Origin: Deltaproteobacteria bacterium
GTDB lineage: Bacteria > Myxococcota_A > Polyangia > Polyangiales > Sandaracinaceae
Reading direction: 5' to 3'
NCBI GenBank assembly: GCA_046342295.1
Contig: JBKDQC010000599.1
Location: 531 to 64,530 of the forward strand
Length of the DNA stretch: 64,000 bases
Shown: one piece after another, positions 1 through 64,000 of the stretch
How the letters are laid out: the number at the start of each line of letters is the position of its first letter
Numbering within the stretch: the first letter of the stretch is position 1
Program-made: the position numbers and the translations under genes
Notes under the pieces: model-generated
Seen by the model: only the letters and a program-made list of their open reading frames with translations
Databases searched by the model: none
What the model was told of the DNA's origin: nothing

Positions 1-564
1 GATCGCGCTCGCGGGCCACGGCGAGGGCACCCCGAGCTTCTTCGCGCGCTCGATCGCGAAGGCGACGCCGACCGCGCGCGGCAGATGCGAGGCGATCGTC
101 GAGGTCTGCGGCAGGATCGCGAGCTCGGGGTGGCCGAAGACCTTGTGCCGGCCCCCGGCGATCGGCTCGCTCGCGGCCGCGCACACGCCCCGCATCACGT
201 CCTCTCGCGCGCGCTCGTGCCCGACCTGCTGCGCGCGCGCGACGTAGAAGCCACCCGAACGGTAGTGGAGCAGCGCGGGGTCGGTCGGCTGGAGCGCCGC
301 GGCGAGCGCGGCGTTGCCCTCGTGGCCTGCGCTCCCGATCGTGTAGAAGCCAAGGCCCTGGGCGCGCAGCCAGCGCGCGCCATGGTCGAGCTGGCGGCTC
401 GCGATCTGGCACTCGAAGAGCTCGAGCGCGCGGCGACCGACAAGCGCGCTCCCGGCCCGCACGGGGCGCTCGAGCGCGCTCTCGTCGCGCGCGCCTCCGA
501 GCGCCGCGAGCGCAGAGGCGAGGTGCAGATCGAGAAGATCGCGCGCGTCGTTCGGGCTCGACAT
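1..564 (-). CDS. TPP-dependent 2-oxoacid dehydrogenase E1 component, N-terminal part (gene runs off the left edge)
   Basis: Absent from the ORF track because it is open at the edge. My translation from ATG 564..562 reads MSSPNDARDLLDLHL...FYTIGSAGHEGNAALAAAL...LLHYRSGGFYVARA...GGRHKVFGHPELAILPQTSTIASHLPRAVGVAFAIERAKKLG. This pattern is typical of E1 alpha-type subunits. Confidence 0.55.
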   Translation of the reverse strand, partial: MSSPNDARDLLDLHLASALAALGGARDESALERPVRAGSALVGRRALELFECQIASRQLDHGARWLRAQGLGFYTIGSAGHEGNAALAAALQPTDPALLHYRSGGFYVARAQQVGHERAREDVMRGVCAAASEPIAGGRHKVFGHPELAILPQTSTIASHLPRAVGVAFAIERAKKLGVPSPWPASAI

Positions 565-717
565 GGGCGCGCGACTATGGCGAGCGCGCCGGCTCGACGC
601 CAACAGCCCAGGAGTCGCTCGGGCCCTCCAGACAGCTCTCGGCCCAAGCGGGGTTGGGGCCCCGCGCGGGAGCACGCGCTTCGGCGCGTGGAGCGGGAGG
701 GGGCCCCGCTACGCGGG

Positions 718-739
718 GGAGGGGCCGCTCGGCCCCTCC
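718..739 (-). terminator. GC-rich stop-proximal hairpin downstream of the kinase gene (no U-tract)
   Basis: GGAGGGGCC-gctc-GGCCCCTCC, a 9-bp stem that begins 8 nt after the TGA at 749..747. Confidence 0.35.
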
Positions 740-746
740 AGACAAC

Positions 747-2486
747 TCACGTGCTCTGGCGGAGCGCGACGGTCTGGTCGCTCTTGGCAGCCGGCTGCGC
801 GCCCATCGCGAACTGCGCCTCTTCTCGGCGCATCTCTTCGAGCAGCTCGGCGCACTCGGGCCGACCGCGCAGGTGGTTGAGCAAGAGCGCGGAGGACTCC
901 GTGAAGGTCTTCTCGAACATCAGCGCCTCACGCACCCGCGTCGCGATGCGCTCGCGCCCCGCCGCGAGGTCGTTCTCGAGAGCGTCGCCGTAGCGCTGGA
1001 GCTGGGCGCGGAGCTCGTCGATCTGCCGACGCAGATCCTGCGCGCTCTTCTCCTTCGCCTGGGCGCGTCGATCCGAGTCGCCCACCACCTCGCTCAGCAC
1101 GTCCGCCTTGCTCTTGCCTGCGGTCGCGGCCTCGAAGGCGGCGCGCCACCGTGCGAGGTCGCCCGCGCTGCGCTCGAGCGCATGCACTTCGCGCGCGCTC
1201 TGCTCGTAGAGCGCGCGCTCGCGCTCGATGCGCTGCGCGAGCTTCGCGATCCGGTCGCGCTCGGCGGCGGCGTCGCGAAGCGTCCGAGACTCTTCCTCCG
1301 CGAGGTCCTCGACCTTGCGTCCGATCTCGGCGCGGAGCGCGCGCCCCCGCCGCTCGATCGCGTCGAGCTTGCGCTGGTGGCTCGCGAGCTCGCCCTCGAG
1401 CCGCGAGGCCCGCGCCGAGACCTCCCAGAGCTGGTCGTTGGCGTGCTGCAGCTCCTCGGGTACGCGGCCGTTCGGGTACGCGCGCGCGAGCATCCGCGAG
1501 AAGTACGCAGCGCGGCGGCTCCACTCGACCACGCCCGGCGTCGGCGCAGGCGGCGGTGGCGGCGGCTGCGCTGGCGCGCCCGCGTCACCCGCCGACTGCA
1601 CGTCCCACGTCGAGGGGAGCGTGCGCTGGAACGCCTTGAGCTCCTCGGAGAGGTGGTGGCCGTCCCGGAAACGGCTGCGCGGATCCTTCTCGAGGAGCTT
1701 CAGGATGATGCGCTCGGCTGCTTCGGGGAGCTCCTTCGCGATCGAGCGAGGCTTCGGGGCCGGCGCGGTCTTCTGCATCTCGAGCAGCGTGTCCCGGTCC
1801 GACGACCGGAACGGGAGCTGCCCTGTCGTCATCTCGAAGAAGAGAACCCCGAGCGCGTACAGGTCCGAGACGGGCATCGCGTCTTCGCCGCGCGCCTGCT
1901 CGGGCGACATGTACTCGGGTGTCCCGAACACGGCGCCCTTGGGCGCGAGGCGCGGGTCGCGCGCGAGCGCAGCCAGGCCGAAGTCGAGGATCTTCACGAA
2001 GTCGCGCCGACCGCCCTTGGCCGTCAGCATGATGTTGTCGCTCTTGAGATCGCGGTGCACGACGCCGAGGTCGTGCGCGCGAGCGAGCGCGGCGGTCATC
2101 TGCTCGAGCACGTCGGTCGCGCGAGCCAGCGGCATCGGGCCCTTCGCGATCTCGGAGCTGAGCGAGCTCCCGACCAGGTACTCCATCACGAGGTAGAGCT
2201 CGCCCTCCTCGGTCTCGCCCACGTCGTGGATCTCCACGATGTGCGCATGATCGACGCGGTTGGCGGCGCGCGCCTCGCGCAGCATCCAGGCCCGGAGGTG
2301 CGTCTCGCCGCGGAGGTCGGGGCGGATGAGCTTCAGCGCCACGACGCGGTCGATGAGCACGTGCCGGGCGCGGTACACCACGCCCATGCCCCCTTCACCG
2401 AGGAGCGCCTCGAGGCGGTAGCGCCCGGCGACCACTTTGCCGAGGTAGCTGTCTTTCGAAGACTTGGCGGCGGCTTTCGTCGACAT
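747..2486 (-). CDS. Ser/Thr protein kinase (Hanks type) with C-terminal coiled-coil region
   Basis: LGEGGMGVVYRA, VALKLI, HRDLKSDNIML, DFGLA and GTPEYMSPEQ motifs. A Pro-rich linker is followed by a long E/R/A-rich helical tail. Confidence 0.92.
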   Translation of the reverse strand: MSTKAAAKSSKDSYLGKVVAGRYRLEALLGEGGMGVVYRARHVLIDRVVALKLIRPDLRGETHLRAWMLREARAANRVDHAHIVEIHDVGETEEGELYLVMEYLVGSSLSSEIAKGPMPLARATDVLEQMTAALARAHDLGVVHRDLKSDNIMLTAKGGRRDFVKILDFGLAALARDPRLAPKGAVFGTPEYMSPEQARGEDAMPVSDLYALGVLFFEMTTGQLPFRSSDRDTLLEMQKTAPAPKPRSIAKELPEAAERIILKLLEKDPRSRFRDGHHLSEELKAFQRTLPSTWDVQSAGDAGAPAQPPPPPPAPTPGVVEWSRRAAYFSRMLARAYPNGRVPEELQHANDQLWEVSARASRLEGELASHQRKLDAIERRGRALRAEIGRKVEDLAEEESRTLRDAAAERDRIAKLAQRIERERALYEQSAREVHALERSAGDLARWRAAFEAATAGKSKADVLSEVVGDSDRRAQAKEKSAQDLRRQIDELRAQLQRYGDALENDLAAGRERIATRVREALMFEKTFTESSALLLNHLRGRPECAELLEEMRREEAQFAMGAQPAAKSDQTVALRQST

Positions 2487-2670
2487 CTCGCCCGGATGAT
2501 AACGGAATCGAACGCGCGTCTGTCACGGCGTTTCGCGCCGCCGAGGACCCCGCTGCATCGTCCGGCGAGATCGTTTATCCTCGAGACGAAGGCGCGGCGG
2601 GCGCGTCGCCCGTGACCGAGCCGCCCTCGTGCAGCCACCGCGGTCGCTGATGGTCGGGGCTCTCGCCGGG

Positions 2671-2709
2671 CTTCTGTTCGGGGCTTCTGCTTGGGACTTC
2701 TGTTCTGGA
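2671..2709. repeat. 3 tandem copies of a 13-bp unit CTTCTGYTYGGRR in a divergent promoter region
   Basis: cttctgttcgggg / cttctgcttggga / cttctgttctgga, read directly. Confidence 0.8.
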
Positions 2710-2767
2710 CCATTCGCTCCGCGCCGCTGCGCGGGCGTCGCTGATGAAACCCGTACCCGGAGGTTCT

Positions 2768-4909
2768 ATGGGTCGGACCCCGATGCGCGTCGGCCCCTAT
2801 CGGCTCGAGCGAAGGATCGCCTCCGGTGGCATGGCGGAGGTCCACGTCGCGCACCGGGAGGGTGCGAACGGCTTCGAGCGACGCCTCGCGGTCAAGACGA
2901 TCCTCCCTCAGCTCGCCAGCGATCCCGACTTCGCGGCGATGTTCGCGGACGAGGCGCGGATCGCCGCTCGCCTCGAGCATCCGAGCATCGCCCAGGTCTT
3001 CGACTTCGGCGAGCACGAGGGCACCCTCTACCTCGCGATGGAGCTCGTGGACGGCGCGAGCGTGAACAGGCTCCTCCGCGCCGCCGGCGCCTCGCGGGAG
3101 CCCACGCCGATCCCGCTCTCCGTGATCCTCCACATCGGGATCGAGGTCGCGCGCGCGCTCGCGTACGCCCACGTCGCGCGAGACGCGTCCGGGCGACCGC
3201 TCGGGATCGTGCACCGCGACGTCTCTCCCGCGAACATCCTCCTCGGTCGACGCGGAGAGGTGAAGCTCGCGGACTTCGGCATCGCGCGCGCCATCGGCGC
3301 GGCGCATCGCACCGACGAGGGCATGGTCCGCGGCAAGCTGGGCTACATGTCGCCCGAGCAGGTGCGAGGCGAGGCAGTCGATGGGCGCAGCGACGTCTTC
3401 ACGCTGGCCGCGGTGCTCGCCGAGATGTGCTCGCTCGAGCCGCTCTTCGGGACCGGCGACGATCTCGCGGTGCTCATGCGGATCCGGAACGCAGACCTCG
3501 CGCCGCTCGAGCGACTGCTCGCCGCCGAGGAGCGGCGCGCGCGTCCTCCAGAGAAGCGGCGCGCGCCGGGGCCACCTCCCGAGCTGCTCCGCCTCCTCCT
3601 CAGCGCGCTCACGCGCAAACCCGAAGATCGCATCGAGGCCTCCTACCTCGCCGATGCGCTCGAGGAGATCGCGGAGCGTCGCAACCTTCACGGGCGCCGC
3701 ATGCGCGAGACCGCGCGTTTGCTGCATCGGCTCGGCCTGATCTCCTCCGACGCCGTCGACGTCGAGGCGCGAGAGCCCGGCGCGCGGCCGACCACGCTCG
3801 TCGCCACGCGCGATTCAGCACCCTCCCTCCCCTCGGTCGCGACCACCGACCGGCCGCGTCCTGCCGGCTCGCACGAGCTGCTCGCCGCGATCGCGCTCGA
3901 GCCGCCGGTGCACTACGAGCTCGTCGACCGGGACGGGACCGTGCGCGGACCGCTCTCGTACGCGGAGCTCGTCCGGCGCATCGTCGCGGGTGACGTCGGC
4001 CCGGGGCTGACGGTGCGGCGCGAGGGTCAGCACGACGGAGAGGCGCCCCGTGAGCTGAACCGCTACCTCTCCTCGCGCGCGTTCGCGTGGAACGCTTTGG
4101 CCGAGGGTCGCGAGCGCGGCGAGATCGAGAGCGGCCGCATGCTCTCGCTCGCGCTTCGGCTCGGCACGACGCGCGCGACGGGCATGCTCGAGATCGTCGA
4201 GCCTCCCTTCGGCTCTCCGGAAGCCAGGCGACCTCGGCGCAAGCGCGTCTTCTACGTCGAGGGCCGTCCCGAATTCGTCAGCTCGAACGACCCCCAGGAG
4301 CTGCTCGGGGAATTCCTCGTCCGCAACGGCATCTGCCTCCGCATGGAGCTCGAGATGGCGCTCGCGCTCCTCGATCGCCACGACGGTCGCCTCGCCGACG
4401 CGCTCGTAGCCCTCGGCGTGGTCCGGCCGATCGCGCTCGTCAGCGCGATCGAGCGCCAGGTGCGCGAGCGCTACCTCGAGATGTTTCGTTGGCGTGCCGG
4501 AACGTGGAGCTTCGTCGAAGGGCTGCGCTCGGGGGAAGAAGTGGTCCCGATCGGCCGGGGCCCGCTCGAGCTGCTCCTCGACGCCGCGATGGACCTCGAC
4601 GCGACGCATGTGGAAGCCGCGATCGCCCCGATGCGCGAGCGCCTCGTGACGCGCGTGCTCGCGCCGCCGGCGCCCATCGCGGCGTTCCCGTTGCCCGAGG
4701 GCTGGGCTCGGGCCCTCGAGGATGTCGATGGCCGTACCCCGCTCGCCGGGCTGCTCCTACGAGCGCGGGCGGCCCATGGCCTCGACCTCGACGAAGCGTG
4801 CCGCGTCTTTCACTTCGGGCTGAGCTGCTCTCTTCTGCGCGCCTCGCGCCCCTCGGTCGTTCGAGAGGACGAACGGCCGACGAGACTCCCTGCCGCCAAG
4901 CGGTCGTGA
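2768..4909 (+). CDS. Ser/Thr protein kinase with GYF-like and DUF4388 (PatA-N-like) C-terminal domains
   Basis: GGMAEVHVA, HRDVSPANILL, DFGIA and GKLGYMSPEQ motifs. The C-terminus carries YELVDRDGTVRGPLSYAELV and GMLEIVEP...RKRVFYVEGRPEFVSSNDP. The start at 2768 is preceded by GGAGG; the alternative ATG is at 2744. Confidence 0.9.
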   Translation: MGRTPMRVGPYRLERRIASGGMAEVHVAHREGANGFERRLAVKTILPQLASDPDFAAMFADEARIAARLEHPSIAQVFDFGEHEGTLYLAMELVDGASVNRLLRAAGASREPTPIPLSVILHIGIEVARALAYAHVARDASGRPLGIVHRDVSPANILLGRRGEVKLADFGIARAIGAAHRTDEGMVRGKLGYMSPEQVRGEAVDGRSDVFTLAAVLAEMCSLEPLFGTGDDLAVLMRIRNADLAPLERLLAAEERRARPPEKRRAPGPPPELLRLLLSALTRKPEDRIEASYLADALEEIAERRNLHGRRMRETARLLHRLGLISSDAVDVEAREPGARPTTLVATRDSAPSLPSVATTDRPRPAGSHELLAAIALEPPVHYELVDRDGTVRGPLSYAELVRRIVAGDVGPGLTVRREGQHDGEAPRELNRYLSSRAFAWNALAEGRERGEIESGRMLSLALRLGTTRATGMLEIVEPPFGSPEARRPRRKRVFYVEGRPEFVSSNDPQELLGEFLVRNGICLRMELEMALALLDRHDGRLADALVALGVVRPIALVSAIERQVRERYLEMFRWRAGTWSFVEGLRSGEEVVPIGRGPLELLLDAAMDLDATHVEAAIAPMRERLVTRVLAPPAPIAAFPLPEGWARALEDVDGRTPLAGLLLRARAAHGLDLDEACRVFHFGLSCSLLRASRPSVVREDERPTRLPAAKRS

Positions 4910-4942
4910 TCTCGCCCCGATCCTCCATGCTATCTACGGCGC

Positions 4943-6754
4943 GTGCTCGCCTCGGTCGGTAGCTCGCTCCGAACGCTCGTGCGCGACCGAGAGCGCCGCT
5001 CCGCGACGCTGGTAGCGCTGGCGCTGTTCGTCGCGGCGCTCGCACGCATCGGCACGGCGAGCTGGGGCATGCCTTTCCGCTACCACACCGACGAGCTCGG
5101 CTTCGTGATGTGGGTGGCGGCACACGCCGAGTGGAACGGCTTCGCGCACGGCAGCTTCGAGCCGACCGTGACGACCTACGGGCCGCTCGTCTACGAGCTC
5201 GCGCTGGCCGTGAAATGGATCGTATCCGGCACGGACGGCGCCGCCGAGGCGGTGCGCCACGCGCGGGACGGTTGGCAGTACCTCCGACTCCTCGACGATC
5301 CCACACGCACGCCGCTCACCATGATCGCGTGGATCGGGACCATGAGGGTCGTGTCCGCGTGGATCGGTGTGGCGACCGTGCTCGTGCTCGCGCGCGCGAC
5401 GCGGCGACTCGCGGGACCGGAGGCCGCCGCGATCGTGGCGTGGCTCGCGGCGCTCGCGCCCGGTCTCGTTCAAGTGTCGCATTTCTACACGCCCGACGGA
5501 CTGCTGCTCCTCTTCGAGGTGATGGTGCTCGACGCGGCGAGCCTCCTCGTCGAACGGCCATCACCGGCGCGCGCCGCGTACGCGGGCCTGGGGATCGGGC
5601 TGATCCTCGCGACGAAGATGACGGGCGGGCTCGTCGCGCTGCTCGTGCCCTTCGCGCTGTACGTGCGCCGCGAGCGCGGAAGCGACGTGAGCGCTTCGGG
5701 CGCGATCGTGCGCGCTTGCTTCACGGGTTCGACCTGGGTCGCGGTGCTCGTGTCCCTCGCAACCTACGCGGCGCTCTGCCCGTGGGCCGTGATGCGCGGA
5801 CCCGCCTACTTCACCGGAGGTGGCGGGCCGACCTCGGGAGCCTTCATGCTGGCGACGCTGTACCAGCGCGACCTCGGCTACTACGACTGGCGACTCGCGT
5901 ACCTCGACGAGCCCCGCGGGGTGACCTTCTTCACGTCGCTCCTGCCTTACGTGCTCGGCGCGCCCGTGGTCCTCGCAGGGCTCGCGGGTCTCGTGCTCAA
6001 CGAGCGACGCGTGCGCCTGATGTCCTGGGGCCTGCTCGCGCCCACGGCCATCCTGGTGTCGGGCTGGTCGGTCCTCACCGTTCGCTACGCGCTGCCTCTG
6101 GCGCCTCCTCTCCTGCTCTCGGCCGCTGCCTTTCTCGCGCAGACGAGCCACCTCACGCTCCGATCGGCACGCCCGCTCCGCGCCGGGCTCCTGGCCGTGG
6201 TGCTGGCGATGTCGCTCGCCCGCGGCCTCGCGTGGAGCCTGATGTTCGTCGAGGACGACCCCCGCACGCTCGCGTCACGGTGGATCGCCGAGCATGCGCG
6301 CGACGGCGATGTCGTCGTGACGGAGCACGACCTCTCCTACACCGCACCGCTCGGACGCGCCGACGAGGCCTCCGGACCTCTGCCGTACCCCATGCCACGC
6401 ATCGACGTGCAGCGGCTCTTCGCGACCGGGGAGCGTGGCCCCGCCGTCGAGGCGGCCGCGACGCGGCTGCTCGGCGGCGCACGCTTCTTCGTCGTGAGCG
6501 AGTGGATGCTTCGACGCGCGCGCAGCGGCGCGGCGCGTGTCGCCTCGCCCGAGCACGTACGGTTCTACGAGGCGCTGCTCTCGGGGCAGACCGGCTACAC
6601 GGAGGTCGCCCGCTTCGAGCGGCACCCACGCCTCGGGCCGCTCGCGTGGAGCGAGGCTGACGAAGAGCAGCTCGCGGTGTGCTTCGACCACTGCCCGGTG
6701 CGGATCTTCGAGCGCACGGGAGAGTACCGGAGCCCCTTCCCCGATCGCGAGTGA
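4943..6754 (+). CDS. GT-C fold membrane glycosyltransferase (ArnT/PMT_2-like)
   Basis: GTG start. There are many TM helices, an early loop reads HTDELGFVMW, and the soluble C-terminal domain is about 150 aa. Confidence 0.78.
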   Translation: MLASVGSSLRTLVRDRERRSATLVALALFVAALARIGTASWGMPFRYHTDELGFVMWVAAHAEWNGFAHGSFEPTVTTYGPLVYELALAVKWIVSGTDGAAEAVRHARDGWQYLRLLDDPTRTPLTMIAWIGTMRVVSAWIGVATVLVLARATRRLAGPEAAAIVAWLAALAPGLVQVSHFYTPDGLLLLFEVMVLDAASLLVERPSPARAAYAGLGIGLILATKMTGGLVALLVPFALYVRRERGSDVSASGAIVRACFTGSTWVAVLVSLATYAALCPWAVMRGPAYFTGGGGPTSGAFMLATLYQRDLGYYDWRLAYLDEPRGVTFFTSLLPYVLGAPVVLAGLAGLVLNERRVRLMSWGLLAPTAILVSGWSVLTVRYALPLAPPLLLSAAAFLAQTSHLTLRSARPLRAGLLAVVLAMSLARGLAWSLMFVEDDPRTLASRWIAEHARDGDVVVTEHDLSYTAPLGRADEASGPLPYPMPRIDVQRLFATGERGPAVEAAATRLLGGARFFVVSEWMLRRARSGAARVASPEHVRFYEALLSGQTGYTEVARFERHPRLGPLAWSEADEEQLAVCFDHCPVRIFERTGEYRSPFPDRE

Positions 6755-6778
6755 ACGCGCATCGCGAACCCACGCGCG

Positions 6779-8089
6779 TCAGAGGTTGAAGCCTCGGTTG
6801 CGGTCGAAGTCCCGGTGGGGCTCGACGTCGTAGCCTCCGACGAACGCGAAGGAGACCACGACCATCGTGAGGAGCCCGCCGAGCAGCGCCGCGCGCGCCG
6901 GGGCTCTCCAGCCGAAGGCCTGGGCGAGACCGAACGGCGCGAGAAACGCCACGAGCACGGCGAGGAGGAGGCGCCGCGCGTCGGCGATGTCGGTGCCGGG
7001 TGAGAAGAAATGGCTCTCCGAGGTCGCGAAATTGAGGGAGTACAGCACGAGCGTCAGGACGAAGACCGCGCCGCGCCCGAGCTCGGGCTCGCGCCACAGG
7101 TCCGCGAGGAACCGCCCCGCGGCCAGGCACAGGAACGGGAGGATGGGTGTGACGTACCACCCGTAGCTCCATGCTCCCGCACCAAAGCCGATCGCGCCCA
7201 GGTACGTGAAGAGCGGCACCACGAGCACGGCCGTGTTGGCGCGATGGCGTGCGAAGAAGCTCGCCATCGCCGCGAGCCAGAGGAAGAGGAGCCAACCGCG
7301 GCCGACGACGCTGTGGTTGATCTGCGGATTGTGGAAGAAGCGCAGGAAGATGTTGAAGGTGACCTGGCGACCGCTCTGGGTCTCCTGCGCGAAGAGGAAC
7401 TCCTGCCATCCGAGAGCGGCGCCGTACCCGAGGAGCATCGCGGCACCGAGCGCAGCACCGAGCGCGACGACGCCCACGTCGCGGGCCCGCCCGACGCGCG
7501 CGACGAGCACGCCGAGCGCCACCGAAAGCGCGAAGCCGGTGACCTTCGCGAGGACCGCAGCGCCGGCGAGCGTCGCAGCGAGGACGAGCCACCGGCGGGC
7601 GGCAGGCGAACCTGGATCGTTCGCGCGATCCGGCTGGTCGCGGAACTGGAGAAACGCGAGCACCATCCCGAGCGCGAGCGGCGTCACGAGCACCTCCTCC
7701 TTGATGGTGCGACTCTGAAGCGCGATCCAGGGCAGCGCAGCCCAGAGCAACGCCGCGAAGTACGGTGCCGGCGAGCCGCGATCGAGGCGACGTCCGACCG
7801 CGACGATCAGGACGACGACCAGCACCGACGCCGCGAGGGGCACGAGGCGCCCGTGCGTATGCTTCATCTCGAGGTGATCTTCGGCGCCGCCGAGCCAGCC
7901 CGCCGCGCCGACGAGGAGGTGGAGCAGCGGGGGGTGCTCGAAGTAGGGCGAGACCACGTGAAAGGGACGGTAGACGTAGTGCTCGAGCGTGATGACGCCG
8001 ACCTCCGGACCGCGCTCGGAGTACGCATGGGGCCAGAGGGTCCAGCCCCTCGAGACGCCCTCGGTGAGGAGCGAGTGCCCGTTCCACAT
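6779..8089 (-). CDS. GT-C fold membrane glycosyltransferase, C-terminal portion of a gene interrupted by an in-frame TAG (see finding)
   Basis: Polytopic membrane protein with YFEHPPLLHLLVGAAGWLGG. It is in the same frame as 8156..8839, and the frame stays open and protein-like from 8155 down to the ATG at 8089. Confidence 0.75.
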   Translation of the reverse strand: MWNGHSLLTEGVSRGWTLWPHAYSERGPEVGVITLEHYVYRPFHVVSPYFEHPPLLHLLVGAAGWLGGAEDHLEMKHTHGRLVPLAASVLVVVLIVAVGRRLDRGSPAPYFAALLWAALPWIALQSRTIKEEVLVTPLALGMVLAFLQFRDQPDRANDPGSPAARRWLVLAATLAGAAVLAKVTGFALSVALGVLVARVGRARDVGVVALGAALGAAMLLGYGAALGWQEFLFAQETQSGRQVTFNIFLRFFHNPQINHSVVGRGWLLFLWLAAMASFFARHRANTAVLVVPLFTYLGAIGFGAGAWSYGWYVTPILPFLCLAAGRFLADLWREPELGRGAVFVLTLVLYSLNFATSESHFFSPGTDIADARRLLLAVLVAFLAPFGLAQAFGWRAPARAALLGGLLTMVVVSFAFVGGYDVEPHRDFDRNRGFNL

Positions 8090-8155
8090 CGCGAAGAGCT
8101 CGTCCTCGTTCTCGCGCTGATCCGGTGAGAGATCGTGGTCGTAGCCCCGGAGGCC

Positions 8156-8839
8156 CTACGTGAGCGCGACGAGGCCCAGAACCGCGAGCGTGCGCAGGGA
8201 CATGCGTCGGTGTCGGCCGCCGTCGCGCACCGCGAGAGACGCGAGCGCCGCGACCGAAAGCACCCCGGCGAGGCCGAGGAGCCAGAGCACGAGCCGTGTG
8301 CAGGGCCAGGGGCCCTCTCCCGGGGTCAGCGCGCTCCGAGGCACGTCCTCGATCGCGTCGCGCGGCCCGTCGATCCACCGCAGGACGAAGCGGGGACCTC
8401 GTTCGAGCTCGCAGCGCCAGTCGATCTCGAGGTCATGCGTGCCGGCGGAGACGAGCGCGTCGGGGCCGAGCGGTTCTCCGTCCACGCGCAGCCGCGTCTC
8501 GCCCTCGGCCTCGACGAGCAAGCGACGGCCCCCTCCGGGCACTGCGATCTGCGCAGAGAGCGTGGCGTCGATGGGTGGGCTCGAGGCGGGCATCCCGAGC
8601 CTGCGGAAATCCCAGGCGGCCATCATCCGCGCGTAGGGCCGTCGGTCGTTGTGGAACGCGAGGCGATGCTCGACGCCGCGCGCGAGCTCGACGCGCCGGC
8701 CCTCGTGCACCGCGTACCACGCGACGGTCCAGCCGTGACGGAGCAAGACATCGAGACCGAGGAGGACGGCGACCCCGATCAGGAGAACCGCGAGCGGGGC
8801 TCGCCACGTGCGCGGCTCGGGCGAGGCGGGAGCGTTCAT
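8156..8839 (-). CDS. N-terminal TM anchor + PA14-like domain + TM helix (N-terminal portion of the interrupted glycosyltransferase gene)
   Basis: WTVAWYAVHEG...ATLSAQIAVPGGGRRLLVEAEGETRLRVDGEPL...GTHDLEIDW resembles the PA14/GLEYA-type beta-sandwich pattern. The ORF ends at TAG 8158..8156. Confidence 0.7.
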   Translation of the reverse strand: MNAPASPEPRTWRAPLAVLLIGVAVLLGLDVLLRHGWTVAWYAVHEGRRVELARGVEHRLAFHNDRRPYARMMAAWDFRRLGMPASSPPIDATLSAQIAVPGGGRRLLVEAEGETRLRVDGEPLGPDALVSAGTHDLEIDWRCELERGPRFVLRWIDGPRDAIEDVPRSALTPGEGPWPCTRLVLWLLGLAGVLSVAALASLAVRDGGRHRRMSLRTLAVLGLVALT

Positions 8840-8959
8840 CGGTGCGCGCCTCGGACGGGGCGGTTTCCGTGGTCATTCACGTCGATCCGCGCGAACGTGT
8901 CCCCCTTGGAAAAGCCCCTGGCACGGGGCGACGGACGGCGAGAAGCTGATTGCCAGGCG

Positions 8960-10087
8960 ATGACGCGCGCACTCCGAGACGCCCGGACCCTGCCACGAGC
9001 GCTCGCGCGCGCGGCTGCGGTGTGTGTCGTGGCCTCGGCCGCGCTGTTCTGGCCCGGCGGTGCGCGCTGGCCTGGCGCGCGCTGGAGCGCCCGCGCGCTC
9101 GGGCAGGAGGCCCCGGCTCGAGGCGTGGTCGGCGCGCTCCCGGCCGAGCAGGCCCTGGTCCTGCGGCCCGCGCCCTCGCTCGAGACGATCGCGAGGGAGG
9201 TGAGGGAGATCCTCGCCTTGAGGGCGCCCGTGCCCGTCGTCCTCGGCGAGCCCACGCCCGAGGGGGCCCCGGATCTCGTCAACGCCGCGGAGGTGGGGAT
9301 CTCGGTCACCGACGCTCGCACGACACAAGAGATCCTCGACGGGCGCTCCGCAGGGGACATGCGGGTGCGCATCGTGCTCGGCGCGCCCGACCGCGTGACG
9401 TACGCGACCGAGCTCACGACGAGCCAGGCCCTGCCCACCTCGGCGCGCTCGATCGCGCTCGCCATCCTCGCGCTCCGGGACAGCGCCCTCGTCGGCCGCG
9501 ACCCGAGCGTGCCGGTGGATCCGAACGGGCCCAGCTACACCTACCGCGTGCCGCGCGACGGGCCCCTCGGGCCGCTGCCGTCGCTCACGCCCTCCATCCG
9601 GCCCGCGCTCGTGTTCCGCTTCCTCGTCGGCGCCTCCGTGGCGCGGAGCACGGCGCTCGTCGGCTTCGGGCTCGGCGTGGGCCTCTGTCTGCGTCGCGAC
9701 TGTCTGCTCCTCGAGGCCGACCTCCCGCTCCTCTTCGACGAGAGCGACCGCGACGCGCGGCGCAGCATCGACTACCGCCCCAGCGCGCTCGGTCTGCGCG
9801 TCATGCTGCGACCGCTCGTGGTCGACGACGTGAGCTTCGGCTTCGCGATCGGGCCGATCCTCCGGCTCGGAAACGCGAGCGTGCTCGACGCGACGTGGAC
9901 CGTCACGACCGCGGGGATGCGCGGAACGCTCGCTGGGGCGTGGGAATTCGTCGACCGCGTGGAGTGGCTCGTGGAGCTCGGCCTCGACGCGGCGCTCGAG
10001 CTGGCGCGCTTGTCGGTCGCTGGTCTCGTGATCCGCGAGGACGTCGTCACGCCGTGGGCGGTGCTGGCGCTCCGCCTCCGCCCATGA
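8960..10087 (+). CDS. hypothetical secreted protein
   Basis: The internal ATG gives a signal-like N-terminus, ARAAAVCVVASAALFWPGGA. Composition is natural, while the opposite-strand ORF is Arg/Glu/His-rich junk. Confidence 0.6.
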   Translation: MTRALRDARTLPRALARAAAVCVVASAALFWPGGARWPGARWSARALGQEAPARGVVGALPAEQALVLRPAPSLETIAREVREILALRAPVPVVLGEPTPEGAPDLVNAAEVGISVTDARTTQEILDGRSAGDMRVRIVLGAPDRVTYATELTTSQALPTSARSIALAILALRDSALVGRDPSVPVDPNGPSYTYRVPRDGPLGPLPSLTPSIRPALVFRFLVGASVARSTALVGFGLGVGLCLRRDCLLLEADLPLLFDESDRDARRSIDYRPSALGLRVMLRPLVVDDVSFGFAIGPILRLGNASVLDATWTVTTAGMRGTLAGAWEFVDRVEWLVELGLDAALELARLSVAGLVIREDVVTPWAVLALRLRP

Positions 10088-10138
10088 GGGCCGCCGCTTT
10101 CTTGGAGAAGAGATCGCGCGGGGCCTAGGGTCGTCGCC

Positions 10139-10813
10139 ATGCGTCTCCACTCCTTCGCGATCTCCACGGTTCTCTCTCTCTCCGCGGGCGCCGCGCTCCT
10201 CGGGCCTGGCTCGGGCTGCGGCATGATGCAGGGGCTCGCGCCCGAGACGCGCCTGCAGGATCACGTGTACATGCTCAACGACGAGGCGCGCTGGGGCCGC
10301 GTCGACCTCGCCGCGAGCCGGTGCGCCCGTTCGTACCGCGAGGCGTTCGTGCGCAGCCACCGGCGCTGGGGTCGCACCGTGGCGATCGGCGACGTGGAGA
10401 TCACGAACATCGCGATGCTGCAGGGTGGCGCGCAGTCGCTCGTCACCTACAGCTGGATCGACCAGAGCACGCAGGAGCTTCACGCGACGACGGTGCGACA
10501 GAGCTGGGTCGGAGACGGCGACGGCTTCGCGCTCGCCGGAGAGGACATCATCGCTGGCGAGGACGGTCTCTTCCTCGACGTGCCCGGCGGCCCGCACCGC
10601 CTCCTCGAAGAGGAAGAAGACGGAGTGCTCACGCTCGGTGACGACGACGCGATCCCCACCGAGGCCGAGCTCGACCGCGAGGCGCATGGCGCGCCGGAGC
10701 CTCTGTCCTCCGCCGGGGCGCCTTCAGGCGAGCGCGAACAGACGCCAGGCGAGCGCGCGCTCGCGAATTCGCGGCCGCGCCGCATCGACTCGCAGGGTCG
10801 CGCGGTCGATTGA
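10139..10813 (+). CDS. lipoprotein, hypothetical
   Basis: Signal peptide plus lipobox LLGPGSGC, with an acidic C-terminal tail. Confidence 0.75.
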   Translation: MRLHSFAISTVLSLSAGAALLGPGSGCGMMQGLAPETRLQDHVYMLNDEARWGRVDLAASRCARSYREAFVRSHRRWGRTVAIGDVEITNIAMLQGGAQSLVTYSWIDQSTQELHATTVRQSWVGDGDGFALAGEDIIAGEDGLFLDVPGGPHRLLEEEEDGVLTLGDDDAIPTEAELDREAHGAPEPLSSAGAPSGEREQTPGERALANSRPRRIDSQGRAVD

Positions 10814-10849
10814 TCCTCCAGATCCGCGGCCGGCGAGGCCGCGCGACTG

Positions 10850-11491
10850 TCAGCGCCGGATCAGCCGGAACGTGAGGTTCATGCGCGGGCCGACGGTCCG
10901 GGCGGTCCGCGGGATCGCGTGCTGGAAGCGCCGCTGGGTGCTGCCGCCCATCACGAGGAGCGAGCCCTCTCCGAGCTCGAGCTCGTGTCGCTCCTTCGGG
11001 CGACGACGATGCCGGATTACGAAGCGGCGACGGGCCCCGAGCGAGACCGACGCGATCAGCACGTCGCGCGGCGCGTCGGGGCCGAGCTCGGGCTCGTCGT
11101 CGGCGTGCCAACCCATGGCGTCGCGGCCGTCGCGGTAGTGGTTGACCAGCACGCAGTCGAAGCGCACGCCGGTCGCCTCGCGGACGGTCTCGCGCGCGCG
11201 CTCGAGCCCCGCGGTCCACGGACGCGGCTCGAAGCGTCTGCCCGAGTAGCCGTAGGCCGCGTGCGGCTCGCCGTGAAACGACACGAGGCGCGGCGTGAGC
11301 ACGTCCTTGCCGAAGATCACGAGCGCCTCGGGCGCGAGGGGAAGCTCGCCCACGAGCGCATGCATCATCGCCTCGTGATCGCGAAACACTTCGGGGACGA
11401 GCGCGATCCATGCGTCCTCGCCGAGCTCGGTCCCATGCTCGGCGCGGAGCGAAGCGAGGCGGCAGGAGGCGAGGGCCGGCGCCGAGTTCAT
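10850..11491 (-). CDS. alkB: alpha-ketoglutarate-dependent dioxygenase AlkB
   Basis: VNHYRDGRDAMGWHADDE...SLGARRRF...GSLLVMGGSTQRRFQHAIP...RMNLTFR. The start overlaps the upstream stop as ATGA. Confidence 0.9.
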   Translation of the reverse strand: MNSAPALASCRLASLRAEHGTELGEDAWIALVPEVFRDHEAMMHALVGELPLAPEALVIFGKDVLTPRLVSFHGEPHAAYGYSGRRFEPRPWTAGLERARETVREATGVRFDCVLVNHYRDGRDAMGWHADDEPELGPDAPRDVLIASVSLGARRRFVIRHRRRPKERHELELGEGSLLVMGGSTQRRFQHAIPRTARTVGPRMNLTFRLIRR

Positions 11492-12408
11492 GCCGTCATG
11501 CCCGCCAGCACCTCGACGAGGTCCCGCGTGACCTCCTCGCGGTTGGTCTCGTTCAGCATCTCGTGGCGAGCCTCGGGGTAGAGCCGGAGGCTCGTGCGCG
11601 TGAGTCCTGCGCTGCGCAGTCGATCGTGGAGCTCCACCACACCTTTGCCGCCGCGCGAGACCGGATCGCGGTCGCCTGCCAGGAGGTGCACGGGGAAGTC
11701 CTTGGGCACCGTGCCGAAGCCCCCCGTCGCGATCGCGTGGAGGCCCTCGAGCAGCTGGACCCACAGCTCGTTCGTGCAGCGAAAACCGCAGCGCGGATCG
11801 GCCACGTAGCGGTCCACCTCGGCAGGATCGCGAGAGAGCCAGTCGAATTCGGTGCGGGCGGGCTTGAACGCGTCGTTGAAGGAGCCGAACGAGAGGAAGG
11901 CGAGGAGGGCGCTCTTGCCTCGCAGCCCTCCGCGCAGGCGCTCGAGGCGCGCAACCGCGGTGCCCGCGCGCTCGAGCACCGAGCCAGGCGCGTTCGTCCC
12001 CGAGAGGATCATCGCGTCGTACTCCCGCGCGCTCCGCTGGAGGATCGCCTGGCCGAAGAAGGAGCCCATCGAGTGGCCGAAGTAGACCAGCTTCTTGCCG
12101 GGATGCTCGCTCTTCGCGCGCGCCCCGAGCGCGAGCAGATCGGAGAGGACACGCTCCCAGCCGCGCTCGTCTCCGAAATGACCGAGCTCTCTCTCCTCGG
12201 CGGTCTTTCCGTGTCCGCGGTGATCATCGGCGTACACCGCGTAGCCCGCGGCCGTCAGCGCCTCGGCAAAGCGCGCGTAGCGGGCCGCGTGCTCGGCCAT
12301 GCCGTGCGCGATCTGCACGATCGCCCGGACTTCGCCCTCCGGGAGCCAGCGGTAGACGTGGATCGAGGCGCCGTCGCGGGCGCTCAGGGTGAAGGTCTCG
12401 GCGCGCAT
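11488..12408 (-). CDS. alpha/beta hydrolase (lysophospholipase / monoacylglycerol lipase-like)
   Basis: Has HGMAEH, DHRGHGKT, the nucleophile elbow GHSMGS, and GDRDPV...ARHEMLNE. Confidence 0.85.
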   Translation of the reverse strand: MRAETFTLSARDGASIHVYRWLPEGEVRAIVQIAHGMAEHAARYARFAEALTAAGYAVYADDHRGHGKTAEERELGHFGDERGWERVLSDLLALGARAKSEHPGKKLVYFGHSMGSFFGQAILQRSAREYDAMILSGTNAPGSVLERAGTAVARLERLRGGLRGKSALLAFLSFGSFNDAFKPARTEFDWLSRDPAEVDRYVADPRCGFRCTNELWVQLLEGLHAIATGGFGTVPKDFPVHLLAGDRDPVSRGGKGVVELHDRLRSAGLTRTSLRLYPEARHEMLNETNREEVTRDLVEVLAGMTA

Positions 12409-12529
12409 GGAGGAGCCAAGATACCGCGCGGCCGGGGCGCGTCGATGCACACGCGCGGGCGCGGTGTGGGGACGCGCGAGCGACTGCGCCGAGACGCGGG
12501 GCCGCAGCTTCGCTGCGACGCAGAGACGC

Positions 12530-13918
12530 TCACCGCGCGACGTGGTCCGCGAGTTCGAGGCGCTTCATGCGCCGCCACAAGGTCGTGCGGCTGATGCCCA
12601 GCGCGCGCGCGGCGCGCCCGAGGTGTCCGGAGCTGACCGAGAGCGCACGGGTGATGCGTGCTCGCTCCGCGGCGTCGGCCGCGGGCTCGATGCGGGTGAG
12701 GGGCTGCTCGGCGTCGGGCAGGCTGGCACCTTCGGTCTCTGCGGCGTCGCCTCGCGCGACCTCCTCCGGTAGATCGCTCGTCGAGACCACGTCGTGCTCG
12801 CCGACGACGAGCGCGTACTCGAGCGCGTTGCGCAGCTCGCGAACGTTGCCGGGCCACGGGTACTGGCGCATGACGCGCTGAGCGTCCTCGTCGATCCGCG
12901 AGACGACCCCGTCGGGCCGCGCCGCGCCTTCCGCCTGCAGATTCTCGAGCAGCCTCGCGGCGAGGAAGGGGATGTCCTCGGGACGCTCCCGCAGCGGCGG
13001 GATCCGCAGCGGCACGACGCGGAGGCGATACATGAGGTCTGCCCGAAAGCGTCCCTCGGCGACGAGGGTCCTCAGCGATCGATGGGTCGCCGCCACGATG
13101 CGTACGTCCACCGCCACCGCGTCGCGTGAGCCGACCGGCGTGACCGTACGCGTCTCGAGCACGCGAAGGAGCTTGGCCTGGAGATCGATGGGCAGCTCGG
13201 CGATCTCGTCGAGGAAGAGCGTGCCTCCGTGCGCGGCGCGGAAGAACCCCTCGTGATCGCGCACCGCGCCCGTGAAGGCGCCTCTCTTGTGGCCGAAGAG
13301 CTCGCTCTCGAGCAGCGCCGCAGGGAGCGCCGCGCAGTTGATCGCGCGGAACGGCCCGCGGCTTCGTCGCGACAGGGCGTGGATCGCATGCGCGACGAGC
13401 TCCTTGCCCACGCCGCTCTCGCCCCGGACGAGGATCGTGGCATCGCGCTGCGCCGCACGTTTCATTACGCGAAACATCTGTTTCATGCGCGGGCTGCGGG
13501 TGGCGATGCCCTCGAGCACCTCCGGTGCGTCGCCGGTGAGGCCGGGGTCGACCTCTTCGAGCGTGAGGACGAAGCCGAGGCTCGGCTCGATGGGGTGCGC
13601 CCTCACGAAGAGGTGCTGGAGCGAGCCATCCACGCGCGGCCGCAGGACCATGGTCGAGACTGCCTGACCGCGCGCGAGCGCTTGCGCGACGGGCCTCTCG
13701 AGGCGATCGCCGCAGAGCGCGTCCACCGCGCGCATCCCCACCGTGATGGGCGTGCCGAGCAGGCTCTCGGTCTCGCGCGAGCCCGCGCGCACGGTCAGCT
13801 CGCGGTCGATGACGAGCACGGCACCACCGAGCACCGACAGAGCCCCGGAGAGGAGCGCTGCGCCCACCTTCACGTCCGGCGATGAAACATCGGCTCGCCT
13901 CGTTTCACGACGCACCAT
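12530..13918 (-). CDS. sigma-54-dependent transcriptional activator (PAS-like sensor + AAA+ + Fis-type HTH)
   Basis: Has GESGVGKE, ESELFGHKRGAFTGA, RVVPLRIPPLRER, WPGNVRELRN, and a C-terminal HTH reading RAARALGISRTTLWRRMK. Alternative GTG starts at 13873/13867 would place the TGAAAC motif upstream of the gene. Confidence 0.9.
   Translation of the reverse strand: MVRRETRRADVSSPDVKVGAALLSGALSVLGGAVLVIDRELTVRAGSRETESLLGTPITVGMRAVDALCGDRLERPVAQALARGQAVSTMVLRPRVDGSLQHLFVRAHPIEPSLGFVLTLEEVDPGLTGDAPEVLEGIATRSPRMKQMFRVMKRAAQRDATILVRGESGVGKELVAHAIHALSRRSRGPFRAINCAALPAALLESELFGHKRGAFTGAVRDHEGFFRAAHGGTLFLDEIAELPIDLQAKLLRVLETRTVTPVGSRDAVAVDVRIVAATHRSLRTLVAEGRFRADLMYRLRVVPLRIPPLRERPEDIPFLAARLLENLQAEGAARPDGVVSRIDEDAQRVMRQYPWPGNVRELRNALEYALVVGEHDVVSTSDLPEEVARGDAAETEGASLPDAEQPLTRIEPAADAAERARITRALSVSSGHLGRAARALGISRTTLWRRMKRLELADHVAR
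13879..13907 (+). promoter_or_regulatory. candidate activator-binding site: GCGATGAAACA ... GTTTCA inverted repeat
   Basis: gcgatgaaacatcggctcgcctcgtttca. The 11-mer is shared with 15090 and 17748. Confidence 0.4.
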
Positions 13919-14020
13919 GGCGGAGCCTACCACGCGCTCTCGCGCGCCTCGTCCCCGAGGTCGTCGGCGACGCGCCCGCCGTGAGCGAAGGCTCGATGCA
14001 GGAAGGAGAGCGCCGATGCG

Positions 14021-14062
14021 CCCGCACCCGCGCATCGAGGAGCCGAGTGCCACGTGCTCTCA
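14021..14062 (-). repeat. partial copy (stop-proximal arm) of the multi-hairpin repeat family
   Basis: cccgcacccgcgcatcgaggagccgagtgccacgtgctctca aligns with the ends of the copies at 32031..32072 and 57527..57568. The terminal tca is the TauE stop codon. Confidence 0.7.
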
Positions 14063-15013
14063 GGTGGAGGGGTTCTCTCGCGCCACCTTGGTCTGCTCGA
14101 GGACGCGGGCGATCAGCGCCACGAAGGCGACGCCGACGGCGGTCCCTGCGAGCACCCACGGCATCGGCGGCTCGAGCCCGAGCGCACGCGGGATCTCCTG
14201 CCCGAGGATGAAGAACGCCATCGCGACGACGAACCACGCGAAGCCCTTGCGCAGACCCTCCGGCGACAGGCGGCTCGCCAGCGCGCCGCCGCCGACGCTG
14301 CCGACCACGGCGGCGGCCGCCACGAGGCCCGCGAGGGACCAGTCGATGTGCGCGTGCCCCAGGTAGCCCGCGAAGCCCGCGAGCGAGTTCATCGCGATGA
14401 CGACGAGCGAGGTGCCGACCGCCACCTCCATCGAGAGGCCTCCGAGCAGCACGAGCGCGGGGACCACCAGGAAGCCTCCGCCTGCCCCCACGAGGCCCGT
14501 GACCGCGCCCACGACGAGGCCTTCGCCGAGGACCTTGAGGACCGGCAGCGGAGGTAGCGCCACGCCCGGCACGCGATCGGCGCTCCCTGACGCGTGGCCG
14601 TCGGTGCCGCCGGCGGTCTTGCGCCCGCGCATCATCGCGAACGCCGTCACCATCATCATCAACCCGAAGAGGCCGAGCAGCACCGAGCTCGGGATGAAGT
14701 GGGCCACACGCCCCGCTCCGAACGCGCCGAGCATGCCCGCGAGACCGAACACGATCCCCGTGCGCCACTGCACGCGGCCCCTTCGCGCGTGGGGCACGAT
14801 CGCCGCTGCGCTCGTGGTCCCGACCACGAAGAGCGAGACGGCGATCGCGTCGTGCGCCTCCATCCCCAGCACGTAGCGGAGGATGGACAGCGTGAGGATG
14901 GAGCCCCCGCCCCCGAGCAAGCCGAGACAGAGGCCGATGAAGAGCGCGAGGATGGCCGCGAGGACGATCACGGTCGCGGGCTCTTCAAGTCGCGCGCCAA
15001 CGTGAGCGGGCAT
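14060..15013 (-). CDS. sulfite exporter TauE/SafE family membrane protein
   Basis: Two repeated halves carry [10 protein letters not shown] and [16 protein letters not shown] motifs, with about 8 TM helices. Confidence 0.85.
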
Positions 15014-15089
15014 CGTCCTCGAACGTACGCCCGGCTTCCCTGGGCATCGCGTGGGCGGCCGTCGTTGTGCAGCCCCGGACACAGGACTC

Positions 15090-15109
15090 GCGATGAAACA
15101 TCATGGAAC
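15090..15109 (+). promoter_or_regulatory. candidate activator-binding site (UAS): GCGATGAAACAtcaTGGAAC inside an imperfect palindrome
   Basis: gcgatgaaacatcatggaacatgatcttcatc. It lies about 105-125 bp upstream of the -24 element at 15214. Confidence 0.45.
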
Positions 15110-15213
15110 ATGATCTTCATCCGCGTGGAACGTCGCGTGACACTGCCCGGCAGCCGTCGAGACGCGCGGCGCCGCAGGCGCACGAAACCAGCCGGGGGGC
15201 GCTGGCGTCGTGG

Positions 15214-15229
15214 TGGCACGGACACTGCT
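15214..15229 (+). promoter_or_regulatory. sigma-54 (-24/-12) promoter
   Basis: TGGCACGgacaCTGCtt against the consensus TGGCACG-N4-TTGCW; the GG and GC spacing is correct. Confidence 0.65.
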
Positions 15230-15240
15230 TCTGGCGGGGC

Positions 15241-15672
15241 ATGGACGTGTCTTGGATGTTGCGAGGTGCCGTCGGTGGTGCGCTGGTGGGTCTCAGCGCG
15301 TCGCTCCTCCTCGTGCTCAACGGCCGGGTGGCCGGTATCAGTGGAATCGTCCACGCCCTCACGCAACCCGTCCGCGGGCTCGAACTGTCGTGGCGCGCGT
15401 GGTTCGTCCTCGGCCTGGTGGCTGGCGGGCTCGGGGCTGCGGCGATGCTGCCGCACGCCGAGGTGACAAGCCCGTCGCTGCTCGTCTCCGTGGTGGCCGG
15501 CGCGCTCGTCGGCGTCGGCACGCGCCTCGGCAACGGCTGCACGAGCGGACACGGCGTCTGCGGCCTCAGCCGCCTCTCGGGACGCTCGCTCGTCGCCACG
15601 CTCACGTTCATCACCACCGGTGCGATCGCGGTGCTCGTGATGCGCGGCCTGGGTGCAGGAGAGGCCCCGTGA
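15241..15672 (+). CDS. YeeE/YedE family sulfur-transport membrane protein (half-size)
   Basis: GLSASLLLVLNGRVAGISGIV and GNGCTSGHGVCGLSRLS motifs. The ATG at 15256 is an alternative start, given the promoter position. Confidence 0.82.
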   Translation: MDVSWMLRGAVGGALVGLSASLLLVLNGRVAGISGIVHALTQPVRGLELSWRAWFVLGLVAGGLGAAAMLPHAEVTSPSLLVSVVAGALVGVGTRLGNGCTSGHGVCGLSRLSGRSLVATLTFITTGAIAVLVMRGLGAGEAP

Positions 15673-16181
15673 GCGCGACGTCGCCGCCCCCGAGGCCCGC
15701 CGCCTTCACCATGGTGGGTCTGTTCTCCGGTCTGCTCTTCGGCACAGGCCTGGTCGTCGGAGGCATGACCGACCCTGCCAAGGTGCGTGGTTTCTTGGAC
15801 TTCGCGGGCGCCTGGGACCCGACGCTCGTCTTCGTCATGGGCGGCGCCGTGCTCGTGCATGCGGTGGCTTACCGTCTCGTGAAGGGCCGCGCCTTCCCCG
15901 TGCTCGCCGAGACGTTCCTGCTCCCCGCGCGAACGGACGTGGACGCCAAGCTCATCCTCGGCGCCGCGATCTTCGGGCTCGGCTGGGGCGTCGGCGGCTA
16001 TTGCCCCGGCCCGGCGATCGCGAGCCTCCCGACCGGGGGCGCGAGCGTGGTCGCCTTCGTGGTCGCGATGATGGCCGGCTCTTGGGCGACGGGACGGCTC
16101 GAGGCCCGGAGCGGCACGCGCGCTGCAACCTCGATCGCACGTGCGGACGACGCGCCCGCGCGCGACGGTCCGACACGCTGA
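15669..16181 (+). CDS. YeeE/YedE family membrane protein (second half-size paralogue)
   Basis: GLLFGTGLVVGGMTDPAKVRGFLDF...GLGWGVGGYCPGPA. GTGA overlap with the upstream stop; the alternative ATG is at 15711. Confidence 0.8.
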   Translation: MSATSPPPRPAAFTMVGLFSGLLFGTGLVVGGMTDPAKVRGFLDFAGAWDPTLVFVMGGAVLVHAVAYRLVKGRAFPVLAETFLLPARTDVDAKLILGAAIFGLGWGVGGYCPGPAIASLPTGGASVVAFVVAMMAGSWATGRLEARSGTRAATSIARADDAPARDGPTR

Positions 16182-16218
16182 CTCGGACACCGCCCCACGG
16201 GCTTCTGGAGAGACCACC

Positions 16219-17325
16219 ATGCTGTTTCGTCAGCTCTACGATCTCGACTCTTCGACCTACACGTACCTCCTGGCAGACGAGGCCAGCCGCGACGCGGTGA
16301 TCATCGATCCGGTGCTCGAGAACGTGGAGCGGGACCTCGGCCTCGTGCGTGATCTCGGTCTCGGCCTGCGCTACGCGCTCGACACCCACGTCCACGCCGA
16401 CCACGTCACCGCGCTCGGCACGCTGCGCGACAAGACTGGCTGTCAGACCGTGCTCGCGGAGCGCGCCGGCGTGGGGATCGCCGACGTGTACGTCAAAGAC
16501 GGCGACCGCCTGAGGTTCGGCCGCCACGGGCTCGAGGCGCGCGAGACCCCGGGGCACACGAACGGATGCGTGACCTACGTCCTCGACGATCACTCGATGG
16601 CTTTCACCGGCGATGCCCTGCTCATCCGCGGCTCGGGCCGCACCGACTTCCAGCAAGGCGACGCGGCGACACTCTACCGCTCGGTCCACGGGCGGATCTT
16701 CTCCCTCCCGCAATCCTGTCTCCTCTATCCGGGACACGACTACAAAGGACGCACCGTCACCAGTGTCGAGGAAGAAAGGCGCCTCAATCCGCGCCTCGGG
16801 GGCGGCAAGACCGTCGCGGAATTCGTCGACATCATGACAAATCTCCAGCTCGCCTATCCCAAGAAGATCGACGTGGCCGTGCCCGCGAACCTGCAACTCG
16901 GTCTGAGAGATCTGCCGGTCTCTGCAGAGCCACGGGAGGAGGCCCGCTGGGCGCCCGTCGAGCGCACGGCGGCGGGCATCCCCGAGATCACGGTCGAGTG
17001 GGTGGCAGCGAACCGGGGCGCGGGGAGGCTGATCGACGTCCGCGAGTCCGACGAGCTCGTCTCGGAGCTGGGTCGGATCGACGGAGTCGAGCACGTCCCG
17101 CTCGCCGAGATCATGTCGGCCGCGAGCGGGTGGAGCCGCGAGTTGCCGCTTCTGATCGTGTGTCGCTCGGGCGGTCGCTCGGGAAAAGCCGCGCTCCAGC
17201 TCGAGGGAGTGGGCTTTTCCCGCGTGGCGTCGGTGCGAGGGGGCATGATCGAGTGGAACCGCGCACGATTGCCCATCACCCTGCCGGACCTCGCGCCCGT
17301 GACCGAGCATGGAGTCGGCAGATGA
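16219..17325 (+). CDS. persulfide dioxygenase (ETHE1-like metallo-beta-lactamase fold) fused to a rhodanese domain
   Basis: THVHADH, ETPGHTNGCVTY, GDALLIRGSGRTDF and GHDY motifs, followed by a C-terminal CRSGGRS rhodanese active-site loop. Confidence 0.9.
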   Translation: MLFRQLYDLDSSTYTYLLADEASRDAVIIDPVLENVERDLGLVRDLGLGLRYALDTHVHADHVTALGTLRDKTGCQTVLAERAGVGIADVYVKDGDRLRFGRHGLEARETPGHTNGCVTYVLDDHSMAFTGDALLIRGSGRTDFQQGDAATLYRSVHGRIFSLPQSCLLYPGHDYKGRTVTSVEEERRLNPRLGGGKTVAEFVDIMTNLQLAYPKKIDVAVPANLQLGLRDLPVSAEPREEARWAPVERTAAGIPEITVEWVAANRGAGRLIDVRESDELVSELGRIDGVEHVPLAEIMSAASGWSRELPLLIVCRSGGRSGKAALQLEGVGFSRVASVRGGMIEWNRARLPITLPDLAPVTEHGVGR

Positions 17326-17347
17326 AGACCACGGCGCTCACGAGGGT

Positions 17348-17635
17348 TCAGTACGAAGACATGGGACCGACGTCGAGCACCGCGTGGCCACGTCCACGGA
17401 GCATCTGCGCCGCGACCGCGCTCCGGCCTCCCGACCGGCAGTAGACGACGACCTCTCGTCCCTTCGCGATCTCGCCGATTCGGTTGCCGAGATCCTGCAC
17501 GGGGATGTTGAGCGCACCCTCGACGTGGCCCTCGGAGAATTCCCCGGGAGTCCGGACATCGAGCAGCAGGGCGCCGCGGGCGACGCGGCCGCGCGCATCT
17601 TCGTTCGGGGTGGAGCGACGGAACAGCGAGAACAT
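17348..17635 (-). CDS. single-domain rhodanese-like sulfurtransferase
   Basis: LLLDVRTPGEFSEGHVEGALNIP...VVVYCRSGGRSAVAA. A GAGAGGAG Shine-Dalgarno sequence precedes the ATG. Confidence 0.85.
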   Translation of the reverse strand: MFSLFRRSTPNEDARGRVARGALLLDVRTPGEFSEGHVEGALNIPVQDLGNRIGEIAKGREVVVYCRSGGRSAVAAQMLRGRGHAVLDVGPMSSY

Positions 17636-17685
17636 GGCGAGCTCCTCTCGTCTCGCGGAGCAGAGGGCGAGACTCCCCCGAGCTT

Positions 17686-17701
17686 CGCGAGGTTCGTGCC
17701 A
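17686..17701 (-). promoter_or_regulatory. sigma-54 (-24/-12) promoter for the rhodanese gene
   Basis: The minus strand reads TGGCACGaaccTCGCg. It sits about 50 nt upstream of the start codon. Confidence 0.6.
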
Positions 17702-17740
17702 CCGCCCATCACGCGCGGATCCACGGGAGATCGACGCGCT

Positions 17741-17767
17741 GTTCCATGCGATGAAACAATGTGAAAC
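17741..17767 (+). promoter_or_regulatory. candidate activator-binding site (UAS): GTTCCA-tGCGATGAAACAatgTGAAAC
   Basis: gttccatgcgatgaaacaatgtgaaac, lying 40-66 bp beyond the -24 element at 17701. Confidence 0.45.
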
Positions 17768-17810
17768 GATGTCGCGTACGGCATCGCGCGGGCGTCTCGG
17801 CGCGTGGGCC

Positions 17811-18170
17811 TGGGAGCCCACGTCACTCGCCACGATCCGAGTGAGGCGTGCGCGGTTCGGCGGGAGGGGGGCCCCAACGGATGCTGTCGGCGGAGCTCGA
17901 AGCCCGCCAGGCCCTTCCTTCGGACGAGCATGGGAGCCGCTCGGCGCCGGTCGCATCGCGACGGAGGGAGCGCGCGAACTGCGGGAGGCGAGGATCCACG
18001 GCGTCAACGGCGGCCACCGTCGTCCTTCGGCTGCTCCCGCCTCCTGTTGCGGGCCCTCCCCCCTCGCCCTCCCGCAAGCGGGATCTCGTGCTGGGCCGGC
18101 GCGTTGTGCTCTGCACCCGATTCACTCGGCGAGAGGGAGGGGCTGCGGGCGGACCCTCCGCCAAGAAGGA
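17811..18170 (+). repeat. nest of degenerate copies of the multi-hairpin repeat family (opposite orientation)
   Basis: 18117..18148 is identical to the reverse complement of a 32-nt stretch of the 57.4-kb copy. 17811..17870 and 17931..17975 resemble the stop-proximal arm. Confidence 0.6.
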
Positions 18171-18272
18171 GAAGGGTGTGCATCCTCGCAACTGACGCAC
18201 GCGCTGCGGGCGGATCGGTGGTGCGCGGCGAAGACGAGGCGCGGGCCCGCGCCGCAGGGTAGCTTCGGGGGC

Positions 18273-18836
18273 ATGCGGACAAGCGCGCCTCTCCCCTTGG
18301 CCCTCTCGACCGTCGGTCTCTGCCTGCTCGGAGGGTGTGGCGCGGGTGACCCGCGCACGAGCTCCAGCGGCGAGCGCGCGGAGGCGCGGGGCGAGCTCAT
18401 CGCCGAGCCCGCAGACGAGGCCGGCAGCGATCGCGCCTCGAGGGAGGCCGCCGGAGGCCGCGCCGCGTCGTCGTCCGGTGCGGTCGACGACGCGCCGGTC
18501 GCCCTCGAGGCCTCACGGCCACGGCTCACGCTCGTGCGCCTCGCGGACGCGGTCGCGGAGGACGGCCACGGCGAGGCCTCTCTCCGGCCTCGCGCGATCG
18601 CGTTCGACCTCGACGCACGCTTGGTTCCAGCGCGCGCGCTCGACCCAGTCCTTCGCGTCGGCGAGCTCACGCTCCACCACTACAGCCACCCGCGCGTGGG
18701 CACGCTGCGCTTCGTGCTCGACGAAGAGGCCCTGCCACCGGAGGGAGCGGCCGTGTGGGCCCATTACGGCGACGACGAGCGCACGCGCGTCCCCCTCGGC
18801 GCGCTCGAGCGCGCGCACGTCACCGAGGCACCATGA
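18273..18836 (+). CDS. lipoprotein, hypothetical
   Basis: Lipobox LCLLGGC. ATGA overlap with the next gene. Confidence 0.7.
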   Translation: MRTSAPLPLALSTVGLCLLGGCGAGDPRTSSSGERAEARGELIAEPADEAGSDRASREAAGGRAASSSGAVDDAPVALEASRPRLTLVRLADAVAEDGHGEASLRPRAIAFDLDARLVPARALDPVLRVGELTLHHYSHPRVGTLRFVLDEEALPPEGAAVWAHYGDDERTRVPLGALERAHVTEAP

Positions 18837-21472
18837 CGAGACGCTGCGATCTGCGCTCTTTCGGGCGAATCCGTCGGTCGCCGTTCGTCCTCGTCGCGGC
18901 GAGCGTGCTCTCGGCGTACCTCGTCGAAGGCTGCGACTGCGGGGGAGTGAGGCGGCCGGCCTCGTGCGGGATGGAGGGCACACCCCTCGACCAACCCGCG
19001 ATCGAGTGCCCCTCGGAGGTCGACCTCGGCTGCGTGCCCGCGGGCGGGACGACGTTCGCGATCTCCCCCCGCGTCGCGACCTGCGACGGCTCGGAGGCCC
19101 GCGTGGTGTGCGACCCCGCGATCGGCTCGACCGTCTCGGCCGACCGCTCGATGGGGACGTGCACCGCGACCGCGGCGAGCGGCGCGCGCGCGAGCTGCAC
19201 CGTCCGCATCACCGGTCGCACCGACGGCATGCCGCGCCTCGTGTGCGCCGACGATGTCGCGGTCGAGTGCGCAGGCGCGAGCACACCCGCGACGGTCCCC
19301 GACGCGACCGCCTTCGCGAGCTGCAGCGGCGGCGAAGTCGGCGCCGTCACCGACGATCGCAGGAGCGCGGGTTATCCACTCGGCGCCAGCACCGTGAGCT
19401 TCAGGGCCACCGCTGCGGGCCTCTCGTGCACGACCGACGTGGTGGTCCGCGACACGACGCCGCCCACGCTCCGCTGCCCCGCGAGCTCGCGGGTCGTGCG
19501 TACCTCTCCGAGCGATCCGATCACCAGCGCCGAAGTCGTCGCGAGCGACAGCTGCGACGCGAGCCCCGCGATCACGCTCGCGCCGCCGACGCCCGGTGCC
19601 GGGACGACGCGCGTCACGGCGACGGCCACCGACGACGCCGGCCTCACGGCGGGCTGCTCCTTCGACGCGAGCGTGGTCGACCTCTTCGCGCCGACGGAGC
19701 TGCGCATCGTCTCGGCGACGCGGACGTCCGCGGGCGAGACCGACACGACCCTCGGCTGGACTCCGAGCGCCGGCCGGGACGTCGTGCGCGCGCGCCTCGA
19801 GCGCTCGCGCGCGGAGGCCGGCCCCTGGACGACGCTGGCCGAGCTCGACCCGGCCACCATCACCTTCACCGATCGCGCGATGCCTGGCCCCGTCTCGTAC
19901 TACCGCGTCGTCGCGCTCGGGCCGATGGGTGAAGAAGGGGGCGCGAGCGCACCGATTCGCGCCTTCACGATCGCCGCCGACAGCTACGACCTCTCTGGCC
20001 AGCGCGTGCCCGGGATCGCATTCGCGACGAGCCTCTGGGGCACCGTGCGCGCTCCGGTCGGGCTCGAGCTCGGGCCGCATCCGCTCGTGCTCTTGCTCCA
20101 CGGAAACCACGGCAACTGCCGACCGACGAGCGGCGACGACGAGTGCGAGGAGCGCACCGGCGACGCCTGCGAGGACCGTCGCTTCACGACGACACCGAAC
20201 GCCGCGGGCTACGTCTACCTCCAGGACACCCTCGCGGCGCAGGGCTACGTGACCGCGAGCGTCTCGGCCAACGCGCTCAACTGCCGTGAGGTCTTCATCG
20301 CCGAGCGCACGGCGCTCCTCGTCGAGCACCTGCGCCGCTGGCAGCGCTGGGCCACGACGGACGAGCCGCCGTTCATGGGTCGGTACCGCGGCGCGATCGA
20401 CCTCGGAAGCGTCGGGCTCGTCGGCCACTCTCGCGGCGGCGAGGCGGACTCGCAGGTGCCGCAGGCGCTCGCCGCCGAGCCCATCGCGGGCCTCACCGTG
20501 AGCTCGGTGCTCGCGATCGGCCCGACCGACTTCGAGGAGAACGCACCCCAGGGCGCGGCCTACCTCGTGCTCCTTCCGTCGTGTGACGCGGACGTGAGCG
20601 ACCTCCAGGGCGCGCGCATGTACGACCGCGGCCTCCGCGACAGCGACACCTTCACCCGCAGCCAGCTCCTCTTCGTCGGGACGAACCACAATTTCTTCAA
20701 CACCGAGTGGCGTTTCGACGAGAACATGGGCCCGCTGACGGTGTGCCCCGCGAGCGCGCGCATCTCCGCGAGCGCGCAACGCGCAGGCCTCGAGCTCCTG
20801 CTCTCGGACTGGCTCGCGAGCGCCAACGCCCGCACCGCGCCTGCGGCGTACGTGCGGACCGACGCCGAGGCCCCGGCGATCTTCGAGGCCTGGGCTGGCG
20901 GAGCGCTCGACCTGCGCTTCGCCTATGCGCCCGCCTCGCGCCGTACGATCGACGACTTCGGGCGCCCGGGCTTCGCGGCCAACAACCTCGGGGGCGCCAA
21001 CGCCTTCAGCGGCTTCACGGCGAGCCTCGCGTGCACGGGCACGTGCGCGGGCAATTTCACGGCGGTGCGCGATGCCGCCCGCATCGCGTGGGACATGGAC
21101 CCGGCCTCCGCGACCTTCTCGCTCGGGATCTTCGACGCCTCGGCTTACGAGGCGCTCTCGGTGCGCTTCGCCTCGCGGGCCGCGACGATCAACGAGGGCC
21201 TCTCGGAGCATTCTTTCCTCCTCCGGGTGCGCGACGCCGCGGGCGTGAGCGCCGAGGTCCGCGTGGCCGACGTCGGCCGCCTCGCGCACGGCTACGGCGG
21301 CTTCAACCTCCTCGAGGTCCTCACGACCGTGCGTGTGCCCACCGCGCGGCTGCGGGCGCTCGCGCCGACCCTCGACCTCGCCAGGCTCGCGTCCTTCGAG
21401 GTCGCGATGCCCGTGCCGGAGCAAGCCCGCGGCTCGATCTGGATCGCCGACGTCGCCGCCGACCGACCGTAG
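18833..21472 (+). CDS. secreted multidomain alpha/beta hydrolase (HYR/Ig-like repeats + Fn3-like + esterase/lipase domain)
   Basis: Cys-bracketed repeats of about 80 aa read GASTVSFRATAAGLSCTTDVVVRDTTPPTL and GTTRVTATATDDAGLTAGCSFDASVVD. The hydrolase part has LLLHGNHGNC and the nucleophile elbow GHSRGG. Confidence 0.82.
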   Translation: MTRRCDLRSFGRIRRSPFVLVAASVLSAYLVEGCDCGGVRRPASCGMEGTPLDQPAIECPSEVDLGCVPAGGTTFAISPRVATCDGSEARVVCDPAIGSTVSADRSMGTCTATAASGARASCTVRITGRTDGMPRLVCADDVAVECAGASTPATVPDATAFASCSGGEVGAVTDDRRSAGYPLGASTVSFRATAAGLSCTTDVVVRDTTPPTLRCPASSRVVRTSPSDPITSAEVVASDSCDASPAITLAPPTPGAGTTRVTATATDDAGLTAGCSFDASVVDLFAPTELRIVSATRTSAGETDTTLGWTPSAGRDVVRARLERSRAEAGPWTTLAELDPATITFTDRAMPGPVSYYRVVALGPMGEEGGASAPIRAFTIAADSYDLSGQRVPGIAFATSLWGTVRAPVGLELGPHPLVLLLHGNHGNCRPTSGDDECEERTGDACEDRRFTTTPNAAGYVYLQDTLAAQGYVTASVSANALNCREVFIAERTALLVEHLRRWQRWATTDEPPFMGRYRGAIDLGSVGLVGHSRGGEADSQVPQALAAEPIAGLTVSSVLAIGPTDFEENAPQGAAYLVLLPSCDADVSDLQGARMYDRGLRDSDTFTRSQLLFVGTNHNFFNTEWRFDENMGPLTVCPASARISASAQRAGLELLLSDWLASANARTAPAAYVRTDAEAPAIFEAWAGGALDLRFAYAPASRRTIDDFGRPGFAANNLGGANAFSGFTASLACTGTCAGNFTAVRDAARIAWDMDPASATFSLGIFDASAYEALSVRFASRAATINEGLSEHSFLLRVRDAAGVSAEVRVADVGRLAHGYGGFNLLEVLTTVRVPTARLRALAPTLDLARLASFEVAMPVPEQARGSIWIADVAADRP

Positions 21473-21525
21473 CGAGGCGCGGGCCTCACCTGATCGGTTC
21501 GGCGTCGCGGCGCCCCGCCGGCGCC

Positions 21526-22365
21526 TCAGGGCCTCTTCTTCTGGCACGTGCCGCAGAGGTACGTGCTGCGGCCGCCCTGCTCCATCTTCTGGATCGTGGC
21601 GCCGCACACCGGGCAGGGTGCGCCTTCTTTGCGGTAGACGTGGAAGGGGTTGGGCCCGCCGTCGTTCACGTAGACCAGCTCCTGGCTCGGATCGAGGCCT
21701 GCGAGGGTGGTGCCGAGCGTGGTCTCGATGCCCTCGGCGAGCGCGTCCCAGTCCTGGCGCGTGAGGCTCGCCGTGGGTGTCTCCGGATGCAGCCGCGCGA
21801 GGAAGAGCGCCTCGGCCGCGTGGATGTTGCCCAGGCCCGCGAGCTTGGCCTGGTCCATGAGCGCGAGCTTGATCGGCGCGATCGGCAGCTTGCCGCTCTT
21901 GCCGCGGTAGCACGCCGAGAGCGACGCCCCGTCGCGCACGGTGAGCGCGTCGGGCCCGAGCTTGCCGAGGCCCGAGCCGCGGAGGATCTGCGCGTAGGGT
22001 CCCGCGCTCGCACGCGCGAGGCGGCGCGCATCGACGAGCGTCACGCGCGTCTCCACCGTCTGCACCCACCAGCGCGCGAAACGCAGCTCCTCGGTGCTTT
22101 GGCGCGGCCGAACGACGAAGTGGCCCGTCATGCCGAGGTGGAAGAAGAGCCCCACCTCGCCCGAGGGCGAGGCGAGACGCAGGACCACGCTCTTTCCTCG
22201 CCGCTCGGAGCCCAGCAGGCGGGCCCCGACGAGCGCATGCGCGAAGCTCTCGCTTCCTTGCGCGACGACGATCGGGTCGGACGAGCCCGCGCCCGTGATC
22301 ACGCAATCTCCGAGCGCGCGCACAAGGACGCGCCGCGCGTGCTCGACCTCGGGGAGCTCCGGCAT
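21526..22365 (-). CDS. mutM: formamidopyrimidine-DNA glycosylase
   Basis: N-terminal MPELPEVE, LGMTG, GNIHAAEALF, and a C-terminal zinc finger CPVCG...CGTCQ. Confidence 0.93.
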   Translation of the reverse strand: MPELPEVEHARRVLVRALGDCVITGAGSSDPIVVAQGSESFAHALVGARLLGSERRGKSVVLRLASPSGEVGLFFHLGMTGHFVVRPRQSTEELRFARWWVQTVETRVTLVDARRLARASAGPYAQILRGSGLGKLGPDALTVRDGASLSACYRGKSGKLPIAPIKLALMDQAKLAGLGNIHAAEALFLARLHPETPTASLTRQDWDALAEGIETTLGTTLAGLDPSQELVYVNDGGPNPFHVYRKEGAPCPVCGATIQKMEQGGRSTYLCGTCQKKRP

Positions 22366-22464
22366 GCGCCCGAGCATGGCAGCGCGCGACGCGCACGCAC
22401 GCGCGGCCCGCCTCGCGCACGCACGCCTCGCGCGACGGGTCCGGCCTGATAGGTTCGCGCGGCG

Positions 22465-24120
22465 ATGGCCTCCGAACGTCCCGCGCCCTCCCCTCCCGCC
22501 CGCGCGCCGCTCTCGGTGCGTCTGCGGCCCTGGATGATCCTGGCGTTCAGCGCCGTCCTCATGTTCCTCGGCTTCGCGGGCTTCGGTCTCTGGCCGCTCG
22601 CGTTCGTGGGCCTGGTCCCCGCGCTCTACGTCTTCGATCCGACGATGAACGACCACGGCGGCTTCCAGCGACCCGAGGGCCGCGCCTTCTTCTGGCGCGC
22701 TTGGTTCTTCGGCTACGCGAGCTACGTCGGCGGCTTCTACTGGGTCGAGTACACGATCCGCACCTTCGGCGGCTTCCCCCTCGCGGTGAGCTCCTTCTTC
22801 GCCTCTGCGTTCTGGGGCTTCCAGGGCCTCCAATTCGCGCTCGTCGCCTGGCTCTTCGCGCGCGCCCGAGGCCGCGGCTGGCCCACGACGCCCGTGGTCG
22901 TCGCCGCATACCTGGGGGTCGAGGGCGCGTTCCCGCAGCTCTTCGAGCACTACTACGGCAACACCTTCTTTCGGGTGCCCGTGCTCATGCAGGTGGCCGA
23001 CCTCGGGGGCCCCGAGATGTGCACCGCCCTCGCGATGATCGTGAACGGCGCGCTCTACGAGACGCTCGCCGCGCGCCTGCGCGGCCAGCCTCTGCCGCGC
23101 GTCGCGCTAGGTGCGGCCACGGCCTACGTGCTCTTCGCGCTCGGCTACGGAAGCTACCGCCTCTCGAGCGAGGCCGCGCGCGAAGAGAGCGCGGAGACGA
23201 TCCGCATCGCGTCGGTGCAGGCGAACCTCGGCCTCTTCGAGCGCTTCGAGGATCCCTTCGATGGAGTGCGGCGCCAGCGCGCGATGAGCGACGAGCTCGA
23301 AGAGACCGAGCGGCCCGATCTCATCGTGTGGCCGGAGTCTTCGGTGCCGATGTGGATCGACGACCCGCGCACCTTCGCGCGCGTGATCCCCTCGCTCGAG
23401 ACACCCCTCCTCTTCGGTGCGATCCGCCACGGCGAGCACGGGCGCGAGCACAACACGGCGTTCATCACGGACGCGAACCGCCAGATCATCGATCACTACG
23501 ACAAGACCTATCTGCTCGCCTTCGGCGAGTACATCCCGTTCGGCGACACCTTCCCGATCGTCTACGAGATCTCCCCGATGAGCGGGCAGTTCTCGCCGGG
23601 CGAAGACGTCGAGCCGCTGCCGATCCGCTTGCGCGACGGGCGCGAGTACCGGGCGAGCGCGCTCGTCTGCTACGAGGACATCGTGAGCGCGTTCGTGCGC
23701 CGCGCGGTGGGCGAGGGCGATCCGCACGTGCTCCTCAACATGACGGTCGACTCCTGGTTCGGAGACACCCAAGAGCCCTGGGTCCACCTCGCGCTCGCGC
23801 AGTTCCGCGCCGTGGAGCATCGCCGTTGGCTCGTGCGCACGACGGTGACCGGCGTGTCGGCCTTCGTCGACTCCACCGGTCAGCTCCGCGCGCACACGGG
23901 CGTGTTCGAGCCCGCGACGCGCGTGCTGGACGTGCCGATGCTCGCCGGGGCCACGACGCTCTACCAGCTCCTCGGCCCCTGGCCCGGGTGGCTCGGGGCC
24001 CTCTGCATCACCGCGATGTGCTGGCGCAAGCGCACGCTGGGCGAGTCGCGGCCCGACGACGAGCGCTCGGAGAGCGCGGAGAAGCCTTCGCAGCCCGGGG
24101 TCGAGCGCGCGAGCGCTTGA
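22465..24120 (+). CDS. lnt: apolipoprotein N-acyltransferase
   Basis: Multi-TM N-terminal region plus a CN-hydrolase domain: IVWPESS, YDKTYLLAFGEYIPF, LVCYED. Confidence 0.9.
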   Translation: MASERPAPSPPARAPLSVRLRPWMILAFSAVLMFLGFAGFGLWPLAFVGLVPALYVFDPTMNDHGGFQRPEGRAFFWRAWFFGYASYVGGFYWVEYTIRTFGGFPLAVSSFFASAFWGFQGLQFALVAWLFARARGRGWPTTPVVVAAYLGVEGAFPQLFEHYYGNTFFRVPVLMQVADLGGPEMCTALAMIVNGALYETLAARLRGQPLPRVALGAATAYVLFALGYGSYRLSSEAAREESAETIRIASVQANLGLFERFEDPFDGVRRQRAMSDELEETERPDLIVWPESSVPMWIDDPRTFARVIPSLETPLLFGAIRHGEHGREHNTAFITDANRQIIDHYDKTYLLAFGEYIPFGDTFPIVYEISPMSGQFSPGEDVEPLPIRLRDGREYRASALVCYEDIVSAFVRRAVGEGDPHVLLNMTVDSWFGDTQEPWVHLALAQFRAVEHRRWLVRTTVTGVSAFVDSTGQLRAHTGVFEPATRVLDVPMLAGATTLYQLLGPWPGWLGALCITAMCWRKRTLGESRPDDERSESAEKPSQPGVERASA

Positions 24121-24151
24121 GGCTCCTGCCGACCGGCGACACGCTGCGCGC

Positions 24152-25264
24152 ATGACGCGTGCCCGCAACTGGAGGCCCCTCGTGATCCTGGCGACGCTCT
24201 CGCTCAGCCCCGCGTGCGACTGCGGCGCGAGCGAGCCGGCCTTCACCGGCGCGCCGCCCCCGGCCGCCGAGCCTGCACCGCGCGGAGACGAGACGATCCC
24301 CGGCGCGGTCGACGCGCGTGCGCTCGCGCCCGCGACGCGGAGCGACCTGCCCGCGGCGACCCCCGCGATCACCGTCGTCGTCGAGGGGCGCCGGCTCGTG
24401 GTGACGAACGAGGCCCTCGTCGCCACCTGGCCCCCGGGCGACCGCGAGCGTCTCGCGGCGGCGCCGCGCCCGGGCGCCCCCGAGCGCTGGCCCGCGATCC
24501 GCGTCGAGGTCGAGCTGCCCGAGGACGCACCGCTGCGCGTGCCTGCGCTCGTCGAGGCTCTCACCGCGGCCCTCGACGCCGAGCGAGCCCGCTCGGGCGC
24601 CGGCGCGCCCACCGCGGTCGCCCTGCGCATCACGGGCGTCTCGCCGTGGCTCGGCGTCGAGCGCGCGCTCTATGCCGCGGGCATGGCCGGGCTGAGTGAG
24701 CCCCGGCTCGTGCTCTCGAGCGGCCGAGACGAAGTCGAGCTGCGGTTGCCCCTACCCCGCACGCGAGGCGCGGCGCTGACGGGACCGCTCGCCGGGCGCG
24801 ACCCGGCCGAGGTCGTCGCCGCGATCCAGGGTGCGCTCGCGCAGGCGCGGGGAGCCCCCGTCGCGCCCGGTCCGCCGCGCGCCGAGGTCGCGCCCGCGGT
24901 CGTCGAGGGCGCCTCCGCGCTCGAGGCGCCGCGCGGGGAGCCCCCCACGCGCGACGCGAGCCGCGTCCTCGTCGCGCTCGGCGCAGACGGTCTCACGGTC
25001 GTTCGCGGCGAACAGCGCCTCGGCGCGGGATGCCAGCGCCCCGCGATCGGCCCGATGCCCTCGCTTCCTTCGGCCAGCATCTCGCGGCAGAGCGTGCGGG
25101 ATTGCCTCCTCGTCGCGGGTGCGACGAGCCACCCCTACGGCTTCGAGGCCGAGCCCGAGATCACCTTCGCGCGCATCGCCCCGATCCTCGAAGTGCTCGA
25201 CGAGATCGGCACGGTCTCGATCGGCATGCGCTCGGCAGACACCAGCGAGGCCGGGGCCGAGTAG
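24152..25264 (+). CDS. lipoprotein, hypothetical
   Basis: Signal peptide with LSLSPAC lipobox; Ala/Pro-rich but a consistent frame. Confidence 0.65.
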   Translation: MTRARNWRPLVILATLSLSPACDCGASEPAFTGAPPPAAEPAPRGDETIPGAVDARALAPATRSDLPAATPAITVVVEGRRLVVTNEALVATWPPGDRERLAAAPRPGAPERWPAIRVEVELPEDAPLRVPALVEALTAALDAERARSGAGAPTAVALRITGVSPWLGVERALYAAGMAGLSEPRLVLSSGRDEVELRLPLPRTRGAALTGPLAGRDPAEVVAAIQGALAQARGAPVAPGPPRAEVAPAVVEGASALEAPRGEPPTRDASRVLVALGADGLTVVRGEQRLGAGCQRPAIGPMPSLPSASISRQSVRDCLLVAGATSHPYGFEAEPEITFARIAPILEVLDEIGTVSIGMRSADTSEAGAE

Positions 25265-25297
25265 ACTGCGCCGCGGCGTCAGCCAACAAGGAGTCGT

Positions 25298-26137
25298 GTG
25301 ATGGCGAACAAGCTTCCAGCCCGGGCGCGCTCGGTGGTCACGGGCGCGGGCGACGGCTTCGGCCGAGCGGTCGCGCTCGAGCTCGGACGTCGCGGCGCGC
25401 GCGTCCTCGTCACCGACCTCGACGCGGCGCGGGCCGAGGAGACCGCCGCGCTGCTCGCGGCGCGCGGCACCGAGGCGCACGCGATGCGCGTGGACGTCTC
25501 GGACCCAGAGGCCGTCTCGGCGATGGCGCGTCGCGCGGAGGAGCTGTGGGGCGGCGCGGACGTGCTGGTCAACAACGCCGGCATCGCCGTGGTGGGCGAG
25601 TTCGCTCAGATCCCGCTCGACAAGTGGAAGCTCCAGATCGACATCAACCTCAACGGCGTGATCTACGGCTGCCACCACTTCGTGCCGTTGCTCTCGAGGA
25701 ACGAGGGCGGTGGCTACATCCTGAACGTCGCCTCGAGCGCCGGGCTCCTCTCGGCGCCGCTCATGGCACCGTACAACGTGACCAAGGCCGGCGTGGTGGC
25801 GCTGTCCGAGACTCTGTTCGCGGAGCTCGCGAAGCAGAAGATCCACGTCACCGCCCTCTGCCCGACGTTCTTCCGCACGAACATCCACACGCGCGCCCAG
25901 AGCTTCGGCGGCAACGCGGGCAAGACCACCGACAAGCTCGTCACGGGCGCGAAGTGGAGCGCGGAGGAGATCGCGGTGCACGCGATCGACGGTCTGCTCG
26001 CGCGTCAGCTCTACGTGATCCCCCAGCTCGACGGCAAGCTCATGTGGCACACCAAGCGCGCGCTCGGCGGGCGCTTCCACGCGGGCCTGGGCTACCTCCT
26101 CCGCAGCGGCCTCCTCGACCGACTCGGAGGGCGGTGA
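25298..26137 (+). CDS. SDR family oxidoreductase
   Basis: TGAGDGFGRA, NNAGI, and the S...YNVTKAG catalytic pattern. Confidence 0.9.
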   Translation: MMANKLPARARSVVTGAGDGFGRAVALELGRRGARVLVTDLDAARAEETAALLAARGTEAHAMRVDVSDPEAVSAMARRAEELWGGADVLVNNAGIAVVGEFAQIPLDKWKLQIDINLNGVIYGCHHFVPLLSRNEGGGYILNVASSAGLLSAPLMAPYNVTKAGVVALSETLFAELAKQKIHVTALCPTFFRTNIHTRAQSFGGNAGKTTDKLVTGAKWSAEEIAVHAIDGLLARQLYVIPQLDGKLMWHTKRALGGRFHAGLGYLLRSGLLDRLGGR

Positions 26138-26204
26138 GCCTCGTCGAGGGCGGAAAAGCCTCCGGTGGGAGTTCCTCGTCGGCTCGGCACACCGGCCTTC
26201 ACCG

Positions 26205-27059
26205 TCAGGCCGCGGCGCGCATCGCCGCGAGATCCCCGAGCTGCTCGCGGAGCTTGCCTCGCGCGCGCACCTCGAGCTGCCGCGCGCGCTCGCGCGAGAC
26301 CCCGAGCGTCCTGCCGAGGTCGGCCAGGGAGGCCTCCTCGTCCTGCATGAAGCGCTGCTCGACGATGAAGCGCTCGCGCGGGTCGAGCTTCGCGAGGGCG
26401 GCGTGCAGGCGCTCGTGTGCGATCGAGCTCTGCTCTTCGTGAACGAGCCGGTTCTCGGCGTCGGGCTCGTACGCGGACATCGTGTCGAGCAGCGTGCTCG
26501 ATCCCTCGGCGCCGACAGGGGCGTCCAGGGAGACCGAGCGGAGGTCGAGGTGCTGGAGCATCTGCTCCATCTTCTCCTCCGTCGTGCCCAGGCTCTCGGC
26601 GAGGATCTTCACCCGCTCCGCGCCTTCGATCGACGCCTGCGCGAGGCGGGCGCGCTCGCGGCGCAACCGGAAGAAGACCTTGCTGCGCATCGGCCCTGAT
26701 CCCGCGCCCACGACCGCCGCCGACCGCACGACGAGGTCGAGGATGTACGCGCGGATCCAGAAGCCGGCGTAGCTCACGAAGCGCGTGCCCCGCGTCGGGT
26801 CGAACTTCTGCGACGCGATGAGGAGGCCGATGTTGCCCTCGGCGATCAGGTCCGCGAGGCGGACACCCTTGCGCTGGTGCTGCACCGCGAGCGAGATCAC
26901 GAAGCGGAGGTTCGAGCGCACGAGCAGCTCGCGGGCCGCTGCGTCGCCGGCGGCGGCACGCACGGCGGTGTCGTGCTCGGTCTCGCGGTCGAGCAGCGGG
27001 ATGCGGCGGACGCGCTCGATGTAGCGGGAAAGTCCACGGTCGTCTGAATCCTGACCCAT
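26205..27059 (-). CDS. rpoH: RNA polymerase sigma factor, RpoH (sigma-32)-like
   Basis: Regions 2-4 read NLRFVISLA, EGNIGLLIASQKFDP and FVSYAGFWIRAYI, with the RpoH-box-like SKVFFRLRRE. Confidence 0.85.
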   Translation of the reverse strand: MGQDSDDRGLSRYIERVRRIPLLDRETEHDTAVRAAAGDAAARELLVRSNLRFVISLAVQHQRKGVRLADLIAEGNIGLLIASQKFDPTRGTRFVSYAGFWIRAYILDLVVRSAAVVGAGSGPMRSKVFFRLRRERARLAQASIEGAERVKILAESLGTTEEKMEQMLQHLDLRSVSLDAPVGAEGSSTLLDTMSAYEPDAENRLVHEEQSSIAHERLHAALAKLDPRERFIVEQRFMQDEEASLADLGRTLGVSRERARQLEVRARGKLREQLGDLAAMRAAA

Positions 27060-27204
27060 CGCTCACCTCGGAAGTTCGAAAGACCTCCGGAAGCTGGATC
27101 GATTCTCTGGACACGTCAAATTTTTTTCTAGACCGAACCTAGACGCTACCAACGAAAACATTGAATAAATGTGTAAAGAAACTTCGACAAGACTGTGACA
27201 GTGC

Positions 27205-27239
27205 ACACAAAACCTGGACAAGATCGAGTCTTGTCCAGG
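27205..27239 (-). terminator. rho-independent terminator of the upstream minus-strand operon
   Basis: CCTGGACAAGA-ctcga-TCTTGTCCAGG, a perfect 11-bp stem followed by TTTTGTGTG on the minus strand, 29 nt after the stop at 27268. Confidence 0.7.
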
Positions 27240-27267
27240 TTTCTCGGCGCGTCGCGCTCTCCCGCGT

Positions 27268-27765
27268 TCAAGGACTGAAGCCCACCCGCAGATGGAGAGT
27301 GATGGCACGCGCGATCCACTCCGCGCGCGCGGAGTCGATCACGGTGCGCGAGAGGCGCAGGCGGGTCACGCCGCGCGAGGGCGCCCGCATCCACACCGAG
27401 GCGCGACCGTCTTGCGCGCGGCAGTCGACGAGCACGATCGCGTCGATCGCGCGCTCGGTGCGAACGACACGCACCGCGGCGTCGAGATCCTCCGCGCGCC
27501 AGTCGAGGAACTCGACGCCATCGTCGCGGTGGCCGGCGAGCTGGCGCACGCGGTCGCCTCCCATCCGATGGATCGTCGTGTCCTCGTGCCTCAGCACGCG
27601 CGTGATGTCGCGCATGCAGTCGGGCCTCGCGCTCGCCGGAGACATGTTCACGAGGAGCAGCTCGAGCGGGCGATCGCCCGCGCTCGCCAGGCTCGGTGCG
27701 AGCGCGAGCCCGGACGTGAGCAGACACGCCGCGAAGGCGAGCGCCATCGTCGCGCGGGCCCTCAC
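27268..27765 (-). CDS. hypothetical secreted protein
   Basis: Signal peptide MALAFAACLLTSGLALAPSLASA. GTGA overlap with the upstream gene. Confidence 0.65.
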   Translation of the reverse strand: MRARATMALAFAACLLTSGLALAPSLASAGDRPLELLLVNMSPASARPDCMRDITRVLRHEDTTIHRMGGDRVRQLAGHRDDGVEFLDWRAEDLDAAVRVVRTERAIDAIVLVDCRAQDGRASVWMRAPSRGVTRLRLSRTVIDSARAEWIARAITLHLRVGFSP

Positions 27766-28397
27766 GACGACGCCTCCAGCCGTACGAGCGCGACGAGCCA
27801 GGGCCAGAGCTGCTCGTCAGGTCCGCGCCAGGCGGCCTCGTCTTCGACGCGAAGCTCGAGGTAGGGCTCGCGGTCCGCGCGCCGGAACGCGATCGCGCCG
27901 CCGAAGCCCCTCGTCGCGAGCTGGCCATCGCCGAGCTCGCGGTTCGCAGGAAAGCGGAGGAAGACCACCGTGCCTGCCTCGGCCAGGCTCGGCGGAAGTC
28001 CGGCGCTGGAATCGCCCTCTCCCGCGAAGAAAGCGAGGGCGCAGGCGCGCTCGGCCTCGGTCGCGTCGCGCTGGATCGCGTCGATGCGGCGCATCTGCAT
28101 GCGCTCGACGATCACCTCGAGCAGACGTGTCTCGCTGCGCAGGAGCGGGTCCTCGTGAACCGCGACGATCACCACCTCGTGCGGCGAGGTGTCGACCTCG
28201 GTGGGCGAGGCGTCCGCCTCGTGCAGGTCGGGCGTGCTTGGAGGCTCGGCCTCGTCGGCAACCTCGTCCGTACCTGGTTCCGACGACGCAACGGCGGGAT
28301 CCGCGGGCGCACCGGAGCCTTCGGCGATGGAGGCCGGAGCCTCGGCAGAGCCGCAGCCCGAGAGGCACGCGAAGACGAGCCACGAGACGAGACGCAT
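27762..28397 (-). CDS. lipoprotein, hypothetical
   Basis: Lipobox FACLSGC, an acidic linker, then a globular C-terminal part. Confidence 0.7.
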   Translation of the reverse strand: MRLVSWLVFACLSGCGSAEAPASIAEGSGAPADPAVASSEPGTDEVADEAEPPSTPDLHEADASPTEVDTSPHEVVIVAVHEDPLLRSETRLLEVIVERMQMRRIDAIQRDATEAERACALAFFAGEGDSSAGLPPSLAEAGTVVFLRFPANRELGDGQLATRGFGGAIAFRRADREPYLELRVEDEAAWRGPDEQLWPWLVALVRLEASS

Positions 28398-28510
28398 GGC
28401 GCTGGTCTATCCGCGCCCGGGCGCGCCGCCAGTGACCCCCAGCTCGGCCGAGCCGCAAGCCCGGCCGAGCGACGAGCCCGCGGCATCGCGAGCCCGCCGT
28501 GCGGCGCACG

Positions 28511-29794
28511 TCAGCGAGGCCGCGGCGGGGGCGGGGGCGTGACAGGCGAGGCGAAGCGATCCTTCACGAGCTGCGGCACGTCGATGCCAGTGGCGGCCTT
28601 GATCTGCTCGTGGGTCGCGACGAGCTGCGCAGCCAGGTTGCCGCCGCCGACCGCGCCCTGGTTCAGCACCGTGAGCTTGTCGATCTTCACGTCGTTCATG
28701 CTCTGGAGGACCTGTTGCATCGTGGGGACGAGCTTCTGCATGAGGAGCACGTCGCGGCCCGCCGTGCCGCTCTGCCGGTAGGTGAGCGCGAGGTTCTTGA
28801 GCACGGTCGCCGTCGCGCGGCCCTGCTCGACGATCTTCGCCGCCTCGGCCTTGGCCTGCTGCTCGGCCTGCTGACGCTGTGCCTCCGCAGGCTGGATCAT
28901 GTCGGCCTCGAGCTGGAGCTTCACCTGCTCGATGCGCGCGTCCTGCATCTGAATCTCGGCCTGGGTCTGGGCGATGAGCGCCTGCACCTCGGCCTGCTGC
29001 TCGGCGATCATGGCGCCGCGCTTGGTCTGCGCGTCCATCACGCGCCGCGCGTTGTCGGCGTTGGCGACCTGGATCTGGGCGTTGAGCTTGCCCAGCTCGG
29101 CCTCCATCGTGTTGCGCCACTTCTGCTCGGCCGTCTGTGCCTTGGCCTGAGCCTCGGCGATCTGCGCGTTGCGGCGCACCTCGGCCGAGCGCATGCGGCC
29201 GATCGAGTCGAGGTAGCCGACGTCGTCGGTGACGTTCTGAATCTTGAGCGTGTCGAGGGTCAGACCGAGGTTCGACAGATCGTGCTCGGCCTCCTCGGTG
29301 AGGCGTGTCGCGAACGCCTCCTTGTCCTGATTCACCTGCTCGGGCGTCAGGCTCGAGAGCACGCCGCGGAGGTTGCCCTCGAGCGTCTCGCGGGCGACGT
29401 CCATGATCTCCGCGCGCGACTTGCCGAGGAAGCGCTCGATCGTGTTGTGGATGAGCGGCTCCTCGCCGGGCACCTTGATGTTCGCGATGCCCTGCACGGT
29501 GAGGGGGATGCCGCCCTTGGAGTAGGCCCCTTTGACCTTGAGCTCGATGATCATGTTCGAGAGGTCCATCGAGTCCACCGTCTCGAGCAGCGGGATCCGC
29601 AGGGTGCGGCCGCCCTTCACGATGCGGTAGGCGATCTTCTTGCCCTCCGCGGTGCTCCGCGGCGTCGCGCCCGAAAAGACGAGCACCTCGTTCGGCGGAC
29701 AGACGTAGAGGACGTTCCTGACGAGGATCAGCGCCGCGAGGACGGCCGCCGCCGCGAGGACGAGGAGGATGAACAGGGGGAAGAGGATGGACAT
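28511..29794 (-). CDS. flotillin-like SPFH/band-7 protein
   Basis: An N-terminal TM helix, an SPFH core (VLVFSG...RIPLLETV...GIPLTVQGIANIKV), then a long Q/A/E-rich coiled coil. Confidence 0.9.
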   Translation of the reverse strand: MSILFPLFILLVLAAAAVLAALILVRNVLYVCPPNEVLVFSGATPRSTAEGKKIAYRIVKGGRTLRIPLLETVDSMDLSNMIIELKVKGAYSKGGIPLTVQGIANIKVPGEEPLIHNTIERFLGKSRAEIMDVARETLEGNLRGVLSSLTPEQVNQDKEAFATRLTEEAEHDLSNLGLTLDTLKIQNVTDDVGYLDSIGRMRSAEVRRNAQIAEAQAKAQTAEQKWRNTMEAELGKLNAQIQVANADNARRVMDAQTKRGAMIAEQQAEVQALIAQTQAEIQMQDARIEQVKLQLEADMIQPAEAQRQQAEQQAKAEAAKIVEQGRATATVLKNLALTYRQSGTAGRDVLLMQKLVPTMQQVLQSMNDVKIDKLTVLNQGAVGGGNLAAQLVATHEQIKAATGIDVPQLVKDRFASPVTPPPPPRPR

Positions 29795-31134
29795 CAGCGG
29801 TCTCCTTCCTTCGAGCCGGAGATCAAGGCGGGCACGTCCACGCCCGTCGAGTCGCGCAGCGCGCTCATGACGGCCCCGACCATCTTGGGGTAACTGGCGG
29901 CGTAGCCGGCCACGGAGCTGCCATCGCCGGCGTCGAGCACGTGAACCTCCTTGGGCTCGAGCGAGCCGAGGCTGTTCACGACGGATCCCACGATCTGCTC
30001 GAGGTGCTGGATCACGTAGAGCTCGCGGGCTTGCGGGCCCATGGTGCCCCACGCGTCGGTCATGACCTTGAGCACTTCGTTCACCGCCGCGCCGTTCTCG
30101 GCGGTGGGTGCTGCGAGACCCTTGGCGATGATGCTCTGCGCTTGACGTTGGAACTCGGCGGGGATGACGACCTCGGCGTACAGGCGGCGATTCTCCAGCT
30201 GTCCGCGCATGGCCTGGAGCTCGCGCTCGGCCATCGCGCGTGCGGTCTTGGCGGCGGCCTCGGCCTCGCGCTCGACCGACTGCGCCTGACCTTCGAGCTG
30301 GGCGCGAATCTGTCGCAGCTCGTTCTGCTTGGTCTGGATGGACGTCTGGGAGGTGGCGCGCGCGAGCTCGGCGCGCTGGGTCGCGGTGGCTTGCGCCTGC
30401 TGGATCTCCTGGTTCGCCTGGCTCTCGGCGTTCTCCGCGTCGCGGAGGGCCGCGGCGCTCTTCGGGCGGCCGTTGGAGTCGAGGTCTCCGGTCGAGTCGC
30501 TCACGCTCTGGATCTTCAGGGTGTCGAGCTGCAAGCCAAGGATCTGGAGGTCGTCCTCCGCGGCGTGGATGAGCTTCTCGGCGAACTTGAGGCGGTCTTC
30601 GTTCACCTCTTCCGGCGTGAGCTGCCCGAGCACCTCGCGCAGCGCGCCCTCGAGCGTCTGCTGCGCGACCAGCTCGATCTCCTGCCGGCTCTTGTTGAGG
30701 AAGCGCTCCACCGCGTTGCGGAGGAATTTCTCCTCGGCGTGGATCTTCACGTTCGCGATCGCGTGGATCTCGAGCGGGATGTTGCCGCGCGAGTAGGCGT
30801 TCTGGACGACGACGTCGACGGGGATGACCGTCATGTCGAGGCGGCTGACGATCTCGAGGATCGGGATGCGCACCGCGCGCTGACCGCTCTTGACGATGCG
30901 GTAGCCGAGCTCCTGCCCATCCTCGGTCCGGTAGCGCTGACCGGAGAAGACGAGCGCTTCGTTGGGGCGCGCGATGAAGAGGAACGCGCGCAAGAACTGC
31001 ACGATCGCGAAGAGGCCGATCGCGACGAAGAGCGCGCCCCCGACCACCGACCAGAGCAAGCCCGCGTCGAGCCCGAAGAGCCCGGGCTCGGGCGGTGGGG
31101 CGTTCGCGTATGGATCGTAGTTGTACGTCTGCAT
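29794..31134 (-). CDS. flotillin-like SPFH/band-7 protein (paralogue)
   Basis: Same architecture as its neighbour (ALVFSGQRY...RIPILEIV...NIPLEIHAIANVKI). Its stop shares one nucleotide with the downstream start. Confidence 0.9.
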   Translation of the reverse strand: MQTYNYDPYANAPPPEPGLFGLDAGLLWSVVGGALFVAIGLFAIVQFLRAFLFIARPNEALVFSGQRYRTEDGQELGYRIVKSGQRAVRIPILEIVSRLDMTVIPVDVVVQNAYSRGNIPLEIHAIANVKIHAEEKFLRNAVERFLNKSRQEIELVAQQTLEGALREVLGQLTPEEVNEDRLKFAEKLIHAAEDDLQILGLQLDTLKIQSVSDSTGDLDSNGRPKSAAALRDAENAESQANQEIQQAQATATQRAELARATSQTSIQTKQNELRQIRAQLEGQAQSVEREAEAAAKTARAMAERELQAMRGQLENRRLYAEVVIPAEFQRQAQSIIAKGLAAPTAENGAAVNEVLKVMTDAWGTMGPQARELYVIQHLEQIVGSVVNSLGSLEPKEVHVLDAGDGSSVAGYAASYPKMVGAVMSALRDSTGVDVPALISGSKEGDR

Positions 31135-31267
31135 GTTCCCTCCTGGTGTCTCGTCCGGCGTCTCGAGCGTGCGAGACGTCGATTCCGGTCGAGGGTGATT
31201 CGTTCGTGCGCGAGCGCGGGCTCTCTCCGCCCCCCGATCGCCTGCGATGCCCGGCCCTCGTCGCCGG

Positions 31268-31834
31268 TCAAGGCGCGGAGATGCGCGTCTTGGCAACGCG
31301 CGCGCGCGCTCCGTCCATCTCGACGACGATCACTTCGTCGCGGCTCTCGTAGGTGCCGTCGTCCATGGAGGTGCAGAGGAGATCGATCGTCGAGCCCTTG
31401 ACCTCGAGGCGGATCTTGCCCGTGGCGCCCGGACCGAAGCCCACGAGGAGGCGCCCCGTCTTGCCCACGTAGTCCGCGCTCGAGACCGCGCTGTTCGACG
31501 ACTCGGCCGTCATCGCGCGCACGAGCCAGCTCGCGAAGGAGCCCGCGAAGAGGCCCATGCCCACGGCGCAGAGCGCCGCGATCCACGGGCTCGAGACCAC
31601 ACCGAAGCCATCGAGGATGAGCCCGGTGATGCCGAAGAACGCGGTGAAGAAGGTCCAGAAGCGCGCCGACAGCATCCGGAGCAGCAGGCTCTCGATGCCC
31701 TGCAGGTCGCCGGCGCTGGCGGGCGCGGGCCCCTCGGCGTGCCCCCCGACGTGGTCGCCGTGGCCGCCGAGGAGCAAGCTCGCTCCGAGGAGCAGCCCAC
31801 CCACGATCAGCGCGAAGATGTAGAGGTAGATCAT
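31268..31834 (-). CDS. NfeD-family membrane protein (OB-fold C-terminus)
   Basis: Several TM helices followed by VGKTGRLLVGFGPGATGKIRLEVKGSTIDLL; it precedes the flotillin genes. Confidence 0.85.
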   Translation of the reverse strand: MIYLYIFALIVGGLLLGASLLLGGHGDHVGGHAEGPAPASAGDLQGIESLLLRMLSARFWTFFTAFFGITGLILDGFGVVSSPWIAALCAVGMGLFAGSFASWLVRAMTAESSNSAVSSADYVGKTGRLLVGFGPGATGKIRLEVKGSTIDLLCTSMDDGTYESRDEVIVVEMDGARARVAKTRISAP

Positions 31835-31939
31835 CGCCCTCGCCTCGTACGCGCAACCTAGCGCACTTGTTCCCCGCCATGTGCCCAGCGGGGTGCGCGG
31901 CGGGGTGCACGGACGGGCGCGCCCGGGCCGGGAGACGGG

Positions 31940-32072
31940 CTCAGAGCATGAGTCACTTGGATTGACTCATGCTCTGACGTTTCTTGCCGGAGGGTCTGGC
32001 CGCAGACCCTCCCTCTCGCCGATTCGAGCCCATGGCACCCGCATCGATCCATCCGAGTGCCACGTGCTCTCA
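31940..32072 (-). repeat. multi-hairpin repeat element, full copy A, ending on the stop codon of the adjacent gene
   Basis: Near-identical to 57407..57568. Hairpins at 31942..31976 (14-bp perfect stem, 7-nt loop) and 31989..32012 (10-bp perfect stem). Confidence 0.85.
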
Positions 32073-32606
32073 CTTCGCCTTGTGCCCGCGGGTCCGGCGC
32101 TGGATTTGCTCACCCAGGAACGCGCCGAAGAGCGAGATCATCACGCCCATCGAGCCGCCGACGAGGTAGGCGATGAGCGAGGGCTCGAAGCCGTCGGGCG
32201 TCGACCACTTGAGGTACACGATGGTCGGGATCGTGGCGACGAGCGCGCCGACAGCCGGCTCGAGGAAGGTCTTTCCGGGAGAGACGAGGCCCACCGCGAC
32301 GCCCCCGACGAACCAGACCGCGACCGAGATCGCGAGGCCCGCGAACCCTTGCGGGTCGTAGGTGGGGATGACCAAGGGCAAGAGCCCGATGATCACGCCC
32401 TGGAGCACGAGGTAGATGACGAACGAGATGGCGACCCACAGGATCGAGAAGCCGTCTTGCTGGTTCGCGCGCGCGGCCTCTTCCTCGGCGGTGTACTCGA
32501 CCTGAACTGCCTCGAGGCGGGCGCCGCACGAGACGCAGCGCTCGGTGTTGGGCTCGTTCTTGAAGCCGCAGACGTGGCAGACGATCGGATCCTGGGTGGA
32601 GGCCAT
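32070..32606 (-). CDS. zinc-ribbon membrane protein, hypothetical
   Basis: N-terminal CHVCG...CVSCG zinc ribbon followed by about 4 TM helices. Confidence 0.72.
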   Translation of the reverse strand: MASTQDPIVCHVCGFKNEPNTERCVSCGARLEAVQVEYTAEEEAARANQQDGFSILWVAISFVIYLVLQGVIIGLLPLVIPTYDPQGFAGLAISVAVWFVGGVAVGLVSPGKTFLEPAVGALVATIPTIVYLKWSTPDGFEPSLIAYLVGGSMGVMISLFGAFLGEQIQRRTRGHKAK

Positions 32607-32677
32607 GCGCCGGAGAGTGTCGCCTCCCGGCGCATCCGCCGCAAGAATCGGCTCGGTCTCCTCCCGGTCTCCTCGGC

Positions 32678-33226
32678 TCAGCGCGGAGGCTCGTCCGCGG
32701 CGGGAGCCCCGAGCAGCGCGCGGACCTCGCCGAATCGCTCGTTCGGGATGGTGATCGCCAGGTTGTACTGGGCGATCCGCCAGGCGCTCCCGTCGTGGAC
32801 GAGCACGCCGCTGCCGCGCGCAGGGCCCAGGTTCACGGTCTCGAGGTCCTCGTCGAACCAGGCCGTCGCCGCTCCGGGGCCGAGCACGACCGCTCGACGC
32901 ACGGCGCGCATCCGCCAGCCCCGCCCCTCCGAGAAAGGCCCGTGCGCGTAGGCGCGGAGCTCGTCGCGGCTCCAGCGTTCGGTCGCGTCGGTGCCGAGGA
33001 AGATCGCGTCGTGGGTCATGAGGGCGAAGTAGGCCGCTTCGTCGGACCGAGCCGCCGCGTCGTGCCACGCGTCGAGGACGGCGCACACGGCCGCCTCCGC
33101 GCCGTGATGCGATGCGCTCTCCTCCGCGCGGGTCTCCTCCGCGCGGGTCTCTGGAACATGGACGCCGCCGCAACCGGCGGCGCAGAGGAGAACGCCCAAG
33201 GACGCGCGCGCGTGGATCGTGCTCAT
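32678..33226 (-). CDS. SnoaL/NTF2-like lipoprotein
   Basis: Lipobox LLCAAGC, then VLDAWHDAAARSDEAAYFALMTHDAIFLGTDATERW. ATGA overlap with the upstream regulator. Confidence 0.72.
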   Translation of the reverse strand: MSTIHARASLGVLLCAAGCGGVHVPETRAEETRAEESASHHGAEAAVCAVLDAWHDAAARSDEAAYFALMTHDAIFLGTDATERWSRDELRAYAHGPFSEGRGWRMRAVRRAVVLGPGAATAWFDEDLETVNLGPARGSGVLVHDGSAWRIAQYNLAITIPNERFGEVRALLGAPAADEPPR

Positions 33227-34617
33227 GCGTCGGCGATCCCGAGCTCGTCGAGCTTGTTGTAGAGCGTCCGGCGACTGACGCCGAGCAGGCGCGCCGCGAG
33301 CGTGCGGTTGCCCTTGGCCTTGGCGAGGGCCTCGCGCACCGCGGCGCGCTCGGCGTCCCGGCGCTGCGCCTCGAGGGTGACCGGGTCTCCTACGCACGGT
33401 GGCGGCGCGGCCCGGCTCGGCGCGCGCGACGCCTCGGCAACGCCCGGCCGGGTCGCGAGCTCGCGCTCGACTTCCTCGCGTCCGAGGGCGTCGCCCTCGG
33501 CGAAGACCACGAGCCGCTCGAGGAAATTCTGGAGCTCACGCACGTTGCCGGGCCAGGGCGCGCGCTCGAGCGCCGAGAGCGCGTCGGGCGTCAGCGAGAT
33601 GCCCGGTCGGCCGTTGACCTCGCCGAGCCGTGAGACGAGGCGCGCTGCGAGCACGGGGATGTCGCTCCGGCGGTCCCTCAACGCCGGCATCGCGATGGGC
33701 ACGACGTTGAGGCGATAGAAGAGGTCCTCTCGGAACGTACCGGCCTCGACCATCTGCTCGAGGTTGCGGTGGGTCGCGGCGACGAAGCGCACGTCGGCCT
33801 TCTCGGCGCTCGTGGCGCCGAGGGGTTGGTACTCGCGCTCCTGGAGGAGGCGCAGGAGCTTGACCTGGACCGCCGGTGTCACGTCGCCGATCTCGTCGAG
33901 GAAGAGCGTGCCGCCTCCCGCGAGCTCGACCCGCCCAGGCTTCTTGTGCGTCGCACCGGTGAACGCGCCCTTCTCGTGCCCGAAGAGCTCGGACTCGAGG
34001 AGGTTGTCGGGCAACGCGCCGCAGTGCACCGCGACGAACGGGCCCTTCCGCGGCGAGAGGCGATGAAGCTCCCTCGCGGCCACCTCCTTGCCCGTGCCGC
34101 TCTCGCCGCGAAGGAGCACGGTCGCCATCGTCGGGGCGGCCTTCGCGAGCCGGCCCATCGCGTCGAGCATCGCGGGCGCGCTCCCGACGACCGGACCCTC
34201 CTTGGCGGGTGCGGCCTCGGGCGGCTTGTCCGCGGCGGCCTTGGCGCCGACCAGCGCCTTGCCGATCGTGAAGAGCACCTCATCACGGTCGAAGGGCTTG
34301 GTGAGGAAGTCGGTCGCGCCCGCCTTCATGGCCTCGACCGCGAGCGCGACCGTCCCGTGGGCGGTGAGCAGCACGACCGGCACGTCCTGGTGCTTTCGCT
34401 GCACCTCGGCGAGCAGCTCCATGCCGTCCATGCCGGGCATGCGCACGTCCGACACGACCAGGTCGACACCACCCGAGGCGAGCGCCGCGAGCGCCTCGGG
34501 GCCGGACTGGACGAAGCGCGCCTGGTGACCCGCCTGCGTGACCAGCGCCGCGAGCACCATACCGACGGCGCGATCGTCATCGACGACGAGCACGCGCGCG
34601 CGAGGAGAGACTGCCAT
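33223..34617 (-). CDS. sigma-54-dependent response regulator (NtrC family)
   Basis: REC domain (VVDDD...DLVVSDVRMPGMDG...TKPF), AAA+ domain (GESGTGKE, ESELFGHEKGAFTGA), and a Fis-type HTH. Confidence 0.93.
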   Translation of the reverse strand: MAVSPRARVLVVDDDRAVGMVLAALVTQAGHQARFVQSGPEALAALASGGVDLVVSDVRMPGMDGMELLAEVQRKHQDVPVVLLTAHGTVALAVEAMKAGATDFLTKPFDRDEVLFTIGKALVGAKAAADKPPEAAPAKEGPVVGSAPAMLDAMGRLAKAAPTMATVLLRGESGTGKEVAARELHRLSPRKGPFVAVHCGALPDNLLESELFGHEKGAFTGATHKKPGRVELAGGGTLFLDEIGDVTPAVQVKLLRLLQEREYQPLGATSAEKADVRFVAATHRNLEQMVEAGTFREDLFYRLNVVPIAMPALRDRRSDIPVLAARLVSRLGEVNGRPGISLTPDALSALERAPWPGNVRELQNFLERLVVFAEGDALGREEVERELATRPGVAEASRAPSRAAPPPCVGDPVTLEAQRRDAERAAVREALAKAKGNRTLAARLLGVSRRTLYNKLDELGIADA

Positions 34618-34690
34618 CGAGGATCGAGGGTAAGGGGCCGCGCACGAATAGCCTACCCGTTTCGCCGCCGCGGCATCCCCTCCAGCGCAC

Positions 34691-35584
34691 TCAGCGACGG
34701 CGGCGCGCGGCCGGCGAGCCGGACGGGCGACGGGCGGGCACGGGCGTGGGCCAGGGCGTCTCGAGCGGCGCGAGGCGGGCGGCCGGCGCGCCGGATGCGG
34801 GCAGGATCTGGTCGGGATCGCCGAGGAATTCGAAGTGCATCGTGTCCTGCAGCGTGTCGCGCCCGAGCCAGTAGAAGCCGAAGCGCTCGAATTGCCGGAC
34901 CCAGCACTCGGGCATCTGCATGCGCTCGAAGATCGAGCTCACCTCCTCGGCGCAGAGGGGATGATCGGTCCACGGCGGCACGCAGCCGCAGCACGTGTTC
35001 ACGGTCGGATCGATGTCGATCGCGATGCCGTACACGTGGTTCGAGACTTCGCCGTTGTGGTACGTGTTGCGGTCGCGGATGCCCGAGAGGCGCTGCGCGC
35101 GGTAGGGGCTCGAACCGCACTCGGCCCCGATCGCCTGCTCGACGCACGCGAGCGCGGGATGAATCGAGGCGTTGACGCGCAGCCGGATGCCGAGGAAGCG
35201 CGTGCCCGCTGCATTCTGCAGGGGTGTGCGCGGGTTCCACTCCGGGCGACCGAAGCCCTCGAAGTAGCCGTAGTGCTCGGTCCGGAAGCGAACCGCCTGC
35301 GCCGCGAGCTCGCGGCGGCGCTGGATCTCCTCGCGCGGCATGCGCGCTCGGGTCGCCCAGTTGCCGCGGATGAGGAAGTCGAGCGGGCGCTGCTCGTTGC
35401 ACGCGATCCCGTCGCGGGCCGGGCTCGGCACGACGACCGCATTCTCTTCGACCGCGCTCCCGTCAGCCGCCTCCTGAGCGCGCGCGTCGCGCGACGGCGC
35501 CGACACGAGCGCACCGAGCAGGAAGGCGGCAGCCGCGAGGAGGACCACGGAGAGCGCTCGAGGGGCAGGGGCCGTCTTGGTCAC
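34691..35584 (-). CDS. M15-family (VanY/D-Ala-D-Ala carboxypeptidase-like) metallopeptidase
   Basis: Signal peptide, then SNHVYGIAIDID and DTMHFEF zinc-ligand motifs. Confidence 0.78.
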   Translation of the reverse strand: MTKTAPAPRALSVVLLAAAAFLLGALVSAPSRDARAQEAADGSAVEENAVVVPSPARDGIACNEQRPLDFLIRGNWATRARMPREEIQRRRELAAQAVRFRTEHYGYFEGFGRPEWNPRTPLQNAAGTRFLGIRLRVNASIHPALACVEQAIGAECGSSPYRAQRLSGIRDRNTYHNGEVSNHVYGIAIDIDPTVNTCCGCVPPWTDHPLCAEEVSSIFERMQMPECWVRQFERFGFYWLGRDTLQDTMHFEFLGDPDQILPASGAPAARLAPLETPWPTPVPARRPSGSPAARRRR

Positions 35585-35683
35585 GCCGCGAGGGATAGCC
35601 CGGGCGATCTCGACGCGCCCGCCGTGGTGCGCGGGTACCGGGGGGCGAATCGCACCCGCGCAGCGCGAGGGTGTGGACCGCGG

Positions 35684-36685
35684 TCAGGCCGCGCGACGGC
35701 TTGGTCGCCGACGAAGCAGCCCCACGAGCCCGAGCCCGAGCGCGAGCCAGCCAGGCGCGCCCGCGCGGCCTGGCGTGGCGCTGCAGTGGCCGTTGGTGTC
35801 GGGCTCGGTCGGCATCTCGGCCGAACCGCCGTCGATGCTCGAGGGCCCCGCATCCGACGTTCCCGCGTCGAGCCCGCCACCGACGGCGTCGGTGAGGGCG
35901 AGCTCCTCGAGGCTCTCGATCTCGTCGTCCGTCAGCGGCCGGCGCGTGTCGGCATCGACGACGGTCGCGGCTTCGCAGTCGTAGCTCTCGGAGAGGGATG
36001 GCGTGCTCAGCTCTGGAGGCGGCCCGGCAACCGCCGCATGTCCGGTGAACGTGACGGCCGCGGAACCACCCCGTGCGCAGGGGATCGGCACCGCGACGGT
36101 GAGCCCTCCGCTCCGCAACGGGCGAGGGCTCGTGGTCTCGTCGTCGGTCTGTAGCCACCAATCGTAGGCATCGAGCCACGGAGTGATGGAGGCATCGGGC
36201 GCGAGCGTGACCTCGACCCAGTGGTAGCGCTCTCGCCGGCCCCGGGTCACGTAGTACGCTTGCAGCGGGCCTGCCGTGAGGGTGCCTAGCGCGAGGGGTC
36301 GATCGGCGGGCGCGGCCGCCGTGTACGTGGCGAGAACGACGCGCCCGGTCGGGCAGTCGGTGCGCACCAGCTCGTAGTCCTCTCCGGGCTCGAGGGCCGC
36401 GTCCAAACGGAAGATCGTGCGGGCTCCATCCACCGGGATCGACGCACCCGCCACGGGCGCCCGCGACTCTCGCTGCACGAGCTCGGCCACCACCGGCCTC
36501 GCGATCTCGATGCGCGGGAGGTTGGCGGGGACCTCGCCCGCCTCCGGGATCGTGCGCGGCGCATCGAAACAACTCCCAACATCGACAACAGGCGACTCCG
36601 CCATGGCCTGGCCCGGCGCGAGCGCTGCGCACGCCGACACCAGCCCTGCCAACCAGGCTTCATTCCGAACTCTGCGAACCGTCAT
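35684..36685 (-). CDS. secreted protein with MYXO-CTERM-like C-terminal sorting tail
   Basis: Strong AAGGAGGA Shine-Dalgarno sequence and a signal peptide. The C-terminus reads GHCSATPGRAGAPGWLALGLGLVGLLRRR. Confidence 0.75.
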   Translation of the reverse strand: MTVRRVRNEAWLAGLVSACAALAPGQAMAESPVVDVGSCFDAPRTIPEAGEVPANLPRIEIARPVVAELVQRESRAPVAGASIPVDGARTIFRLDAALEPGEDYELVRTDCPTGRVVLATYTAAAPADRPLALGTLTAGPLQAYYVTRGRRERYHWVEVTLAPDASITPWLDAYDWWLQTDDETTSPRPLRSGGLTVAVPIPCARGGSAAVTFTGHAAVAGPPPELSTPSLSESYDCEAATVVDADTRRPLTDDEIESLEELALTDAVGGGLDAGTSDAGPSSIDGGSAEMPTEPDTNGHCSATPGRAGAPGWLALGLGLVGLLRRRPSRRAA

Positions 36686-36815
36686 CGCGTCCTCCTTGGC
36701 GCGAACTGCGCCACCGCTCTCCGAGACACCGGAGAGGCACGTGACGTGCCGTGACGGGTCCACTCGAGGCGCTCCGGGCTGCGTGGAGAGGGGCCGCGCA
36801 GCCCCTCGGGTCCAC

Positions 36816-37616
36816 TCATCGCCCGAGCTCGAGGCCGTAGGGCGCGTCCGAATCGAACGCGAGCGGCACGACGGCGCCCACGGCGCTCACCGGCAGCCGT
36901 TCGAAGAGCGGCAGCGCGTGCGCCGCCGGGTTCTGGAGGACGCGTGCGCCGAGCGCGCGCCCGAAGGCCTCGCGCGGCATCGGGACGCGGCCCGCGAGGG
37001 CCACGACGCGGACGATCTGCGCGAGGGGCGTCGGCCCTGGCTCGGCCGAGATCACGACGCCGACCGAGAGCCCCGCGCGCCGGTCCTCCTCGCGCTCGCC
37101 CTCGACCCGCGAGAGCGGCGCCGGGATCACGTCGTCCGCGCAGCTCACGACCACGTCGCCGCCCCGCTCGTTCACGAGCGCGATCGCCTCGAGCATGCCG
37201 GCCTCGAAGCTCCGCGCGCCGGCCGCGAGCGCCGTGGAGAAGGCCGTGTTGCTCTGACCGATCGAGCCGAGGCCGCTGCCCGCGTTGTGCACGCTGTTCT
37301 TGAAACGCATGGGCGAGAGCTGGCCGTCGCCGCGGAAGATCGTGTCGAGCAGCAGCACCATGGTCTCGATCTCGCCGAAGCTCGACGTGTAGATGGTCGC
37401 GATCGACTTCGGATCGCGACCAGCCGCGGTCACGGCCTGCGCCGCAGCCTCCCCGAACATGCGCGTGAGGCGGCTCGAGCCCCGGAGGAGCCGCGGCGGG
37501 ACCCATGCACACGGCGCATCGTCGAGACTCGGATCATGAGCCCCCTTCATGAAGGCCTCGAGGCTCCCGGTGCCCGGCGCCCAGAGCGAGAGGCCGGTGA
37601 TCCAGAGCGGCCTCAC
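36816..37616 (-). CDS. beta-ketoacyl synthase chain-length-factor-like protein (no active-site Cys context)
   Basis: LWITGLSLWAPG...RLTRMFGEAA...SSFGEIETMVLLLD...MRFKNSVHNAGSG. GTG start in a GTGA overlap with the ketosynthase stop. Confidence 0.72.
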   Translation of the reverse strand: MRPLWITGLSLWAPGTGSLEAFMKGAHDPSLDDAPCAWVPPRLLRGSSRLTRMFGEAAAQAVTAAGRDPKSIATIYTSSFGEIETMVLLLDTIFRGDGQLSPMRFKNSVHNAGSGLGSIGQSNTAFSTALAAGARSFEAGMLEAIALVNERGGDVVVSCADDVIPAPLSRVEGEREEDRRAGLSVGVVISAEPGPTPLAQIVRVVALAGRVPMPREAFGRALGARVLQNPAAHALPLFERLPVSAVGAVVPLAFDSDAPYGLELGR

Positions 37617-38938
37617 GCGCCACCCCCGTGCCGCGCGCGAGAGCGCACCCACGACGGGCTCCCGATCGCGAGGCAGACGTTCGAGCCGCCGAAGGCGAAC
37701 GCGTTGCAGAGCGCGACGCCGACCTCGCCGTCCGAGCGACCGTCCGCAAGCACGTTCACGCGGATCGCAGGGTCCTTCGGGTCGGCGCCGAGCGAGCGCG
37801 GGATGCGGTTCGTGCGCACCGCGTGCGCCGCGAACACGGCGGAGGTCGCGCCCGCGGCGCCGAGCTGGTGGCCGGTGTAGCCCTTGGTCGAGATCACGGG
37901 CACCTCCGGCCCGAGCACGCCCTCGACCGCCATGGACTCGGCGACGTCGTTCTGCGGCGTGGCCGTGCCGTGCGCGACGAGCAGGCCCACGTCCGCCGGC
38001 GCGAGCCCGCCCATCGCGAGGGCGCGCTGCATCGCCTCCTTGGCGCCGCGGCCCGAGGGCTCGGGCGAGGACATGTTGTACGCGTCGGACGACTCGCCGA
38101 CCCCGAGGAGGTAGGCGAGCGCGTCCTCGTGCGCGTCCTCGTGCTCTCGCTCGAGCAGCATGAGGCCCGCGCCCTCGCCGATGTTGATGCCCGCGCGGTC
38201 GCTCGAGAACGGCTTGCAGTGCGTCTCGGAGAGAATGCCGAGGCCCCGGAAGCCGTGGAGCGTCATCTTGCAGAGGCTGTCGATGCCTCCGACGAGCGCC
38301 GCGTCGATCAAGCCGAGCTCGATCAGGCGCATGGCCGACGCGTGCACCTTGCCGCTCGAGCTGCACGCGGTGGACACGACGTAGGTCGGCCCCGAGGCGC
38401 CGGTCATGCGGCGGACGAGCACGCCGAGTGCGTTGAAATCGTGCTGGGTCGCGAGGTCGTAGCCTGTCGGCATCGCGCCACCTTCGGGCCCACCGGTCTC
38501 ACACCAGTGGCGATAGGCCGCCTCGGTGGCGTCGAGGCCGCCGGTGCTCGTGCCCACGAGGACCGCGACGCGGCGCGGCCCCCAGCGCGCGAGCGCGCGG
38601 TCGAGCGCGGGCCGCACCTCGGAGAGCGCCATCGCGCCGATGCGAGCCAGGCGTGTGTCGTACGCGCGGTCGGACGGCGCGAGCGCCGGCAGCGACCCGG
38701 GCACCGCGCCGACGACGGTGGGGAACGGCAGCGAGAGAGAGAGCCCATCGAGCTGGTCCGAGGGGCGGAGGCCGGTGCGGCCCCCGTCGAGGGCGGCGAG
38801 CGTCTCGGCGGTGCTCCAGCCCATCGAGCCGACCGCGGACATGGCGGTGATCAAGAGGCGCGACACCCGCGTGGCGTACCACGGATCCCGCGTCGGACCG
38901 CCCGCCCGCGGGGGCGCGCACGCCAGGCACCGCGACAC
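37613..38938 (-). CDS. beta-ketoacyl-ACP synthase (KAS II-like)
   Basis: VSTACSSSG (active-site Cys), HGTATPQND, GHQLGAAG and NAFAFGGSN. The GTG at 38866 (VSRLLITAM...) is the more likely start. Confidence 0.88.
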   Translation of the reverse strand: MSRCLACAPPRAGGPTRDPWYATRVSRLLITAMSAVGSMGWSTAETLAALDGGRTGLRPSDQLDGLSLSLPFPTVVGAVPGSLPALAPSDRAYDTRLARIGAMALSEVRPALDRALARWGPRRVAVLVGTSTGGLDATEAAYRHWCETGGPEGGAMPTGYDLATQHDFNALGVLVRRMTGASGPTYVVSTACSSSGKVHASAMRLIELGLIDAALVGGIDSLCKMTLHGFRGLGILSETHCKPFSSDRAGINIGEGAGLMLLEREHEDAHEDALAYLLGVGESSDAYNMSSPEPSGRGAKEAMQRALAMGGLAPADVGLLVAHGTATPQNDVAESMAVEGVLGPEVPVISTKGYTGHQLGAAGATSAVFAAHAVRTNRIPRSLGADPKDPAIRVNVLADGRSDGEVGVALCNAFAFGGSNVCLAIGSPSWVRSRARHGGGA

Positions 38939-39069
38939 CGATGTCAGATTGCGCGGCCGCGGGCCCTGTCGATAGGCTTGAGCCTCTCTTGAACGTTGGT
39001 CGGTAGGCGTGTTAGCACCGCGGGCCGATCACGTTCGTGGTGGTTCGTGGCTCGTAAGAGGAGGCTCTC

Positions 39070-39975
<906 letters not shown>

Positions 39976-40014
39976 GCCTGGAGGCGTGACCGCGAGGTCG
40001 CGCCGGGCGTTCGC

Positions 40015-40045
40015 GAGGCCGCGTCCCTCTCCGGGGCGCGGCCTC
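40015..40045 (+). terminator. candidate hairpin terminator (weak T-tract)
   Basis: GAGGCCGCG-N13-CGCGGCCTC followed by TTGCGTT, 40 nt after the stop. Confidence 0.35.
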
Positions 40046-40194
40046 TTGCGTTCGCGCCCTGCTCAGGGCCCGCGCACGAACAACCTCCAGAGCCGCCCGC
40101 TCTCCTCGAGATACTCCCAGGATTCCGCGTCGCTCGGTCGGCACTGGCGGGGCGCCACGACGGCGATCCGAGCGGGTGATTTCTGCACGGGCCC

Positions 40195-40629
40195 TCACGA
40201 CAGGAGGAGGCGACCCCACTTCAGCCTCGGCGCGAGCCAAGCGTCGACCGAGAGGCGGCCCGGCCCCGCGATCGCGAGGACGAGCCCACACACGAGGTAG
40301 AGCACCGCGAGCTCCTTGCGACCCCACGGATCGCCCGCGTGCACCACGAGCCCGGCGACGATCATGGTGAAGGTGTAGGGGATCGCCGCCAGGCGCGTGA
40401 GCACCCCTGGCACGAGCAGCGCGGCGCAGACGAGCTCGCCGAAGATCGCGAGCGCGAGGCTCGTCGCCGGGCCCACGCCGAGAGGGTCGGCGAAGTCCGC
40501 GGACATCTCGGCGTAGCCGGTGGCCTTGGACCAGCCGTGCACCATCATCATCGCGCCCGCGGCCATGCGGAGGAGGAGGAGGGCAACGGACACGGGGAGG
40601 GGCTCGCGGGCTCGCGCCATGTCGACCAT
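40195..40629 (-). CDS. DoxX family membrane protein
   Basis: LLLRMAAGAMMMVHGWSK...FGELVCAALLVPG...GPGRLSVD. Confidence 0.85.
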   Translation of the reverse strand: MVDMARAREPLPVSVALLLLRMAAGAMMMVHGWSKATGYAEMSADFADPLGVGPATSLALAIFGELVCAALLVPGVLTRLAAIPYTFTMIVAGLVVHAGDPWGRKELAVLYLVCGLVLAIAGPGRLSVDAWLAPRLKWGRLLLS

Positions 40630-40671
40630 GGCGGACGGCTACCACGCGGGCCGTCGCTCCGCATGGCGTGT

Positions 40672-41379
40672 TCACACGAACGTGATGTGCTCCTCCTCGA
40701 GGTGCGGCAGCGTGTTGAACGAGAAGAGCGTGAGCCCTCGCTCACCGCGCAGGGCGAGCTCGCTCATCGCGGTGTTGCGGGTCGCGAACATGAGCTCGAA
40801 GGTCCGCTCGAGCGAGCATCCGAGGGCCTCGCCGACGACGGCCGAGATCAGACCACCGCTCGAGATCACCCAGACCTCGGCGTGGTCTCCGAGCTCACCG
40901 AGGCGCGGGGCGATGGTGCGCGCGCGGGCCATGAAGTCGGACCAGCGCTCGACGTCGGGGTGGTGGAGCTCGCCGCGCGCCCACGCGGGCATCGTGAGGA
41001 GGATGAGCTCGACGAAGGCGCGCTTTCCCGCGCCTCCGAACGCGCGGCGCGCCGCGTCGCCGATCGCGTCGTCGCGCTTGGCGAGCTCGGGCGCGAGCGC
41101 GACGAGGAGCTGGATGCCATGGTGCTCGTCGAGCGCCTCGAGCGTCGTGGGCTCGGCCAGAGCACGCCCGCCGGCCTCCTGGTAGGCGGACGCGAGCTCG
41201 AGGAAGGTGTCGCGGTGCCGACGGCGGGGGCCGACGAGCACGTGCGTCGGGGCCTTGCCACGCATGGCGAGCCAGCGACCGAGGCGTTGGCTCTGGAGGC
41301 GGCCGAGCGCGGAAAGATCGTCGTAGTCGCTCGCGCCCGCGGAGGCCTGTCCGTGCCTGACGAAGAGCGCGCGCGTCAC
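40672..41379 (-). CDS. histidine phosphatase (phosphoglycerate mutase-like) family protein
   Basis: The GTG start gives VTRALFVRHGQAS (RHG motif). GTGA overlap with the upstream stop. Confidence 0.78.
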   Translation of the reverse strand: MTRALFVRHGQASAGASDYDDLSALGRLQSQRLGRWLAMRGKAPTHVLVGPRRRHRDTFLELASAYQEAGGRALAEPTTLEALDEHHGIQLLVALAPELAKRDDAIGDAARRAFGGAGKRAFVELILLTMPAWARGELHHPDVERWSDFMARARTIAPRLGELGDHAEVWVISSGGLISAVVGEALGCSLERTFELMFATRNTAMSELALRGERGLTLFSFNTLPHLEEEHITFV

Positions 41380-42062
41380 GACAGCGCGATCCCGTTCGAG
41401 GAGAAGTCCCACGCCAGGCGAACGAGCACGTCCACGAACTCGACCACGAAGAAGCGCCAGTAGCCCCACGCCACCACCGCGAGCAGCGCGAGCTGCGCGA
41501 GGGCCCGCACGCCGAGCCACGGCTTGGGGGACGCGTCGTCGACCGCCTGCTTCATCGCGCGAAGGCGGAGGCTCTTGCGATCGCCGCTCGTGAGCTCGAG
41601 CAGGAGCTCTCGACCGGACTTGGCCGCCCCGTACGCGGCGAGGAAGAGGTCGGCCGAGACACCGACCGGAGCGCGCCGCCCCTCGACCGTCGCGACGAGC
41701 GCGGTGCCGCCCTCGAGCGAGAGCCTGCCCCGGACCCAGGCGGATCCCTTGGCGAGGGCGTGCTCGAGCGTCCCGAGCGCGGGGAGCCTCTTGCGGCGAG
41801 GCGGAACCGGCACGATCGGAAGCACCAGGCCGACGCCCCGACCACCGGCGCCGAGCATGGCGAGGCAGAACGTCAGCCCGACCGCGACCTGACCCACCGC
41901 GAACACACCCAGGGCGGCCTGGCCGACCGCGATGACGCCGCGCGCGACCTGCCCGATCGCGATCACGCCCGTCGCGAACTGCCCGAGCGCGATGAAGCCT
42001 GTCGCCTCCTGCCCGATCGCGATGACGCCCTCGGCGTGCTGGCCGACCGCGAAGAACCTCAT
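41376..42062 (-). CDS. membrane protein with about 12 N-terminal xAxGx pentapeptide-type repeats
   Basis: FAVGQ HAEGV IAIGQ EATGF IALGQ FATGV IAIGQ VARGV IAVGQ AALGV FAVGQ VAVGL, followed by TM segments. The underlying 30-nt periodicity spans 41889..42062. Confidence 0.7.
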   Translation of the reverse strand: MRFFAVGQHAEGVIAIGQEATGFIALGQFATGVIAIGQVARGVIAVGQAALGVFAVGQVAVGLTFCLAMLGAGGRGVGLVLPIVPVPPRRKRLPALGTLEHALAKGSAWVRGRLSLEGGTALVATVEGRRAPVGVSADLFLAAYGAAKSGRELLLELTSGDRKSLRLRAMKQAVDDASPKPWLGVRALAQLALLAVVAWGYWRFFVVEFVDVLVRLAWDFSSNGIALS

Positions 42063-42146
42063 GGAGCGCAGAGCATATCCGAGCGCAGCTCGGCCGGGTC
42101 GGCTTTGACGAGGCCCCCGCCCCCTGCTACATGGCGCTCCCCTTCA

Positions 42147-42219
42147 GGGGTCGTAGCTCAGATGGGAGAGCGCCTCGATGGCATCGAGGAGGTCAGGGGT
42201 TCGATTCCCCTCGACTCCA
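42147..42219 (+). tRNA. tRNA-Ala (anticodon GGC)
   Basis: 73-nt cloverleaf folded by hand: acceptor GGGGTCG/CGACTCC with the G3:U70 Ala identity pair, anticodon loop aTGGCAt, T-loop GGTTCGATTCC. CCA is not encoded. Confidence 0.93.
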
Positions 42220-42230
42220 CTAGGATGAGA

Positions 42231-42254
42231 AAGCCCGCGAAAGCGGGCTTTTTC
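42231..42254 (+). terminator. rho-independent terminator after the tRNA
   Basis: AAGCCCGC-gaaa-GCGGGCTT followed by TTTT. Confidence 0.85.
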
Positions 42255-42302
42255 GTGTCTGTGCGACCGAGGTCGCACCGCGGCCGCGTGTGGAGGAGCG
42301 GG

Positions 42303-42917
42303 TCAGGGCTGCTCGTCCAGGCCAACCGCGCTCATGAACCGGTCGAGCTCCGCGCTCGTGCACTCGAGCTCGGGGGCGGCGGCCTCGAACCAGCCGATCG
42401 CGCGCATGGCGCTCGCGCGCTCGGGCTCGTTCGCGCCGATCGCGAGGGGGCGGCGGCCCACGCCGAGGTGCAGCACGCGCCCGCGTCGGCCCCACGAGGC
42501 GTAGACGCCCTTCTTCACCGATGCGCGCACCGACGCGATCGGGGCGCGCGAGATCTCGGGGCCGTCGGTGCGGAGCAGGACCACAGCTTCTTCCTCGACC
42601 CGCAGGCGCCTCCCGCCGAGCTGGAGGAAGAGCATCGCGAAGAGCGGCAGCACGGTCATGGGCAGCGACAGCGAGCAGAGGCTGATCGCGACGAGGTAGC
42701 CCCAGCCCGTGATCTGGACCGCGAACGTGGCGACCGCGATCGCCACGCCCGAGAGCGCCAGGCCCAGGCCCAGACCCGTCATGACGCCCGCGCGCAGGAC
42801 CACGCCGAGCCACGGATCGAGCACGCTGCGCTGGAGCGAGAGCTCGAGGGTCGTGACAGGGCCGCGCCTGTCAGTCGGCGTCGCGGCGTGGCGTCCTCCG
42901 GGTCCGTCTTGAAGCAT
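42303..42917 (-). CDS. hypothetical membrane protein
   Basis: Two or three TM helices followed by a soluble domain. The internal ATG was chosen, and the start is uncertain. Confidence 0.55.
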   Translation of the reverse strand: MLQDGPGGRHAATPTDRRGPVTTLELSLQRSVLDPWLGVVLRAGVMTGLGLGLALSGVAIAVATFAVQITGWGYLVAISLCSLSLPMTVLPLFAMLFLQLGGRRLRVEEEAVVLLRTDGPEISRAPIASVRASVKKGVYASWGRRGRVLHLGVGRRPLAIGANEPERASAMRAIGWFEAAAPELECTSAELDRFMSAVGLDEQP

Positions 42918-43023
42918 CGATCGCGGGTCGCTATGTAGCGCACCCCCTCCGAGGGCGACACCGCAGCGAGTCACCCAGCGCGGCCCTTCGAACGACCCCA
43001 CGAGACACGGACCACGAGACACG

Positions 43024-45396
43024 ATGAGCGACACGACCATTCCCGAGACCGGCGCGCCCCCGACACCCACGTTCGATCCCACGCCGTGGTTGGCGCGCGA
43101 GCTGGGGCTGCCCGAACGCGGCGTGCGCGCGGTGGTGGCGCTGCTCGCGGAGAACGCGACGGTCCCGTTCATCGCCCGCTACCGCAAGGAGGCGACCGGC
43201 GGCCTCGACGAGGTGCAGATCCGCGACATCCAGGAGAAGCGCACCTACGTGCTCGAGATGGAGGAGCGTCGCGCCGCGATCCTCGAGGAGATCGGCAAGC
43301 AGGGCAAGCTGACGCCCGAGCTCGAGAAGAAGATCCGCATGGCGGCCACCAAGGCCGAGCTCGAGGATCTCTACCTCCCGTACAAGCCCAAGCGCCGCAC
43401 GCGCGCGATGATCGCGAAGGAGCGCGGCCTCGAGCCGCTCGCGCTGCGCATCCTCGCGCAGCCGGGCGAGGGCGATCCTTCGGGTGAGGCGCAAGCCTTC
43501 GTCGATCCGGCCAAGGAGGTGCCCTCGGTGGCCGAGGCGCTCAAGGGTGCGCGCGACATCGTCGCCGAGATCGTGGCCGAGCGCGCCGAGGCGCGCGCGA
43601 TCGTGCGCGAGGCCTTCGAGAAGGAGGGCGTGCTCACGACCACGGCGGTGCCCGAGAAGACGAAAGAGCCGACGAAATTCGAGCAGTACTACGAGTTCAG
43701 CGAGCCGATCGCGCAAATTCCGTCGCACCGCTTCCTGGCGATCCGCCGCGGTGAGAAAGAAGGAATCCTTCGGACCGAGATCGGGCTCGACGCGGAGCGC
43801 ACGGTGCCCAAGCTCGGGGCGGTGATGAAGCTCGACCGCCGCTCGCCCTGGGCGGGTGAGCTCGAGGCCGCCGTGCTCGACGGCTACAAGCGCTTGCTCG
43901 TACCGAGCGTCGAGAACGACGTGCGCGTCGAGCTGAAGATGAAGGCCGACCGCGCCGCGGTCGACGTCTTCGCCGACAACCTGAAGCACCTCCTGCTCGC
44001 GGCGCCGCTGGGCACCAAGACCGTGATCGGCGTCGATCCAGGCATCCGCACGGGCTGCAAGATCGCGGTGCTCGACGCGACCGGGAAGTTCCTCGAGAAC
44101 ACGACGATCTATCCGGGGCAGGGCGCGGCCAAGGACGAAGAGGCCAAGCGCATCGTCACGGGCTTCGCCAAGAAGTACGAGCCCTTCGCGTTCGCCGTCG
44201 GCAATGGGACGGCGGGCCGCGAGACGGAGAGCTTCGTGAAGAAGACGCTCGCCGAGGCGGGTCTGTCCACGGTGCTCGTCGTGCCGGTGAGCGAGTCGGG
44301 CGCGAGCGTGTACTCCGCGAGCGACGTGGCGCGCGAGGAATTCCCCGATCTGGATCTCACCGTGCGCGGCGCGATCTCGATCGGGCGGCGCCTCCAGGAT
44401 CCGCTCGCCGAGCTCGTGAAGCTCGACCCGAAATCCATCGGCGTCGGTCAATACCAGCACGACGTCCATCAGCCGCTCCTCGGCCGAAAGCTGGGCGAGG
44501 TCGTCGAGAGCTGCGTGAACCGCGTGGGCGTGGAGCTCAACACCGCGAGCGCTGCGCTGCTGTCGTACGTTGCAGGCGTGGGGCCCTCCCTCGCGAAGAA
44601 GATCGTGAAGCACCGTGATTCGAACGGGCCATTCTCCAGCCGCTCCGGGGTGCTGGAGGTGTCCGGCCTCGGGCCGCGCGCGTTCGAGCAGTGCGCGGGC
44701 TTCCTCCGCATCCACGGATCCTCCCATCCGCTCGATGCGAGCGCCGTGCATCCAGAGCGCTACGCGCTGGTCGAGCGCATGGCCGCCGATCTCGGCGTGA
44801 GCGTGGCCGAGCTCGTGGGCCAGAAAGACAAGGTCCGCGCGATCAAGCTCGAGAAATACATCACCGAGGACGTGGGGCGCCCCACGCTCGAGGACATCCT
44901 CGTCGAGCTCGAGAAGCCCGGCCGCGATCCTCGCGCGAGCTTCGAACCGCCGAAATTCCGGGATGACGTGACCACGCTCGAGGATCTCAAGGAGGGCATG
45001 ATCCTCGAGGGCGTGGTCACCAACGTCACGGCCTTCGGCGCCTTCGTGGACGTGGGCGTGCACCAGGACGGCTTGGTCCACGTGAGCCGCCTGAGCGACC
45101 GCTTCGTGCGCGATCCCGCCGAGGTCGCGAAGGTCGGCGACAAGCTGAAGGTGAAGGTCCTCGAGGTGGACCTCGCGCGCAAGCGCATCTCTCTCTCGGC
45201 GCGCATGGACGAGAGCCCACAGCGAGGCGCGCGTGACCCGAACGCCCGCGACGGGCGCGGCCACGTCGGTGGGCCCAACCGCGGGTCGCCGCAGGGCGGC
45301 GGACACGGCCGGGGCGGGCCGCCGCCGCGGACGGGCGCGCCACCGCTCGCCACGAAATTCTCGAACAACCCGTTCGCGGGCCTCCTCAAGAAGTAG
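43024..45396 (+). CDS. tex: Tex-like transcription accessory protein with S1 RNA-binding domain
   Basis: VPFIARYRKEATGGLDE, a YqgF-like core (GVDPGIRTGCKIAV), an HhH region, and a C-terminal S1 domain (GMILEGVVTNVTAFGAFVDVG...GLVHVS). Confidence 0.93.
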   Translation: MSDTTIPETGAPPTPTFDPTPWLARELGLPERGVRAVVALLAENATVPFIARYRKEATGGLDEVQIRDIQEKRTYVLEMEERRAAILEEIGKQGKLTPELEKKIRMAATKAELEDLYLPYKPKRRTRAMIAKERGLEPLALRILAQPGEGDPSGEAQAFVDPAKEVPSVAEALKGARDIVAEIVAERAEARAIVREAFEKEGVLTTTAVPEKTKEPTKFEQYYEFSEPIAQIPSHRFLAIRRGEKEGILRTEIGLDAERTVPKLGAVMKLDRRSPWAGELEAAVLDGYKRLLVPSVENDVRVELKMKADRAAVDVFADNLKHLLLAAPLGTKTVIGVDPGIRTGCKIAVLDATGKFLENTTIYPGQGAAKDEEAKRIVTGFAKKYEPFAFAVGNGTAGRETESFVKKTLAEAGLSTVLVVPVSESGASVYSASDVAREEFPDLDLTVRGAISIGRRLQDPLAELVKLDPKSIGVGQYQHDVHQPLLGRKLGEVVESCVNRVGVELNTASAALLSYVAGVGPSLAKKIVKHRDSNGPFSSRSGVLEVSGLGPRAFEQCAGFLRIHGSSHPLDASAVHPERYALVERMAADLGVSVAELVGQKDKVRAIKLEKYITEDVGRPTLEDILVELEKPGRDPRASFEPPKFRDDVTTLEDLKEGMILEGVVTNVTAFGAFVDVGVHQDGLVHVSRLSDRFVRDPAEVAKVGDKLKVKVLEVDLARKRISLSARMDESPQRGARDPNARDGRGHVGGPNRGSPQGGGHGRGGPPPRTGAPPLATKFSNNPFAGLLKK

Positions 45397-45456
45397 GGCC
45401 TCTTCGAGACCACCGATCCGAGCAAGGCCGCATCGATGGTCGCGCGAGCGGGCGCG

Positions 45457-46731
45457 TCAGAGCCCCCGCAGAGCAGTCTCGACGCGGCCGCGCTCGGTCG
45501 TGCCCGCCCGCAAGGCCCGCTCGTAGTACTGCCGCGCCTGCGCGCGGTCGCTGCGGGCGCGCATCACGTCTCCGTAGAGCGCGAGCGCGTCGGCTTGCTC
45601 GGCCTGCACACGGAGAATGGAGTCGAGGAAGCCGCTCGCGAGCACGTCGCGCTGCTGCGAGAGCGCCAGACGTGCGGCGCGGAGCATGGGCTCGACGTTG
45701 CGCGTGTCGAAGCCGAAGGCTGTGCGGTAGGACTCGTACGCTTCCTCCGTGCGGGCCGTGCGTGCGAGCACATCGGCGAGCGCGGTCATCGCCGCTTGGT
45801 CGTTCGTCACGATCTCGAGCGCGCGCCGCAGCGCGGACTCGGCGCCGCCGAGCTCCCCGCGCGCCGCGAGGACACGTCCGAGGCCCGCGTGCGCCGGCTC
45901 GTGGTCCTGGCGGGCGGCCAGCGCTGCGCGGAAGGCCGCCTCGGCGCCCTCGAGCTGCGACGCGGAGACGAGCGCGTCGCCCAAAGCCGTCTGCGCCTCG
46001 GGCCACGCGGGTCGGCCCGCGACGGCCCGCTCGAGGAGCGCACGCCCCTCGTCCCCCCGGAGCAAGCGGCCGAGCTCGTAGTGGACCTCCGGGTCGAGCC
46101 CATCGAGCTCGAGCGCCCGGCGCAGCGCTCGGACCGCGTCCTCGCGCTGGCTCACGGCCGCGTAGAGGCGGCCGAGACCGAGGTGCGGGGCCGCCTCGCC
46201 CGGTCGCACGGCGGCCGCGCGCTGGTAGGCGGCCACGGCCTCGGTCGTGGCGGCGCGCAGGCGATGCGCCTCACCGAGCGCGAGCAAGCCCTCGTAGAGC
46301 GTGGGGTCGACGGCCAGCACCTCGTTCAGCGCCTCGAACGCGCGCGCGCTCCGGGCCCAGACCAGGTCCGTGCGGGCCTGGCACACGCGGGTGAGCGGTG
46401 CCGTTCGCTGGGCGCGGGCCATCGCGCGGCAGGCGGCCTCGGCGCCGCGGTGGTCCCGCTCCTCGAACGAGACCCGCGCGACATCGAAGAGCGCCTCGAG
46501 TGATCCGCGCGACAGCCGCGCGGTGCGCCCGAGCTGCTGCCGCGCCTCGCGGTAGCGGCCGGAGCGCAGAAGAGCCACGCCGAGGGCACGCTGCGCGCTC
46601 GCGTCGGCAGGCGCAGCGATCGCGGCTTCACGCAAGCGCGGCAGCTCCGTCTCCTGTGCCGACGCACGCGACAGGGGAGCGAGCACGACGGCCAGACTCG
46701 CGCACAGGACGACGGTGAAGAACGAGCGCAT
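45457..46731 (-). CDS. secreted TPR-repeat protein
   Basis: Signal peptide MRSFFTVVLCASLAVVLAPLSRASA, then repeated A..Y..AL..DP-type TPR units. Confidence 0.8.
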   Translation of the reverse strand: MRSFFTVVLCASLAVVLAPLSRASAQETELPRLREAAIAAPADASAQRALGVALLRSGRYREARQQLGRTARLSRGSLEALFDVARVSFEERDHRGAEAACRAMARAQRTAPLTRVCQARTDLVWARSARAFEALNEVLAVDPTLYEGLLALGEAHRLRAATTEAVAAYQRAAAVRPGEAAPHLGLGRLYAAVSQREDAVRALRRALELDGLDPEVHYELGRLLRGDEGRALLERAVAGRPAWPEAQTALGDALVSASQLEGAEAAFRAALAARQDHEPAHAGLGRVLAARGELGGAESALRRALEIVTNDQAAMTALADVLARTARTEEAYESYRTAFGFDTRNVEPMLRAARLALSQQRDVLASGFLDSILRVQAEQADALALYGDVMRARSDRAQARQYYERALRAGTTERGRVETALRGL

Positions 46732-46844
46732 GGTCACCTCGCGCGAAACATACCGCGTCGCGCGCACGAGGATTCGCCGAGACGCTGCCAGGCCCGATTC
46801 AGCTCCCTCCACCCCCTCCAGCCAGCGAGCCCCCTCCAGCCAGC

Positions 46845-49800
46845 TCAGAGCTGTGAGAGCCCGGTGCGGGCGTCGGCGTTGTTCGGGTCGAGCTGGAGGG
46901 CGCGCTCGAGCTCGCGCCGCGCCGCATCTCGGTTGCCGCTGCGGGCATGCGCTCGCCCGAGACCCACGTGGAACCCTGCGTTGGTGGGCGCGAGCTGGAC
47001 CGCGCGCTCGTAGGCCTGCACCGCACCGGTCGTGTCTCCCGCCGAGAGGCGGGCCGCGCCCAGGCCGCTCCATACGCTCGCGTTCGTCGGCGCGAGGCGG
47101 GTCGCCTGCTCGTAGGCCTGCGCGGCCTCGCGGTAGCGCCTCGCCTGGAAGTGCGCACGAGCCTGGGCCCGGAGGTCGTCGACGCTCGCCGTCCCCCCCG
47201 CCCCGCCGCCCGCGGCGCCAGCGCTCGGCGCACCCGCTCCGCCGGCACCCGCTCCGCCGGCACCCGCTCCGCCGGCACCCGTGCCGCCAGCGCCCGTGCC
47301 GCCAGCGCCCGTGCCGCCAGCGCCCGTGCCGCCAGCGCCCGTGCCGCCAGCGCCCGTGCCAGCGCCCGGGCGAAGTCCCGTGGCCAGCCGGGGTGCACCG
47401 GTGCTCGCGCTGCCGCTGCCTGTCGAGCCCGCCGAACCGCTGCCGGCTGAACCCGAGCCGCTGCCCGTCGAGCCCGCCGAGGTGGCCGATGAACCCGAGC
47501 CGCTCGTCGAGCCGCTGCCCGCCGAAGTGCTCCCGGCCGCACTGGGGCGCATGCCGGACGCCAGGCCACCGCCACCAGAGCCACCACCTGAGCTGCTGCC
47601 GCCACTGGCAGAGCCGCCCGTGCCCGTTCCACTCCCGCTGGGGCGCGTTCCGCTCGCGAGGCCGATGCCGCCGCTTCCGCCCGAGCCGCCAGAGCCCGAG
47701 CCGCCAGAGCCCGAGCCGCCCGAGCCGCCAGAGCCCGAGCCACCAGAGCCCAAGCCGCCAGCGCCCGAGCCACCAGCGCCCGAGCCGCCAGAGCCGGACA
47801 CGGAAGGTGCGGTCGTGGCCACCGCCGCGCTCGCGCGCGGCTGGAGCGTGATCGTCGTCGTGAAATCACTCGCGGGCATCGTCGACACGCTCGACTCGTA
47901 GTGACCTTCGAGCGTGGCGGTCGCCTGCACCAAGGAATCCCGGGGCACTTCGATCGTGACGGGCGCAGTGCCTCGCGGCGTTCCGTTGACCGTGATCGCC
48001 GCGCCAGGCGGGCTCGACTGCAGCGTCACCCGGACCATCGGCGCGGGCGCGGTCGGAGCGGGGACGACGGGAGGAGCAACGGCGACAGGCACCGTCGGGA
48101 CGGGCGTTGCGGGGACCGCCATCGGCGTTGCAGGGATCGCCACCGGCGGCGCGCCCGAGACGGCCGCGAGGATGGTCGTCTGCACCCCGCCGAGGTCCAA
48201 GAACCAAGCCGCGGCGGCACCCGCGACCGTCGTGAAGCCGCAGAAGCCCACGAGGCCGAGAAACACCCACAGGCCGGTGCGTCGCTTCCTCGGTTCCTCG
48301 GGCGTCGCCGCGCTGCTGTACGCGGGCGCAGGCGCTCCGAAACCACTGGCCGGCGCAGGCGCTCCGAACCCGCCCGCAGGCGCACCGAAGCCACCCGCGC
48401 TCGAAGGCGCGCCGAAGCCACCCGCGCTCGAAGGCGCGCCGAAGCCGCCCGCGCCCGAGGCCGCGCCGAAGCCACCCGCGCTCGAAGGCGCACCGAAGCC
48501 GCCCGCGCCCGAGGCCGCGCCGAAGCCACCCGCGCCCGAGGCCGCGCCGAAGCCACCCGCGCCCGAGGCCGCGCCGAAGCCACCCGCGCCCGAGGCCGCG
48601 CCGAAGCCACCCGCGCCCGAAGGCGCACCGAAGCCGCCCGCGCCCGAGGCGGCACCCGCGCTCGAAGGCACACCGAAGCCGCCCGAGGCCGCGCCGAAGC
48701 CACCCGCGCCCGAAGGCGCTCCCGCGCTCGAGGGCGCATCGAAGCCACCCGCACCCGCGGAGCCGCCGGGCCCTTGCGGCGGACCGAACGGCGCACCCTG
48801 TTGCGGGGGCGCCCCGAAGCCCGATGCGGGCGCTCCAAACCCCGCGCCCGATGCGGGCGCTCCGAAGCCGGGTGCGGGCGCCGTCGACGCCTGCGCGGCG
48901 GGTGGGCTCGCGGGCGCTGGCTGCGCTGTCGCTGGGGGAGCGCCCTCGATCTCTTCGAGGCCGCCGAGCGCCCGCAGCTCGTTCACCATGTCCCGCGAGA
49001 CTGCCTTCGTCTCCGCGAAATCATCGAAGTCGAGCGCCGCCGGCTCGGGCGCTGCGGGCTGGCTGGGAGGTGGGGGCGGCACCGCGAGGCCTCCCGACGG
49101 CGGGGCCGACATCTGCCCCGGGACCGTCGTCCGCGGCGGAGGCGGGGGGACGGAGCGCTTCTGACCCGGAACCGGAGGAGGATGAGACTGGCGTTGTGTC
49201 ATGGCGGAACCGTCGGAGTGGGGCGTGGCGAGAAGAGCCTCGGCGCCGGCGAGGTCGAGCGCGGACAACTGTTCCGTGCCGTCGGTACGGGGAGACGGCT
49301 GCGGCACAGCGACCGCGGCGAGGCCGAGAAGCGTTCCGCCGCCCTGCGGCCGGGACTGCGGCGCTCCGAGAGGACCCGTGAGCGGCTCGAGGATGCGGCG
49401 CACCTGCTGGGCCGAGAAAGGTCGGTCGCGCGGATCCTTCTGGAGCAATTGCGCGACGAGCGCGGTCACGACCTGGGGCTGCCCCTCGAGCGCTGGCGCG
49501 GGCTTCTGTCGGTGCTGCTCGAGGATCTCGTCGGCCGTCCCGACGAAGGGGGGCGCGCCGGTCAGGAGCTCGAAGAGCAAGCAGCCCAACGCGTAGAGGT
49601 CGCTACGGAAGCTCACGAGCTTGCCCAGCGCGTGCTCGGGCGACACGTAGGCGGGCTTTCCCACGATCTCGAACACCGACGCCGAGGCGATTCGCATGGC
49701 GACGCCCGTGTCGATCAGGCGGATGTCGCCATCGGGCTGCACGATGACGTGCTCGGGCGAGAGATCGCGCTGGAGCAGGCCGGCACGGTGAACCTCGTCG

Positions 49801-50168
49801 AGCGCTGCAGCGAGCTGTGCGACGACCTGGAGCGCGCCCTCGTAGGGCGCGCCGCGCGCGATCTTCTGACGCAGAGACTCGCCCTCGACCTCGACCCGGA
49901 AGACCCACGGGACATCGTCCGCAACACCGGTGGCATACACCTCCGCCAGGTAGGGGTGTCTGAGCGTCGCGAGCTTCTCGAGCTCGCGGCCGACACGCCC
50001 GCGCTCCGCGGCCGTCCACGCGCGCGCCGCCTCGATCAGCTTGAGCGCTCCGCGACGTTGCGTCGCCGCCTCGAGCGCACGATACGTGGCGCCCGACTGA
50101 CCAGCGGCGATGCGATCGCCCAGCTGGAAGCGCTGCGAGAGGACGTTCGGAAGCGAGCCGTCTGACAT
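46845..50168 (-). CDS. degenerate Ser/Thr kinase-like domain + FG-like repeat region + TM helix + PEGA-like domain + Gly/Ser/Ala/Thr low-complexity region + TPR domain
   Basis: Kinase fold with LLQRDLSPEHV (not HRD..N), DTG (not DFG) and AAGQSGA (degenerate G-loop). Also GGFGA(A/P)S repeats, the TM helix LWVFLGLVGFCGFTTVAGAAAAWFL, and C-terminal TPR repeats. Confidence 0.85.
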   Translation of the reverse strand: MSDGSLPNVLSQRFQLGDRIAAGQSGATYRALEAATQRRGALKLIEAARAWTAAERGRVGRELEKLATLRHPYLAEVYATGVADDVPWVFRVEVEGESLRQKIARGAPYEGALQVVAQLAAALDEVHRAGLLQRDLSPEHVIVQPDGDIRLIDTGVAMRIASASVFEIVGKPAYVSPEHALGKLVSFRSDLYALGCLLFELLTGAPPFVGTADEILEQHRQKPAPALEGQPQVVTALVAQLLQKDPRDRPFSAQQVRRILEPLTGPLGAPQSRPQGGGTLLGLAAVAVPQPSPRTDGTEQLSALDLAGAEALLATPHSDGSAMTQRQSHPPPVPGQKRSVPPPPPRTTVPGQMSAPPSGGLAVPPPPPSQPAAPEPAALDFDDFAETKAVSRDMVNELRALGGLEEIEGAPPATAQPAPASPPAAQASTAPAPGFGAPASGAGFGAPASGFGAPPQQGAPFGPPQGPGGSAGAGGFDAPSSAGAPSGAGGFGAASGGFGVPSSAGAASGAGGFGAPSGAGGFGAASGAGGFGAASGAGGFGAASGAGGFGAASGAGGFGAPSSAGGFGAASGAGGFGAPSSAGGFGAPSSAGGFGAPAGGFGAPAPASGFGAPAPAYSSAATPEEPRKRRTGLWVFLGLVGFCGFTTVAGAAAAWFLDLGGVQTTILAAVSGAPPVAIPATPMAVPATPVPTVPVAVAPPVVPAPTAPAPMVRVTLQSSPPGAAITVNGTPRGTAPVTIEVPRDSLVQATATLEGHYESSVSTMPASDFTTTITLQPRASAAVATTAPSVSGSGGSGAGGSGAGGLGSGGSGSGGSGGSGSGGSGSGGSGGSGGIGLASGTRPSGSGTGTGGSASGGSSSGGGSGGGGLASGMRPSAAGSTSAGSGSTSGSGSSATSAGSTGSGSGSAGSGSAGSTGSGSASTGAPRLATGLRPGAGTGAGGTGAGGTGAGGTGAGGTGAGGTGAGGAGAGGAGAGGAGAPSAGAAGGGAGGTASVDDLRAQARAHFQARRYREAAQAYEQATRLAPTNASVWSGLGAARLSAGDTTGAVQAYERAVQLAPTNAGFHVGLGRAHARSGNRDAARRELERALQLDPNNADARTGLSQL
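47228..47368. repeat. in-frame 15-nt tandem repeats (encode GAGGT/GAGGA pentapeptides on the minus strand)
   Basis: ggcacccgctccgcc x3, then agcgcccgtgccgcc x5. Confidence 0.85.
48330..48770. repeat. in-frame 27-nt tandem repeats (encode GAGGFGA(A/P)S nonapeptides on the minus strand)
   Basis: The unit gccgcgccgaagccacccgcgcccgag repeats about 14-16 times with variants. Confidence 0.85.
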
Positions 50169-50355
50169 GGGGGTGCGATGCTAGCCGGTGACATGGACGG
50201 GTCAACGCGGTGGCCCCGCCGCCAGTTGAGCTTTGACACGGTTTGACCTCGCGGCTTGGGCTTCGGTCGAACGCCGGCCGGGCCATGCAAATCCGGCTCT
50301 CGCCAAGGAGCAGCGCTCGAAGCAACATCGGGCACGAGCCGCCGATACCGAGCGC

Positions 50356-51423
50356 ATGTCTGACGACAAGACCGAGGAGCCCACACCCAGGCGTTTGAGG
50401 GAGGCGCGCGAGCGCGGCCAGGTCGCGAGGAGCAAGGAGCTCGGGACGGCCGCGCTGCTGCTCGTGACCGCGGCGACGCTCGCGAGCGCGGCGCCCGGCT
50501 TCCTCCGCTCGTTCCGCGACCTGCTCGAGCCTGCGCTCGCCGCCGCACGCGGCGAGAGCGAGCTCTCCGCGGCCGGGGCGCTGTCATTGGGCATGGAGGT
50601 CGCCTCGGGCGTGAGCCTGCCCGTCCTCGCAGCGCTCGTGACCGTCGCGGTGGTCGCTTCGATCGTCCAGACGGGCCCCGTGCTCGCGCTCCAGGCGATC
50701 CGCTGGGACCTCTCTCGCCTCGATCCGATCGCGGGCGCAAGCCGTCTCTTCGGTCGCGACGCGTGGGTCGAGCTCGGCCGTTCCGTGCTCAAGGTGGGCA
50801 TCGTCGCCTGGGTCGTGATCGGGGTCGTCGAAGACGCGATGCGCGGCTCGATCGCCCTCGTCGGGCGCGACGCGAGCGCGCTCGCCGGCGCGCTCGGCGC
50901 CGTGGTGCAGGGCCTCCTCACGCGGAGCGGAGGCGCCATGCTGGCGGTCGCAGCCGCCGATGTCGTCTACCAGCGCTGGCGGCTCACGAAGGAGCTGCGC
51001 ATGACCAAGGAGGAGGTCAAGCGCGAGCACAAGGACGCCGAAGGCGACCCGCACGCGAAGGGAGAGCGCGACCGTGTGCGTCGCGAGATCGCGCAGCACG
51101 ACACAGCTGAATCCGTGCGCAGGGCGAGCGTGGTCGTCGTCAACCCCACCCACCTCGCCGTCGCGCTGCGCTTCGAGGAAGAGGAGAGCGAGGGCGCGCC
51201 CGAGGTCGTCGCCAAGGGCATGGAGGAGGAGGCGATCTACATCCGCCGACTCGCGGAGGAGGCGGGCGTGCCCATCGTGCGTGACATCCCTCTGGCGCGA
51301 GGCCTCTTCGAGCTCGAGCTCGGTGCGGAGATCCCCGAGCGCCTCTACGACGCAGTGGCCGCCGTGCTGCACGTCGCGTGGGCCGAGCGCGCCGCGGGCG
51401 AGCACGGGGGAGGTGCCGCTTGA
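50356..51423 (+). CDS. sctU: type III secretion export-apparatus switch protein, SctU/FlhB family (full length)
   Basis: N-terminal DKTEEPTPRRLREARERGQVARSKEL, 4 TM helices, MTKEEVKREHKDAEGDP, and the autocleavage motif VVVNPTHLAVAL. Confidence 0.88.
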   Translation: MSDDKTEEPTPRRLREARERGQVARSKELGTAALLLVTAATLASAAPGFLRSFRDLLEPALAAARGESELSAAGALSLGMEVASGVSLPVLAALVTVAVVASIVQTGPVLALQAIRWDLSRLDPIAGASRLFGRDAWVELGRSVLKVGIVAWVVIGVVEDAMRGSIALVGRDASALAGALGAVVQGLLTRSGGAMLAVAAADVVYQRWRLTKELRMTKEEVKREHKDAEGDPHAKGERDRVRREIAQHDTAESVRRASVVVVNPTHLAVALRFEEEESEGAPEVVAKGMEEEAIYIRRLAEEAGVPIVRDIPLARGLFELELGAEIPERLYDAVAAVLHVAWAERAAGEHGGGAA

Positions 51424-51815
51424 GCGCGCTTCGCGTTTCCGACGGCGCGCTCTCTCCAGCGACGATCACCAGCCTCGCCGACGAGCTGGGCGAGCTCGCG
51501 CGCGCACAGGCTGTTCACGGCGCGGAGCTCGCGCCCGAGCTCGTCCGCCTCGGAGCGGCGTGGCGCACGCCGGACGCGCACACGGGCCTCGGCGAGGCCG
51601 CGCCCATGCTCCGCACCGCAACCCTCGAGGAGGTCACTCGCATCGGCGCCCACCTCGGTCGGCTCGAGCGGGCGGCGAGCGAGCTGCCGGAGGAAGACAG
51701 TCTGCGCATCGCGGGGCGGCTCGCGCGCGTGCGCGTGCTCGTCGAGTGCGCGGGAGCGCTCGCGACGCTCCGGGCGGTCGCGGCCGCGGGCCTCTGCGCC
51801 GCGAGGCCGGCGTGA
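51420..51815 (+). CDS. hypothetical small protein (TTG start overlapping the sctU stop)
   Basis: The frame is open and helical-looking (LADELGELARAQ...). The start codon is uncertain and the Ala/Arg-rich composition limits confidence. Confidence 0.4.
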   Translation: MSALRVSDGALSPATITSLADELGELARAQAVHGAELAPELVRLGAAWRTPDAHTGLGEAAPMLRTATLEEVTRIGAHLGRLERAASELPEEDSLRIAGRLARVRVLVECAGALATLRAVAAAGLCAARPA

Positions 51816-52267
51816 GCCCCGAGGCGGCCTTGCTCGCGCGTGCGCTCCTGGACGGCCGCACGCTCGCGTCGGTGATCGGAGTGCCCGACGCGAGCCTCGA
51901 GGCGGCCCGCGACCTGGCGCGTTGGGCCGCGGCGATCGGCGAGCCGCAGCTCGCGCTCGCGGTCTGGGACGGCTGCGCCGCGCTCGATGACGCGGCGCCC
52001 TCGTGGCTCGGCCTGGCCGAGGTGGCCCTCGCGGCAGGCGAGGCCGGCCGCGCCTTCGAGGCGGCCGCGCAAGCGCGGGACCGCGCCGGCATCACGGACC
52101 GGGATCGCGCCGCGCTCGTCTCGGCGCGCGCCTGTCTACTCGGGGGGCGCGTCGCGGAGGCGCGCGCGTGGCTCCACACGATCTCCGGCGACGCGGACAA
52201 CGACGTCGCGCAGCTCGCACGCGCGATCGAAGCGTCGCTCGAGGCGCGTGCGGTGCAGGCTGGATGA
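51812..52267 (+). CDS. TPR-like protein resembling class II type III secretion chaperones (SycD/LcrH/IpgC pattern)
   Basis: GTGA overlap start. By eye, ALLDGRTLASVIGVPDASLEAARDLA...ALAVWDGCAALDD...WLGLAEVALAAGE...SARACLLGGRVAEARAWL follows the spacing of G.T.A...D.LE..LA...C.LD...LGL...A.CLL..G...EA in SycD. Confidence 0.55.
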   Translation: MSPEAALLARALLDGRTLASVIGVPDASLEAARDLARWAAAIGEPQLALAVWDGCAALDDAAPSWLGLAEVALAAGEAGRAFEAAAQARDRAGITDRDRAALVSARACLLGGRVAEARAWLHTISGDADNDVAQLARAIEASLEARAVQAG

Positions 52268-52307
52268 CGCCGTGGCGAGGACCGCACGCTCGGTCCATGG
52301 TCGGCCG

Positions 52308-53063
52308 ATGCCTCGCACCCTGTCCGAAAAGCCCCGGGCTCTCGTCACCGGCGCCAGCCGCGGCATCGGCCGCGCGATCGCCGTCGAGCTCGCCAGGGCC
52401 GGCTATCCCGTCGTGCTCCACTTCAAGTCCAACGAGGCCAGAGCCCTCGAAGTGAAAGCCGAGATCGAGGCCGCCGGCGGCCGTGCGGAGACGGTCGGCT
52501 TCGACATCGCCGACTTCGACGCGACGCAGAGAGGCCTCGCCGGGCTCGGCCTCGAGGCGCGCCCGATCGGGGTCCTCGTGAACAACGCCGGTGTCACGGC
52601 CGATGCGCCGTTTCCCGCCATGGACCGCGCGCAGTGGTCGAGCGTCATCTCGACCACCCTCGACGGCTTCTACAACGTGACCCAGCCGCTCGTGATGCCG
52701 ATGGTGCGCCTCCGCTGGGGCCGGATCGTGAACATCACGAGTGTCTCGGGGCTGGTCGGCACCCGCGGCCAGGTGAACTACTCGGCCGCCAAGGCCGGGC
52801 TGATCGGGGCGACCAAGGCGCTCGCGCAGGAGCTCGCGAAGCGGAACATCACGGTCAACGCGGTCGCGCCCGGACCGGTCGAGACGGACATGTTCCAGGG
52901 GGCGCTCGCGCAAGGCACCCCGCTCGAGGAGGTCCTCAAGCACATCCCCATGCGGCGCATCGCGACGGTCGACGACGTCGCCGGCATCGTGGGCTTCCTC
53001 TGCTCGGATGCGGCCAGCTACATCACGGGGCAAGTCGTGGGAGTCAACGGCGGGATGTGTTGA
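52308..53063 (+). CDS. fabG: 3-oxoacyl-ACP reductase
   Basis: TGASRGIGRA, NNAGV, SVSG...YSAAKAG, and C-terminal GQVVGVNGGM. Confidence 0.9.
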   Translation: MPRTLSEKPRALVTGASRGIGRAIAVELARAGYPVVLHFKSNEARALEVKAEIEAAGGRAETVGFDIADFDATQRGLAGLGLEARPIGVLVNNAGVTADAPFPAMDRAQWSSVISTTLDGFYNVTQPLVMPMVRLRWGRIVNITSVSGLVGTRGQVNYSAAKAGLIGATKALAQELAKRNITVNAVAPGPVETDMFQGALAQGTPLEEVLKHIPMRRIATVDDVAGIVGFLCSDAASYITGQVVGVNGGMC

Positions 53064-53133
53064 GCCGGTGGGACGAGTGGACCCGGCGGCCAATCGGCCG
53101 ATCGGCCGAAATTCCGGCGCACCCCCGCGAGAA

Positions 53134-54516
53134 ATGATCCTCACGTCCGCGCGGGGTTCGACCGATGACCGGCGCATGGCCGGAGTGCCGCGCGCACCGA
53201 TGCGTCCGACCGCCCACGCGCGCGTGAGGCAGAGTGGGCTCCAGCCTGTCCTCGGGGCTCCCGCCGCCGAGACCCAGGGATCGACCGAAGCCGAGCGGAT
53301 CGAGCGGCTCGAACGGCGCGCGGCGCAGGCCGAGCGTCTGGCCTCGATCGGAACGATGGCCGCGGGGATCGCGCACGAGATCAACAACCCGTTGATGTAC
53401 GTGCTGGCCAACACCTCCTTCGGCGTCGAGACCCTCGACCGGCACGTCGCGGCGCTGCGGCGGTTGCGGGAGGCGGGAACCGGGGGTCTCGACCCCGCGC
53501 TCGCCGATCTCGCCGAGCTGCGCACGGCGCTGCTCGAGGCGAGCGAAGGTATCGAACGGGTGCGCACGATCGTCGCCGACCTGCGCCGCTTCGCGCGCGC
53601 CGAGGGCGTCGAGACCAAGACGCTCGTGCTCGCGGAGGTCGTCGTGCGGGCAGCCCGGATGAGCGCGGGCGTGGTCGCGCCGCGCGCACGGTTGCGCACC
53701 GAGCTCGGGAGCGCGCCGCCGGTACGCGGCAGCGAGGGCATGCTCGTGCAGGTGCTCACGAACGTGCTCGTCAACGCGGCCGAAGCGATGGGGGACGGGG
53801 CCAAGCCGGGCGAGATCGTCCTTCGGACCTCGAGCAGCCGCGCGGGCGAGGCCGTGATCGAGATCCTCGACGACGGACCCGGGTTCACGGCCGAGGCCCT
53901 CGACCGCCTCTTCGACCCCTTCTTCACCACCAAGCCGGTGGGCTCGGGGACGGGTCTGGGCCTCTCGATCTCGCATGGTGTGGTGCGGGCGATGGGCGGC
54001 CTCATCACGGCCGACAACCGCCCCGAAGGAGGAGCGATCGTGAGGATCGTGCTGCCCGCTGCCCCCGACGAGAGTCATCAACCCAGCCGGGAGGCGCGTC
54101 CGAGCCGGCCCGAGCAGCTCGCGTCCGTGAGGCCGCCGCGCCCGAACCGGCCCCGCGTCCTCGTCATCGACGACGATCCGATCGTGGGCCGGTCGATCGT
54201 TCGTCTGCTGCGCTCGAGCACCGAAGCGACGGCGGTGACGAGCGGGCGCGACGCCCAGGCGCTGCTCGCCGCAGGACGCGACTACGAGCTGATCTTCTGC
54301 GATCTCATGATGCCCGACATGTCGGGCGCGGAAGTGCACGCGTGGATCCTCCGCGAGCGACCCGACCTCGCGGACCGGCTCGTGTTCCTGTCCGGGGGCG
54401 CGACCACGAGCGAGGCCCAGCGCTTTCTCGAGGAGTGCGCGCCGAGCTATCTCACCAAGCCGGTCCCGGCGCAGGTGCTGCGCGAGCTCGTCGCGCGGCG
54501 TGTCGCAGAGGGATGA
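53134..54516 (+). CDS. hybrid sensor histidine kinase / response regulator
   Basis: H-box GIAHEINNPL, N-box NVLVNAAEA, G-boxes DDGPGF and GSGTGLGLS, and a C-terminal REC domain (VIDDD...CDLMMPDMSG...TKP). Start is uncertain (53134 or 53176). Confidence 0.88.
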   Translation: MILTSARGSTDDRRMAGVPRAPMRPTAHARVRQSGLQPVLGAPAAETQGSTEAERIERLERRAAQAERLASIGTMAAGIAHEINNPLMYVLANTSFGVETLDRHVAALRRLREAGTGGLDPALADLAELRTALLEASEGIERVRTIVADLRRFARAEGVETKTLVLAEVVVRAARMSAGVVAPRARLRTELGSAPPVRGSEGMLVQVLTNVLVNAAEAMGDGAKPGEIVLRTSSSRAGEAVIEILDDGPGFTAEALDRLFDPFFTTKPVGSGTGLGLSISHGVVRAMGGLITADNRPEGGAIVRIVLPAAPDESHQPSREARPSRPEQLASVRPPRPNRPRVLVIDDDPIVGRSIVRLLRSSTEATAVTSGRDAQALLAAGRDYELIFCDLMMPDMSGAEVHAWILRERPDLADRLVFLSGGATTSEAQRFLEECAPSYLTKPVPAQVLRELVARRVAEG

Positions 54517-54535
54517 AGCGGCGTTCGGCAGACCC

Positions 54536-55189
54536 TCACCCGAAGAACGAGAGCGCCCACTCGAACGCGACGGCGATCACGAGGATCGGGGGCACGAGAC
54601 CGATGGCGGACCCGGCGACGTAGTCGCGCAGCCGCACGCGGGTCATCGCGAGCCCGTAGTTCACGGCGGGCAGGAGAAACAACACCATGCGGAGCGCCGC
54701 GATCGTGGGGATCGGGTGCCGCTCGAGGCGCTCGAGGATCTTCGCGAGCCAAGCGCGCTTGACATGCGCCAGGGCTTGGCCGCCCACCCGTCGGACGAAG
54801 ACGAACGAGAAGGTCACGGACGCGAGCGCGCCGAGGTAGCCGGCGACGGCACCTCCCACGCGTCCGTACGCCAGGAGGGCCGCGAGCACGAAGACGATGC
54901 CCGGGACGTGCACGAGCTCGCCGACGGCGAAGAGCACGAGGAAGAGACCGAGGCCCCACACGCCGAGATGCTCCATCAGCGCGCGAAGGTTGTCGCGGCT
55001 CAGGTGCTCGGTCAGACCCGTGACGTGACCGATCGCGAAGAGCGTGGCGAGGAGGGCCACGAGCCCGGCGAGGCGCGGCCAGGACGGCCTGGTCTCCGGC
55101 AGCGGCCCGGTCTCGACGCGGATGAGCGTTTCGGTCGCGGCCCCGTCCGAGGCGCTCGAATCGCTGCGGTTGGGAGGCGCCGTGTCCAT
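54536..55189 (-). CDS. TVP38/TMEM64 (DedA-related) family membrane protein
   Basis: Polytopic membrane protein with GELVHVPGIVFVLAALLAYG and FVFVRRVGG. Confidence 0.82.
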   Translation of the reverse strand: MDTAPPNRSDSSASDGAATETLIRVETGPLPETRPSWPRLAGLVALLATLFAIGHVTGLTEHLSRDNLRALMEHLGVWGLGLFLVLFAVGELVHVPGIVFVLAALLAYGRVGGAVAGYLGALASVTFSFVFVRRVGGQALAHVKRAWLAKILERLERHPIPTIAALRMVLFLLPAVNYGLAMTRVRLRDYVAGSAIGLVPPILVIAVAFEWALSFFG

Positions 55190-55227
55190 GCCAGAGGAAG
55201 ACTTGTCACTCGCGCGGCGGCGCGCCC

Positions 55228-55297
55228 GTGAAGAAAGCGCGGTGAAAAAATCGCGGTGAAAAAATCGTGGTGAAAAAATCGTGGTGAAGAAATCGCG
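55228..55297. repeat. 5 tandem copies of a 14-bp A-tract unit GTGAA(A/G)AAA(T/G)CG(C/T)G
   Basis: gtgaagaaagcgcg gtgaaaaaatcgcg gtgaaaaaatcgtg gtgaaaaaatcgtg gtgaagaaatcgcg. Confidence 0.9.
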
Positions 55298-55307
55298 GGC
55301 GCGTCGG

Positions 55308-56480
55308 TCAGCGGCGCGCGACGGCGGCCGCGGCGCCGGGGGTCTCGGTGCGCGCTCTCTCGCGCGCGGTTGGAATCGGAAACGGCGCGAGCGCGCGCGC
55401 GGGGCCCTGCATCGCGCGCTGCACCATGCCGAACATCGAGCCCGGGTTCCAGAACAGGAAGCCGTCGGCGCCGCCCGTGCGAGCGCCCCGGATCTGATCG
55501 GCGATGAAGCGCGGCTCCCACTCCTGCTCCGAGAGGCCGTTGTCGAAGCCCTGGAGGAAGGGCCGGATGACGGGCCGGGGGCCGATGCGCTCGCGAAGGC
55601 GCGAGACCCCGACGTGCACGAGCGCGCGAGCGCGGTCCGGCCGGTCCCGCTCCCAGTCGAGCATCGCGTTCAGGTAGAGCATCGGCGAGAAGACGTCGAT
55701 GTGGTCGGCCCAGAGCGCGAGATCCTGCCCGAGCCCCGAGCGGTCACCCTCCCAGAACGCCTGGATCCCGAACACGTCCGCCCCGAGCGGGACCGAGATC
55801 GTCGCGTCGATGCGCGCGAGCAACGCGTGCAGGTGCTGCGCGCGCGTCACGTCGGTGCGCTCGCCCGGGTAGGCCGCGAGATGCACGCCATCGTCGACGG
55901 GAAAACGGATGTAGTCGAGCTGGATCTCGTCGACGCCGAAGGCCTCGACCTCGTCGACCAGGCGCACGATCATGTCGAGGTTGCGGCGATCCCACGGGTT
56001 GAGCCATGCGCCGCCCGTGCCCCAGCTGATCCAGGGCTGCCCCTGGCGCCGGGGTCGGTTGTCCTGGATCGCGCGGTCCGGCTCGCGCACCGCGAGCTGG
56101 CGATCGCTGAAGCACACGACACGCCCGATCACGTGGATGTTCGCGTCGTGGAGGGCTTGCACGAGCGCCCGCGGATCTTCGATGTGGCGCGACTCCGAAC
56201 CGGCGAGCTCGGGGATGGCGGAGTCGAAGAGCACGCGACCCATGCCGTCCTTGAAATCCACGACGGCCGTATCCATCCGCGCGCGGCGGAGCATGGCGAC
56301 GATGCCCTCGACTCCGTGCAGCCGCACGAAGGGTCCCGAGATGTAGAGGCCCGTCGCGCGCTGCACACGCTGCGAGAGGTGGTCGTTGTGCGCCGCCTGC
56401 GTGAAGGCGGGCGCGGGCCTCACGGCCGAGAGCGCGACGACGAAGGCGAACAGAGCTGCGACGAATGACCACCCACGCAT
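55308..56480 (-). CDS. putative glycoside hydrolase (DUF4015/GHL-type TIM barrel)
   Basis: Signal peptide, then AVVDFKDGMGRVLF, GRVVCFSD, WLNPWD and GVDEIQLDYIRFP. Confidence 0.75.
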   Translation of the reverse strand: MRGWSFVAALFAFVVALSAVRPAPAFTQAAHNDHLSQRVQRATGLYISGPFVRLHGVEGIVAMLRRARMDTAVVDFKDGMGRVLFDSAIPELAGSESRHIEDPRALVQALHDANIHVIGRVVCFSDRQLAVREPDRAIQDNRPRRQGQPWISWGTGGAWLNPWDRRNLDMIVRLVDEVEAFGVDEIQLDYIRFPVDDGVHLAAYPGERTDVTRAQHLHALLARIDATISVPLGADVFGIQAFWEGDRSGLGQDLALWADHIDVFSPMLYLNAMLDWERDRPDRARALVHVGVSRLRERIGPRPVIRPFLQGFDNGLSEQEWEPRFIADQIRGARTGGADGFLFWNPGSMFGMVQRAMQGPARALAPFPIPTARERARTETPGAAAAVARR

Positions 56481-56586
56481 GGAGGAAGGTTCGCAAGATT
56501 GGCCGCTGGCGCGCAAACAAAGAGCCCGTTCGGGAGCGTATGCCCGATTCTTGCTCCGCGCGGGCCAGACCGGAGAACCTCGGCCC

Positions 56587-57357
56587 GTGACCCGCGGCTC
56601 GCTCGCGCTCGCGCTCCTCGTCCTGGGCCTCTCGGTGGCCGAGGCCCAGTCGCGCCCTGCCGCCGGGGCGACCGAGGCGCGCAGCTACCGCGTCCTCTTC
56701 GTCGGCAACAGCTACACCCGCTTCCACTCGATGCCGCTGATGGTGCGCGCGGCGCTCCGGTCGCTGCCGCATCGACCGAGCGTCCAGGTCGAGACGGTCG
56801 CGCACCCGGGCTGGACCCTCGAGCGTCACCTGGCGAGCGGCCGTCCGCAGCAGCGCATCGCCCGCGGCCGCTTCACGCATGTCGTGCTCCAGGACCACAG
56901 CCTCTCGGCCGTGAGCGATTCGGCGAGCCTGCGCGAGGCCGTCCGCGCGCTCCACGCCGCGAGCCGCGAGGCAGGCGCACGGACCGTGCTCTACGAGACG
57001 TGGGCGCGGCGCGAGGGCGCCGCGCAGTACGAGCGCCAAGACCCCGCGACACCGGACGAGATGCTCGCACGAATCGGCGCCGCGTACGGGGCGCTCGGGC
57101 GCGAGACCGGCGCCCCGGTCGCTCCCGCCGGACGTGCGTTCGCGATCGCGCGGGCCGAGCACCCCGAGATCGAGCTGTACCGCGCCGACGGCTCTCACCC
57201 GAGCGAGGCGGGAAGCTATCTCGTCGCGGTCACGCTCACGGGCGTGGTCTCGGGCCGCGATCCGGCGGCCCTGCGCTACGTGGTGCCCGGCGTACCGCGC
57301 CAGGAGGCCGCGACGCTGCGGGCCATCGCGGCCCGGGCGATCGCGGCAGGACCATGA
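56587..57357 (+). CDS. SGNH/GDSL-like hydrolase (DUF4886-like)
   Basis: The GTG start gives the signal peptide VTRGSLALALLVLGLSVAEA, then RVLFVGNSYT...DGSHPS. The alternative ATG at 56479 overlaps the divergent gene. Confidence 0.62.
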   Translation: MTRGSLALALLVLGLSVAEAQSRPAAGATEARSYRVLFVGNSYTRFHSMPLMVRAALRSLPHRPSVQVETVAHPGWTLERHLASGRPQQRIARGRFTHVVLQDHSLSAVSDSASLREAVRALHAASREAGARTVLYETWARREGAAQYERQDPATPDEMLARIGAAYGALGRETGAPVAPAGRAFAIARAEHPEIELYRADGSHPSEAGSYLVAVTLTGVVSGRDPAALRYVVPGVPRQEAATLRAIAARAIAAGP

Positions 57358-57406
57358 CGAGGTCCGGTGCTCTGTCGTCGGCTGTGGGCTCAGCGGCGCG
57401 CGCGCC

Positions 57407-57568
57407 TCAGAGCATGAGTCACTTGGATTGACTCATGCTCTGACGTTTCTTTCCGGAGGGTCTGGCCGCAGCCCCTCCCTCTCGCCGAGTGAATCGGCGA
57501 GAGCCTCCCTCCCGCCGATGCGAGCCCGTGGCACCCGCATCGATCCATCCGAGTGCCACGGGCTCTCA
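57407..57568 (-). repeat. multi-hairpin repeat element, full copy B (with an extra roughly 30-bp hairpin insertion), ending on the stop codon of the adjacent gene
   Basis: Hairpins at 57408..57442, 57455..57478 and 57479..57503. The terminal tca at 57566..57568 is the stop codon of the ORF 57566..58390. Confidence 0.85.
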
Positions 57569-58390
57569 GAAGCTCCCCGAGATGCCGCCGACCCGGAGCG
57601 AGAGGCGCACACCCGTGCGCGACTCGTAGCGCGCGGGCCTCGCCTCGACCTCGCCAGCCTCGAGGCCGCTGACGAGCTGGAGGACGCCGACGAGGATCTC
57701 CACCGCGCCGAGCGCCCCGAGCGTGATCTGCGTGAGCTCCGCGTCGCTCACGGCCAAGCCCACGATGCCGGTGAAGAGCCCCGTGGCGAGGCCCGAGAGG
57801 CCTTGCGCGACGGAGAAGAGTCGCGCGTCACGCGCGCGGTCGGCGTCCGCCACCACGAAGCCCTCGAAGCGCGCCACGTCCTCGAGGCCAGGCCGACCCG
57901 CCGCGCGGAGCGCGCTCCACTGGTCGTGGCGGCGCTCCTCGGTCGAGCGCGAGACCGAGCTCAGGATGCCCGTCGCGAGCGAGAGCGCGCCGAGCTGGGC
58001 GGGGAGAATCGCGAGGATGGGCAGGAGCCCGGAGCCGTCGTCGAGCGCGAAGAACACGGGCGTCGCGCCGATCCCGAGCACACCGATCACGCAGCCGAGC
58101 ACGGCGGAGATGCTGCGCGACCGCGCGGCCGCGTCCGCATCGGCAGCGAGCATCGCGTCGAGCTCGCTCACCCGCAGCTCGAGGCCGAAGGGGTCCGACA
58201 GGGCCCGCAGGGCCGAGACCGGCGCGAGGTTCTCCTCCATGATTGGCGCGCCCTCGTCCTCGATCTCGGTGCGCGCCCTCGGAGCCTCGGGGATGGGCGG
58301 ATCCGAGCCCGCCGGCTCGTCCGCCGCCACGCCGAATACCGACGCCTGGGTGGCGAGCAGGGCGAACGCCAAGAGCGCGAGGGAGCGCAT
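57566..58390 (-). CDS. hypothetical secreted/membrane protein
   Basis: Signal peptide MRSLALLAFALLATQASVFG plus several hydrophobic segments. It starts 7 nt after the stop of the upstream gene. Confidence 0.62.
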   Translation of the reverse strand: MRSLALLAFALLATQASVFGVAADEPAGSDPPIPEAPRARTEIEDEGAPIMEENLAPVSALRALSDPFGLELRVSELDAMLAADADAAARSRSISAVLGCVIGVLGIGATPVFFALDDGSGLLPILAILPAQLGALSLATGILSSVSRSTEERRHDQWSALRAAGRPGLEDVARFEGFVVADADRARDARLFSVAQGLSGLATGLFTGIVGLAVSDAELTQITLGALGAVEILVGVLQLVSGLEAGEVEARPARYESRTGVRLSLRVGGISGSF

Positions 58391-58397
58391 CGGTCGC

Positions 58398-59483
58398 TCA
58401 GTCCCCGAGCAGGTACGCGAACACGAGCGGAGCGACGATGGTCGCGTCGCTCTGGATCATGAACTTCGGAGTGTGCACGTCGAGCTTGCCCCAGGTGATC
58501 TTCTCGTTGGGGACCGCGCCCGAGTAGCCGCCGTAGCTCGTCACCGCGTCGCTGATCTGCGCGAAGTAGCCCCAGAAGGGCACATCCTCCATCTGGAGAT
58601 CCTGGATCATCGTGGGCACGGCGCAGATCGCGAAATCCCCGGCGATGCCGCCGCCGATCTGGAAGAAGCCGACGCTCGGTGCCGAGAGCTCGAGGTTGCC
58701 GCCGCGCTCCTTCTTGGTCTTGCCGGACGCGCCCTTCTTGGCCGCCTTCTCGGCCTTCTTGCGGGCCTTGGCCTCCGCGGCCCCCTTGGCGGCGTTGTAG
58801 CCGCTCGCGTCGAGGTACCACCGCATGAGGTGGTCCATCTGCTCGGTGCCGCTCTTGACGACCTGGTGGTGCGCCACCTCGCCACGCCACACGGCGCCGG
58901 CGAACATGTTGCCGGTCGTCGAGTCCTCCCAGCCGGGAGAGTAGACGGGGATGCCCATCTCCTTGGCCGCGAACATCCAGCTGTCCTCCTTGGGGATCTG
59001 GAAGTGTTTCTCGAGCGACTTGTCCGAGAGGACCTCGAAGAGGAACTCGCTCTCGAACTTCCGCTCGCCCTTGTCGGCCGCCTTGCTCCACGCCTTGATC
59101 AGGCGCTTCTCGAGGTGGCGCATGATCGTCTCGGGGATGCACGTGTCGGTGACGCGGTTGTAGCCCTGGTCGTAGAGCGTCTTCTCGTCCTCGGCGCGCA
59201 GGCCGCGGTAGTCCTCGATGATGCGGTAGTCGTTGGCCGCGAGGAGGTTGAACACGTCCTCCTCGAGGTTCGCGCCGGTGCAACAGATCGCGTGGACGTA
59301 GCCCTTGCGGATGAGCCGCCCGAGGATGCGGCCGATGCGCGCGGTGCTCATCGCGCCCGCGAGCGTGACCATCATCTTGCCGCCCGACTCGATGTGCTTC
59401 TCGTATGCCTTCGCGGCCGCGACCACCTCGCGGCTGTTGAAGTGCAGGTAGTGGCGCTCCATGAACTTGCGGACGGTCGTCAT
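58398..59483 (-). CDS. deoxyhypusine synthase-like (homospermidine synthase-like) protein
   Basis: TLAGAMSTA, CTGANLEEDVF, GGGIAGDF, and the catalytic-lysine context EKITWGKLD. A GAGGAG Shine-Dalgarno sequence precedes the ATG at 59483. Confidence 0.88.
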   Translation of the reverse strand: MTTVRKFMERHYLHFNSREVVAAAKAYEKHIESGGKMMVTLAGAMSTARIGRILGRLIRKGYVHAICCTGANLEEDVFNLLAANDYRIIEDYRGLRAEDEKTLYDQGYNRVTDTCIPETIMRHLEKRLIKAWSKAADKGERKFESEFLFEVLSDKSLEKHFQIPKEDSWMFAAKEMGIPVYSPGWEDSTTGNMFAGAVWRGEVAHHQVVKSGTEQMDHLMRWYLDASGYNAAKGAAEAKARKKAEKAAKKGASGKTKKERGGNLELSAPSVGFFQIGGGIAGDFAICAVPTMIQDLQMEDVPFWGYFAQISDAVTSYGGYSGAVPNEKITWGKLDVHTPKFMIQSDATIVAPLVFAYLLGD

Positions 59484-59600
59484 CTCGATCTCCTCGCTGC
59501 GAGAACCGCGCCGGCGCGCGGGGCGCGCGACCATAGCTCGAAACAGTCCTCCTCGAAGAGCCGACGGGATGGCTCGCCCACGCAAGACCCCGCGGCACGT

Positions 59601-59670
59601 GCCCGAGCGCTTCGGCCCGAGCGCGTCGGCCCGAGCGCTTCGGCCCGAGCGCTTCGGCCCGAGCGCCGTC
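59601..59670. repeat. 5 tandem copies of a 14-bp GC-rich unit GCCCGAGCGCTTCG, with an AGCGCT palindrome in three of the units
   Basis: gcccgagcgcttcg gcccgagcgcgtcg gcccgagcgcttcg gcccgagcgcttcg gcccgagcgccgtc. Confidence 0.9.
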
Positions 59671-59779
59671 ACACGCAGCGCGCCTCACCGGGCACGCCGC
59701 GCCCGCTGCTCTCTCCGGGGCACTGCAGCAGACACGTCGACCCGTCGCCGCAGTCGACGCCGCACCCCGTGACCTCGCA

Positions 59780-60232
59780 CTAGACACGGCACGTCGAGCC
59801 CATGCACCTCACGGTGCTCGATTCGCCGCGGACGACGACGTCGCAGACGGCACCCCCACGGCAGCTCACGCTGGCCGAGCGCCCGACGGTGAAGTCGCAC
59901 GTCGAGCCGACGCACTCGGGGCTGGCGCTGTCTCCCATGACCACCTCGCAGCTCGCCCCGTCGGTGCAATTCGCGTCGCACGAGCTCGCACAGGTGGCCG
60001 CGCACGAGGCGGCTGCGCAGTCGAGGTTGCAGCTCGAGCCGTCCCCGTTGCAGCTCGAGACGGTCGTCCAGCCACAGCCCATCGCGCTCGTACCGCCCGC
60101 ACACGCGCACCCCGCGCTGGCGCAGCTGCACTGCGAGGCCATGCACGGAACTGGCCCGGGCCCTGGAGAGCCACAAGCGGTGAGGAAGAGAAGCGGAGCG
60201 AGGAAGGGAGCGACGCGCACGAGGGCTTGCAT
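59780..60232 (-). CDS. cysteine-rich lipoprotein, hypothetical
   Basis: Lipobox LFLTAC. By my count, about 21 Cys in 150 aa, in S/A/G-C repeats. Confidence 0.68.
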
Positions 60233-60320
60233 GACTCCATCCTCGCACGACCGCAGCGGCGCAATCGACGTCGCTTCGGGACGCACGATGCCGCGCCGGA
60301 GGATCTGCTATCCCCACGCG

Positions 60321-61667
60321 ATGCGCGCCAGAGCACGGTTCTCTTGCTTCTCCGGTTGTGACGAGCACTACGGGCTCGACGAGATCGTCTACCGCTGCCG
60401 CCGCTGTGGCGGGCTCCTCGACGTCGAGCACGACCTCTCGGCGCTCCGCGAGCGATCGGGCGCGGCGTGGATGCAGCTCTTCGATCGCCGCTGGATGCGC
60501 ACCGAGTGGCCCTTCGGCTCGGGCGTGTGGGGCAAGCTCGAGTGGGTCTATCCGGACATCGACCCCTCGAGCATCGTGAGCTTCGCCGAGGGCGGCTCGA
60601 ACCTGCTCTGGGCCGAGCGGTATGGTCGGTCACTCGGGCTCTCGGACGTCTGGATCAAGCAGTGCGGCAACAGCCACACGGGCTCCTTCAAGGATCTCGG
60701 GATGACGGTGCTCGTCTCGGCCGTGCGCGAGATGAACCGGCGCAGCCAGCTCGCGGGCCAAGGAGCGCGCGTGCGCGCCATCGCGTGCGCCTCGACCGGA
60801 GACACCTCGGCGGCGCTCGCGGCCTACTGCGCGGCCGCGGAGATCCCGGCGCTCGTGCTCTTGCCCAAGGACAAGGTCTCCGTCGCTCAGTTGCTCCAGC
60901 CCCTCGCGAACGGCGCGACCGTGCTCTCGCTCGACACCGACTTCGACGGCTGCATGAAGGTCGTGCAGGAGCTCACCTCCGATGGCTCGATCTACCTCGC
61001 CAACTCGATGAATTCGCTCCGCCTCGAGGGGCAGAAGACGATCGCGGCCGAGCTCGTGCAGCAGTTCGACTGGGCCGTGCCGGACTGGGTGGTCATCCCC
61101 GGCGGCAACCTCGGGAACGTCTACGCGCTCGGCAAGGGCTTCCTCCTCATGAAGGAGCTCGGCGTCATCTCGCGCCTGCCTCGGATCTGCGTCGCGCAGG
61201 CCGCGCGCGCGAACCCGCTGTACCTCGCGTACCAGCGAGGCTTCGAGCGCTACGAGCCCGTGAAAGCGCAAAAGACGGCCGCGAGCGCCATCCAGATCGG
61301 CGACCCGGTGAGCATCGAGCGCGCGATCCGCGTCCTCGGGCAATTCGACGGTGTCGTCGAGCAAGCTTCGGAGGACGAGCTCGCCGACGCGGTCGCGCGC
61401 GCCGACCGCACCGGGATGTACAACTGTCCGCACACCGGGGTCGCACTCGCGGCGCTCGAGAAGCTCGCGGCCGCCAAGACGATCGCGCCCGACGAGCGCG
61501 TCGTGGTGATCAGCACGGCGCACGGCCTCAAGTTCACCGAATTCAAGCGCAACTACCACCAGGGTGAGCTCGAGGGCGCGACCGCGCGCCACGCGAACCG
61601 ACCGATCGAGCTGCCGCCCGACGTCGATCGCGTCCGGGCGGTGCTCGAAGCCCGCCTCACGGCCTGA
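60321..61667 (+). CDS. thrC: threonine synthase
   Basis: N-terminal Cys4 element (C..C...YRCRRCGG), PLP-lysine context [19 protein letters not shown], and GGNLGN. Confidence 0.92.
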
Positions 61668-61712
61668 CCCGACAGCTCTGCGCAGCCCGCGTGTCCGTGG
61701 TAGGAGCCCGCG

Positions 61713-62183
61713 ATGTCGCTCACGCCGCGCTCGTGTCGCGCGTCTCTCACCGAGATGACCGAGCTCGTGCTGCCACAGCACTCGAACGTGCTCGGCAGCG
61801 CCTTCGGCGGCACGGTCCTGGCGTGGATCGACATCGCGGGCGCGATCTGCGCGCAGCGCCATTCGGGGCGTGTCTCGGTCACCGCCTCGATCGACGAGGT
61901 GAGCTTCGTCGCGCCAATCCGCATCGGGGACGTGGTGATCCTCAGCGCGCGCGTGAACGCGGCCTTCCGCACCTCGGTCGAGGTGACCGTGACGGTGCAA
62001 GTCGAAGATCGCGTCACGGCGAACCGACGCGCGTGCGTCGAGGCCTTCATGACCTTCGTCGCGGTCGACGACGCGGGCAAGCCGACGGAGGTACCCCCGC
62101 TCCTCGCCGAGACCGCCGACGACGAGCGCCGCGCGCGCGAGGCGCACGAGCGCCGCGCGGCGCGCCTCGCCAGGCGCTCCTGA
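61713..62183 (+). CDS. acyl-CoA thioesterase (hotdog fold, YciA/BFIT-like)
   Basis: PQHSNVLGSAFGGTVLAWIDIAGAICA...SIDEVSFVAPIRIGD. Confidence 0.85.
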   Translation: MSLTPRSCRASLTEMTELVLPQHSNVLGSAFGGTVLAWIDIAGAICAQRHSGRVSVTASIDEVSFVAPIRIGDVVILSARVNAAFRTSVEVTVTVQVEDRVTANRRACVEAFMTFVAVDDAGKPTEVPPLLAETADDERRAREAHERRAARLARRS

Positions 62184-62300
62184 CGCGCGAGGCGCGCGTC
62201 GACGTGGCGCCTTCTGCGAGTCGTTTGGCGTGAATTGCGAGCGCACCGAGCCCTCCTGCGGGGGAGCTTCGAACGCCCACTCTCACCGCAGGAGCTGAAC

Positions 62301-63695
62301 ATGAATCGACCCGACGTGCCCGCGATCGTGGCGGCACAGCGAGCCTACTTTCTCAGCGGCAAGACACGTCCCGTGGAGGCGCGCGCGCAGGCGCTCACGC
62401 GCTTGCGCGCCGCGCTCGTGCGGCACGAAGCGGACATGATCGCGGCCGCCAAGGAGGACATGGGTCGCGCCGATGTCGAGACCTACTTCATGGAGATCGC
62501 GATGAACCTCGAGGAGCTGGACTTCGCGTCCAAGCACCTCGCGCAGTGGACGCGGACCGAGACCGTGAAGACGCCGACGCTGTTCTTCATGGCTGACAGC
62601 GAGATCCATGCGGAGCCCTACGGCGTGACCTTGATCGTGTCGGCCTGGAACTATCCGTTTCTCCAGCTCTTCAGCCCGCTCGTCGGGGCTCTCGCCGCCG
62701 GAAACACCGCGATCCTCAAGCCCGCGAGCGACAGCCCGCACAGCGCGGCGCTGGCACGCAAGATCATCGAGGAGACCTTCCCGCCCGAGCACGTGGTCGT
62801 GCTCGAGGGCACCAGCGAGACGACGACGCGGCTGCTCGAAGAGAAGCTCGACTACATCTTCTTCACGGGGAGCCCGCGCGTCGGGCGGATCGTGCAAGCG
62901 GCCGCCGCGCAGCACCTGACCCCCGTCACGCTCGAGCTCGGCGGCAAGAGCCCCGCGATCGTCGACGACAGCGCCGACATCGAGCAGGCCGCCAAACGCA
63001 TCATGTGGTGCAAGCTGTTCAACGCGGGGCAGATCTGCGTGACCGTCGATCACTGCTACGTGCACACGCGCGTCAAGGATGCGTTCGTCGACGCCTGCAA
63101 GAAGTGGATCGTCGAATTCTACGGCGAGGATCCTTCGCGCAGCCCCGACTACGGCTTCCTGATCAACGAACGGAACTTCGACCGAGTGGTCGGCTACCTG
63201 AAGAGCGGTCGGATCCTCCACGGCGGCAAGCACGATCGGGCGCGCCGCTACCTCGAGCCGACGCTGCTCGACGAGGTCGGCGAGGACGCCCCCGTGATGC
63301 AGGAAGAGCTGTTCGGGCCCATCCTCCCGATCCTGACGTTCGATTCCCTCGACGACCTCATCCAACGACAGCAACGCAAGGACAAGCCCCTCGCGCTCTA
63401 CTTCTTCAGCCGCCGTACGGAGGACCAGGACAAGGTCGTGAAGCTGACCTCCAGCGGAGGCGTGACCATCAACGACTGCATGGGCCACGGCGGCTCGTCG
63501 TACCTCCCCTTCGGCGGCGTCGGGAACAGCGGCATGGGCGCCTACCACGGCAAGCGCACGTTCGACACGTTCACCCACTTCAAGAGCGTGATGAGGGCGC
63601 CGACCTTGAAGTTGCTCGATCTCGCGATCAAGTATCCTCCGTACGCAGGTAAGCTCGCGACGGTGAAGAGGCTCGAGCGCTACCACCTGATCTGA
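62301..63695 (+). CDS. aldehyde dehydrogenase (class 3-like)
   Basis: AGGAG Shine-Dalgarno sequence, then WNYPF, LELGGKSP, FNAGQICV and EELFGPILPI. Confidence 0.92.
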   Translation: MNRPDVPAIVAAQRAYFLSGKTRPVEARAQALTRLRAALVRHEADMIAAAKEDMGRADVETYFMEIAMNLEELDFASKHLAQWTRTETVKTPTLFFMADSEIHAEPYGVTLIVSAWNYPFLQLFSPLVGALAAGNTAILKPASDSPHSAALARKIIEETFPPEHVVVLEGTSETTTRLLEEKLDYIFFTGSPRVGRIVQAAAAQHLTPVTLELGGKSPAIVDDSADIEQAAKRIMWCKLFNAGQICVTVDHCYVHTRVKDAFVDACKKWIVEFYGEDPSRSPDYGFLINERNFDRVVGYLKSGRILHGGKHDRARRYLEPTLLDEVGEDAPVMQEELFGPILPILTFDSLDDLIQRQQRKDKPLALYFFSRRTEDQDKVVKLTSSGGVTINDCMGHGGSSYLPFGGVGNSGMGAYHGKRTFDTFTHFKSVMRAPTLKLLDLAIKYPPYAGKLATVKRLERYHLI

Positions 63696-63709
63696 TCGTC
63701 GAAGGTGAC

Positions 63710-64000
63710 ATGGCTCGAGGGTTCGCTGTCGATCCTGGCTGGCGTGTGCTCTGGCACGATCTCGGCGTGCGCGGCTCCGACGTGCTGCGTCAGGCAGGCT
63801 TGCCGGACGATCTCCTCGTGCGCGAGGGCAGACACCTCACGGCGCCCGAGTACTTCCGGCTCTGGCGCGCCCTCGAATCATCGGTCGCGGAACCTCTGCC
63901 GCTCCGGCTCGTCGAGCGGTACTCGGTCGAGGCCTTCCAGCCGCCGCTCTTCGCGGCGCTTTGCAGCCCCGACCTCCGCACGGCCTGCAGGCGGCTCGCA
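63710..64000 (+). CDS. AraC-family regulator, N-terminal ligand-binding part (runs off the right edge)
   Basis: My translation is MARGFAVDPGWRVLWHDLGVRGSDVLRQAGLPDDLL...LTAPEYFRLWRALE...SVEAFQPPLFAALCSPDL, typical of the AraC-type arabinose-binding-like N-terminal domain. Confidence 0.55.
   Translation, partial: MARGFAVDPGWRVLWHDLGVRGSDVLRQAGLPDDLLVREGRHLTAPEYFRLWRALESSVAEPLPLRLVERYSVEAFQPPLFAALCSPDLRTACRRLA

Follow-up and report, generated by a model that had tools for sequence, protein, structure and literature searches.

Copies of a non-coding repeat end on stop codons in the window

The window, by which we mean the whole stretch of 64,000 nucleotides analysed here, holds two intact copies (A and B) and two decayed copies (C and D) of a non-coding repeat. 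The initial annotation had placed three of these at 31940-32072, 57407-57568 and 14021-14062, and on re-reading, both coordinates and sequences proved correct. In each of the three, the plus-strand triplet tca (32070-32072, 57566-57568 and 14060-14062) serves a long minus-strand ORF as its stop, as had been proposed, and all three ORFs have a coding-like G+C content by codon position (GC3 0.94-0.96, GC2 about 0.5). Copy A lies on the minus strand at 31941-32072, where its 126-bp body is complete and carries both 3-bp flanking repeats (nhmmer E=5e-39). Its left repeat, 32070-32072, is the TGA stop of an ORF for a Zn-ribbon membrane protein (32070-32606, GC3 0.94), and its right TGA occupies 31941-31943. 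Copy B, at 57407-57568 on the minus strand, has a complete 156-bp body and both TGA repeats, the left one being the stop (57566-57568) of a gene at 57566-58390 whose 274-aa product has a signal-peptide-like N-terminus. Copy B is found in the identical arrangement, at the same gene, in L001-L005, which are contigs from other samples (NCBI, JGI and Logan). Copy C (14021-14062, minus strand) has decayed to a remnant with the left terminal repeat, and its triplet at 14060-14062 is the TGA stop of TauE (14060-15013). Copy D was found with an nhmmer profile built from 11 full copies and is a decayed right-hand part on the plus strand (18117-18205, E=2e-12), consisting of the 3' half of hairpin HPx, hairpin HP2 and a degenerate HP3; it lies 68 nt upstream of an ATG at 18274 and does not sit on a stop codon.

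Copies A and B had been described as near-identical apart from one insertion, and indeed their shared blocks are 98% and 93% identical and a single 30-nt block differs. Read in gene sense, A, B and C all start with TGAGAGC(A/C)CGTGGCACTCGG, again as annotated. The 20-nt stop-proximal motif occurs three times in the window and the hairpin with a 14-bp stem and 7-nt loop exactly twice; the motif count was reached in 0 of 100 dinucleotide-preserving shuffles and the hairpin count likewise in 0 of 100 shuffles.

The window also contains tandem repeats. Long in-register ones of 27 nt (about 16 units) at 48310-48770 and of 15 nt at 47176-47810 are in a region in which our crude gene caller called nothing and which is probably a gene for a proline/alanine-rich repetitive protein. 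A 14-nt unit, GCCCGAGCGCTTCG, is repeated in tandem about five times at 59601-59670, just upstream of a deoxyhypusine-synthase-like gene (58398-59534, minus strand).

Each terminus is predicted to fold with its own partner

The body of the element reads GAGCAC...ATGCTC, so that both ends begin GAGCA, and it starts right after the stop codon. It contains no ORF attributable to the element. Bodies of 126, 156 and about 200 bp (range 126-202) were found, and these size classes, which differ by optional internal modules, recur in more than one genome. The ends form 17-nt imperfect terminal inverted repeats: in A, the start GAGCACGTGGCACTCGG (32053-32069, minus strand) matches the reverse-complemented end GAGCATGAGTCACTTGG at 13 of 17 positions, and across eight copies the match is 11-13 of 16-17 positions.

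Folding of the minus strand predicts a series of hairpins. HP1 (32026-32069) is a 15-16-bp hairpin made of the left terminal repeat and an adjacent inverted partner, and it begins at the first base 3' of the TGA. HP2 (31989-32012) is a G+C-rich hairpin, GGAGGGTCTG/CAGACCCTCC, whose 10-bp stem had been called perfect; this is so in A, whereas B has one mismatch. An A-rich spacer, GGCAAGAAACG in gene sense (31978-31988, minus strand), is kept in 11 of 11 full copies and, read on the plus strand, is a T-rich tract 3' of HP3. HP3 itself (31944-31974, minus strand) has a 12-bp stem, extended to 15 pairs with the flanking TCA/TGA, and the right terminal inverted repeat (31944-31960) forms the outer arm. 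The 156-bp subtype has an extra hairpin, HPx (CTCTCGCCG/CGGCGAGAG; 57479-57503, minus strand), within the additional 30-nt block of B, for which an alternative predicted pairing gives a GGAGG loop. In the predicted folds each terminus pairs with its own adjacent partner, forming HP1 and HP3, and not with the opposite terminus. The folding z-scores against shuffled controls were -7.4 for A and -8.0 for B. It had also been noted that no U-tract follows the hairpins. This is correct in gene sense, but on the opposite strand HP3 is followed by CGTTTCTTGCC, as detected by a terminator scan in both A and B.

The HPx loop carries further sequence in several copies. At L090:56-1779, and also in L014, a 1.72-kb ISKra4-family IS sits in the HPx loop, flanked by 13-bp direct repeats, CCGATTCACTCGG. 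Its transposase in L090, of 551 aa, matches NCBIfam NF033572 (E=7e-55). At the left edge of copy D (18108-18128) are the last 9 nt of an ISKra4-like IS end, with the junction of TCTGCACCC and GATTCACTCGG. Since the IS-end/loop junction is the same in copy D, this IS may prefer the HPx loop. In L024, L033 and L051, which are of the ~200-bp subtype, the same loop holds a further insertion of about 45 nt, CCGGTGATCGGACACCGCGCGCAGGCCCAAGGCCGAGCACGGGGAGAAC. This points to the HPx loop as a favoured place for nested insertion or for gaining modules.

The family is dispersed among related genomes

We scanned a genome collection with an 18-nt left-end probe from which the TG of TGA was left out on purpose. 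The scan returned at least 59 loci, of which at least 16 are true family members in the Sandaracinaceae MAG JBILLJ01. The remaining 43 listed loci are chance matches within coding sequence of unrelated taxa and serve as a control: none of the 43 is preceded by TG. A metagenome scan with an HP3 probe added 18 further contigs, many of them ending inside the repeat. At least three related genomes thus carry multiple, scattered copies of the family. Whether taken from one genome or from different ones, full copies are nearly the same in sequence while their flanks are unrelated, and there are many deletion derivatives as well as solo HP3 units with sharp edges.

A 3-bp direct repeat flanks the element and related loci are empty

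In both A and B, TGA stands on either side of the body. We performed an unbiased scan for GAG...CTC inverted-repeat pairs with identical flanking TNA triplets, which recovered eight complete copies and nothing else. TGA/TGA flanks were also seen around L089, the diverged copy L021b and the HP1-deleted copy L032b, and in at least 10 copies altogether. L040 has TCA/TCA flanks instead, and its right TCA is the TGA stop of a convergent 376-codon E1-alpha ORF (GC3 0.95). Because this triplet is the genuine stop of a convergent gene, it fits a duplicated target and not a terminal triplet borne by the element. Exceptions to the direct repeat are L083 (TCA left, TGA right), L051 (TGA/CGA) and a few drifted right-hand triplets (CGA, GGA), and the solo HP3 units L079, L080 and L081 have flanks of TCA/TGA or TCA/CGA, with no direct repeats. 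The reconstructed target is (C/G)TGA-G, with C at position -1 in 14 of 19 copies and, by manual count, G after the triplet in most. In L082 (1-30), two elements stand head to tail with one common TGA, ...ACTCATGCTC TGA GAGCACGTGG, which is either a tandem insertion into the regenerated CTGAG target or a dimer junction.

Orthologous loci show the site as it is without the element. Zn-ribbon orthologs with 80-87% amino-acid identity in six other contigs end KK(A)* at the same position, and in all six the TGA is followed directly by unrelated spacer, without the element. In one of these comparisons, L091, the alignment with the window also takes in the intergenic region downstream and the gene beyond it. 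There, L091 reads ...GCC TGA GCCGCG, whereas the window reads ...AAG TGA, then the 126-bp body and a second TGA, then GCCCGT. The single TGA of L091 against the TGA-element-TGA of the window indicates that copy A is the element plus 3 bp inserted in a pre-existing stop codon. At the locus of copy C, the TauE stop and the codons preceding it are homologous to the L096 ortholog (local alignment 24.5 versus a shuffle maximum of 14). We therefore ruled out that copy C truncated TauE and made a new stop, since the stop position is common to the L096 ortholog. As for the surroundings of this locus, TauE and the gene for a sigma-54 activator overlap by 14 nt in L094 and L095, a third relative has a methyltransferase gene between them, and in the window the 140-nt spacer at 13919-14059 holds copy C and a stretch with weak similarity to the long 3' end of TauE.

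Copies are enriched on stop codons and oriented relative to them

Our census sample was the 21 left-end junctions among the matches listed; L024 ends at a contig edge, leaving 20 classifiable. Fifteen of these 20 copies, among the matches listed, lie exactly on real stop codons, 14 of them in forward orientation at GC3-supported genes and one (L040) in reverse. Of the non-stop copies, L056 is on an in-frame TGA 9 nt past the real stop, three (L014, L032a and L051) are found immediately upstream of divergent genes, and one (L083) is in an intergenic region. The L032 contig (1-500) holds a gene for a 107-aa secreted protein with a reverse copy that ends 1 nt before the ATG and, on the TGA stop, a copy that lacks HP1; with copies at both ATG and stop, this gene is bracketed by two elements.

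We estimated the availability of sites from a simple GC3-based gene call over about 170 kb, which gave 129 TGA stops; TGA/TCA occurred 215 times in short intergenic spacers, 631 times in all uncalled sequence and 2029 times inside genes. From stops plus non-coding TGA/TCA, 17-37% of copies would be expected on stops, as against the 75% observed among the matches listed (n=20; binomial p=7e-4 to 2e-8). The enrichment becomes borderline (p=0.055) if half of the intergenic or spacer sites are taken as forbidden, as in promoters.

The orientation is strongly skewed. At 19 of the 21 junctions the triplet before the left end is TGA, and at two it is TCA (p=2e-4, among the matches listed), and the five non-stop copies among these matches divide into four TGA and one TCA, too few to decide. 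The sole reverse copy among the matches listed, L040, lies between two co-directional genes.

The repeat is probably a MITE

We conclude that the repeat is probably a non-autonomous DNA transposon (MITE) of Sandaracinaceae with a TNA target duplication, for which stop codons are safe sites. The element is non-coding and shorter than 300 bp, it has terminal inverted repeats and a duplication of fixed length, and unrelated flanks and empty sites accompany it, all of which are features by which a MITE is recognised. Among the options offered by the initial annotation, a REP/MITE-like element with stop-linked insertion is thus the one that the data favour, given the dispersal, the inverted repeats, the 3-bp duplication, the empty sites and the majority of listed copies on stops. 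That the element had not been recognised as a described family also stands, as we found no match in Rfam, in a plasmid BLAST, in MITE reviews and surveys or in literature searches. It is a previously uncatalogued family, but of a known kind of element.

The IS1031 subgroup in the ISfinder table has GAG ends and a 3-bp repeat, and its DDE transposase is often encoded as orfA/orfB with a -1 frameshift. The element agrees with this subgroup at the DNA level, having TNA flanks (TGA or TCA) with a 3-bp repeat and GAG termini. A TNA preference with an exclusive 3-bp direct repeat has been reported for IS1031-subgroup elements (PMC12016507), and the IS5-family IS1237 has GAG... termini (GAGGTGG...) and a TTA/TAA repeat (PMC2516522). 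We propose that a DDE transposase acting in trans, making 3-bp staggered cuts at 5'-TNA-3', would move the element, and that this enzyme might come from the IS1031 (or IS427-like) subgroup of the IS5 family. The expected partner would be an ORF-bearing IS5/IS1031-type DDE element ending in GAGCAYGWGKCAC with TNA flanks. About 640 kb of sequence contained no autonomous element with matching ends, and inverted-repeat pairs at most 2.5 kb apart gave only MITEs; BLAST for the partner against plasmids gave no match, and viral contigs gave one chance match in coding sequence and nothing else. Because no partner IS was found, the IS1031-like DDE transposase is one that we infer. The 551-aa transposase in L090 was considered as a partner and rejected, since it is of the ISKra4 family, with GTGCAG... 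ends and a 13-bp duplication, and is nested inside a MITE copy. We also dropped an integron attC site, a group II intron and IS110-type targeting; copies are single and dispersed, (C/G)TGA-G is all that the flanks have in common, and intron-like ends are absent.

How would such an element come to lie exactly on stop codons? At an invaded stop, the duplication would put an intact TGA back in frame. TGA is the stop in 47 of the 50 genes called in the window (about 94%), in a genome of about 70% G+C. Because TGA ends so many genes and the duplication restores it in frame, insertion in a stop codon would leave the protein unchanged. Insertions in coding sequence or promoters would be purged, and with purging elsewhere and harmless stops, copies would accumulate exactly on stop codons. 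In our reading, what ties the copies to stop codons is target chemistry together with purifying selection, and the stop codon itself is not what is recognised. Once inserted, the element would make up the beginning of the transcribed 3' UTR, with three or four stable hairpins. The mRNA 3' end may be protected in this way, and HP3 with the opposite-strand T-tract may stop convergent antisense transcription.

Polarity, RNA-level roles and rival mechanisms

The strong polarity counts against the MITE reading and stays unexplained by it, because a transposase that cuts TNA symmetrically should give the two orientations 1:1. Selection could possibly account for the forward copies, in which HP1 comes after the stop and the HP3/T-tract terminator points towards arriving antisense transcripts. 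L040, lying between co-directional genes, is the opposite of what selection on terminator polarity predicts. The fold with one hairpin per terminus is also unusual for DDE MITEs and is more like that of elements which move as single-stranded DNA. Together, the polarity and the terminal hairpins could reflect an unusual insertion mechanism and not a side effect of selection: either an asymmetric read-out of the middle base of the target, which would set the orientation, or a hairpin, single-strand or core-homology integration. Or else the family might be a domesticated, orientation-specific 3'-end module that hosts keep on stop codons so as to control termination or antisense read-through; we regard all of this as a tentative and rather unlikely possibility. 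The proposal that an HUH/Y1 enzyme moves the element as single-stranded DNA, as for RAYT-associated REP/REPIN and IS200/IS605 palindromes, would fix its orientation 3' of (S)TGA and make the right TGA part of the element. Terminal hairpins that pair with their own partners and the solo HP3 units keep this model as a minority rival. It would explain the constant relation to TGA at 19 of 21 listed junctions, the similar hairpins at both termini on the same strand, right triplets that drift (CGA, GGA) as element sequence does, the variant triplet of L083 on the left only, and a solo HP3 palindrome that includes TCA...TGA. However, L040 has TCA at both ends, the right one being a genuine convergent stop, and this model needs a coincidence there; the true inverted repeats run from the first base, so that a guide sequence would not fit on the 5' side of the left hairpin; and there is no GTAG-like conserved unpaired tetranucleotide. 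We consider movement by an HUH/Y1 enzyme quite unlikely.

By whatever means it moves, the element could be kept at stops in one orientation because it is useful to the host as a portable 3'-UTR module, as a block to 3' exonucleases, as insulation against antisense transcription or as a modulator of termination or ribosome release. Such a role, which we judge unlikely, would be in keeping with the 14 forward copies against one reverse at stops among the matches listed, with the A-rich/T-rich tract by HP3 that all full copies keep despite about 70% G+C, with the very high predicted stability of the hairpins (z about -7 to -8) and with HP1 starting 0 nt after the UGA. In E. coli, REP hairpins at most about 15 nt from a stop codon reportedly reduce the expression of the gene upstream by way of stalled ribosomes and trans-translation (Liang, Rudd and Deutscher 2015). 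Against a host function, decay is tolerated in copies C and D, as are many deletion derivatives, orthologs fare well where the element is absent, and the reverse copy L040 puts the terminator in sense between co-directional genes, where it is predicted to be counter-selected. Compensatory change was seen in only 1 of 50 predicted pairs, in a test that has no power because the copies are nearly identical, and so the hairpin structure has its support solely from thermodynamics. The suggestion of a 3'-UTR stabiliser or terminator module is possible as a consequence of insertion, but the only terminator-like signal points against the host gene. We rejected an intrinsic terminator of the host gene, as no T-run follows any hairpin in gene sense and the motif is on the opposite strand only. 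Any stabiliser, terminator or translation-termination effect of the element would be a putative one.

A discrete sRNA, whether 3'-UTR-derived or an antisense ar14-like RNA, or a UGA recoding signal (SECIS or readthrough) is highly improbable. In searches of Rfam, only a tRNA in the window reached the gathering threshold and the element gave no such match, and permissive thresholds returned weak matches only (microRNA, lncRNA, ar14, Rhizobiales-2 and Acido-1), all far below threshold. The best of the sub-threshold matches, and the point in favour of an sRNA, was that of the antisense strand of B to the alphaproteobacterial sRNA ar14 (57448-57570, plus strand; 24.5 bits, where the gathering score is 58.8; E=0.006). 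The resemblance arises because two hairpins carry CCUCC-type loops, which in gene sense read GGAGG and are Shine-Dalgarno-like, and the ar14-type 3' hairpin has no U-tail. We treat the match as resemblance and not as membership. The suggestion of a 3'-UTR-derived sRNA found no support, as there was neither a promoter-like site nor an Rfam match at the gathering score. A hairpin directly 3' of the UGA would suit a recoding signal, but the host genes are functionally unrelated. Orthologs stop at the same TGA without the element, so a recoding role is not needed; on these grounds we ruled out a SECIS or other recoding signal.

Discussion

If the repeat is indeed a MITE, it would provide a clear case from nature of a transposon confined to stop codons by a TNA duplication together with purifying selection, and in high-G+C bacteria TGA stops would be among the few harmless landing sites. 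Hundreds of genes would be marked with a very stable hairpin that opens the 3' UTR, providing a ready set for work on mRNA decay, termination and ribosome release. The annotation of myxobacterial MAGs is affected as well, because the repeats break assemblies and many metagenome contigs end within them. The polarity, if mechanistic, would be of interest to transposition biochemists. Literature searches for stop-codon-targeting bacterial MITEs or for myxobacterial MITEs gave nothing pertinent.

Like MITEs of the IS5 family (IS1031/IS427-like), the Sandaracinaceae element has a 3-bp repeat at TNA, a GAG start, short imperfect terminal inverted repeats, no coding capacity, many dispersed copies and empty sites in relatives. 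It differs from them in that no cognate transposase-bearing element was found in about 640 kb or in plasmids, in its strong polarity to the middle base and in having its own hairpin at each terminus, and accumulation on stop codons is not mentioned in the MITE reviews searched. With the RAYT-associated REP/BIME/REPIN sequences of proteobacteria it shares G+C-rich palindromes downstream of genes, mosaic units with optional modules, tandem arrangements (L082) and likely effects on mRNA 3' ends. Unlike these, it has a 3-bp duplication and terminal inverted repeats, it has no GTAG-type tetranucleotide, its TCAG/CTGA being paired within HP3, and it lies exactly on the stop codon, whereas REP sequences are merely nearby. 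Elements of the IS200/IS605-derived palindrome type have subterminal hairpins, lack terminal inverted repeats and a duplication, and are oriented in one way 3' of a target of 4-5 nt. This fixed orientation is largely matched (19 of 21 junctions among the matches listed), but the inverted repeats, the duplication and terminal hairpins without space for a guide set the element apart from them.

SPRITE and Correia/NEMIS, whose hairpins are terminator-like or processed by RNase, are also MITEs with a terminator-like hairpin and T-tract that are co-transcribed with their neighbours. Correia elements have a TA target as opposed to TGA, and in almost every copy of the Sandaracinaceae element the terminator-like module is directed against the host gene; in sequence and host taxon, too, it differs from SPRITE and Correia/NEMIS. 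In the IS481 family, the target NCTAGN is duplicated and supplies a stop codon (ISLxc2, PMC2516522), so that there, too, a duplicated target acts as a stop. The stop of IS481-family elements serves the transposase's own frame, whereas the Sandaracinaceae element preserves the stop of the host gene that it has invaded.

Follow-up and report, generated by a model that had tools for sequence, protein, structure and literature searches.

What does a kinase-like head do when it is tied to the inner membrane through a run of nucleoporin-style FG repeats, and do the repeats themselves matter? Both questions are raised by a reverse-strand gene in the 64,000-nucleotide stretch of DNA analysed here (the window), which comes from an uncultured myxobacterium of the Sandaracinaceae. 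The gene is a complete CDS with an ATG start and encodes 1107 aa, its predicted N-terminus agrees with those of its orthologues, and full-length orthologues share 54-90% identity with the product. An earlier note on this DNA had proposed a kinase-like domain, FG repeats, a single transmembrane (TM) helix, a PEGA-like domain, low complexity and TPR repeats in a 1107-aa frame, and all of them were recovered. From N to C terminus, the order is Hanks-type kinase domain, disordered linker with a terminal FG array, TM helix, PEGA-like beta-sandwich, Gly/Ser/Thr/Ala low complexity and three TPRs (see the table). All Pfam and NCBIfam domain matches are to kinase, PEGA or TPR, and all relatives are bacterial kinases.

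Features of the locus, with positions counted from the first nucleotide of the window
Feature	Residues	Position	Strand	Basis
Complete CDS	1-1107	46845..50168	-	ORF list; full-length orthologues
Hanks-type kinase domain, cytoplasmic	8-270	49359..50147	-	Pfam Pkinase, PknB similarity, AF2, Foldseek
Catalytic loop QRDLSPEH (canonical HRDLKPxN)	133-140	49749..49772	-	PknB alignment, family table; Asp135 kept, His/Lys/Asn replaced
DTG replacing DFG, Asp kept	153-155	49704..49712	-	PknB alignment, family table
Conserved linker motif RTDGTEQLSALDLAGAEAL	294-312	49233..49289	-	Motif scan; AF2 short helix 303-311, low confidence
Conserved acidic motif LDFDDFAETKAVSRDMVNELRALGGL	379-404	48957..49034	-	Motif comparison; AF2 helix 392-400
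Charge-poor Gly/Ala/Ser/Pro/Phe region, cytoplasmic, membrane-adjacent	430-615	48324..48881	-	18 FG; AF2 pLDDT <50
27-nt array (encodes FG nonamers), 13.5 copies		48371-48719		81% matches
Four consecutive identical 27-nt units		48510-48617
Single TM helix, after EEPRKRRTG	631-658	48195..48278	-	Hydropathy peak, AF2 helix, flanking charges
PEGA-like beta-sandwich, periplasmic	709-776	47841..48044	-	Pfam PEGA sub-cutoff, AF2, PF08308 in orthologues
Gly/Ser/Thr/Ala low-complexity linker, periplasmic, ~210 residues	782-992	47193..47825	-	Repeat finding, AF2, motif scan
15-nt array, 8.2 copies		47679-47795		81% matches
15-nt array, 8.1 copies		47239-47360		96% matches
G-L-A-S/T-G-x-R-P motifs		47640-47663, 47544-47567, 47367-47393
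Three TPR repeats and capping helix, periplasmic	996-1107	46848..47183	-	Pfam, AF2
Downstream gene, 424-aa TPR protein with signal peptide		45457..46731	-	Starts 113 bp past stop
Divergent upstream gene, full-length sctU/flhB		50233..51423	+	Bac_export_2, E=5e-104

The protein is a bitopic, receptor-like inner-membrane protein and a member of a Sandaracinaceae-wide Hanks-type family with the order kinase, TM, (PEGA), TPR. Membership of this family, as we define it here, requires the sequence elements xRD-x-x-x-x-H, D[AST]G, KLVSFRSDLY and RPFSAQQVRR, with a TM helix and then three TPRs at the C terminus; the invariant alignment columns and motif tables place the 1107-aa protein within it. Receptor-type Ser/Thr kinases are familiar from bacteria, and the kinase-TM-TPR architecture has already been catalogued in myxobacteria.

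The fold of the head is clear. Pfam Pkinase (PF00069) matched residues 15-255 (E=9e-31; 107.7 bits against a cutoff of 31.7), so that the family model recognises the bilobal Hanks-type fold, and the best solved relative is PknB of Mycobacterium tuberculosis (E=1.4e-35). The AF2 model has pLDDT >90 over the domain and superimposes on PknB/PknA with a Foldseek TM-score of 0.83. We read the kinase motifs by alignment against M. tuberculosis PknB. Residues K43, E62, D135 and D153 align with PknB K40, E59, D138 and D156, and the VAIK-Lys, alphaC-Glu, HRD-Asp and DFG-Asp are all kept, which confirms the earlier claim that the lysine of an ALK motif and the alphaC Glu are retained. Four positions of the PknB-type canon are replaced: the HRD His by Gln133, the catalytic-loop Lys by Ser137, the metal-binding Asn by His140 and the DFG Phe by Thr154. 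The G-loop, AAGQSG, had been called degenerate; its first Gly is indeed lost, but it is the only one missing relative to PknB. The activation loop is five residues shorter than that of PknB and lacks the PknB TxT sites.

Is this a pseudokinase, as first suggested? Current bacterial classifications define a Ser/Thr pseudokinase by sequence as lacking at least one of the VAIK-Lys, HRD-Asp and DFG-Asp. The Lys43/Asp135/Asp153 triad is complete and Glu62 is intact, and the protein is therefore not a pseudokinase by the formal definition, although the degeneracy claimed at the four positions above is real. Lys43, Glu62, Arg134-Asp135 and Asp153 are invariant or nearly so (56 sequences, 55 orthologues), and within the genus the kinase domain is 80-82% identical compared with 64-71% for the C-terminal part; both observations argue that the kinase domain is under constraint. 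His occupies the metal-binding Asn position in 54 of 55 orthologues and in 39 of 42 further representatives, that is, in 93 of the 97 Sandaracinaceae family members examined, and a small residue (Ala, Ser, Thr or Pro) stands in for the DFG Phe in every one of the 55 orthologues. According to the orthologue motif table, Gln133 and Ser137 are restricted to the near clade; most of the wider family retains HRDLKPxH, with only the Asn and the DFG Phe altered. Of the kinases in the same genome, 71 have the canonical HRDxKPxN, 63 of these together with DFG; His takes the place of the Asn in a single other kinase. Judged by these motif counts, the atypical active site is a property of the whole family and not of the organism.

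These residues point in two directions. With Lys43-Glu62, Asp135 and Asp153 kept, nucleotide binding probably persists. With the HRD His, loop Lys, metal-binding Asn and DFG Phe gone, the head would have neither a hydrophobic regulatory spine nor a canonical second-metal site, and phosphotransfer is therefore probably weak or absent. The domain would then serve chiefly as a docking or dimerising module. Alternatively, the protein could be an active but atypical receptor Ser/Thr kinase, in which the family-wide His replaces Asn as the second-metal ligand, possibly with a preference for Mn, and which signals like PknB by ligand-induced dimerisation and trans-phosphorylation. A purely structural domain would not readily account for the near-complete conservation of Lys43, Glu62, Asp135 and Asp153 among the 55 orthologues, and the intact triad speaks for residual catalysis or, at the least, retained nucleotide binding. 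Most of the wider family has changed only two positions, His could act as a metal ligand in place of Asn, and the fold is very near those of PknB and PknA. However, the clade of the 1107-aa protein has also lost the HRD His of the regulatory spine and the loop Lys that contacts the gamma-phosphate, with no compensating basic residue nearby; the second spine residue, the DFG Phe, is Thr; and the shortened activation loop has none of the PknB Thr sites. No characterised active kinase is known to carry His at the metal-binding Asn position. We consider an active enzyme unlikely, though a serious contender, and regard the active site as unusual and the head as probably weak or dead. Within the literature searched, the family-wide exchange of His for Asn and of a small residue for the DFG Phe, combined with a strictly conserved triad, is new, and it provides a clean natural experiment on how the Asn and the regulatory spine contribute to kinase chemistry.

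On the other side of the membrane, Pfam PEGA (PF08308) matched residues 713-742 with 20.2 bits, just below the cutoff of 20.8, but AF2 models a seven-strand beta-sandwich over residues 711-775 (pLDDT ~97) and close orthologues carry PF08308. The low-complexity linker that follows holds both 15-nt arrays and three conserved G-L-A-S/T-G-x-R-P motifs. The TPR assignment rests on matches to TPR_11, TPR_2 and TPR_1, three stretches each (E 1e-14 to 1e-19, ~998-1107), and on seven AF2 helices at 996-1106 with pLDDT ~98.

The kinase domain is separated from the TM helix by a disordered linker of about 360 residues that contains conserved short motifs, including RTDGTEQLSALDLAGAEAL (one to three copies in many orthologues), and ends in the FG array. 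The 186 residues from 430 to 615 comprise G66, A51, S23, P22, F19, Q3, D1 and V1, and hence one charged residue. Eighteen FG dipeptides, 17 of them GFG, lie between residues 435 and 610, mostly in GAGGFGA(A/P)S nonamers, in agreement with the approximate count first given. The earlier placement of the array on the cytoplasmic face is supported by the RKRR that precedes the TM helix and by the kinase domain on its N-terminal side. Three in-frame tandem arrays had been described, and all three periods (27, 15 and 15 nt) are indeed multiples of three. The description of these repeats as perfect holds only for part of each array: in the 27-nt array, four successive units are identical, a sign of recent slippage, and the others have diverged.

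Near-identical proteins differ by whole repeat units. P0248, which is 98.4% identical, lacks 63 residues, exactly seven nonamers, and, in the GSGGS array, a further 10 and 9 residues, and P0250 has one ASSAGGFGAP unit more than P0001 at 99.4% identity. As judged from these pairs, array length changes by whole units from one near-identical strain to another, although copy-number differences between short-read assemblies may be collapse artefacts, and two assemblies break inside such arrays. Length variation had been anticipated, as had the reading that lack of conservation of the FG region would suggest neutral expansion. The outcome of that comparison was divided. Six of the seven genomes of the genus have FG arrays, as do neighbouring genera, whereas the seventh genome has Phe-Ala/Phe-Pro units (QQGF[AP]); FG arrays are absent from more distant orthologues, including that of a complete 10.3-Mb genome of another genus.

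The FG array, and with it the periplasmic Gly/Ser arrays, may have arisen neutrally by replication slippage in linkers of which only length and flexibility matter; the FG motif would then have no specific role. The fast turnover of unit sequence and number between species and strains, the four identical units, the QQGF[AP] units of one genus member and the missing FG of distant orthologues would all be expected under this explanation, and a mutational bias particular to the lineage, in place of selection, could account for similar expansions in unrelated proteins of the genus. The distribution of aromatic residues tells against it. In about 16 orthologues the juxtamembrane cytoplasmic region is 8-10% aromatic and at most 3% charged, whereas the periplasmic linker of the same proteins, equally repeat-rich and slippage-prone, is at most 1.3% aromatic. 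The units differ between species (GAGGFGAAS, APAPSQQGFG, QPQQGFGQS, QGQG[YF]G, AQPQQGF[AP]), yet each keeps a periodic aromatic residue, with an F/Y exchange in the units of one orthologue, and Phe persists although its codon is AT-rich and the region has a GC content of 75-78%. Even non-repetitive orthologues remain 5-10% aromatic in a Pro/Gln/Gly/Ala context. From this comparison, the region stays aromatic and poor in charge throughout the near clade while the sequence and number of its units change rapidly. The contrast across the membrane and the aromatic residue kept in differing units suggest constraint on the aromatic low-complexity region, and purely neutral arrays seem to us improbable, if worth weighing. 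Conservation of character through such turnover, even at 98-99% strain identity, is new relative to the literature searched.

FG repeats had been called unusual in bacteria, which overstates the case for this lineage. Three other proteins of the same genome carry aromatic-Gly tracts, two of them adjacent to TM segments: (SSQGFGA)n occurs in an FHA-like membrane protein, (GGFGxPP)n in a small 3-TM protein, and a PGYGQ tract in a canonical FHA protein. That one cell has such arrays in further membrane and FHA proteins is likewise new with respect to the literature searched.

We tentatively prefer the view, a little short of an even bet, that the protein is a clustering-type transmembrane scaffold, which would combine a weakly active or inactive kinase head with a multivalent aromatic low-complexity region. 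Because long disordered tethers lie on either side of the single TM helix, the proposal excludes allosteric coupling and has signalling proceed through clustering. The TPR head would bind a localised periplasmic or outer-membrane ligand and so concentrate the protein. The Phe residues, set at even intervals in an uncharged Gly/Ala/Ser/Pro background, would serve as weak multivalent "stickers", promoting self-association, or co-assembly with the other aromatic-Gly proteins of the cell, at the inner membrane face. A hub or phase-separation role fits the composition (186 residues, 19 Phe, one charge) and the difference in aromatic content between the cytoplasmic and periplasmic linkers. A bolder version, which we consider a long shot, holds that parallel expansion, in this Sandaracinaceae genus, of GFG arrays on the cytoplasmic membrane-proximal tails of the kinase-like receptor, the FHA-like bitopic protein and the small 3-TM protein, and in the soluble canonical FHA protein, constitutes a shared cohesive aromatic "code" that would build a membrane-attached condensate whose strength is tuned by copy-number slippage. 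If true, it would give bacteria an equivalent of receptor-cluster phase separation. Should the arrays mediate co-assembly, they would provide a simple bacterial system for membrane-tethered signalling condensates and their tuning by repeat slippage; should they not, the locus still warns that such arrays break or collapse short-read assemblies.

Several known systems bear on the scaffold proposal. TM Hanks kinases of the PknB/PknA type (M. tuberculosis PknB, Streptococcus pneumoniae StkP) share a cytoplasmic N-terminal kinase, a juxtamembrane linker, a single TM helix and an extracytoplasmic repeat domain, and PknB/PknA are the best sequence and fold match of the present kinase domain. PMC12077195 treats the juxtamembrane regions of such kinases as functional, phosphorylated elements. 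The present protein differs from PknB and StkP in its degenerate catalytic loop and DFG motif, its activation loop without phospho-Thr sites, its ~360-residue linker with an FG array, and its PEGA and TPR sensor in place of PASTA. Among Myxococcota, the families "Myxo1" (kinase-TM-TPR) and "Myxo2" (kinase and carboxypeptidase-regulatory-like domain) are described as canonical kinases in the searched text of the Atlas of bacterial STKs (bioRxiv 10.1101/2025.01.12.632604), which makes no mention of the His-for-Asn/D[AST]G signature or of FG arrays. "Myxo1" matches in phylum and in architecture (kinase, C-terminal TM, TPR), which is the level at which we liken the two. M. tuberculosis MviN (Rv3910) likewise sits in the membrane and has, in the cytoplasm, a non-canonical kinase domain, which serves as a phospho-dependent docking site for FhaA, a partner with a ~300-residue unstructured linker, and the present genome too encodes FHA and FHA-like proteins with aromatic-Gly tracts. 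MviN, however, lacks the VAIK-Lys, HRD-Asp and DFG-Asp and does not bind ATP, whereas all three residues are kept here, and the domain order and extracytoplasmic domain differ. Fha condensates have been reported at the T6SS membrane complex. T6SS Fha/PpkA and M. tuberculosis Rv1747, STK-FHA signalling systems for which condensates are reported, similarly combine membrane-associated Ser/Thr kinase signalling with a disordered region that drives clustering, but there it belongs to an FHA protein or a transporter and here to a kinase-like receptor; no T6SS context was seen at the present locus.

With 18 FG in 186 residues, one charge and pLDDT <50, the array has the composition of an FG-nucleoporin, a resemblance of composition only. 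Nup98-type cohesive FG domains, FUS-type [GS]Y[GS] tracts and glycine-loop proteins are likewise disordered and almost uncharged, with regular Gly-flanked aromatics. The present array has no homology to them, and it is denser in FG (one per 9 residues), has Gly/Ala/Ser/Pro spacers and is anchored at the inner membrane of a bacterium. A selective barrier or transport gate of the nucleoporin kind is suggested by this charge-depleted, FG-rich, disordered and membrane-anchored composition. It is exceedingly improbable: no Nup family occurs among the Pfam or NCBIfam matches of the protein, which are to kinase, PEGA or TPR, neither a pore scaffold nor karyopherin-like partners are known in the lineage, and the Gly/Ala/Ser/Pro nonamers differ from the polar 10-20-residue spacers of nucleoporins.

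Finally, the protein might be proposed to form part of a module for flagellar export or type III secretion. The gene divergently upstream is a full-length sctU/flhB, and the TPR domain is similar to class II chaperones, with a weak match to LcrH/SycD (TIGR02552). This match is far below its cutoff (43.9 bits against 104.8), as is typical of generic TPRs, and the TPR domain is periplasmic. Moreover, the gene neighbourhood of the orthologues is not conserved among 12 related loci: sctU adjoins the orthologue in none of them, and sister genomes have a small paralogous kinase there. Membership in an export module is thus very unlikely, being largely refuted by the missing conserved synteny. On the downstream side, the 424-aa TPR gene also adjoins the orthologue in one sister genome (G002), and its product is a possible periplasmic partner.

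The earlier note described a 1107-residue, kinase-like membrane protein with an FG array, and the ORF, Pfam, AlphaFold2 and the homologues all uphold that protein and its parts. Its source is a MAG from an uncultured Sandaracinaceae bacterium (Myxococcota; 836 contigs, 95% completeness). The region has a GC content of 70-78%, which produces long spurious ORFs in other frames; we take the minus-strand frame as the true gene because full-length relatives (54-90% identity) share its N-terminus. PEGA scored 20.2 bits at residues 713-742 against a Pfam cutoff of 20.8, and NCBIfam matches to named kinases were all sub-threshold, the best being of PknB type. We modeled the full-length protein with AlphaFold2 using 56 family members as input. 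The model contains a confident kinase domain (residues 10-270, pLDDT above 90), a single long helix (631-658), a beta-sandwich of seven strands (711-775, pLDDT about 97) and a TPR region of seven helices (996-1106, pLDDT about 98), with pLDDT below 50 for 550 residues. The predicted sandwich supports the PEGA assignment. The transmembrane helix is preceded by RKRR and followed by an acidic residue, and by these sequence rules the kinase domain and FG array are cytoplasmic, and the PEGA domain, second linker and TPR units periplasmic.

Features of the kinase-like gene, its product and the adjoining genes (nucleotide positions in the window unless residues are stated)
Feature	Position	Strand	Basis or remark
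ORF of the kinase-like protein	46845..50168	-	ATG start, 1107 residues
Protein kinase domain	residues 15-255		Pfam, E=9e-31
Three TPR units	residues ~998-1107		Pfam
FG array, 27 nt x 13.5 copies	48371-48719		Tandem Repeats Finder, in frame
Periplasmic linker array, 15 nt x 8.1 copies	47239-47360		Tandem Repeats Finder, in frame
Periplasmic linker array, 15 nt x 8.2 copies	47679-47795		Tandem Repeats Finder, in frame
sctU/flhB, full-length FlhB/SctU family gene	50233-51423	+	Bac_export_2, E=5e-104; divergent, upstream of the kinase-like gene
Small ORF of no family, then weak TPR-like ORF	51800-52267	+	after sctU/flhB

The family is well populated, with a common order of parts and strongly conserved KLVSFRSDLY and RPFSAQQVRR signatures. 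Kinase-TM-TPR proteins have been catalogued in Myxococcota as the "Myxo1" architecture (bioRxiv 10.1101/2025.01.12.632604), an order of domains that our protein shares. The protein is a variant of a known bacterial receptor kinase type, set apart by an active site that is unusual across the family and by an aromatic low-complexity module that is lineage-specific and varies between strains. Many distant family members (e.g., L019, a locus in another genome) carry a zinc-ribbon-like N-terminal extension, Cys-x2-Cys ... Cys-Pro-x-Asp-Gly, which the clade of our protein does not have.

The nearest solved relatives by sequence and fold are the Mycobacterium tuberculosis kinases PknB and PknA (E=1.4e-35; TM-score 0.83). 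Compared with PknB, the protein retains Lys43 (VAIK), Glu62 (alphaC), Arg134-Asp135 (HRD) and Asp153 (DFG). The HRD His is replaced by Gln133, the catalytic-loop Lys by Ser137, the metal-binding Asn by His140 and the DFG Phe by Thr154; Ala stands in place of the first Gly of the G-loop, and the activation loop is five residues shorter than that of PknB and lacks TxT sites. In current classifications of bacterial Ser/Thr kinases, a domain counts as a pseudokinase when the VAIK Lys, the HRD Asp or the DFG Asp is missing. Judged on these residues, the domain is not a pseudokinase, since all three are present. The earlier label, pseudokinase-like, therefore holds only for the losses of the HRD His, catalytic-loop Lys, Asn and DFG Phe. 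Two of these residues, the HRD His and DFG Phe, belong to the regulatory spine; the other two are the Lys for the gamma-phosphate and the Asn for the second metal. We favor, with moderate confidence, a domain that still binds nucleotide but in which phosphotransfer would be weak or absent.

A serious alternative is that the kinase is active though atypical, and that His serves as a metal ligand. His occupies the Asn position in 54 of 55 aligned orthologues. An exhaustive search of 1.8 billion proteins added 42 representatives, of which 39 also have this His. In the family alignment Lys43, Glu62, Asp135 and Asp153 vary little or not at all. Most of the family has the catalytic loop HRDLKPxH, QRDLSPxH being confined to the clade of our protein. 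At the DFG Phe position, tabulated for the 55 aligned orthologues, every one of them has Ala, Ser, Thr or Pro. The same genome encodes 71 canonical HRDxKPxN loops (63 with DFG), and His at the Asn position recurs in just one other of its kinases, so the atypical site is no habit of the organism.

We then considered the FG array. Tandem Repeats Finder recovered the three in-frame arrays reported in the earlier note. Residues 435-610 contain 18 FG dipeptides (17 as GFG), mostly within GAGGFGA(A/P)S nonamers, and the segment at 430-615 has the composition G66 A51 S23 P22 F19 Q3 D1 V1. The repeats had been called perfect at the nucleotide level; four 27-nt units (48510-48617) are identical, but the remainder have diverged. 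A full-text literature search for FG-type repeats in bacteria gave only papers on eukaryotic nucleoporins.

The arrays could be the product of purely neutral repeat expansion, which we regard as a serious explanation, and the locus had been described as prone to length variation. Near-identical proteins do differ by whole units. In a relative's protein of 1027 aa (P0248, 98.4% identical), the FG array is short by exactly 63 residues, or seven nonamers, and the GSGGS array by 10 and 9. A sister species provides a second pair, 99.4% identical and encoded on contigs of 2.8 Mb and 0.69 Mb, in which one protein has an ASSAGGFGAP unit more than the other. These comparisons support differences in array length between strains, although the P0248 difference may reflect short-read collapse. 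In another assembly the N-terminus is identical and the sequence ends inside the array (P0121; 527 aa, from a contig of 2.6 kb). The array of a second GFG gene in our genome is likewise interrupted by a contig break.

Conservation among orthologues, which the earlier note held to bear on neutral expansion, is found near the protein but not further out. Three genomes of the genus have 15, 13 and 12 GFG motifs; in a fourth, the roughly 17 units read AQPQQGF[AP], with the Phe retained and the Gly after it not; and the units of neighboring genera are QPQQGFGQS or QGQG[YF]G. More distant orthologues lack the array; the one in a complete 10.3-Mb genome of another genus has in its place an acidic linker rich in Pro. 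Among near-clade proteins, aromatic residues make up 8-10% of the cytoplasmic juxtamembrane region and charged residues at most 3%, whereas their periplasmic linker, though equally repetitive, is at most 1.3% aromatic. Several non-repetitive orthologues still reach 5-10% aromatic residues against a background of Pro/Gln/Gly/Ala. This pattern indicates that the conserved trait is periodic aromatics in an uncharged, flexible cytoplasmic chain rather than "FG" itself. Better conserved than the array are two other elements of the cytoplasmic linker, R-x-D-x-T-E-[EQ]-L-S-x-L-D-L (one to three copies) and, with a short helix after it, an acidic motif of the DLDYDDLAET type. AlphaFold2 gave the short helices of these motifs, which we examined for docking on the kinase domain, a pLDDT of only 56-64. 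The periplasmic linker takes the forms (GSGGS)n, (SSG)n, (TPTP)n or T-rich across orthologues, and two or three G-L-A-S/T-G-x-R-P motifs are kept; these are candidate ligands of the TPR domain.

A six-frame FG scan of the genome, combined with searches of relatives, identified three further aromatic-Gly proteins. Six-frame hits such as DFDFGFGF and REGFGG were discarded as spurious frames of DNA repeats; on contigs C652 and C149, DFDFGFGF / DIDFDIAF strings lie in one frame of what are probably non-coding tandem repeats. The first protein is bitopic, with an FHA-like domain, a Pro-rich region, (SSQGFGA)n, a TM helix and a periplasmic domain. Its gene is split inside the array between C714 (contig start, minus strand) and C286 (contig end), and full-length orthologues of 524-546 aa occur in sister genomes (L026, L028, L029). 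The domain is borderline for FHA (19.5 bits; cutoff 20.7), its best PDB match is the FhaA FHA domain (E=0.0066), and a single-sequence AF2 model was uninformative (pLDDT 35). The second, a small protein at the end of contig C660, matches no Pfam family and starts with M-(GGFG[QA]PP)n followed by three TM helices; its array has 5 to 11 units across species of the genus (orthologues L032-L036). The third is a canonical FHA protein (C824, contig start, plus strand; Pfam FHA, 9.9e-15) whose FHA domain follows a Pro/Gln/Gly/Tyr tract with PGYGQ and GFG. In layout it is like mycobacterial FhaA, a long unstructured linker preceding a C-terminal FHA domain. In the complete 10.3-Mb genome mentioned above, [YF]G occurs only sporadically, in a Pro/Gln/Gly context, in the orthologues of the FHA-like and small three-TM proteins, which argues that the long tandem arrays arose in parallel in the genus of our protein. 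Such parallel arrays could reflect a slippage bias specific to the lineage or the co-evolution of tails that interact.

The architecture, active-site state, conservation pattern and repeat turnover are observed, as is the topology by sequence rules. As for mechanism, a single TM helix flanked by 360 and 210 disordered residues makes conformational coupling across the membrane implausible and would leave clustering as the realistic option. The TPR head, on a long leash, would bind a localized periplasmic or outer-membrane partner, the kinase-like head and linker motifs would serve as docking sites, and cohesion at the membrane, weak and multivalent, would come from the aromatic array. Many FHA domains prefer pT-x-x-L, a preference that the conserved Thr, in its T-E-[EQ]-L context, would match. 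We dropped the (SSQGFGA)n protein as a reader of a phospho-Thr in this linker, as the canonical phospho-Thr-binding residues are not kept. Precedents are the pairing of the MviN pseudokinase with FhaA, the condensates of Fha during T6SS assembly and the clustering of Rv1747. The earlier observation is thus confirmed and its interpretation partly supported; phase-separation-like or hub interactions of the repeats would fit their composition.

Finally, we examined the gene neighborhood. There are no other export-apparatus genes near sctU/flhB in the window, and a link to type III secretion or export was rejected: sctU is real, yet it lies beside the orthologue at none of 12 related loci. In three sister genomes (L013, L014, L015) the position directly upstream of the orthologue is instead occupied by a small kinase paralogue of 394-418 aa (28-32% identical), indicating that the locus has been rearranged. 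The sole recurring neighbor is a gene for a signal-peptide TPR protein, 113 bp downstream on the same strand, which is also adjacent in one sister genome only. In more distant genera (L020-L023), the orthologue lies amid about eight genes common to the four genomes, an arrangement unlike that in the window.

What the first reader, a model, noticed from the sequence alone, without database searches (positions are those of the whole stretch)
50356..52267. Orphan full-length SctU/FlhB export-switch gene followed by a SycD/LcrH-like chaperone, with no other type III genes in the window
**Observed.**
- The sctU-like gene has all the hallmarks: the N-terminal EEPTPRRL...ARS motif, four TM helices, and the NPTH autocleavage site.
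- It is followed, with overlapping stop-start codons, by a small ORF of about 131 aa.
- Next is a 151-aa TPR-like protein whose residue spacing follows class II translocator chaperones (SycD/LcrH/IpgC), by my manual comparison.
- No SctR/S/T/V/N/Q/C, flagellar or needle genes occur anywhere in this 64-kb window. The genes downstream are fabG and a hybrid histidine kinase, and the divergent upstream gene is the giant pseudokinase.

**Established knowledge.** Myxobacteria lack flagella, and some carry reduced, needle-less T3SS-like clusters.

**Inference.** This may be a detached module serving a T3SS-like apparatus encoded elsewhere, or a repurposed SctU-chaperone pair.
Basis: partly seen in the sequence, partly recalled or inferred. 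Interest (0 to 1): 0.6.

Follow-up and report, generated by a model that had tools for sequence, protein, structure and literature searches.

The report
Scattered needle-less type III secretion set
The lone sctU gene is real, but it is one piece of a type III secretion-like machine whose genes are scattered one by one around the chromosome in Sandaracinus-like myxobacteria, and it is followed by a SycD/LcrH-type chaperone and a small unknown partner that may be what the machine exports.

Summary
The window holds a full-length sctU (50356-51423, NPTH intact). A 131-aa ORF and a 151-aa TPR ORF follow it with overlapping stop and start codons. No other type III gene lies on the contig.

The gene is not truly orphan. 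The genome is a Sandaracinaceae MAG and carries two sets of type III genes:
- a clustered flagellar set with its own flhB;
- a second set (sctJ, L, N, Q, R, S-T, U, V) scattered over at least eight loci among housekeeping genes.

Related genomes show the same scatter. One is the complete 10.33-Mb Sandaracinus amylolyticus chromosome, where the genes lie 1.96 to 9.79 Mb apart and no flagellar set exists. I found no needle gene and no T3SS-type secretin.

The TPR protein is a diverged SycD/LcrH (class II) chaperone:
- The AlphaFold model has pLDDT 94.
- Its best PDB matches are IpgC, SycD and AcrH.
- hhalign gives 98% probability to TPR genes that lie downstream of sctU in Myxococcaceae loci, one of which passes the LcrH_SycD model's curated cutoff.

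The small ORF has a disordered N-terminus and a helical hairpin, and it matches no known family. Reading it as the chaperone's cargo is an inference.

Where this SctU clade sits relative to injectisome and Myxococcus-type SctU is unresolved. I rate this a new variant of a known kind, of moderate to high interest.

The parts
50356..51423 (+). sctU: export-gate switch subunit (355 aa, NPTH autocleavage motif at residue 263) of the scattered, needle-less T3SS-like gene set
   Evidence: Pfam PF01312 E=3.8e-104, full length. NCBIfam SctU model 320 bits against FlhB model 299 bits, both below their curated cutoffs. Member of a 21-row clade (support 100/98) whose loci carry no other T3SS gene.
51420..51815 (+). 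Small ORF 'X' (131 aa, TTG start overlapping the sctU stop). N-terminal about 60 residues are low-confidence or disordered and contain a conserved ELVRLG..P segment. The C-terminal part is a helical hairpin. Candidate cargo of the chaperone.
   Evidence: Codon-position GC. Orthologues at 44-59% identity. AF2 gives helices 60-86 and 91-128 at pLDDT about 95. Only 24 family representatives among 1.84 billion proteins. No Pfam, NCBIfam, PDB or fold match.
51812..52267 (+). Diverged SycD/LcrH-family (class II-type) TPR chaperone, 151 aa, GTG start overlapping the stop of X
   Evidence: AF2 pLDDT 94.1. Foldseek top hits are IpgC, SycD, AcrH and PcrH. hhalign 98.2% to sctU-linked TPR proteins that score as LcrH_SycD. 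Direct family hits are weak only: TPR_19 E=1e-3 and SctY E=0.16.
46845..50168 (-). Context only: divergent upstream Ser/Thr-kinase-like plus TPR protein (1107 aa), not part of the module
   Evidence: Pfam Pkinase E=9e-31 plus C-terminal TPRs. This neighbour is not conserved next to sctU in other families.
52308..53063 (+). Context only: SDR/FabG-like gene. It marks the downstream end of the module in this genus; other families have priA at this position.
   Evidence: Pfam adh_short E=8e-55. Conserved at 81-92% identity in genus relatives. priA follows sctU(-X-TPR) in other families.

Best explanation
The sctU gene encodes the switch/autoprotease subunit of a complete but physically scattered type III secretion-like export apparatus. 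That apparatus lacks a needle and a secretin and is characteristic of Sandaracinaceae and related Polyangiales.

**Shown: the scattered set.** The partner genes sctJ, sctL, sctN, sctQ, sctR, sctS-sctT and sctV each sit at their own locus among housekeeping genes. Examples are ybaB-recR-sctV here and sctU-priA in other families. This arrangement is conserved across families.

**Shown: the gene pair behind sctU.** Two translationally coupled genes remain attached to sctU. One encodes a small protein X with a disordered N-terminus and a C-terminal helical hairpin. The other encodes a SycD/LcrH-family TPR chaperone. The sctU-X-chaperone order is older than the scatter. It also occurs downstream of sctU in the clustered Myxococcaceae-type loci and in Acidobacteria loci.

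**Inferred: the mechanism.**
- The chaperone's concave TPR groove holds X through the conserved hydrophobic-R-L...P segment, as class II chaperones hold the P/VxLxxP motif of translocators.
- The complex docks at the SctU/SctV gate.
- X is exported or inserted as an early, stoichiometrically produced substrate or accessory of the needle-less machine.
For: **Two gene sets in the genome.**
- The clustered set on C96 is flagellar: FliL, FliM/N, FlhF, FliA, FlgF and FlgG.
- The second set is scattered.

**Scatter in other genomes.**
- In the complete 10,327,335-bp genome G008, the genes lie at 1.96 (U), 5.48 (J), 5.75 (T), 5.80 (V), 6.25 (L), 7.98 (R), 9.10 (Q) and 9.79 Mb (N). No flagellar set is present.
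- That length equals the published size of Sandaracinus amylolyticus DSM 53668 (PMC11509652).
- Orthologous sctU in 12 inspected relatives has no other T3SS gene within 10 kb on either side.
- Micro-synteny around sctV, sctJ, sctS-T and sctL is conserved in three families.
- The SctU clade is monophyletic with support 100/98, and all of its loci carry either priA or no T3SS neighbour.

**Missing parts.** No needle family hit and no secretin above the T3SS cutoff were found.

**Selection.** dN/dS is below 1 for all three genes.

**Chaperone.** The evidence is the fold, the hhalign result, and LcrH_SycD scores of 62-112 bits for sctU-linked TPR proteins. The TPR profile hits ORFs 0.5-1.7 kb downstream of sctU in about 25 loci. 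It hits only one other place in the 7.25-Mb genome.

**Motif.** The published class II binding motif is P/VxLxxP (PMC3443056). X-position proteins read VRLPEP, MRLSSP, LRLAVP, LRLRAP and LPLRAP.
Against: - The window's own TPR protein does not reach any T3SS chaperone model directly.
- No hydrophobic translocator, the classic class II cargo, is present.
- X of this clade shows no significant profile similarity to the X-position proteins of the Myxococcaceae-type or Acidobacteria loci (hhalign probability 0.4%).
- In the window's genus the motif reads VRLGAAW.P, with the proline displaced.
- Several relatives have sctU followed directly by priA with no obvious ORF pair in between. I did not find the pair there, so it may be dispensable.
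- X and the TPR gene evolve fast, with dN/dS up to 0.78.
- Sandaracinus-like orthologues have lost NPTH, so the canonical switch mechanism may not apply throughout the clade.
- G000 is a fragmented MAG. Scatter in this particular genome is inferred partly from relatives.
Confidence: 0.7

Rival explanations
1. The X-TPR pair is a gate-accessory or regulatory pair, like SctX-SctY (YscX-YscY), rather than a substrate with its chaperone. It would bind SctV or SctU to license early export, and X would not be the machine's product.
For: The TPR proteins also score on the SctY model: window E=0.16, and relatives 1e-10 to 5e-12. The PDB profile search lists SctY 8arc at E=0.07, next to AcrH at E=0.06. 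X is about the size of SctX, and its confidently folded part lies in the C-terminal half. The tight coupling to an export-gate gene fits an apparatus accessory.
Against: The LcrH_SycD model scores far higher than the SctY model on the same relatives (112 against 46 bits). No SctY or needle-chaperone structure appears in the top 50 fold matches, whereas class II chaperones fill the top ranks. X has no detectable similarity to any family.
Confidence: 0.2
2. The scattered sct genes are a decaying relic or have been repurposed individually. The sctU-chaperone module then works on its own, without a T3SS-like complex.
For: Scatter and loss of operon structure usually accompany decay. NPTH is lost in Sandaracinus-like orthologues. 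The X-TPR pair was not seen in several lineages. No shared promoter motif was found.
Against: All nine core genes are intact, with no internal stops, in all six genomes examined, which span four genera. Loci and flanks are conserved across families. sctU dN/dS is 0.22-0.33. SctU has no known function outside the SctRSTUV gate (established knowledge).
Confidence: 0.08
3. The window's sctU is a second FlhB serving the flagellum encoded on contigs C96 and C632.
For: The genome has a flagellar cluster. The FlhB model scores nearly as high as the SctU model on the window protein (299 against 320 bits).
Against: The flagellar cluster has its own flhB, only 39% identical to the window protein. Genomes without any flagellar set (G008, G024) keep the orphan sctU and the whole scattered set. 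The two proteins fall in separate, well-supported clades. The scattered set has a short SctJ-type lipoprotein of 264 aa rather than a FliF.
Confidence: 0.03
4. The isolation of sctU is an artefact: a chimeric MAG contig or a contaminant.
For: The assembly is fragmented (836 contigs, 1.97% contamination).
Against: The same sctU-X-TPR-SDR order is found in five other genomes of the genus, including a 188-kb contig. The same isolation is seen in complete chromosomes. GC and codon-position GC are uniform across the junctions.
Confidence: 0.01

Closest known systems
Myxococcales 'Myxo' non-flagellar T3SS, the needle-less T3SS* of Myxococcus xanthus (Abby & Rocha 2012, PMC3459982; review PMC10849154)
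   Same: It belongs to the same phylum. It has the same core content (SctJ, N, R, S, T, U, V plus L and Q) and lacks a secretin and a needle. In the Myxococcaceae-type loci I examined, a SycD/LcrH-type TPR gene lies downstream of sctU, with a small ORF in between.
   Different: The published Myxo systems are compact 'short' and 'long' loci with conserved gene order, reported as restricted to Cystobacterineae. Here every gene or gene pair is at a separate locus. The SctU clade is distinct from the Myxococcaceae-type clade (100/98 and 100/100). Whether the two are sisters is unresolved (AU p=0.64).
Scattered T3SS of Chlamydiales and Hamiltonella (cited in PMC3459982)
   Same: A functional non-flagellar T3SS is encoded at several unlinked loci.
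   Different: In Chlamydia the genes are still grouped in at least four multi-gene loci, and the system has a needle, a secretin and translocators. Here the scatter is almost gene by gene (eight or more loci over a 10-Mb chromosome), the genes are embedded next to housekeeping genes, and no needle or secretin was found.
Class II translocator chaperones SycD/LcrH, IpgC, AcrH and PcrH
   Same: Size (151 aa), all-helical three-TPR fold with a capping helix, best structural matches in the PDB, and linkage to T3SS genes.
   Different: Sequence identity is only 16-22%. There is no direct hit to TIGR02552. No adjacent hydrophobic translocators are present. The adjacent candidate cargo is a 131-aa soluble-looking protein encoded upstream, not downstream.
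SctX-SctY (YscX-YscY) export-gate accessory pair
   Same: A small protein plus a small TPR chaperone encoded next to an export-gate gene.
   Different: SctY-model scores are much weaker than LcrH_SycD scores on the relatives. No SctY structure is among the top fold hits. No similarity of X to SctX was detected.

Membership tests
SctU/FlhB export-switch family (Pfam PF01312) | Full-length match to the family profile | tested here: met
   E=3.8e-104, profile positions 1-333 of 335
SctU/FlhB export-switch family (Pfam PF01312) | NPTH autocleavage motif in the cytoplasmic domain | tested here: met
   NPTH at residue 263. Cleavage itself cannot be tested here.
SctU/FlhB export-switch family (Pfam PF01312) | N-terminal domain with four transmembrane helices | tested here: inconclusive
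   Three strong hydrophobic segments plus a weaker fourth on a Kyte-Doolittle scan. The profile alignment covers the whole TM domain.
SctU/FlhB export-switch family (Pfam PF01312) | SctR, S, T and V partners encoded in the same genome | tested here: met
   A second copy of each is present outside the flagellar cluster
Injectisome SctU equivalog (NCBIfam TIGR01404) versus flagellar FlhB equivalog (TIGR00328) | Score above the curated equivalog cutoff | tested here: not met
   320.3 bits against a cutoff of 358 for SctU, and 299.1 against 349.25 for FlhB. The protein belongs to neither curated subgroup.
SycD/LcrH class II T3SS chaperones (NCBIfam TIGR02552) | Match to the family model | tested here: not met
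   No hit at E<=1 for the window protein. Relatives linked by hhalign (98.2%) score 62-112 bits, and one exceeds the 104.8-bit cutoff.
SycD/LcrH class II T3SS chaperones (NCBIfam TIGR02552) | About 150-aa all-helical fold of three TPRs plus a capping helix | tested here: met
   AF2 pLDDT 94 with nine helices. Top PDB matches are IpgC, SycD and AcrH, TM 0.73-0.82.
SycD/LcrH class II T3SS chaperones (NCBIfam TIGR02552) | Encoded next to hydrophobic translocator genes (SctE/SctB) that carry a P/VxLxxP motif | tested here: not met
   No translocator-like gene is adjacent. The neighbour X has no strong TM segment. X carries only a related hydrophobic-R-L..P segment.
SycD/LcrH class II T3SS chaperones (NCBIfam TIGR02552) | Binds its cargo in the concave groove and is needed for cargo stability and export | not testable with these tools
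   No complex prediction or experiment was available
Myxo-type needle-less T3SS (Abby & Rocha 2012) | Core export apparatus, ATPase and SctJ present; secretin, needle and flagellum-specific genes absent | tested here: met
   G008 and G024 have only this set.
Myxo-type needle-less T3SS (Abby & Rocha 2012) | Genes in a compact locus with conserved order | tested here: not met
   Eight or more separate loci; 1.96-9.79 Mb in G008
Myxo-type needle-less T3SS (Abby & Rocha 2012) | Phylogenetic grouping with the Cystobacterineae systems | tested here: inconclusive
   The free tree places the clade next to a RhcU-containing clade (97/96). The AU test does not reject a joint clade with the Myxococcaceae type (p=0.64).
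SctX/SctY pair | Match of the TPR protein to the SctY model and of the small protein to SctX | tested here: not met
   SctY E=0.16, 12.5 bits against a cutoff of 70. X matches nothing.

The most novel reading that the evidence does not exclude
Polyangia carry an ancient, functional T3SS-like nanomachine whose genes have been scattered singly among housekeeping genes yet kept for family-level time spans. The sctU-X-LcrH/SycD chaperone triad, shared with the Myxococcus needle-less T3SS* and with Acidobacteria loci, encodes the long-sought first substrate (X) of these 'translocator-less' systems. In that case class II chaperones would predate translocators, and X would be a functional stand-in for a needle, tip or translocator.
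Probability: 0.3. Interest if true: 0.8.

Novelty: new variant of a known kind. Interest (0 to 1): 0.62.

Why it matters
T3SS genes are a textbook example of tight clustering, and detection tools rely on it. A core set that stays intact while scattered gene by gene over 10 Mb would be missed by cluster-based searches. The published view places needle-less T3SS only in Cystobacterineae (PMC3459982, PMC10849154).

It also raises the question of how assembly and stoichiometry are coordinated without operons.

Second, needle-less myxobacterial T3SS* are implicated in prey lysis, but their substrates are unknown. A conserved SycD/LcrH-type chaperone next to sctU points to one concrete candidate cargo, X. 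That candidate can be tested directly in Myxococcus xanthus or Sandaracinus amylolyticus.

Tried and rejected
- **Direct family searches of the two small ORFs** gave only sub-threshold TPR and SctY hits for the TPR protein and nothing for X.
- **PDB sequence-profile search.** The TPR profile hits generic designed TPRs best, with AcrH and SctY at E about 0.06-0.07. X hits nothing credible.
- **Fold search of X** found only generic helical hairpins, E>1.
- **Profile-profile comparison of X** with the X-position proteins of Myxococcaceae-type and Acidobacteria loci was not significant. Homology of X across groups therefore rests only on position and a short motif.
- **Pfam scans** of 34 X-type proteins gave no family.
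- **SctU phylogeny.** The quick and careful trees put the clade next to a RhcU-containing clade. A constrained tree joining it to the Myxococcaceae type is at least as likely. I therefore do not claim a deep placement.
- **Shared promoter motif.** No 8-mer upstream of the eight scattered loci is shared beyond what shuffles give.
- **Literature.** I found no description of a scattered T3SS in Polyangia or Sandaracinus. The only mention is that sctV and sctR copies occur in Polyangia (PMC11509652). The Thiery et al. 2022 paper was not held.
- **Earlier scan notes** held nothing on T3SS.
Full report
**1. What is in the window**

The region is 72-77% GC, so many spurious ORFs appear. A codon-position GC profile resolves three consecutive plus-strand genes with sharp frame changes at their borders.

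- **Gene 1 (50356-51423)** is a 355-aa SctU/FlhB protein. Pfam Bac_export_2 matches at E=3.8e-104 over the full profile length. The N-terminus reads EEPTPRRL...ARS, and NPTH is at residue 263. The NCBIfam SctU model scores 320 bits and the FlhB model 299 bits, both below their curated cutoffs.
- **Gene 2 (51420-51815, 131 aa)** starts with TTG inside a TTGA overlap with the sctU stop and has a good ribosome-binding site.
- **Gene 3 (51812-52267, 151 aa)** starts with GTG inside a GTGA overlap.

A 1107-aa kinase-like plus TPR protein lies divergently upstream. An SDR and a hybrid histidine kinase lie downstream.

**2. The genome has two type III gene sets**

The window is contig C599 of a 7.25-Mb, 836-contig assembly that is 95% complete. 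Record titles of the closest relatives name Sandaracinaceae, in the Polyangiales of the Myxococcota.

Family searches find exactly two copies each of SctU, SctV, SctR, SctS and SctT.

- **Set A** lies together on contig C96 as fliL, fliM/N, fliP-Q-R, flhB, flhA, flhF, flhG, fliA, flgF and flgG. It is a flagellar cluster. Its FliI, FliH and FliF are on C632.
- **Set B** is scattered:

| Gene | Location in G000 | Note |
|---|---|---|
| sctU | window (C599) | |
| sctV | C520 | directly after ybaB-recR |
| sctR | C51 | |
| sctS-sctT | C636 | |
| sctJ | C802 | 264-aa lipoprotein type |
| sctN | C548 | |
| sctQ | C21 | |
| sctL | C81 | |

No needle family hit and no secretin reaching the T3SS model's cutoff were found in six genomes.

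**3. The scatter is real and old**

Some G000 contigs are short, so I checked relatives.

- **G008** is a single 10,327,335-bp contig. That is the published size of Sandaracinus amylolyticus DSM 53668 (PMC11509652). It has only set B. The genes lie at 1.96 (U), 5.48 (J), 5.75 (T), 5.80 (V), 6.25 (L), 7.98 (R), 9.10 (Q) and 9.79 Mb (N).
- **G024** (also complete), **G038** and **G025** (other families) and **G004** (same genus) show the same pattern.
- Orthologues of the window's sctU (73-80% identity in the genus, 41-53% in other families) have no other T3SS gene within 10 kb on either side in all 12 loci inspected.
- The local neighbourhoods are conserved across three families: ybaB-recR-sctV-(330-aa gene), sctJ next to a Ser/Thr kinase, sctS-sctT, and the flanks of sctL.
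- In most other families sctU, with or without the two small genes, is followed by priA. In the window's genus an SDR gene takes that place.
- sctU is under purifying selection, with dN/dS of 0.22-0.33.

**4. Phylogeny of SctU**

I built a 92-sequence tree. It includes the following groups:
- 80 loci from genome contigs;
- the genome's own flagellar FlhB;
- FlhB from E. coli K-12, Thermomicrobium and Roseivivax;
- a rhizobial RhcU.

The results are these.

- The scattered-type SctU forms one clade of 21 rows with support 100/98. Every member has either priA or no T3SS neighbour.
- It is separate from the flagellar references, which include set A (99/92), and from the clustered Myxococcaceae/Archangiaceae type (100/100).
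- The free tree puts it next to a clade containing RhcU (97/96), on a very short branch.
- A tree constrained to join it with the Myxococcaceae type is not rejected, and in fact scored slightly better (AU p=0.64).

I therefore leave the deep placement open. The short SctJ, rather than a FliF, marks the set as non-flagellar.

**5. The TPR protein**

Direct family searches give only weak hits: TPR_19 at E=1e-3 and SctY at E=0.16. With an 11-sequence alignment, AlphaFold2 gives a confident model with pLDDT 94.1 and nine helices.

Against 350,542 PDB chains, the top hits are class II translocator chaperones:
- IpgC (3gz1_B, E=1.7e-4);
- SycD (2vgx_A);
- AcrH (3wxx_A, TM 0.81/0.82 over 148 columns);
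- PcrH and Scc3 further down the list.

An HMM of the alignment was searched against six-frame translations of the whole genome and of all fetched loci.
- It hits TPR ORFs 0.5-1.7 kb downstream of sctU on the same strand in about 25 loci. These are Myxococcaceae-type loci, other Myxococcota groups and Acidobacteria.
- It hits only one other place in the 7.25-Mb genome.
- Those ORFs score as NCBIfam LcrH_SycD. L090 reaches 112.1 bits against a cutoff of 104.8, and the others score 62-98 bits.
- hhalign between the two alignments gives 98.2% probability and E=5e-14 over 144 columns.

The window protein is therefore a diverged member of the SycD/LcrH chaperone lineage. The link between sctU and this chaperone is older than the scatter.

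**6. The small ORF X**

- Orthologues exist wherever the TPR gene was found in this clade, apart from two loci (L040 and L041/L051) where only the TPR gene was detected.
- Only 24 representatives exist among 1.84 billion proteins.
- AlphaFold gives a low-confidence N-terminal 60 residues and a confident C-terminal helical hairpin.
- No family, PDB sequence or fold match was found.
- The best-conserved N-terminal element is E-L-[LV]-R-L-G...P, with R43 and L44 in at least 90% of sequences.
- In the other groups an ORF of 120-170 aa also sits between sctU and the chaperone gene. These ORFs carry VRLPEP, MRLSSP, LRLAVP, LRLDRP and the like.
- Those segments fit the published class II chaperone-binding motif P/VxLxxP, which has hydrophobic residues at positions 1, 3 and 6 (PMC3443056).
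- Profile-profile comparison between the two sets of X proteins is not significant, and in the window's genus the proline is displaced.

That X is the chaperone's cargo is therefore an inference from position, coupling, architecture and a short motif.

**7. Mechanism proposed**

- **Shown:** a full complement of inner-membrane and cytoplasmic T3SS parts without a needle or secretin, scattered and conserved; and a SycD/LcrH-type chaperone gene coupled to sctU.
- **Inferred:**
  - The scattered gene products assemble into one needle-less export apparatus like the Myxococcus T3SS*.
  - X is kept export-competent by the chaperone.
  - X is handed to the SctU/SctV gate as an early substrate or accessory.

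The main rival for the pair is an SctX/SctY-like gate accessory. Relic, flagellar-paralogue and artefact explanations are disfavoured by the evidence listed under the rival explanations.

**8. Comparison and novelty**

The closest known system is the Myxo needle-less T3SS. It is described as compact loci restricted to Cystobacterineae (PMC3459982, PMC10849154). Scattered T3SS are known from Chlamydiales, but as multi-gene loci with a needle and secretin (PMC3459982).

I found no description of a gene-by-gene scattered T3SS in Polyangia in the literature I searched. I also found no description of an sctU-linked SycD/LcrH chaperone in needle-less systems.

I class it as a new variant of a known kind.

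**Limits**
- There is no complex prediction.
- The window's own genome is a fragmented MAG.
- The deep phylogeny is unresolved.

Noticed in passing
G000 contig C96:7207-20337 and C632 (outside the window): This Sandaracinaceae MAG holds a complete-looking flagellar gene cluster: fliL, fliM/N, fliPQR, flhB, flhA, flhF, flhG, fliA, flgF and flgG, with fliF, fliH and fliI on C632. Related FlhB genes occur in several genomes of the same family (L028-L030). Cultured myxobacteria are regarded as non-flagellated.
   Followed up: partly
L024, L025 (Sandaracinus-like, G024/G008), L027; L016, L017: Orthologues of the window's SctU in Sandaracinus-like genomes have lost the NPTH autocleavage motif (GAGI, GAGV, GARD in its place). 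Two other orthologues read NPTR. The switch by autocleavage may therefore not operate throughout the clade.
   Followed up: no
L090:7014-7382, L077:5950-6303, L074:7054-7365: In Myxococcaceae-type loci, sctU (with NPDH or NPEH instead of NPTH) is followed by a separate small ORF. That ORF encodes only an FlhB/SctU C-terminal domain (TIGR00789 flhB_rel, E=1e-24). Then come the X-position ORF and the LcrH/SycD-type chaperone gene.
   Followed up: partly
L058, L061, L067, L068, L085, L089, L093, L094, L104, L105, L108, L110, L112, L114, L116: Further sctU-like genes without sctR, sctT or sctV neighbours within 6 kb occur in other Myxococcota ('NPAH' group), Bdellovibrionales-labelled, Pyrinomonadaceae and Bryobacteraceae MAGs. 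Scattered or partly scattered T3SS-like sets may be more widespread.
   Followed up: no
G000 C520:576-4874; L127; L134: The scattered-set sctV sits directly after the housekeeping pair ybaB-recR and before a conserved 330-aa proline-rich exported protein. This holds in three families.
   Followed up: partly
protein P0012: A 145-aa database protein named 'sigma54-dependent transcription regulator' (Pfam PF00158) is 84% identical to the small ORF X over 57% of X. It comes from a 1.4-kb contig and is probably a gene call across a contig end or a chimera.
   Followed up: no
L079, L081, L082, L121 (Acidobacteria loci): Two TPR chaperone-like ORFs follow sctU, at about +0.5 kb and about +1.6 kb. In L115 and L121, a glycine- or Q/M-rich ORF lies between them.
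   Followed up: no
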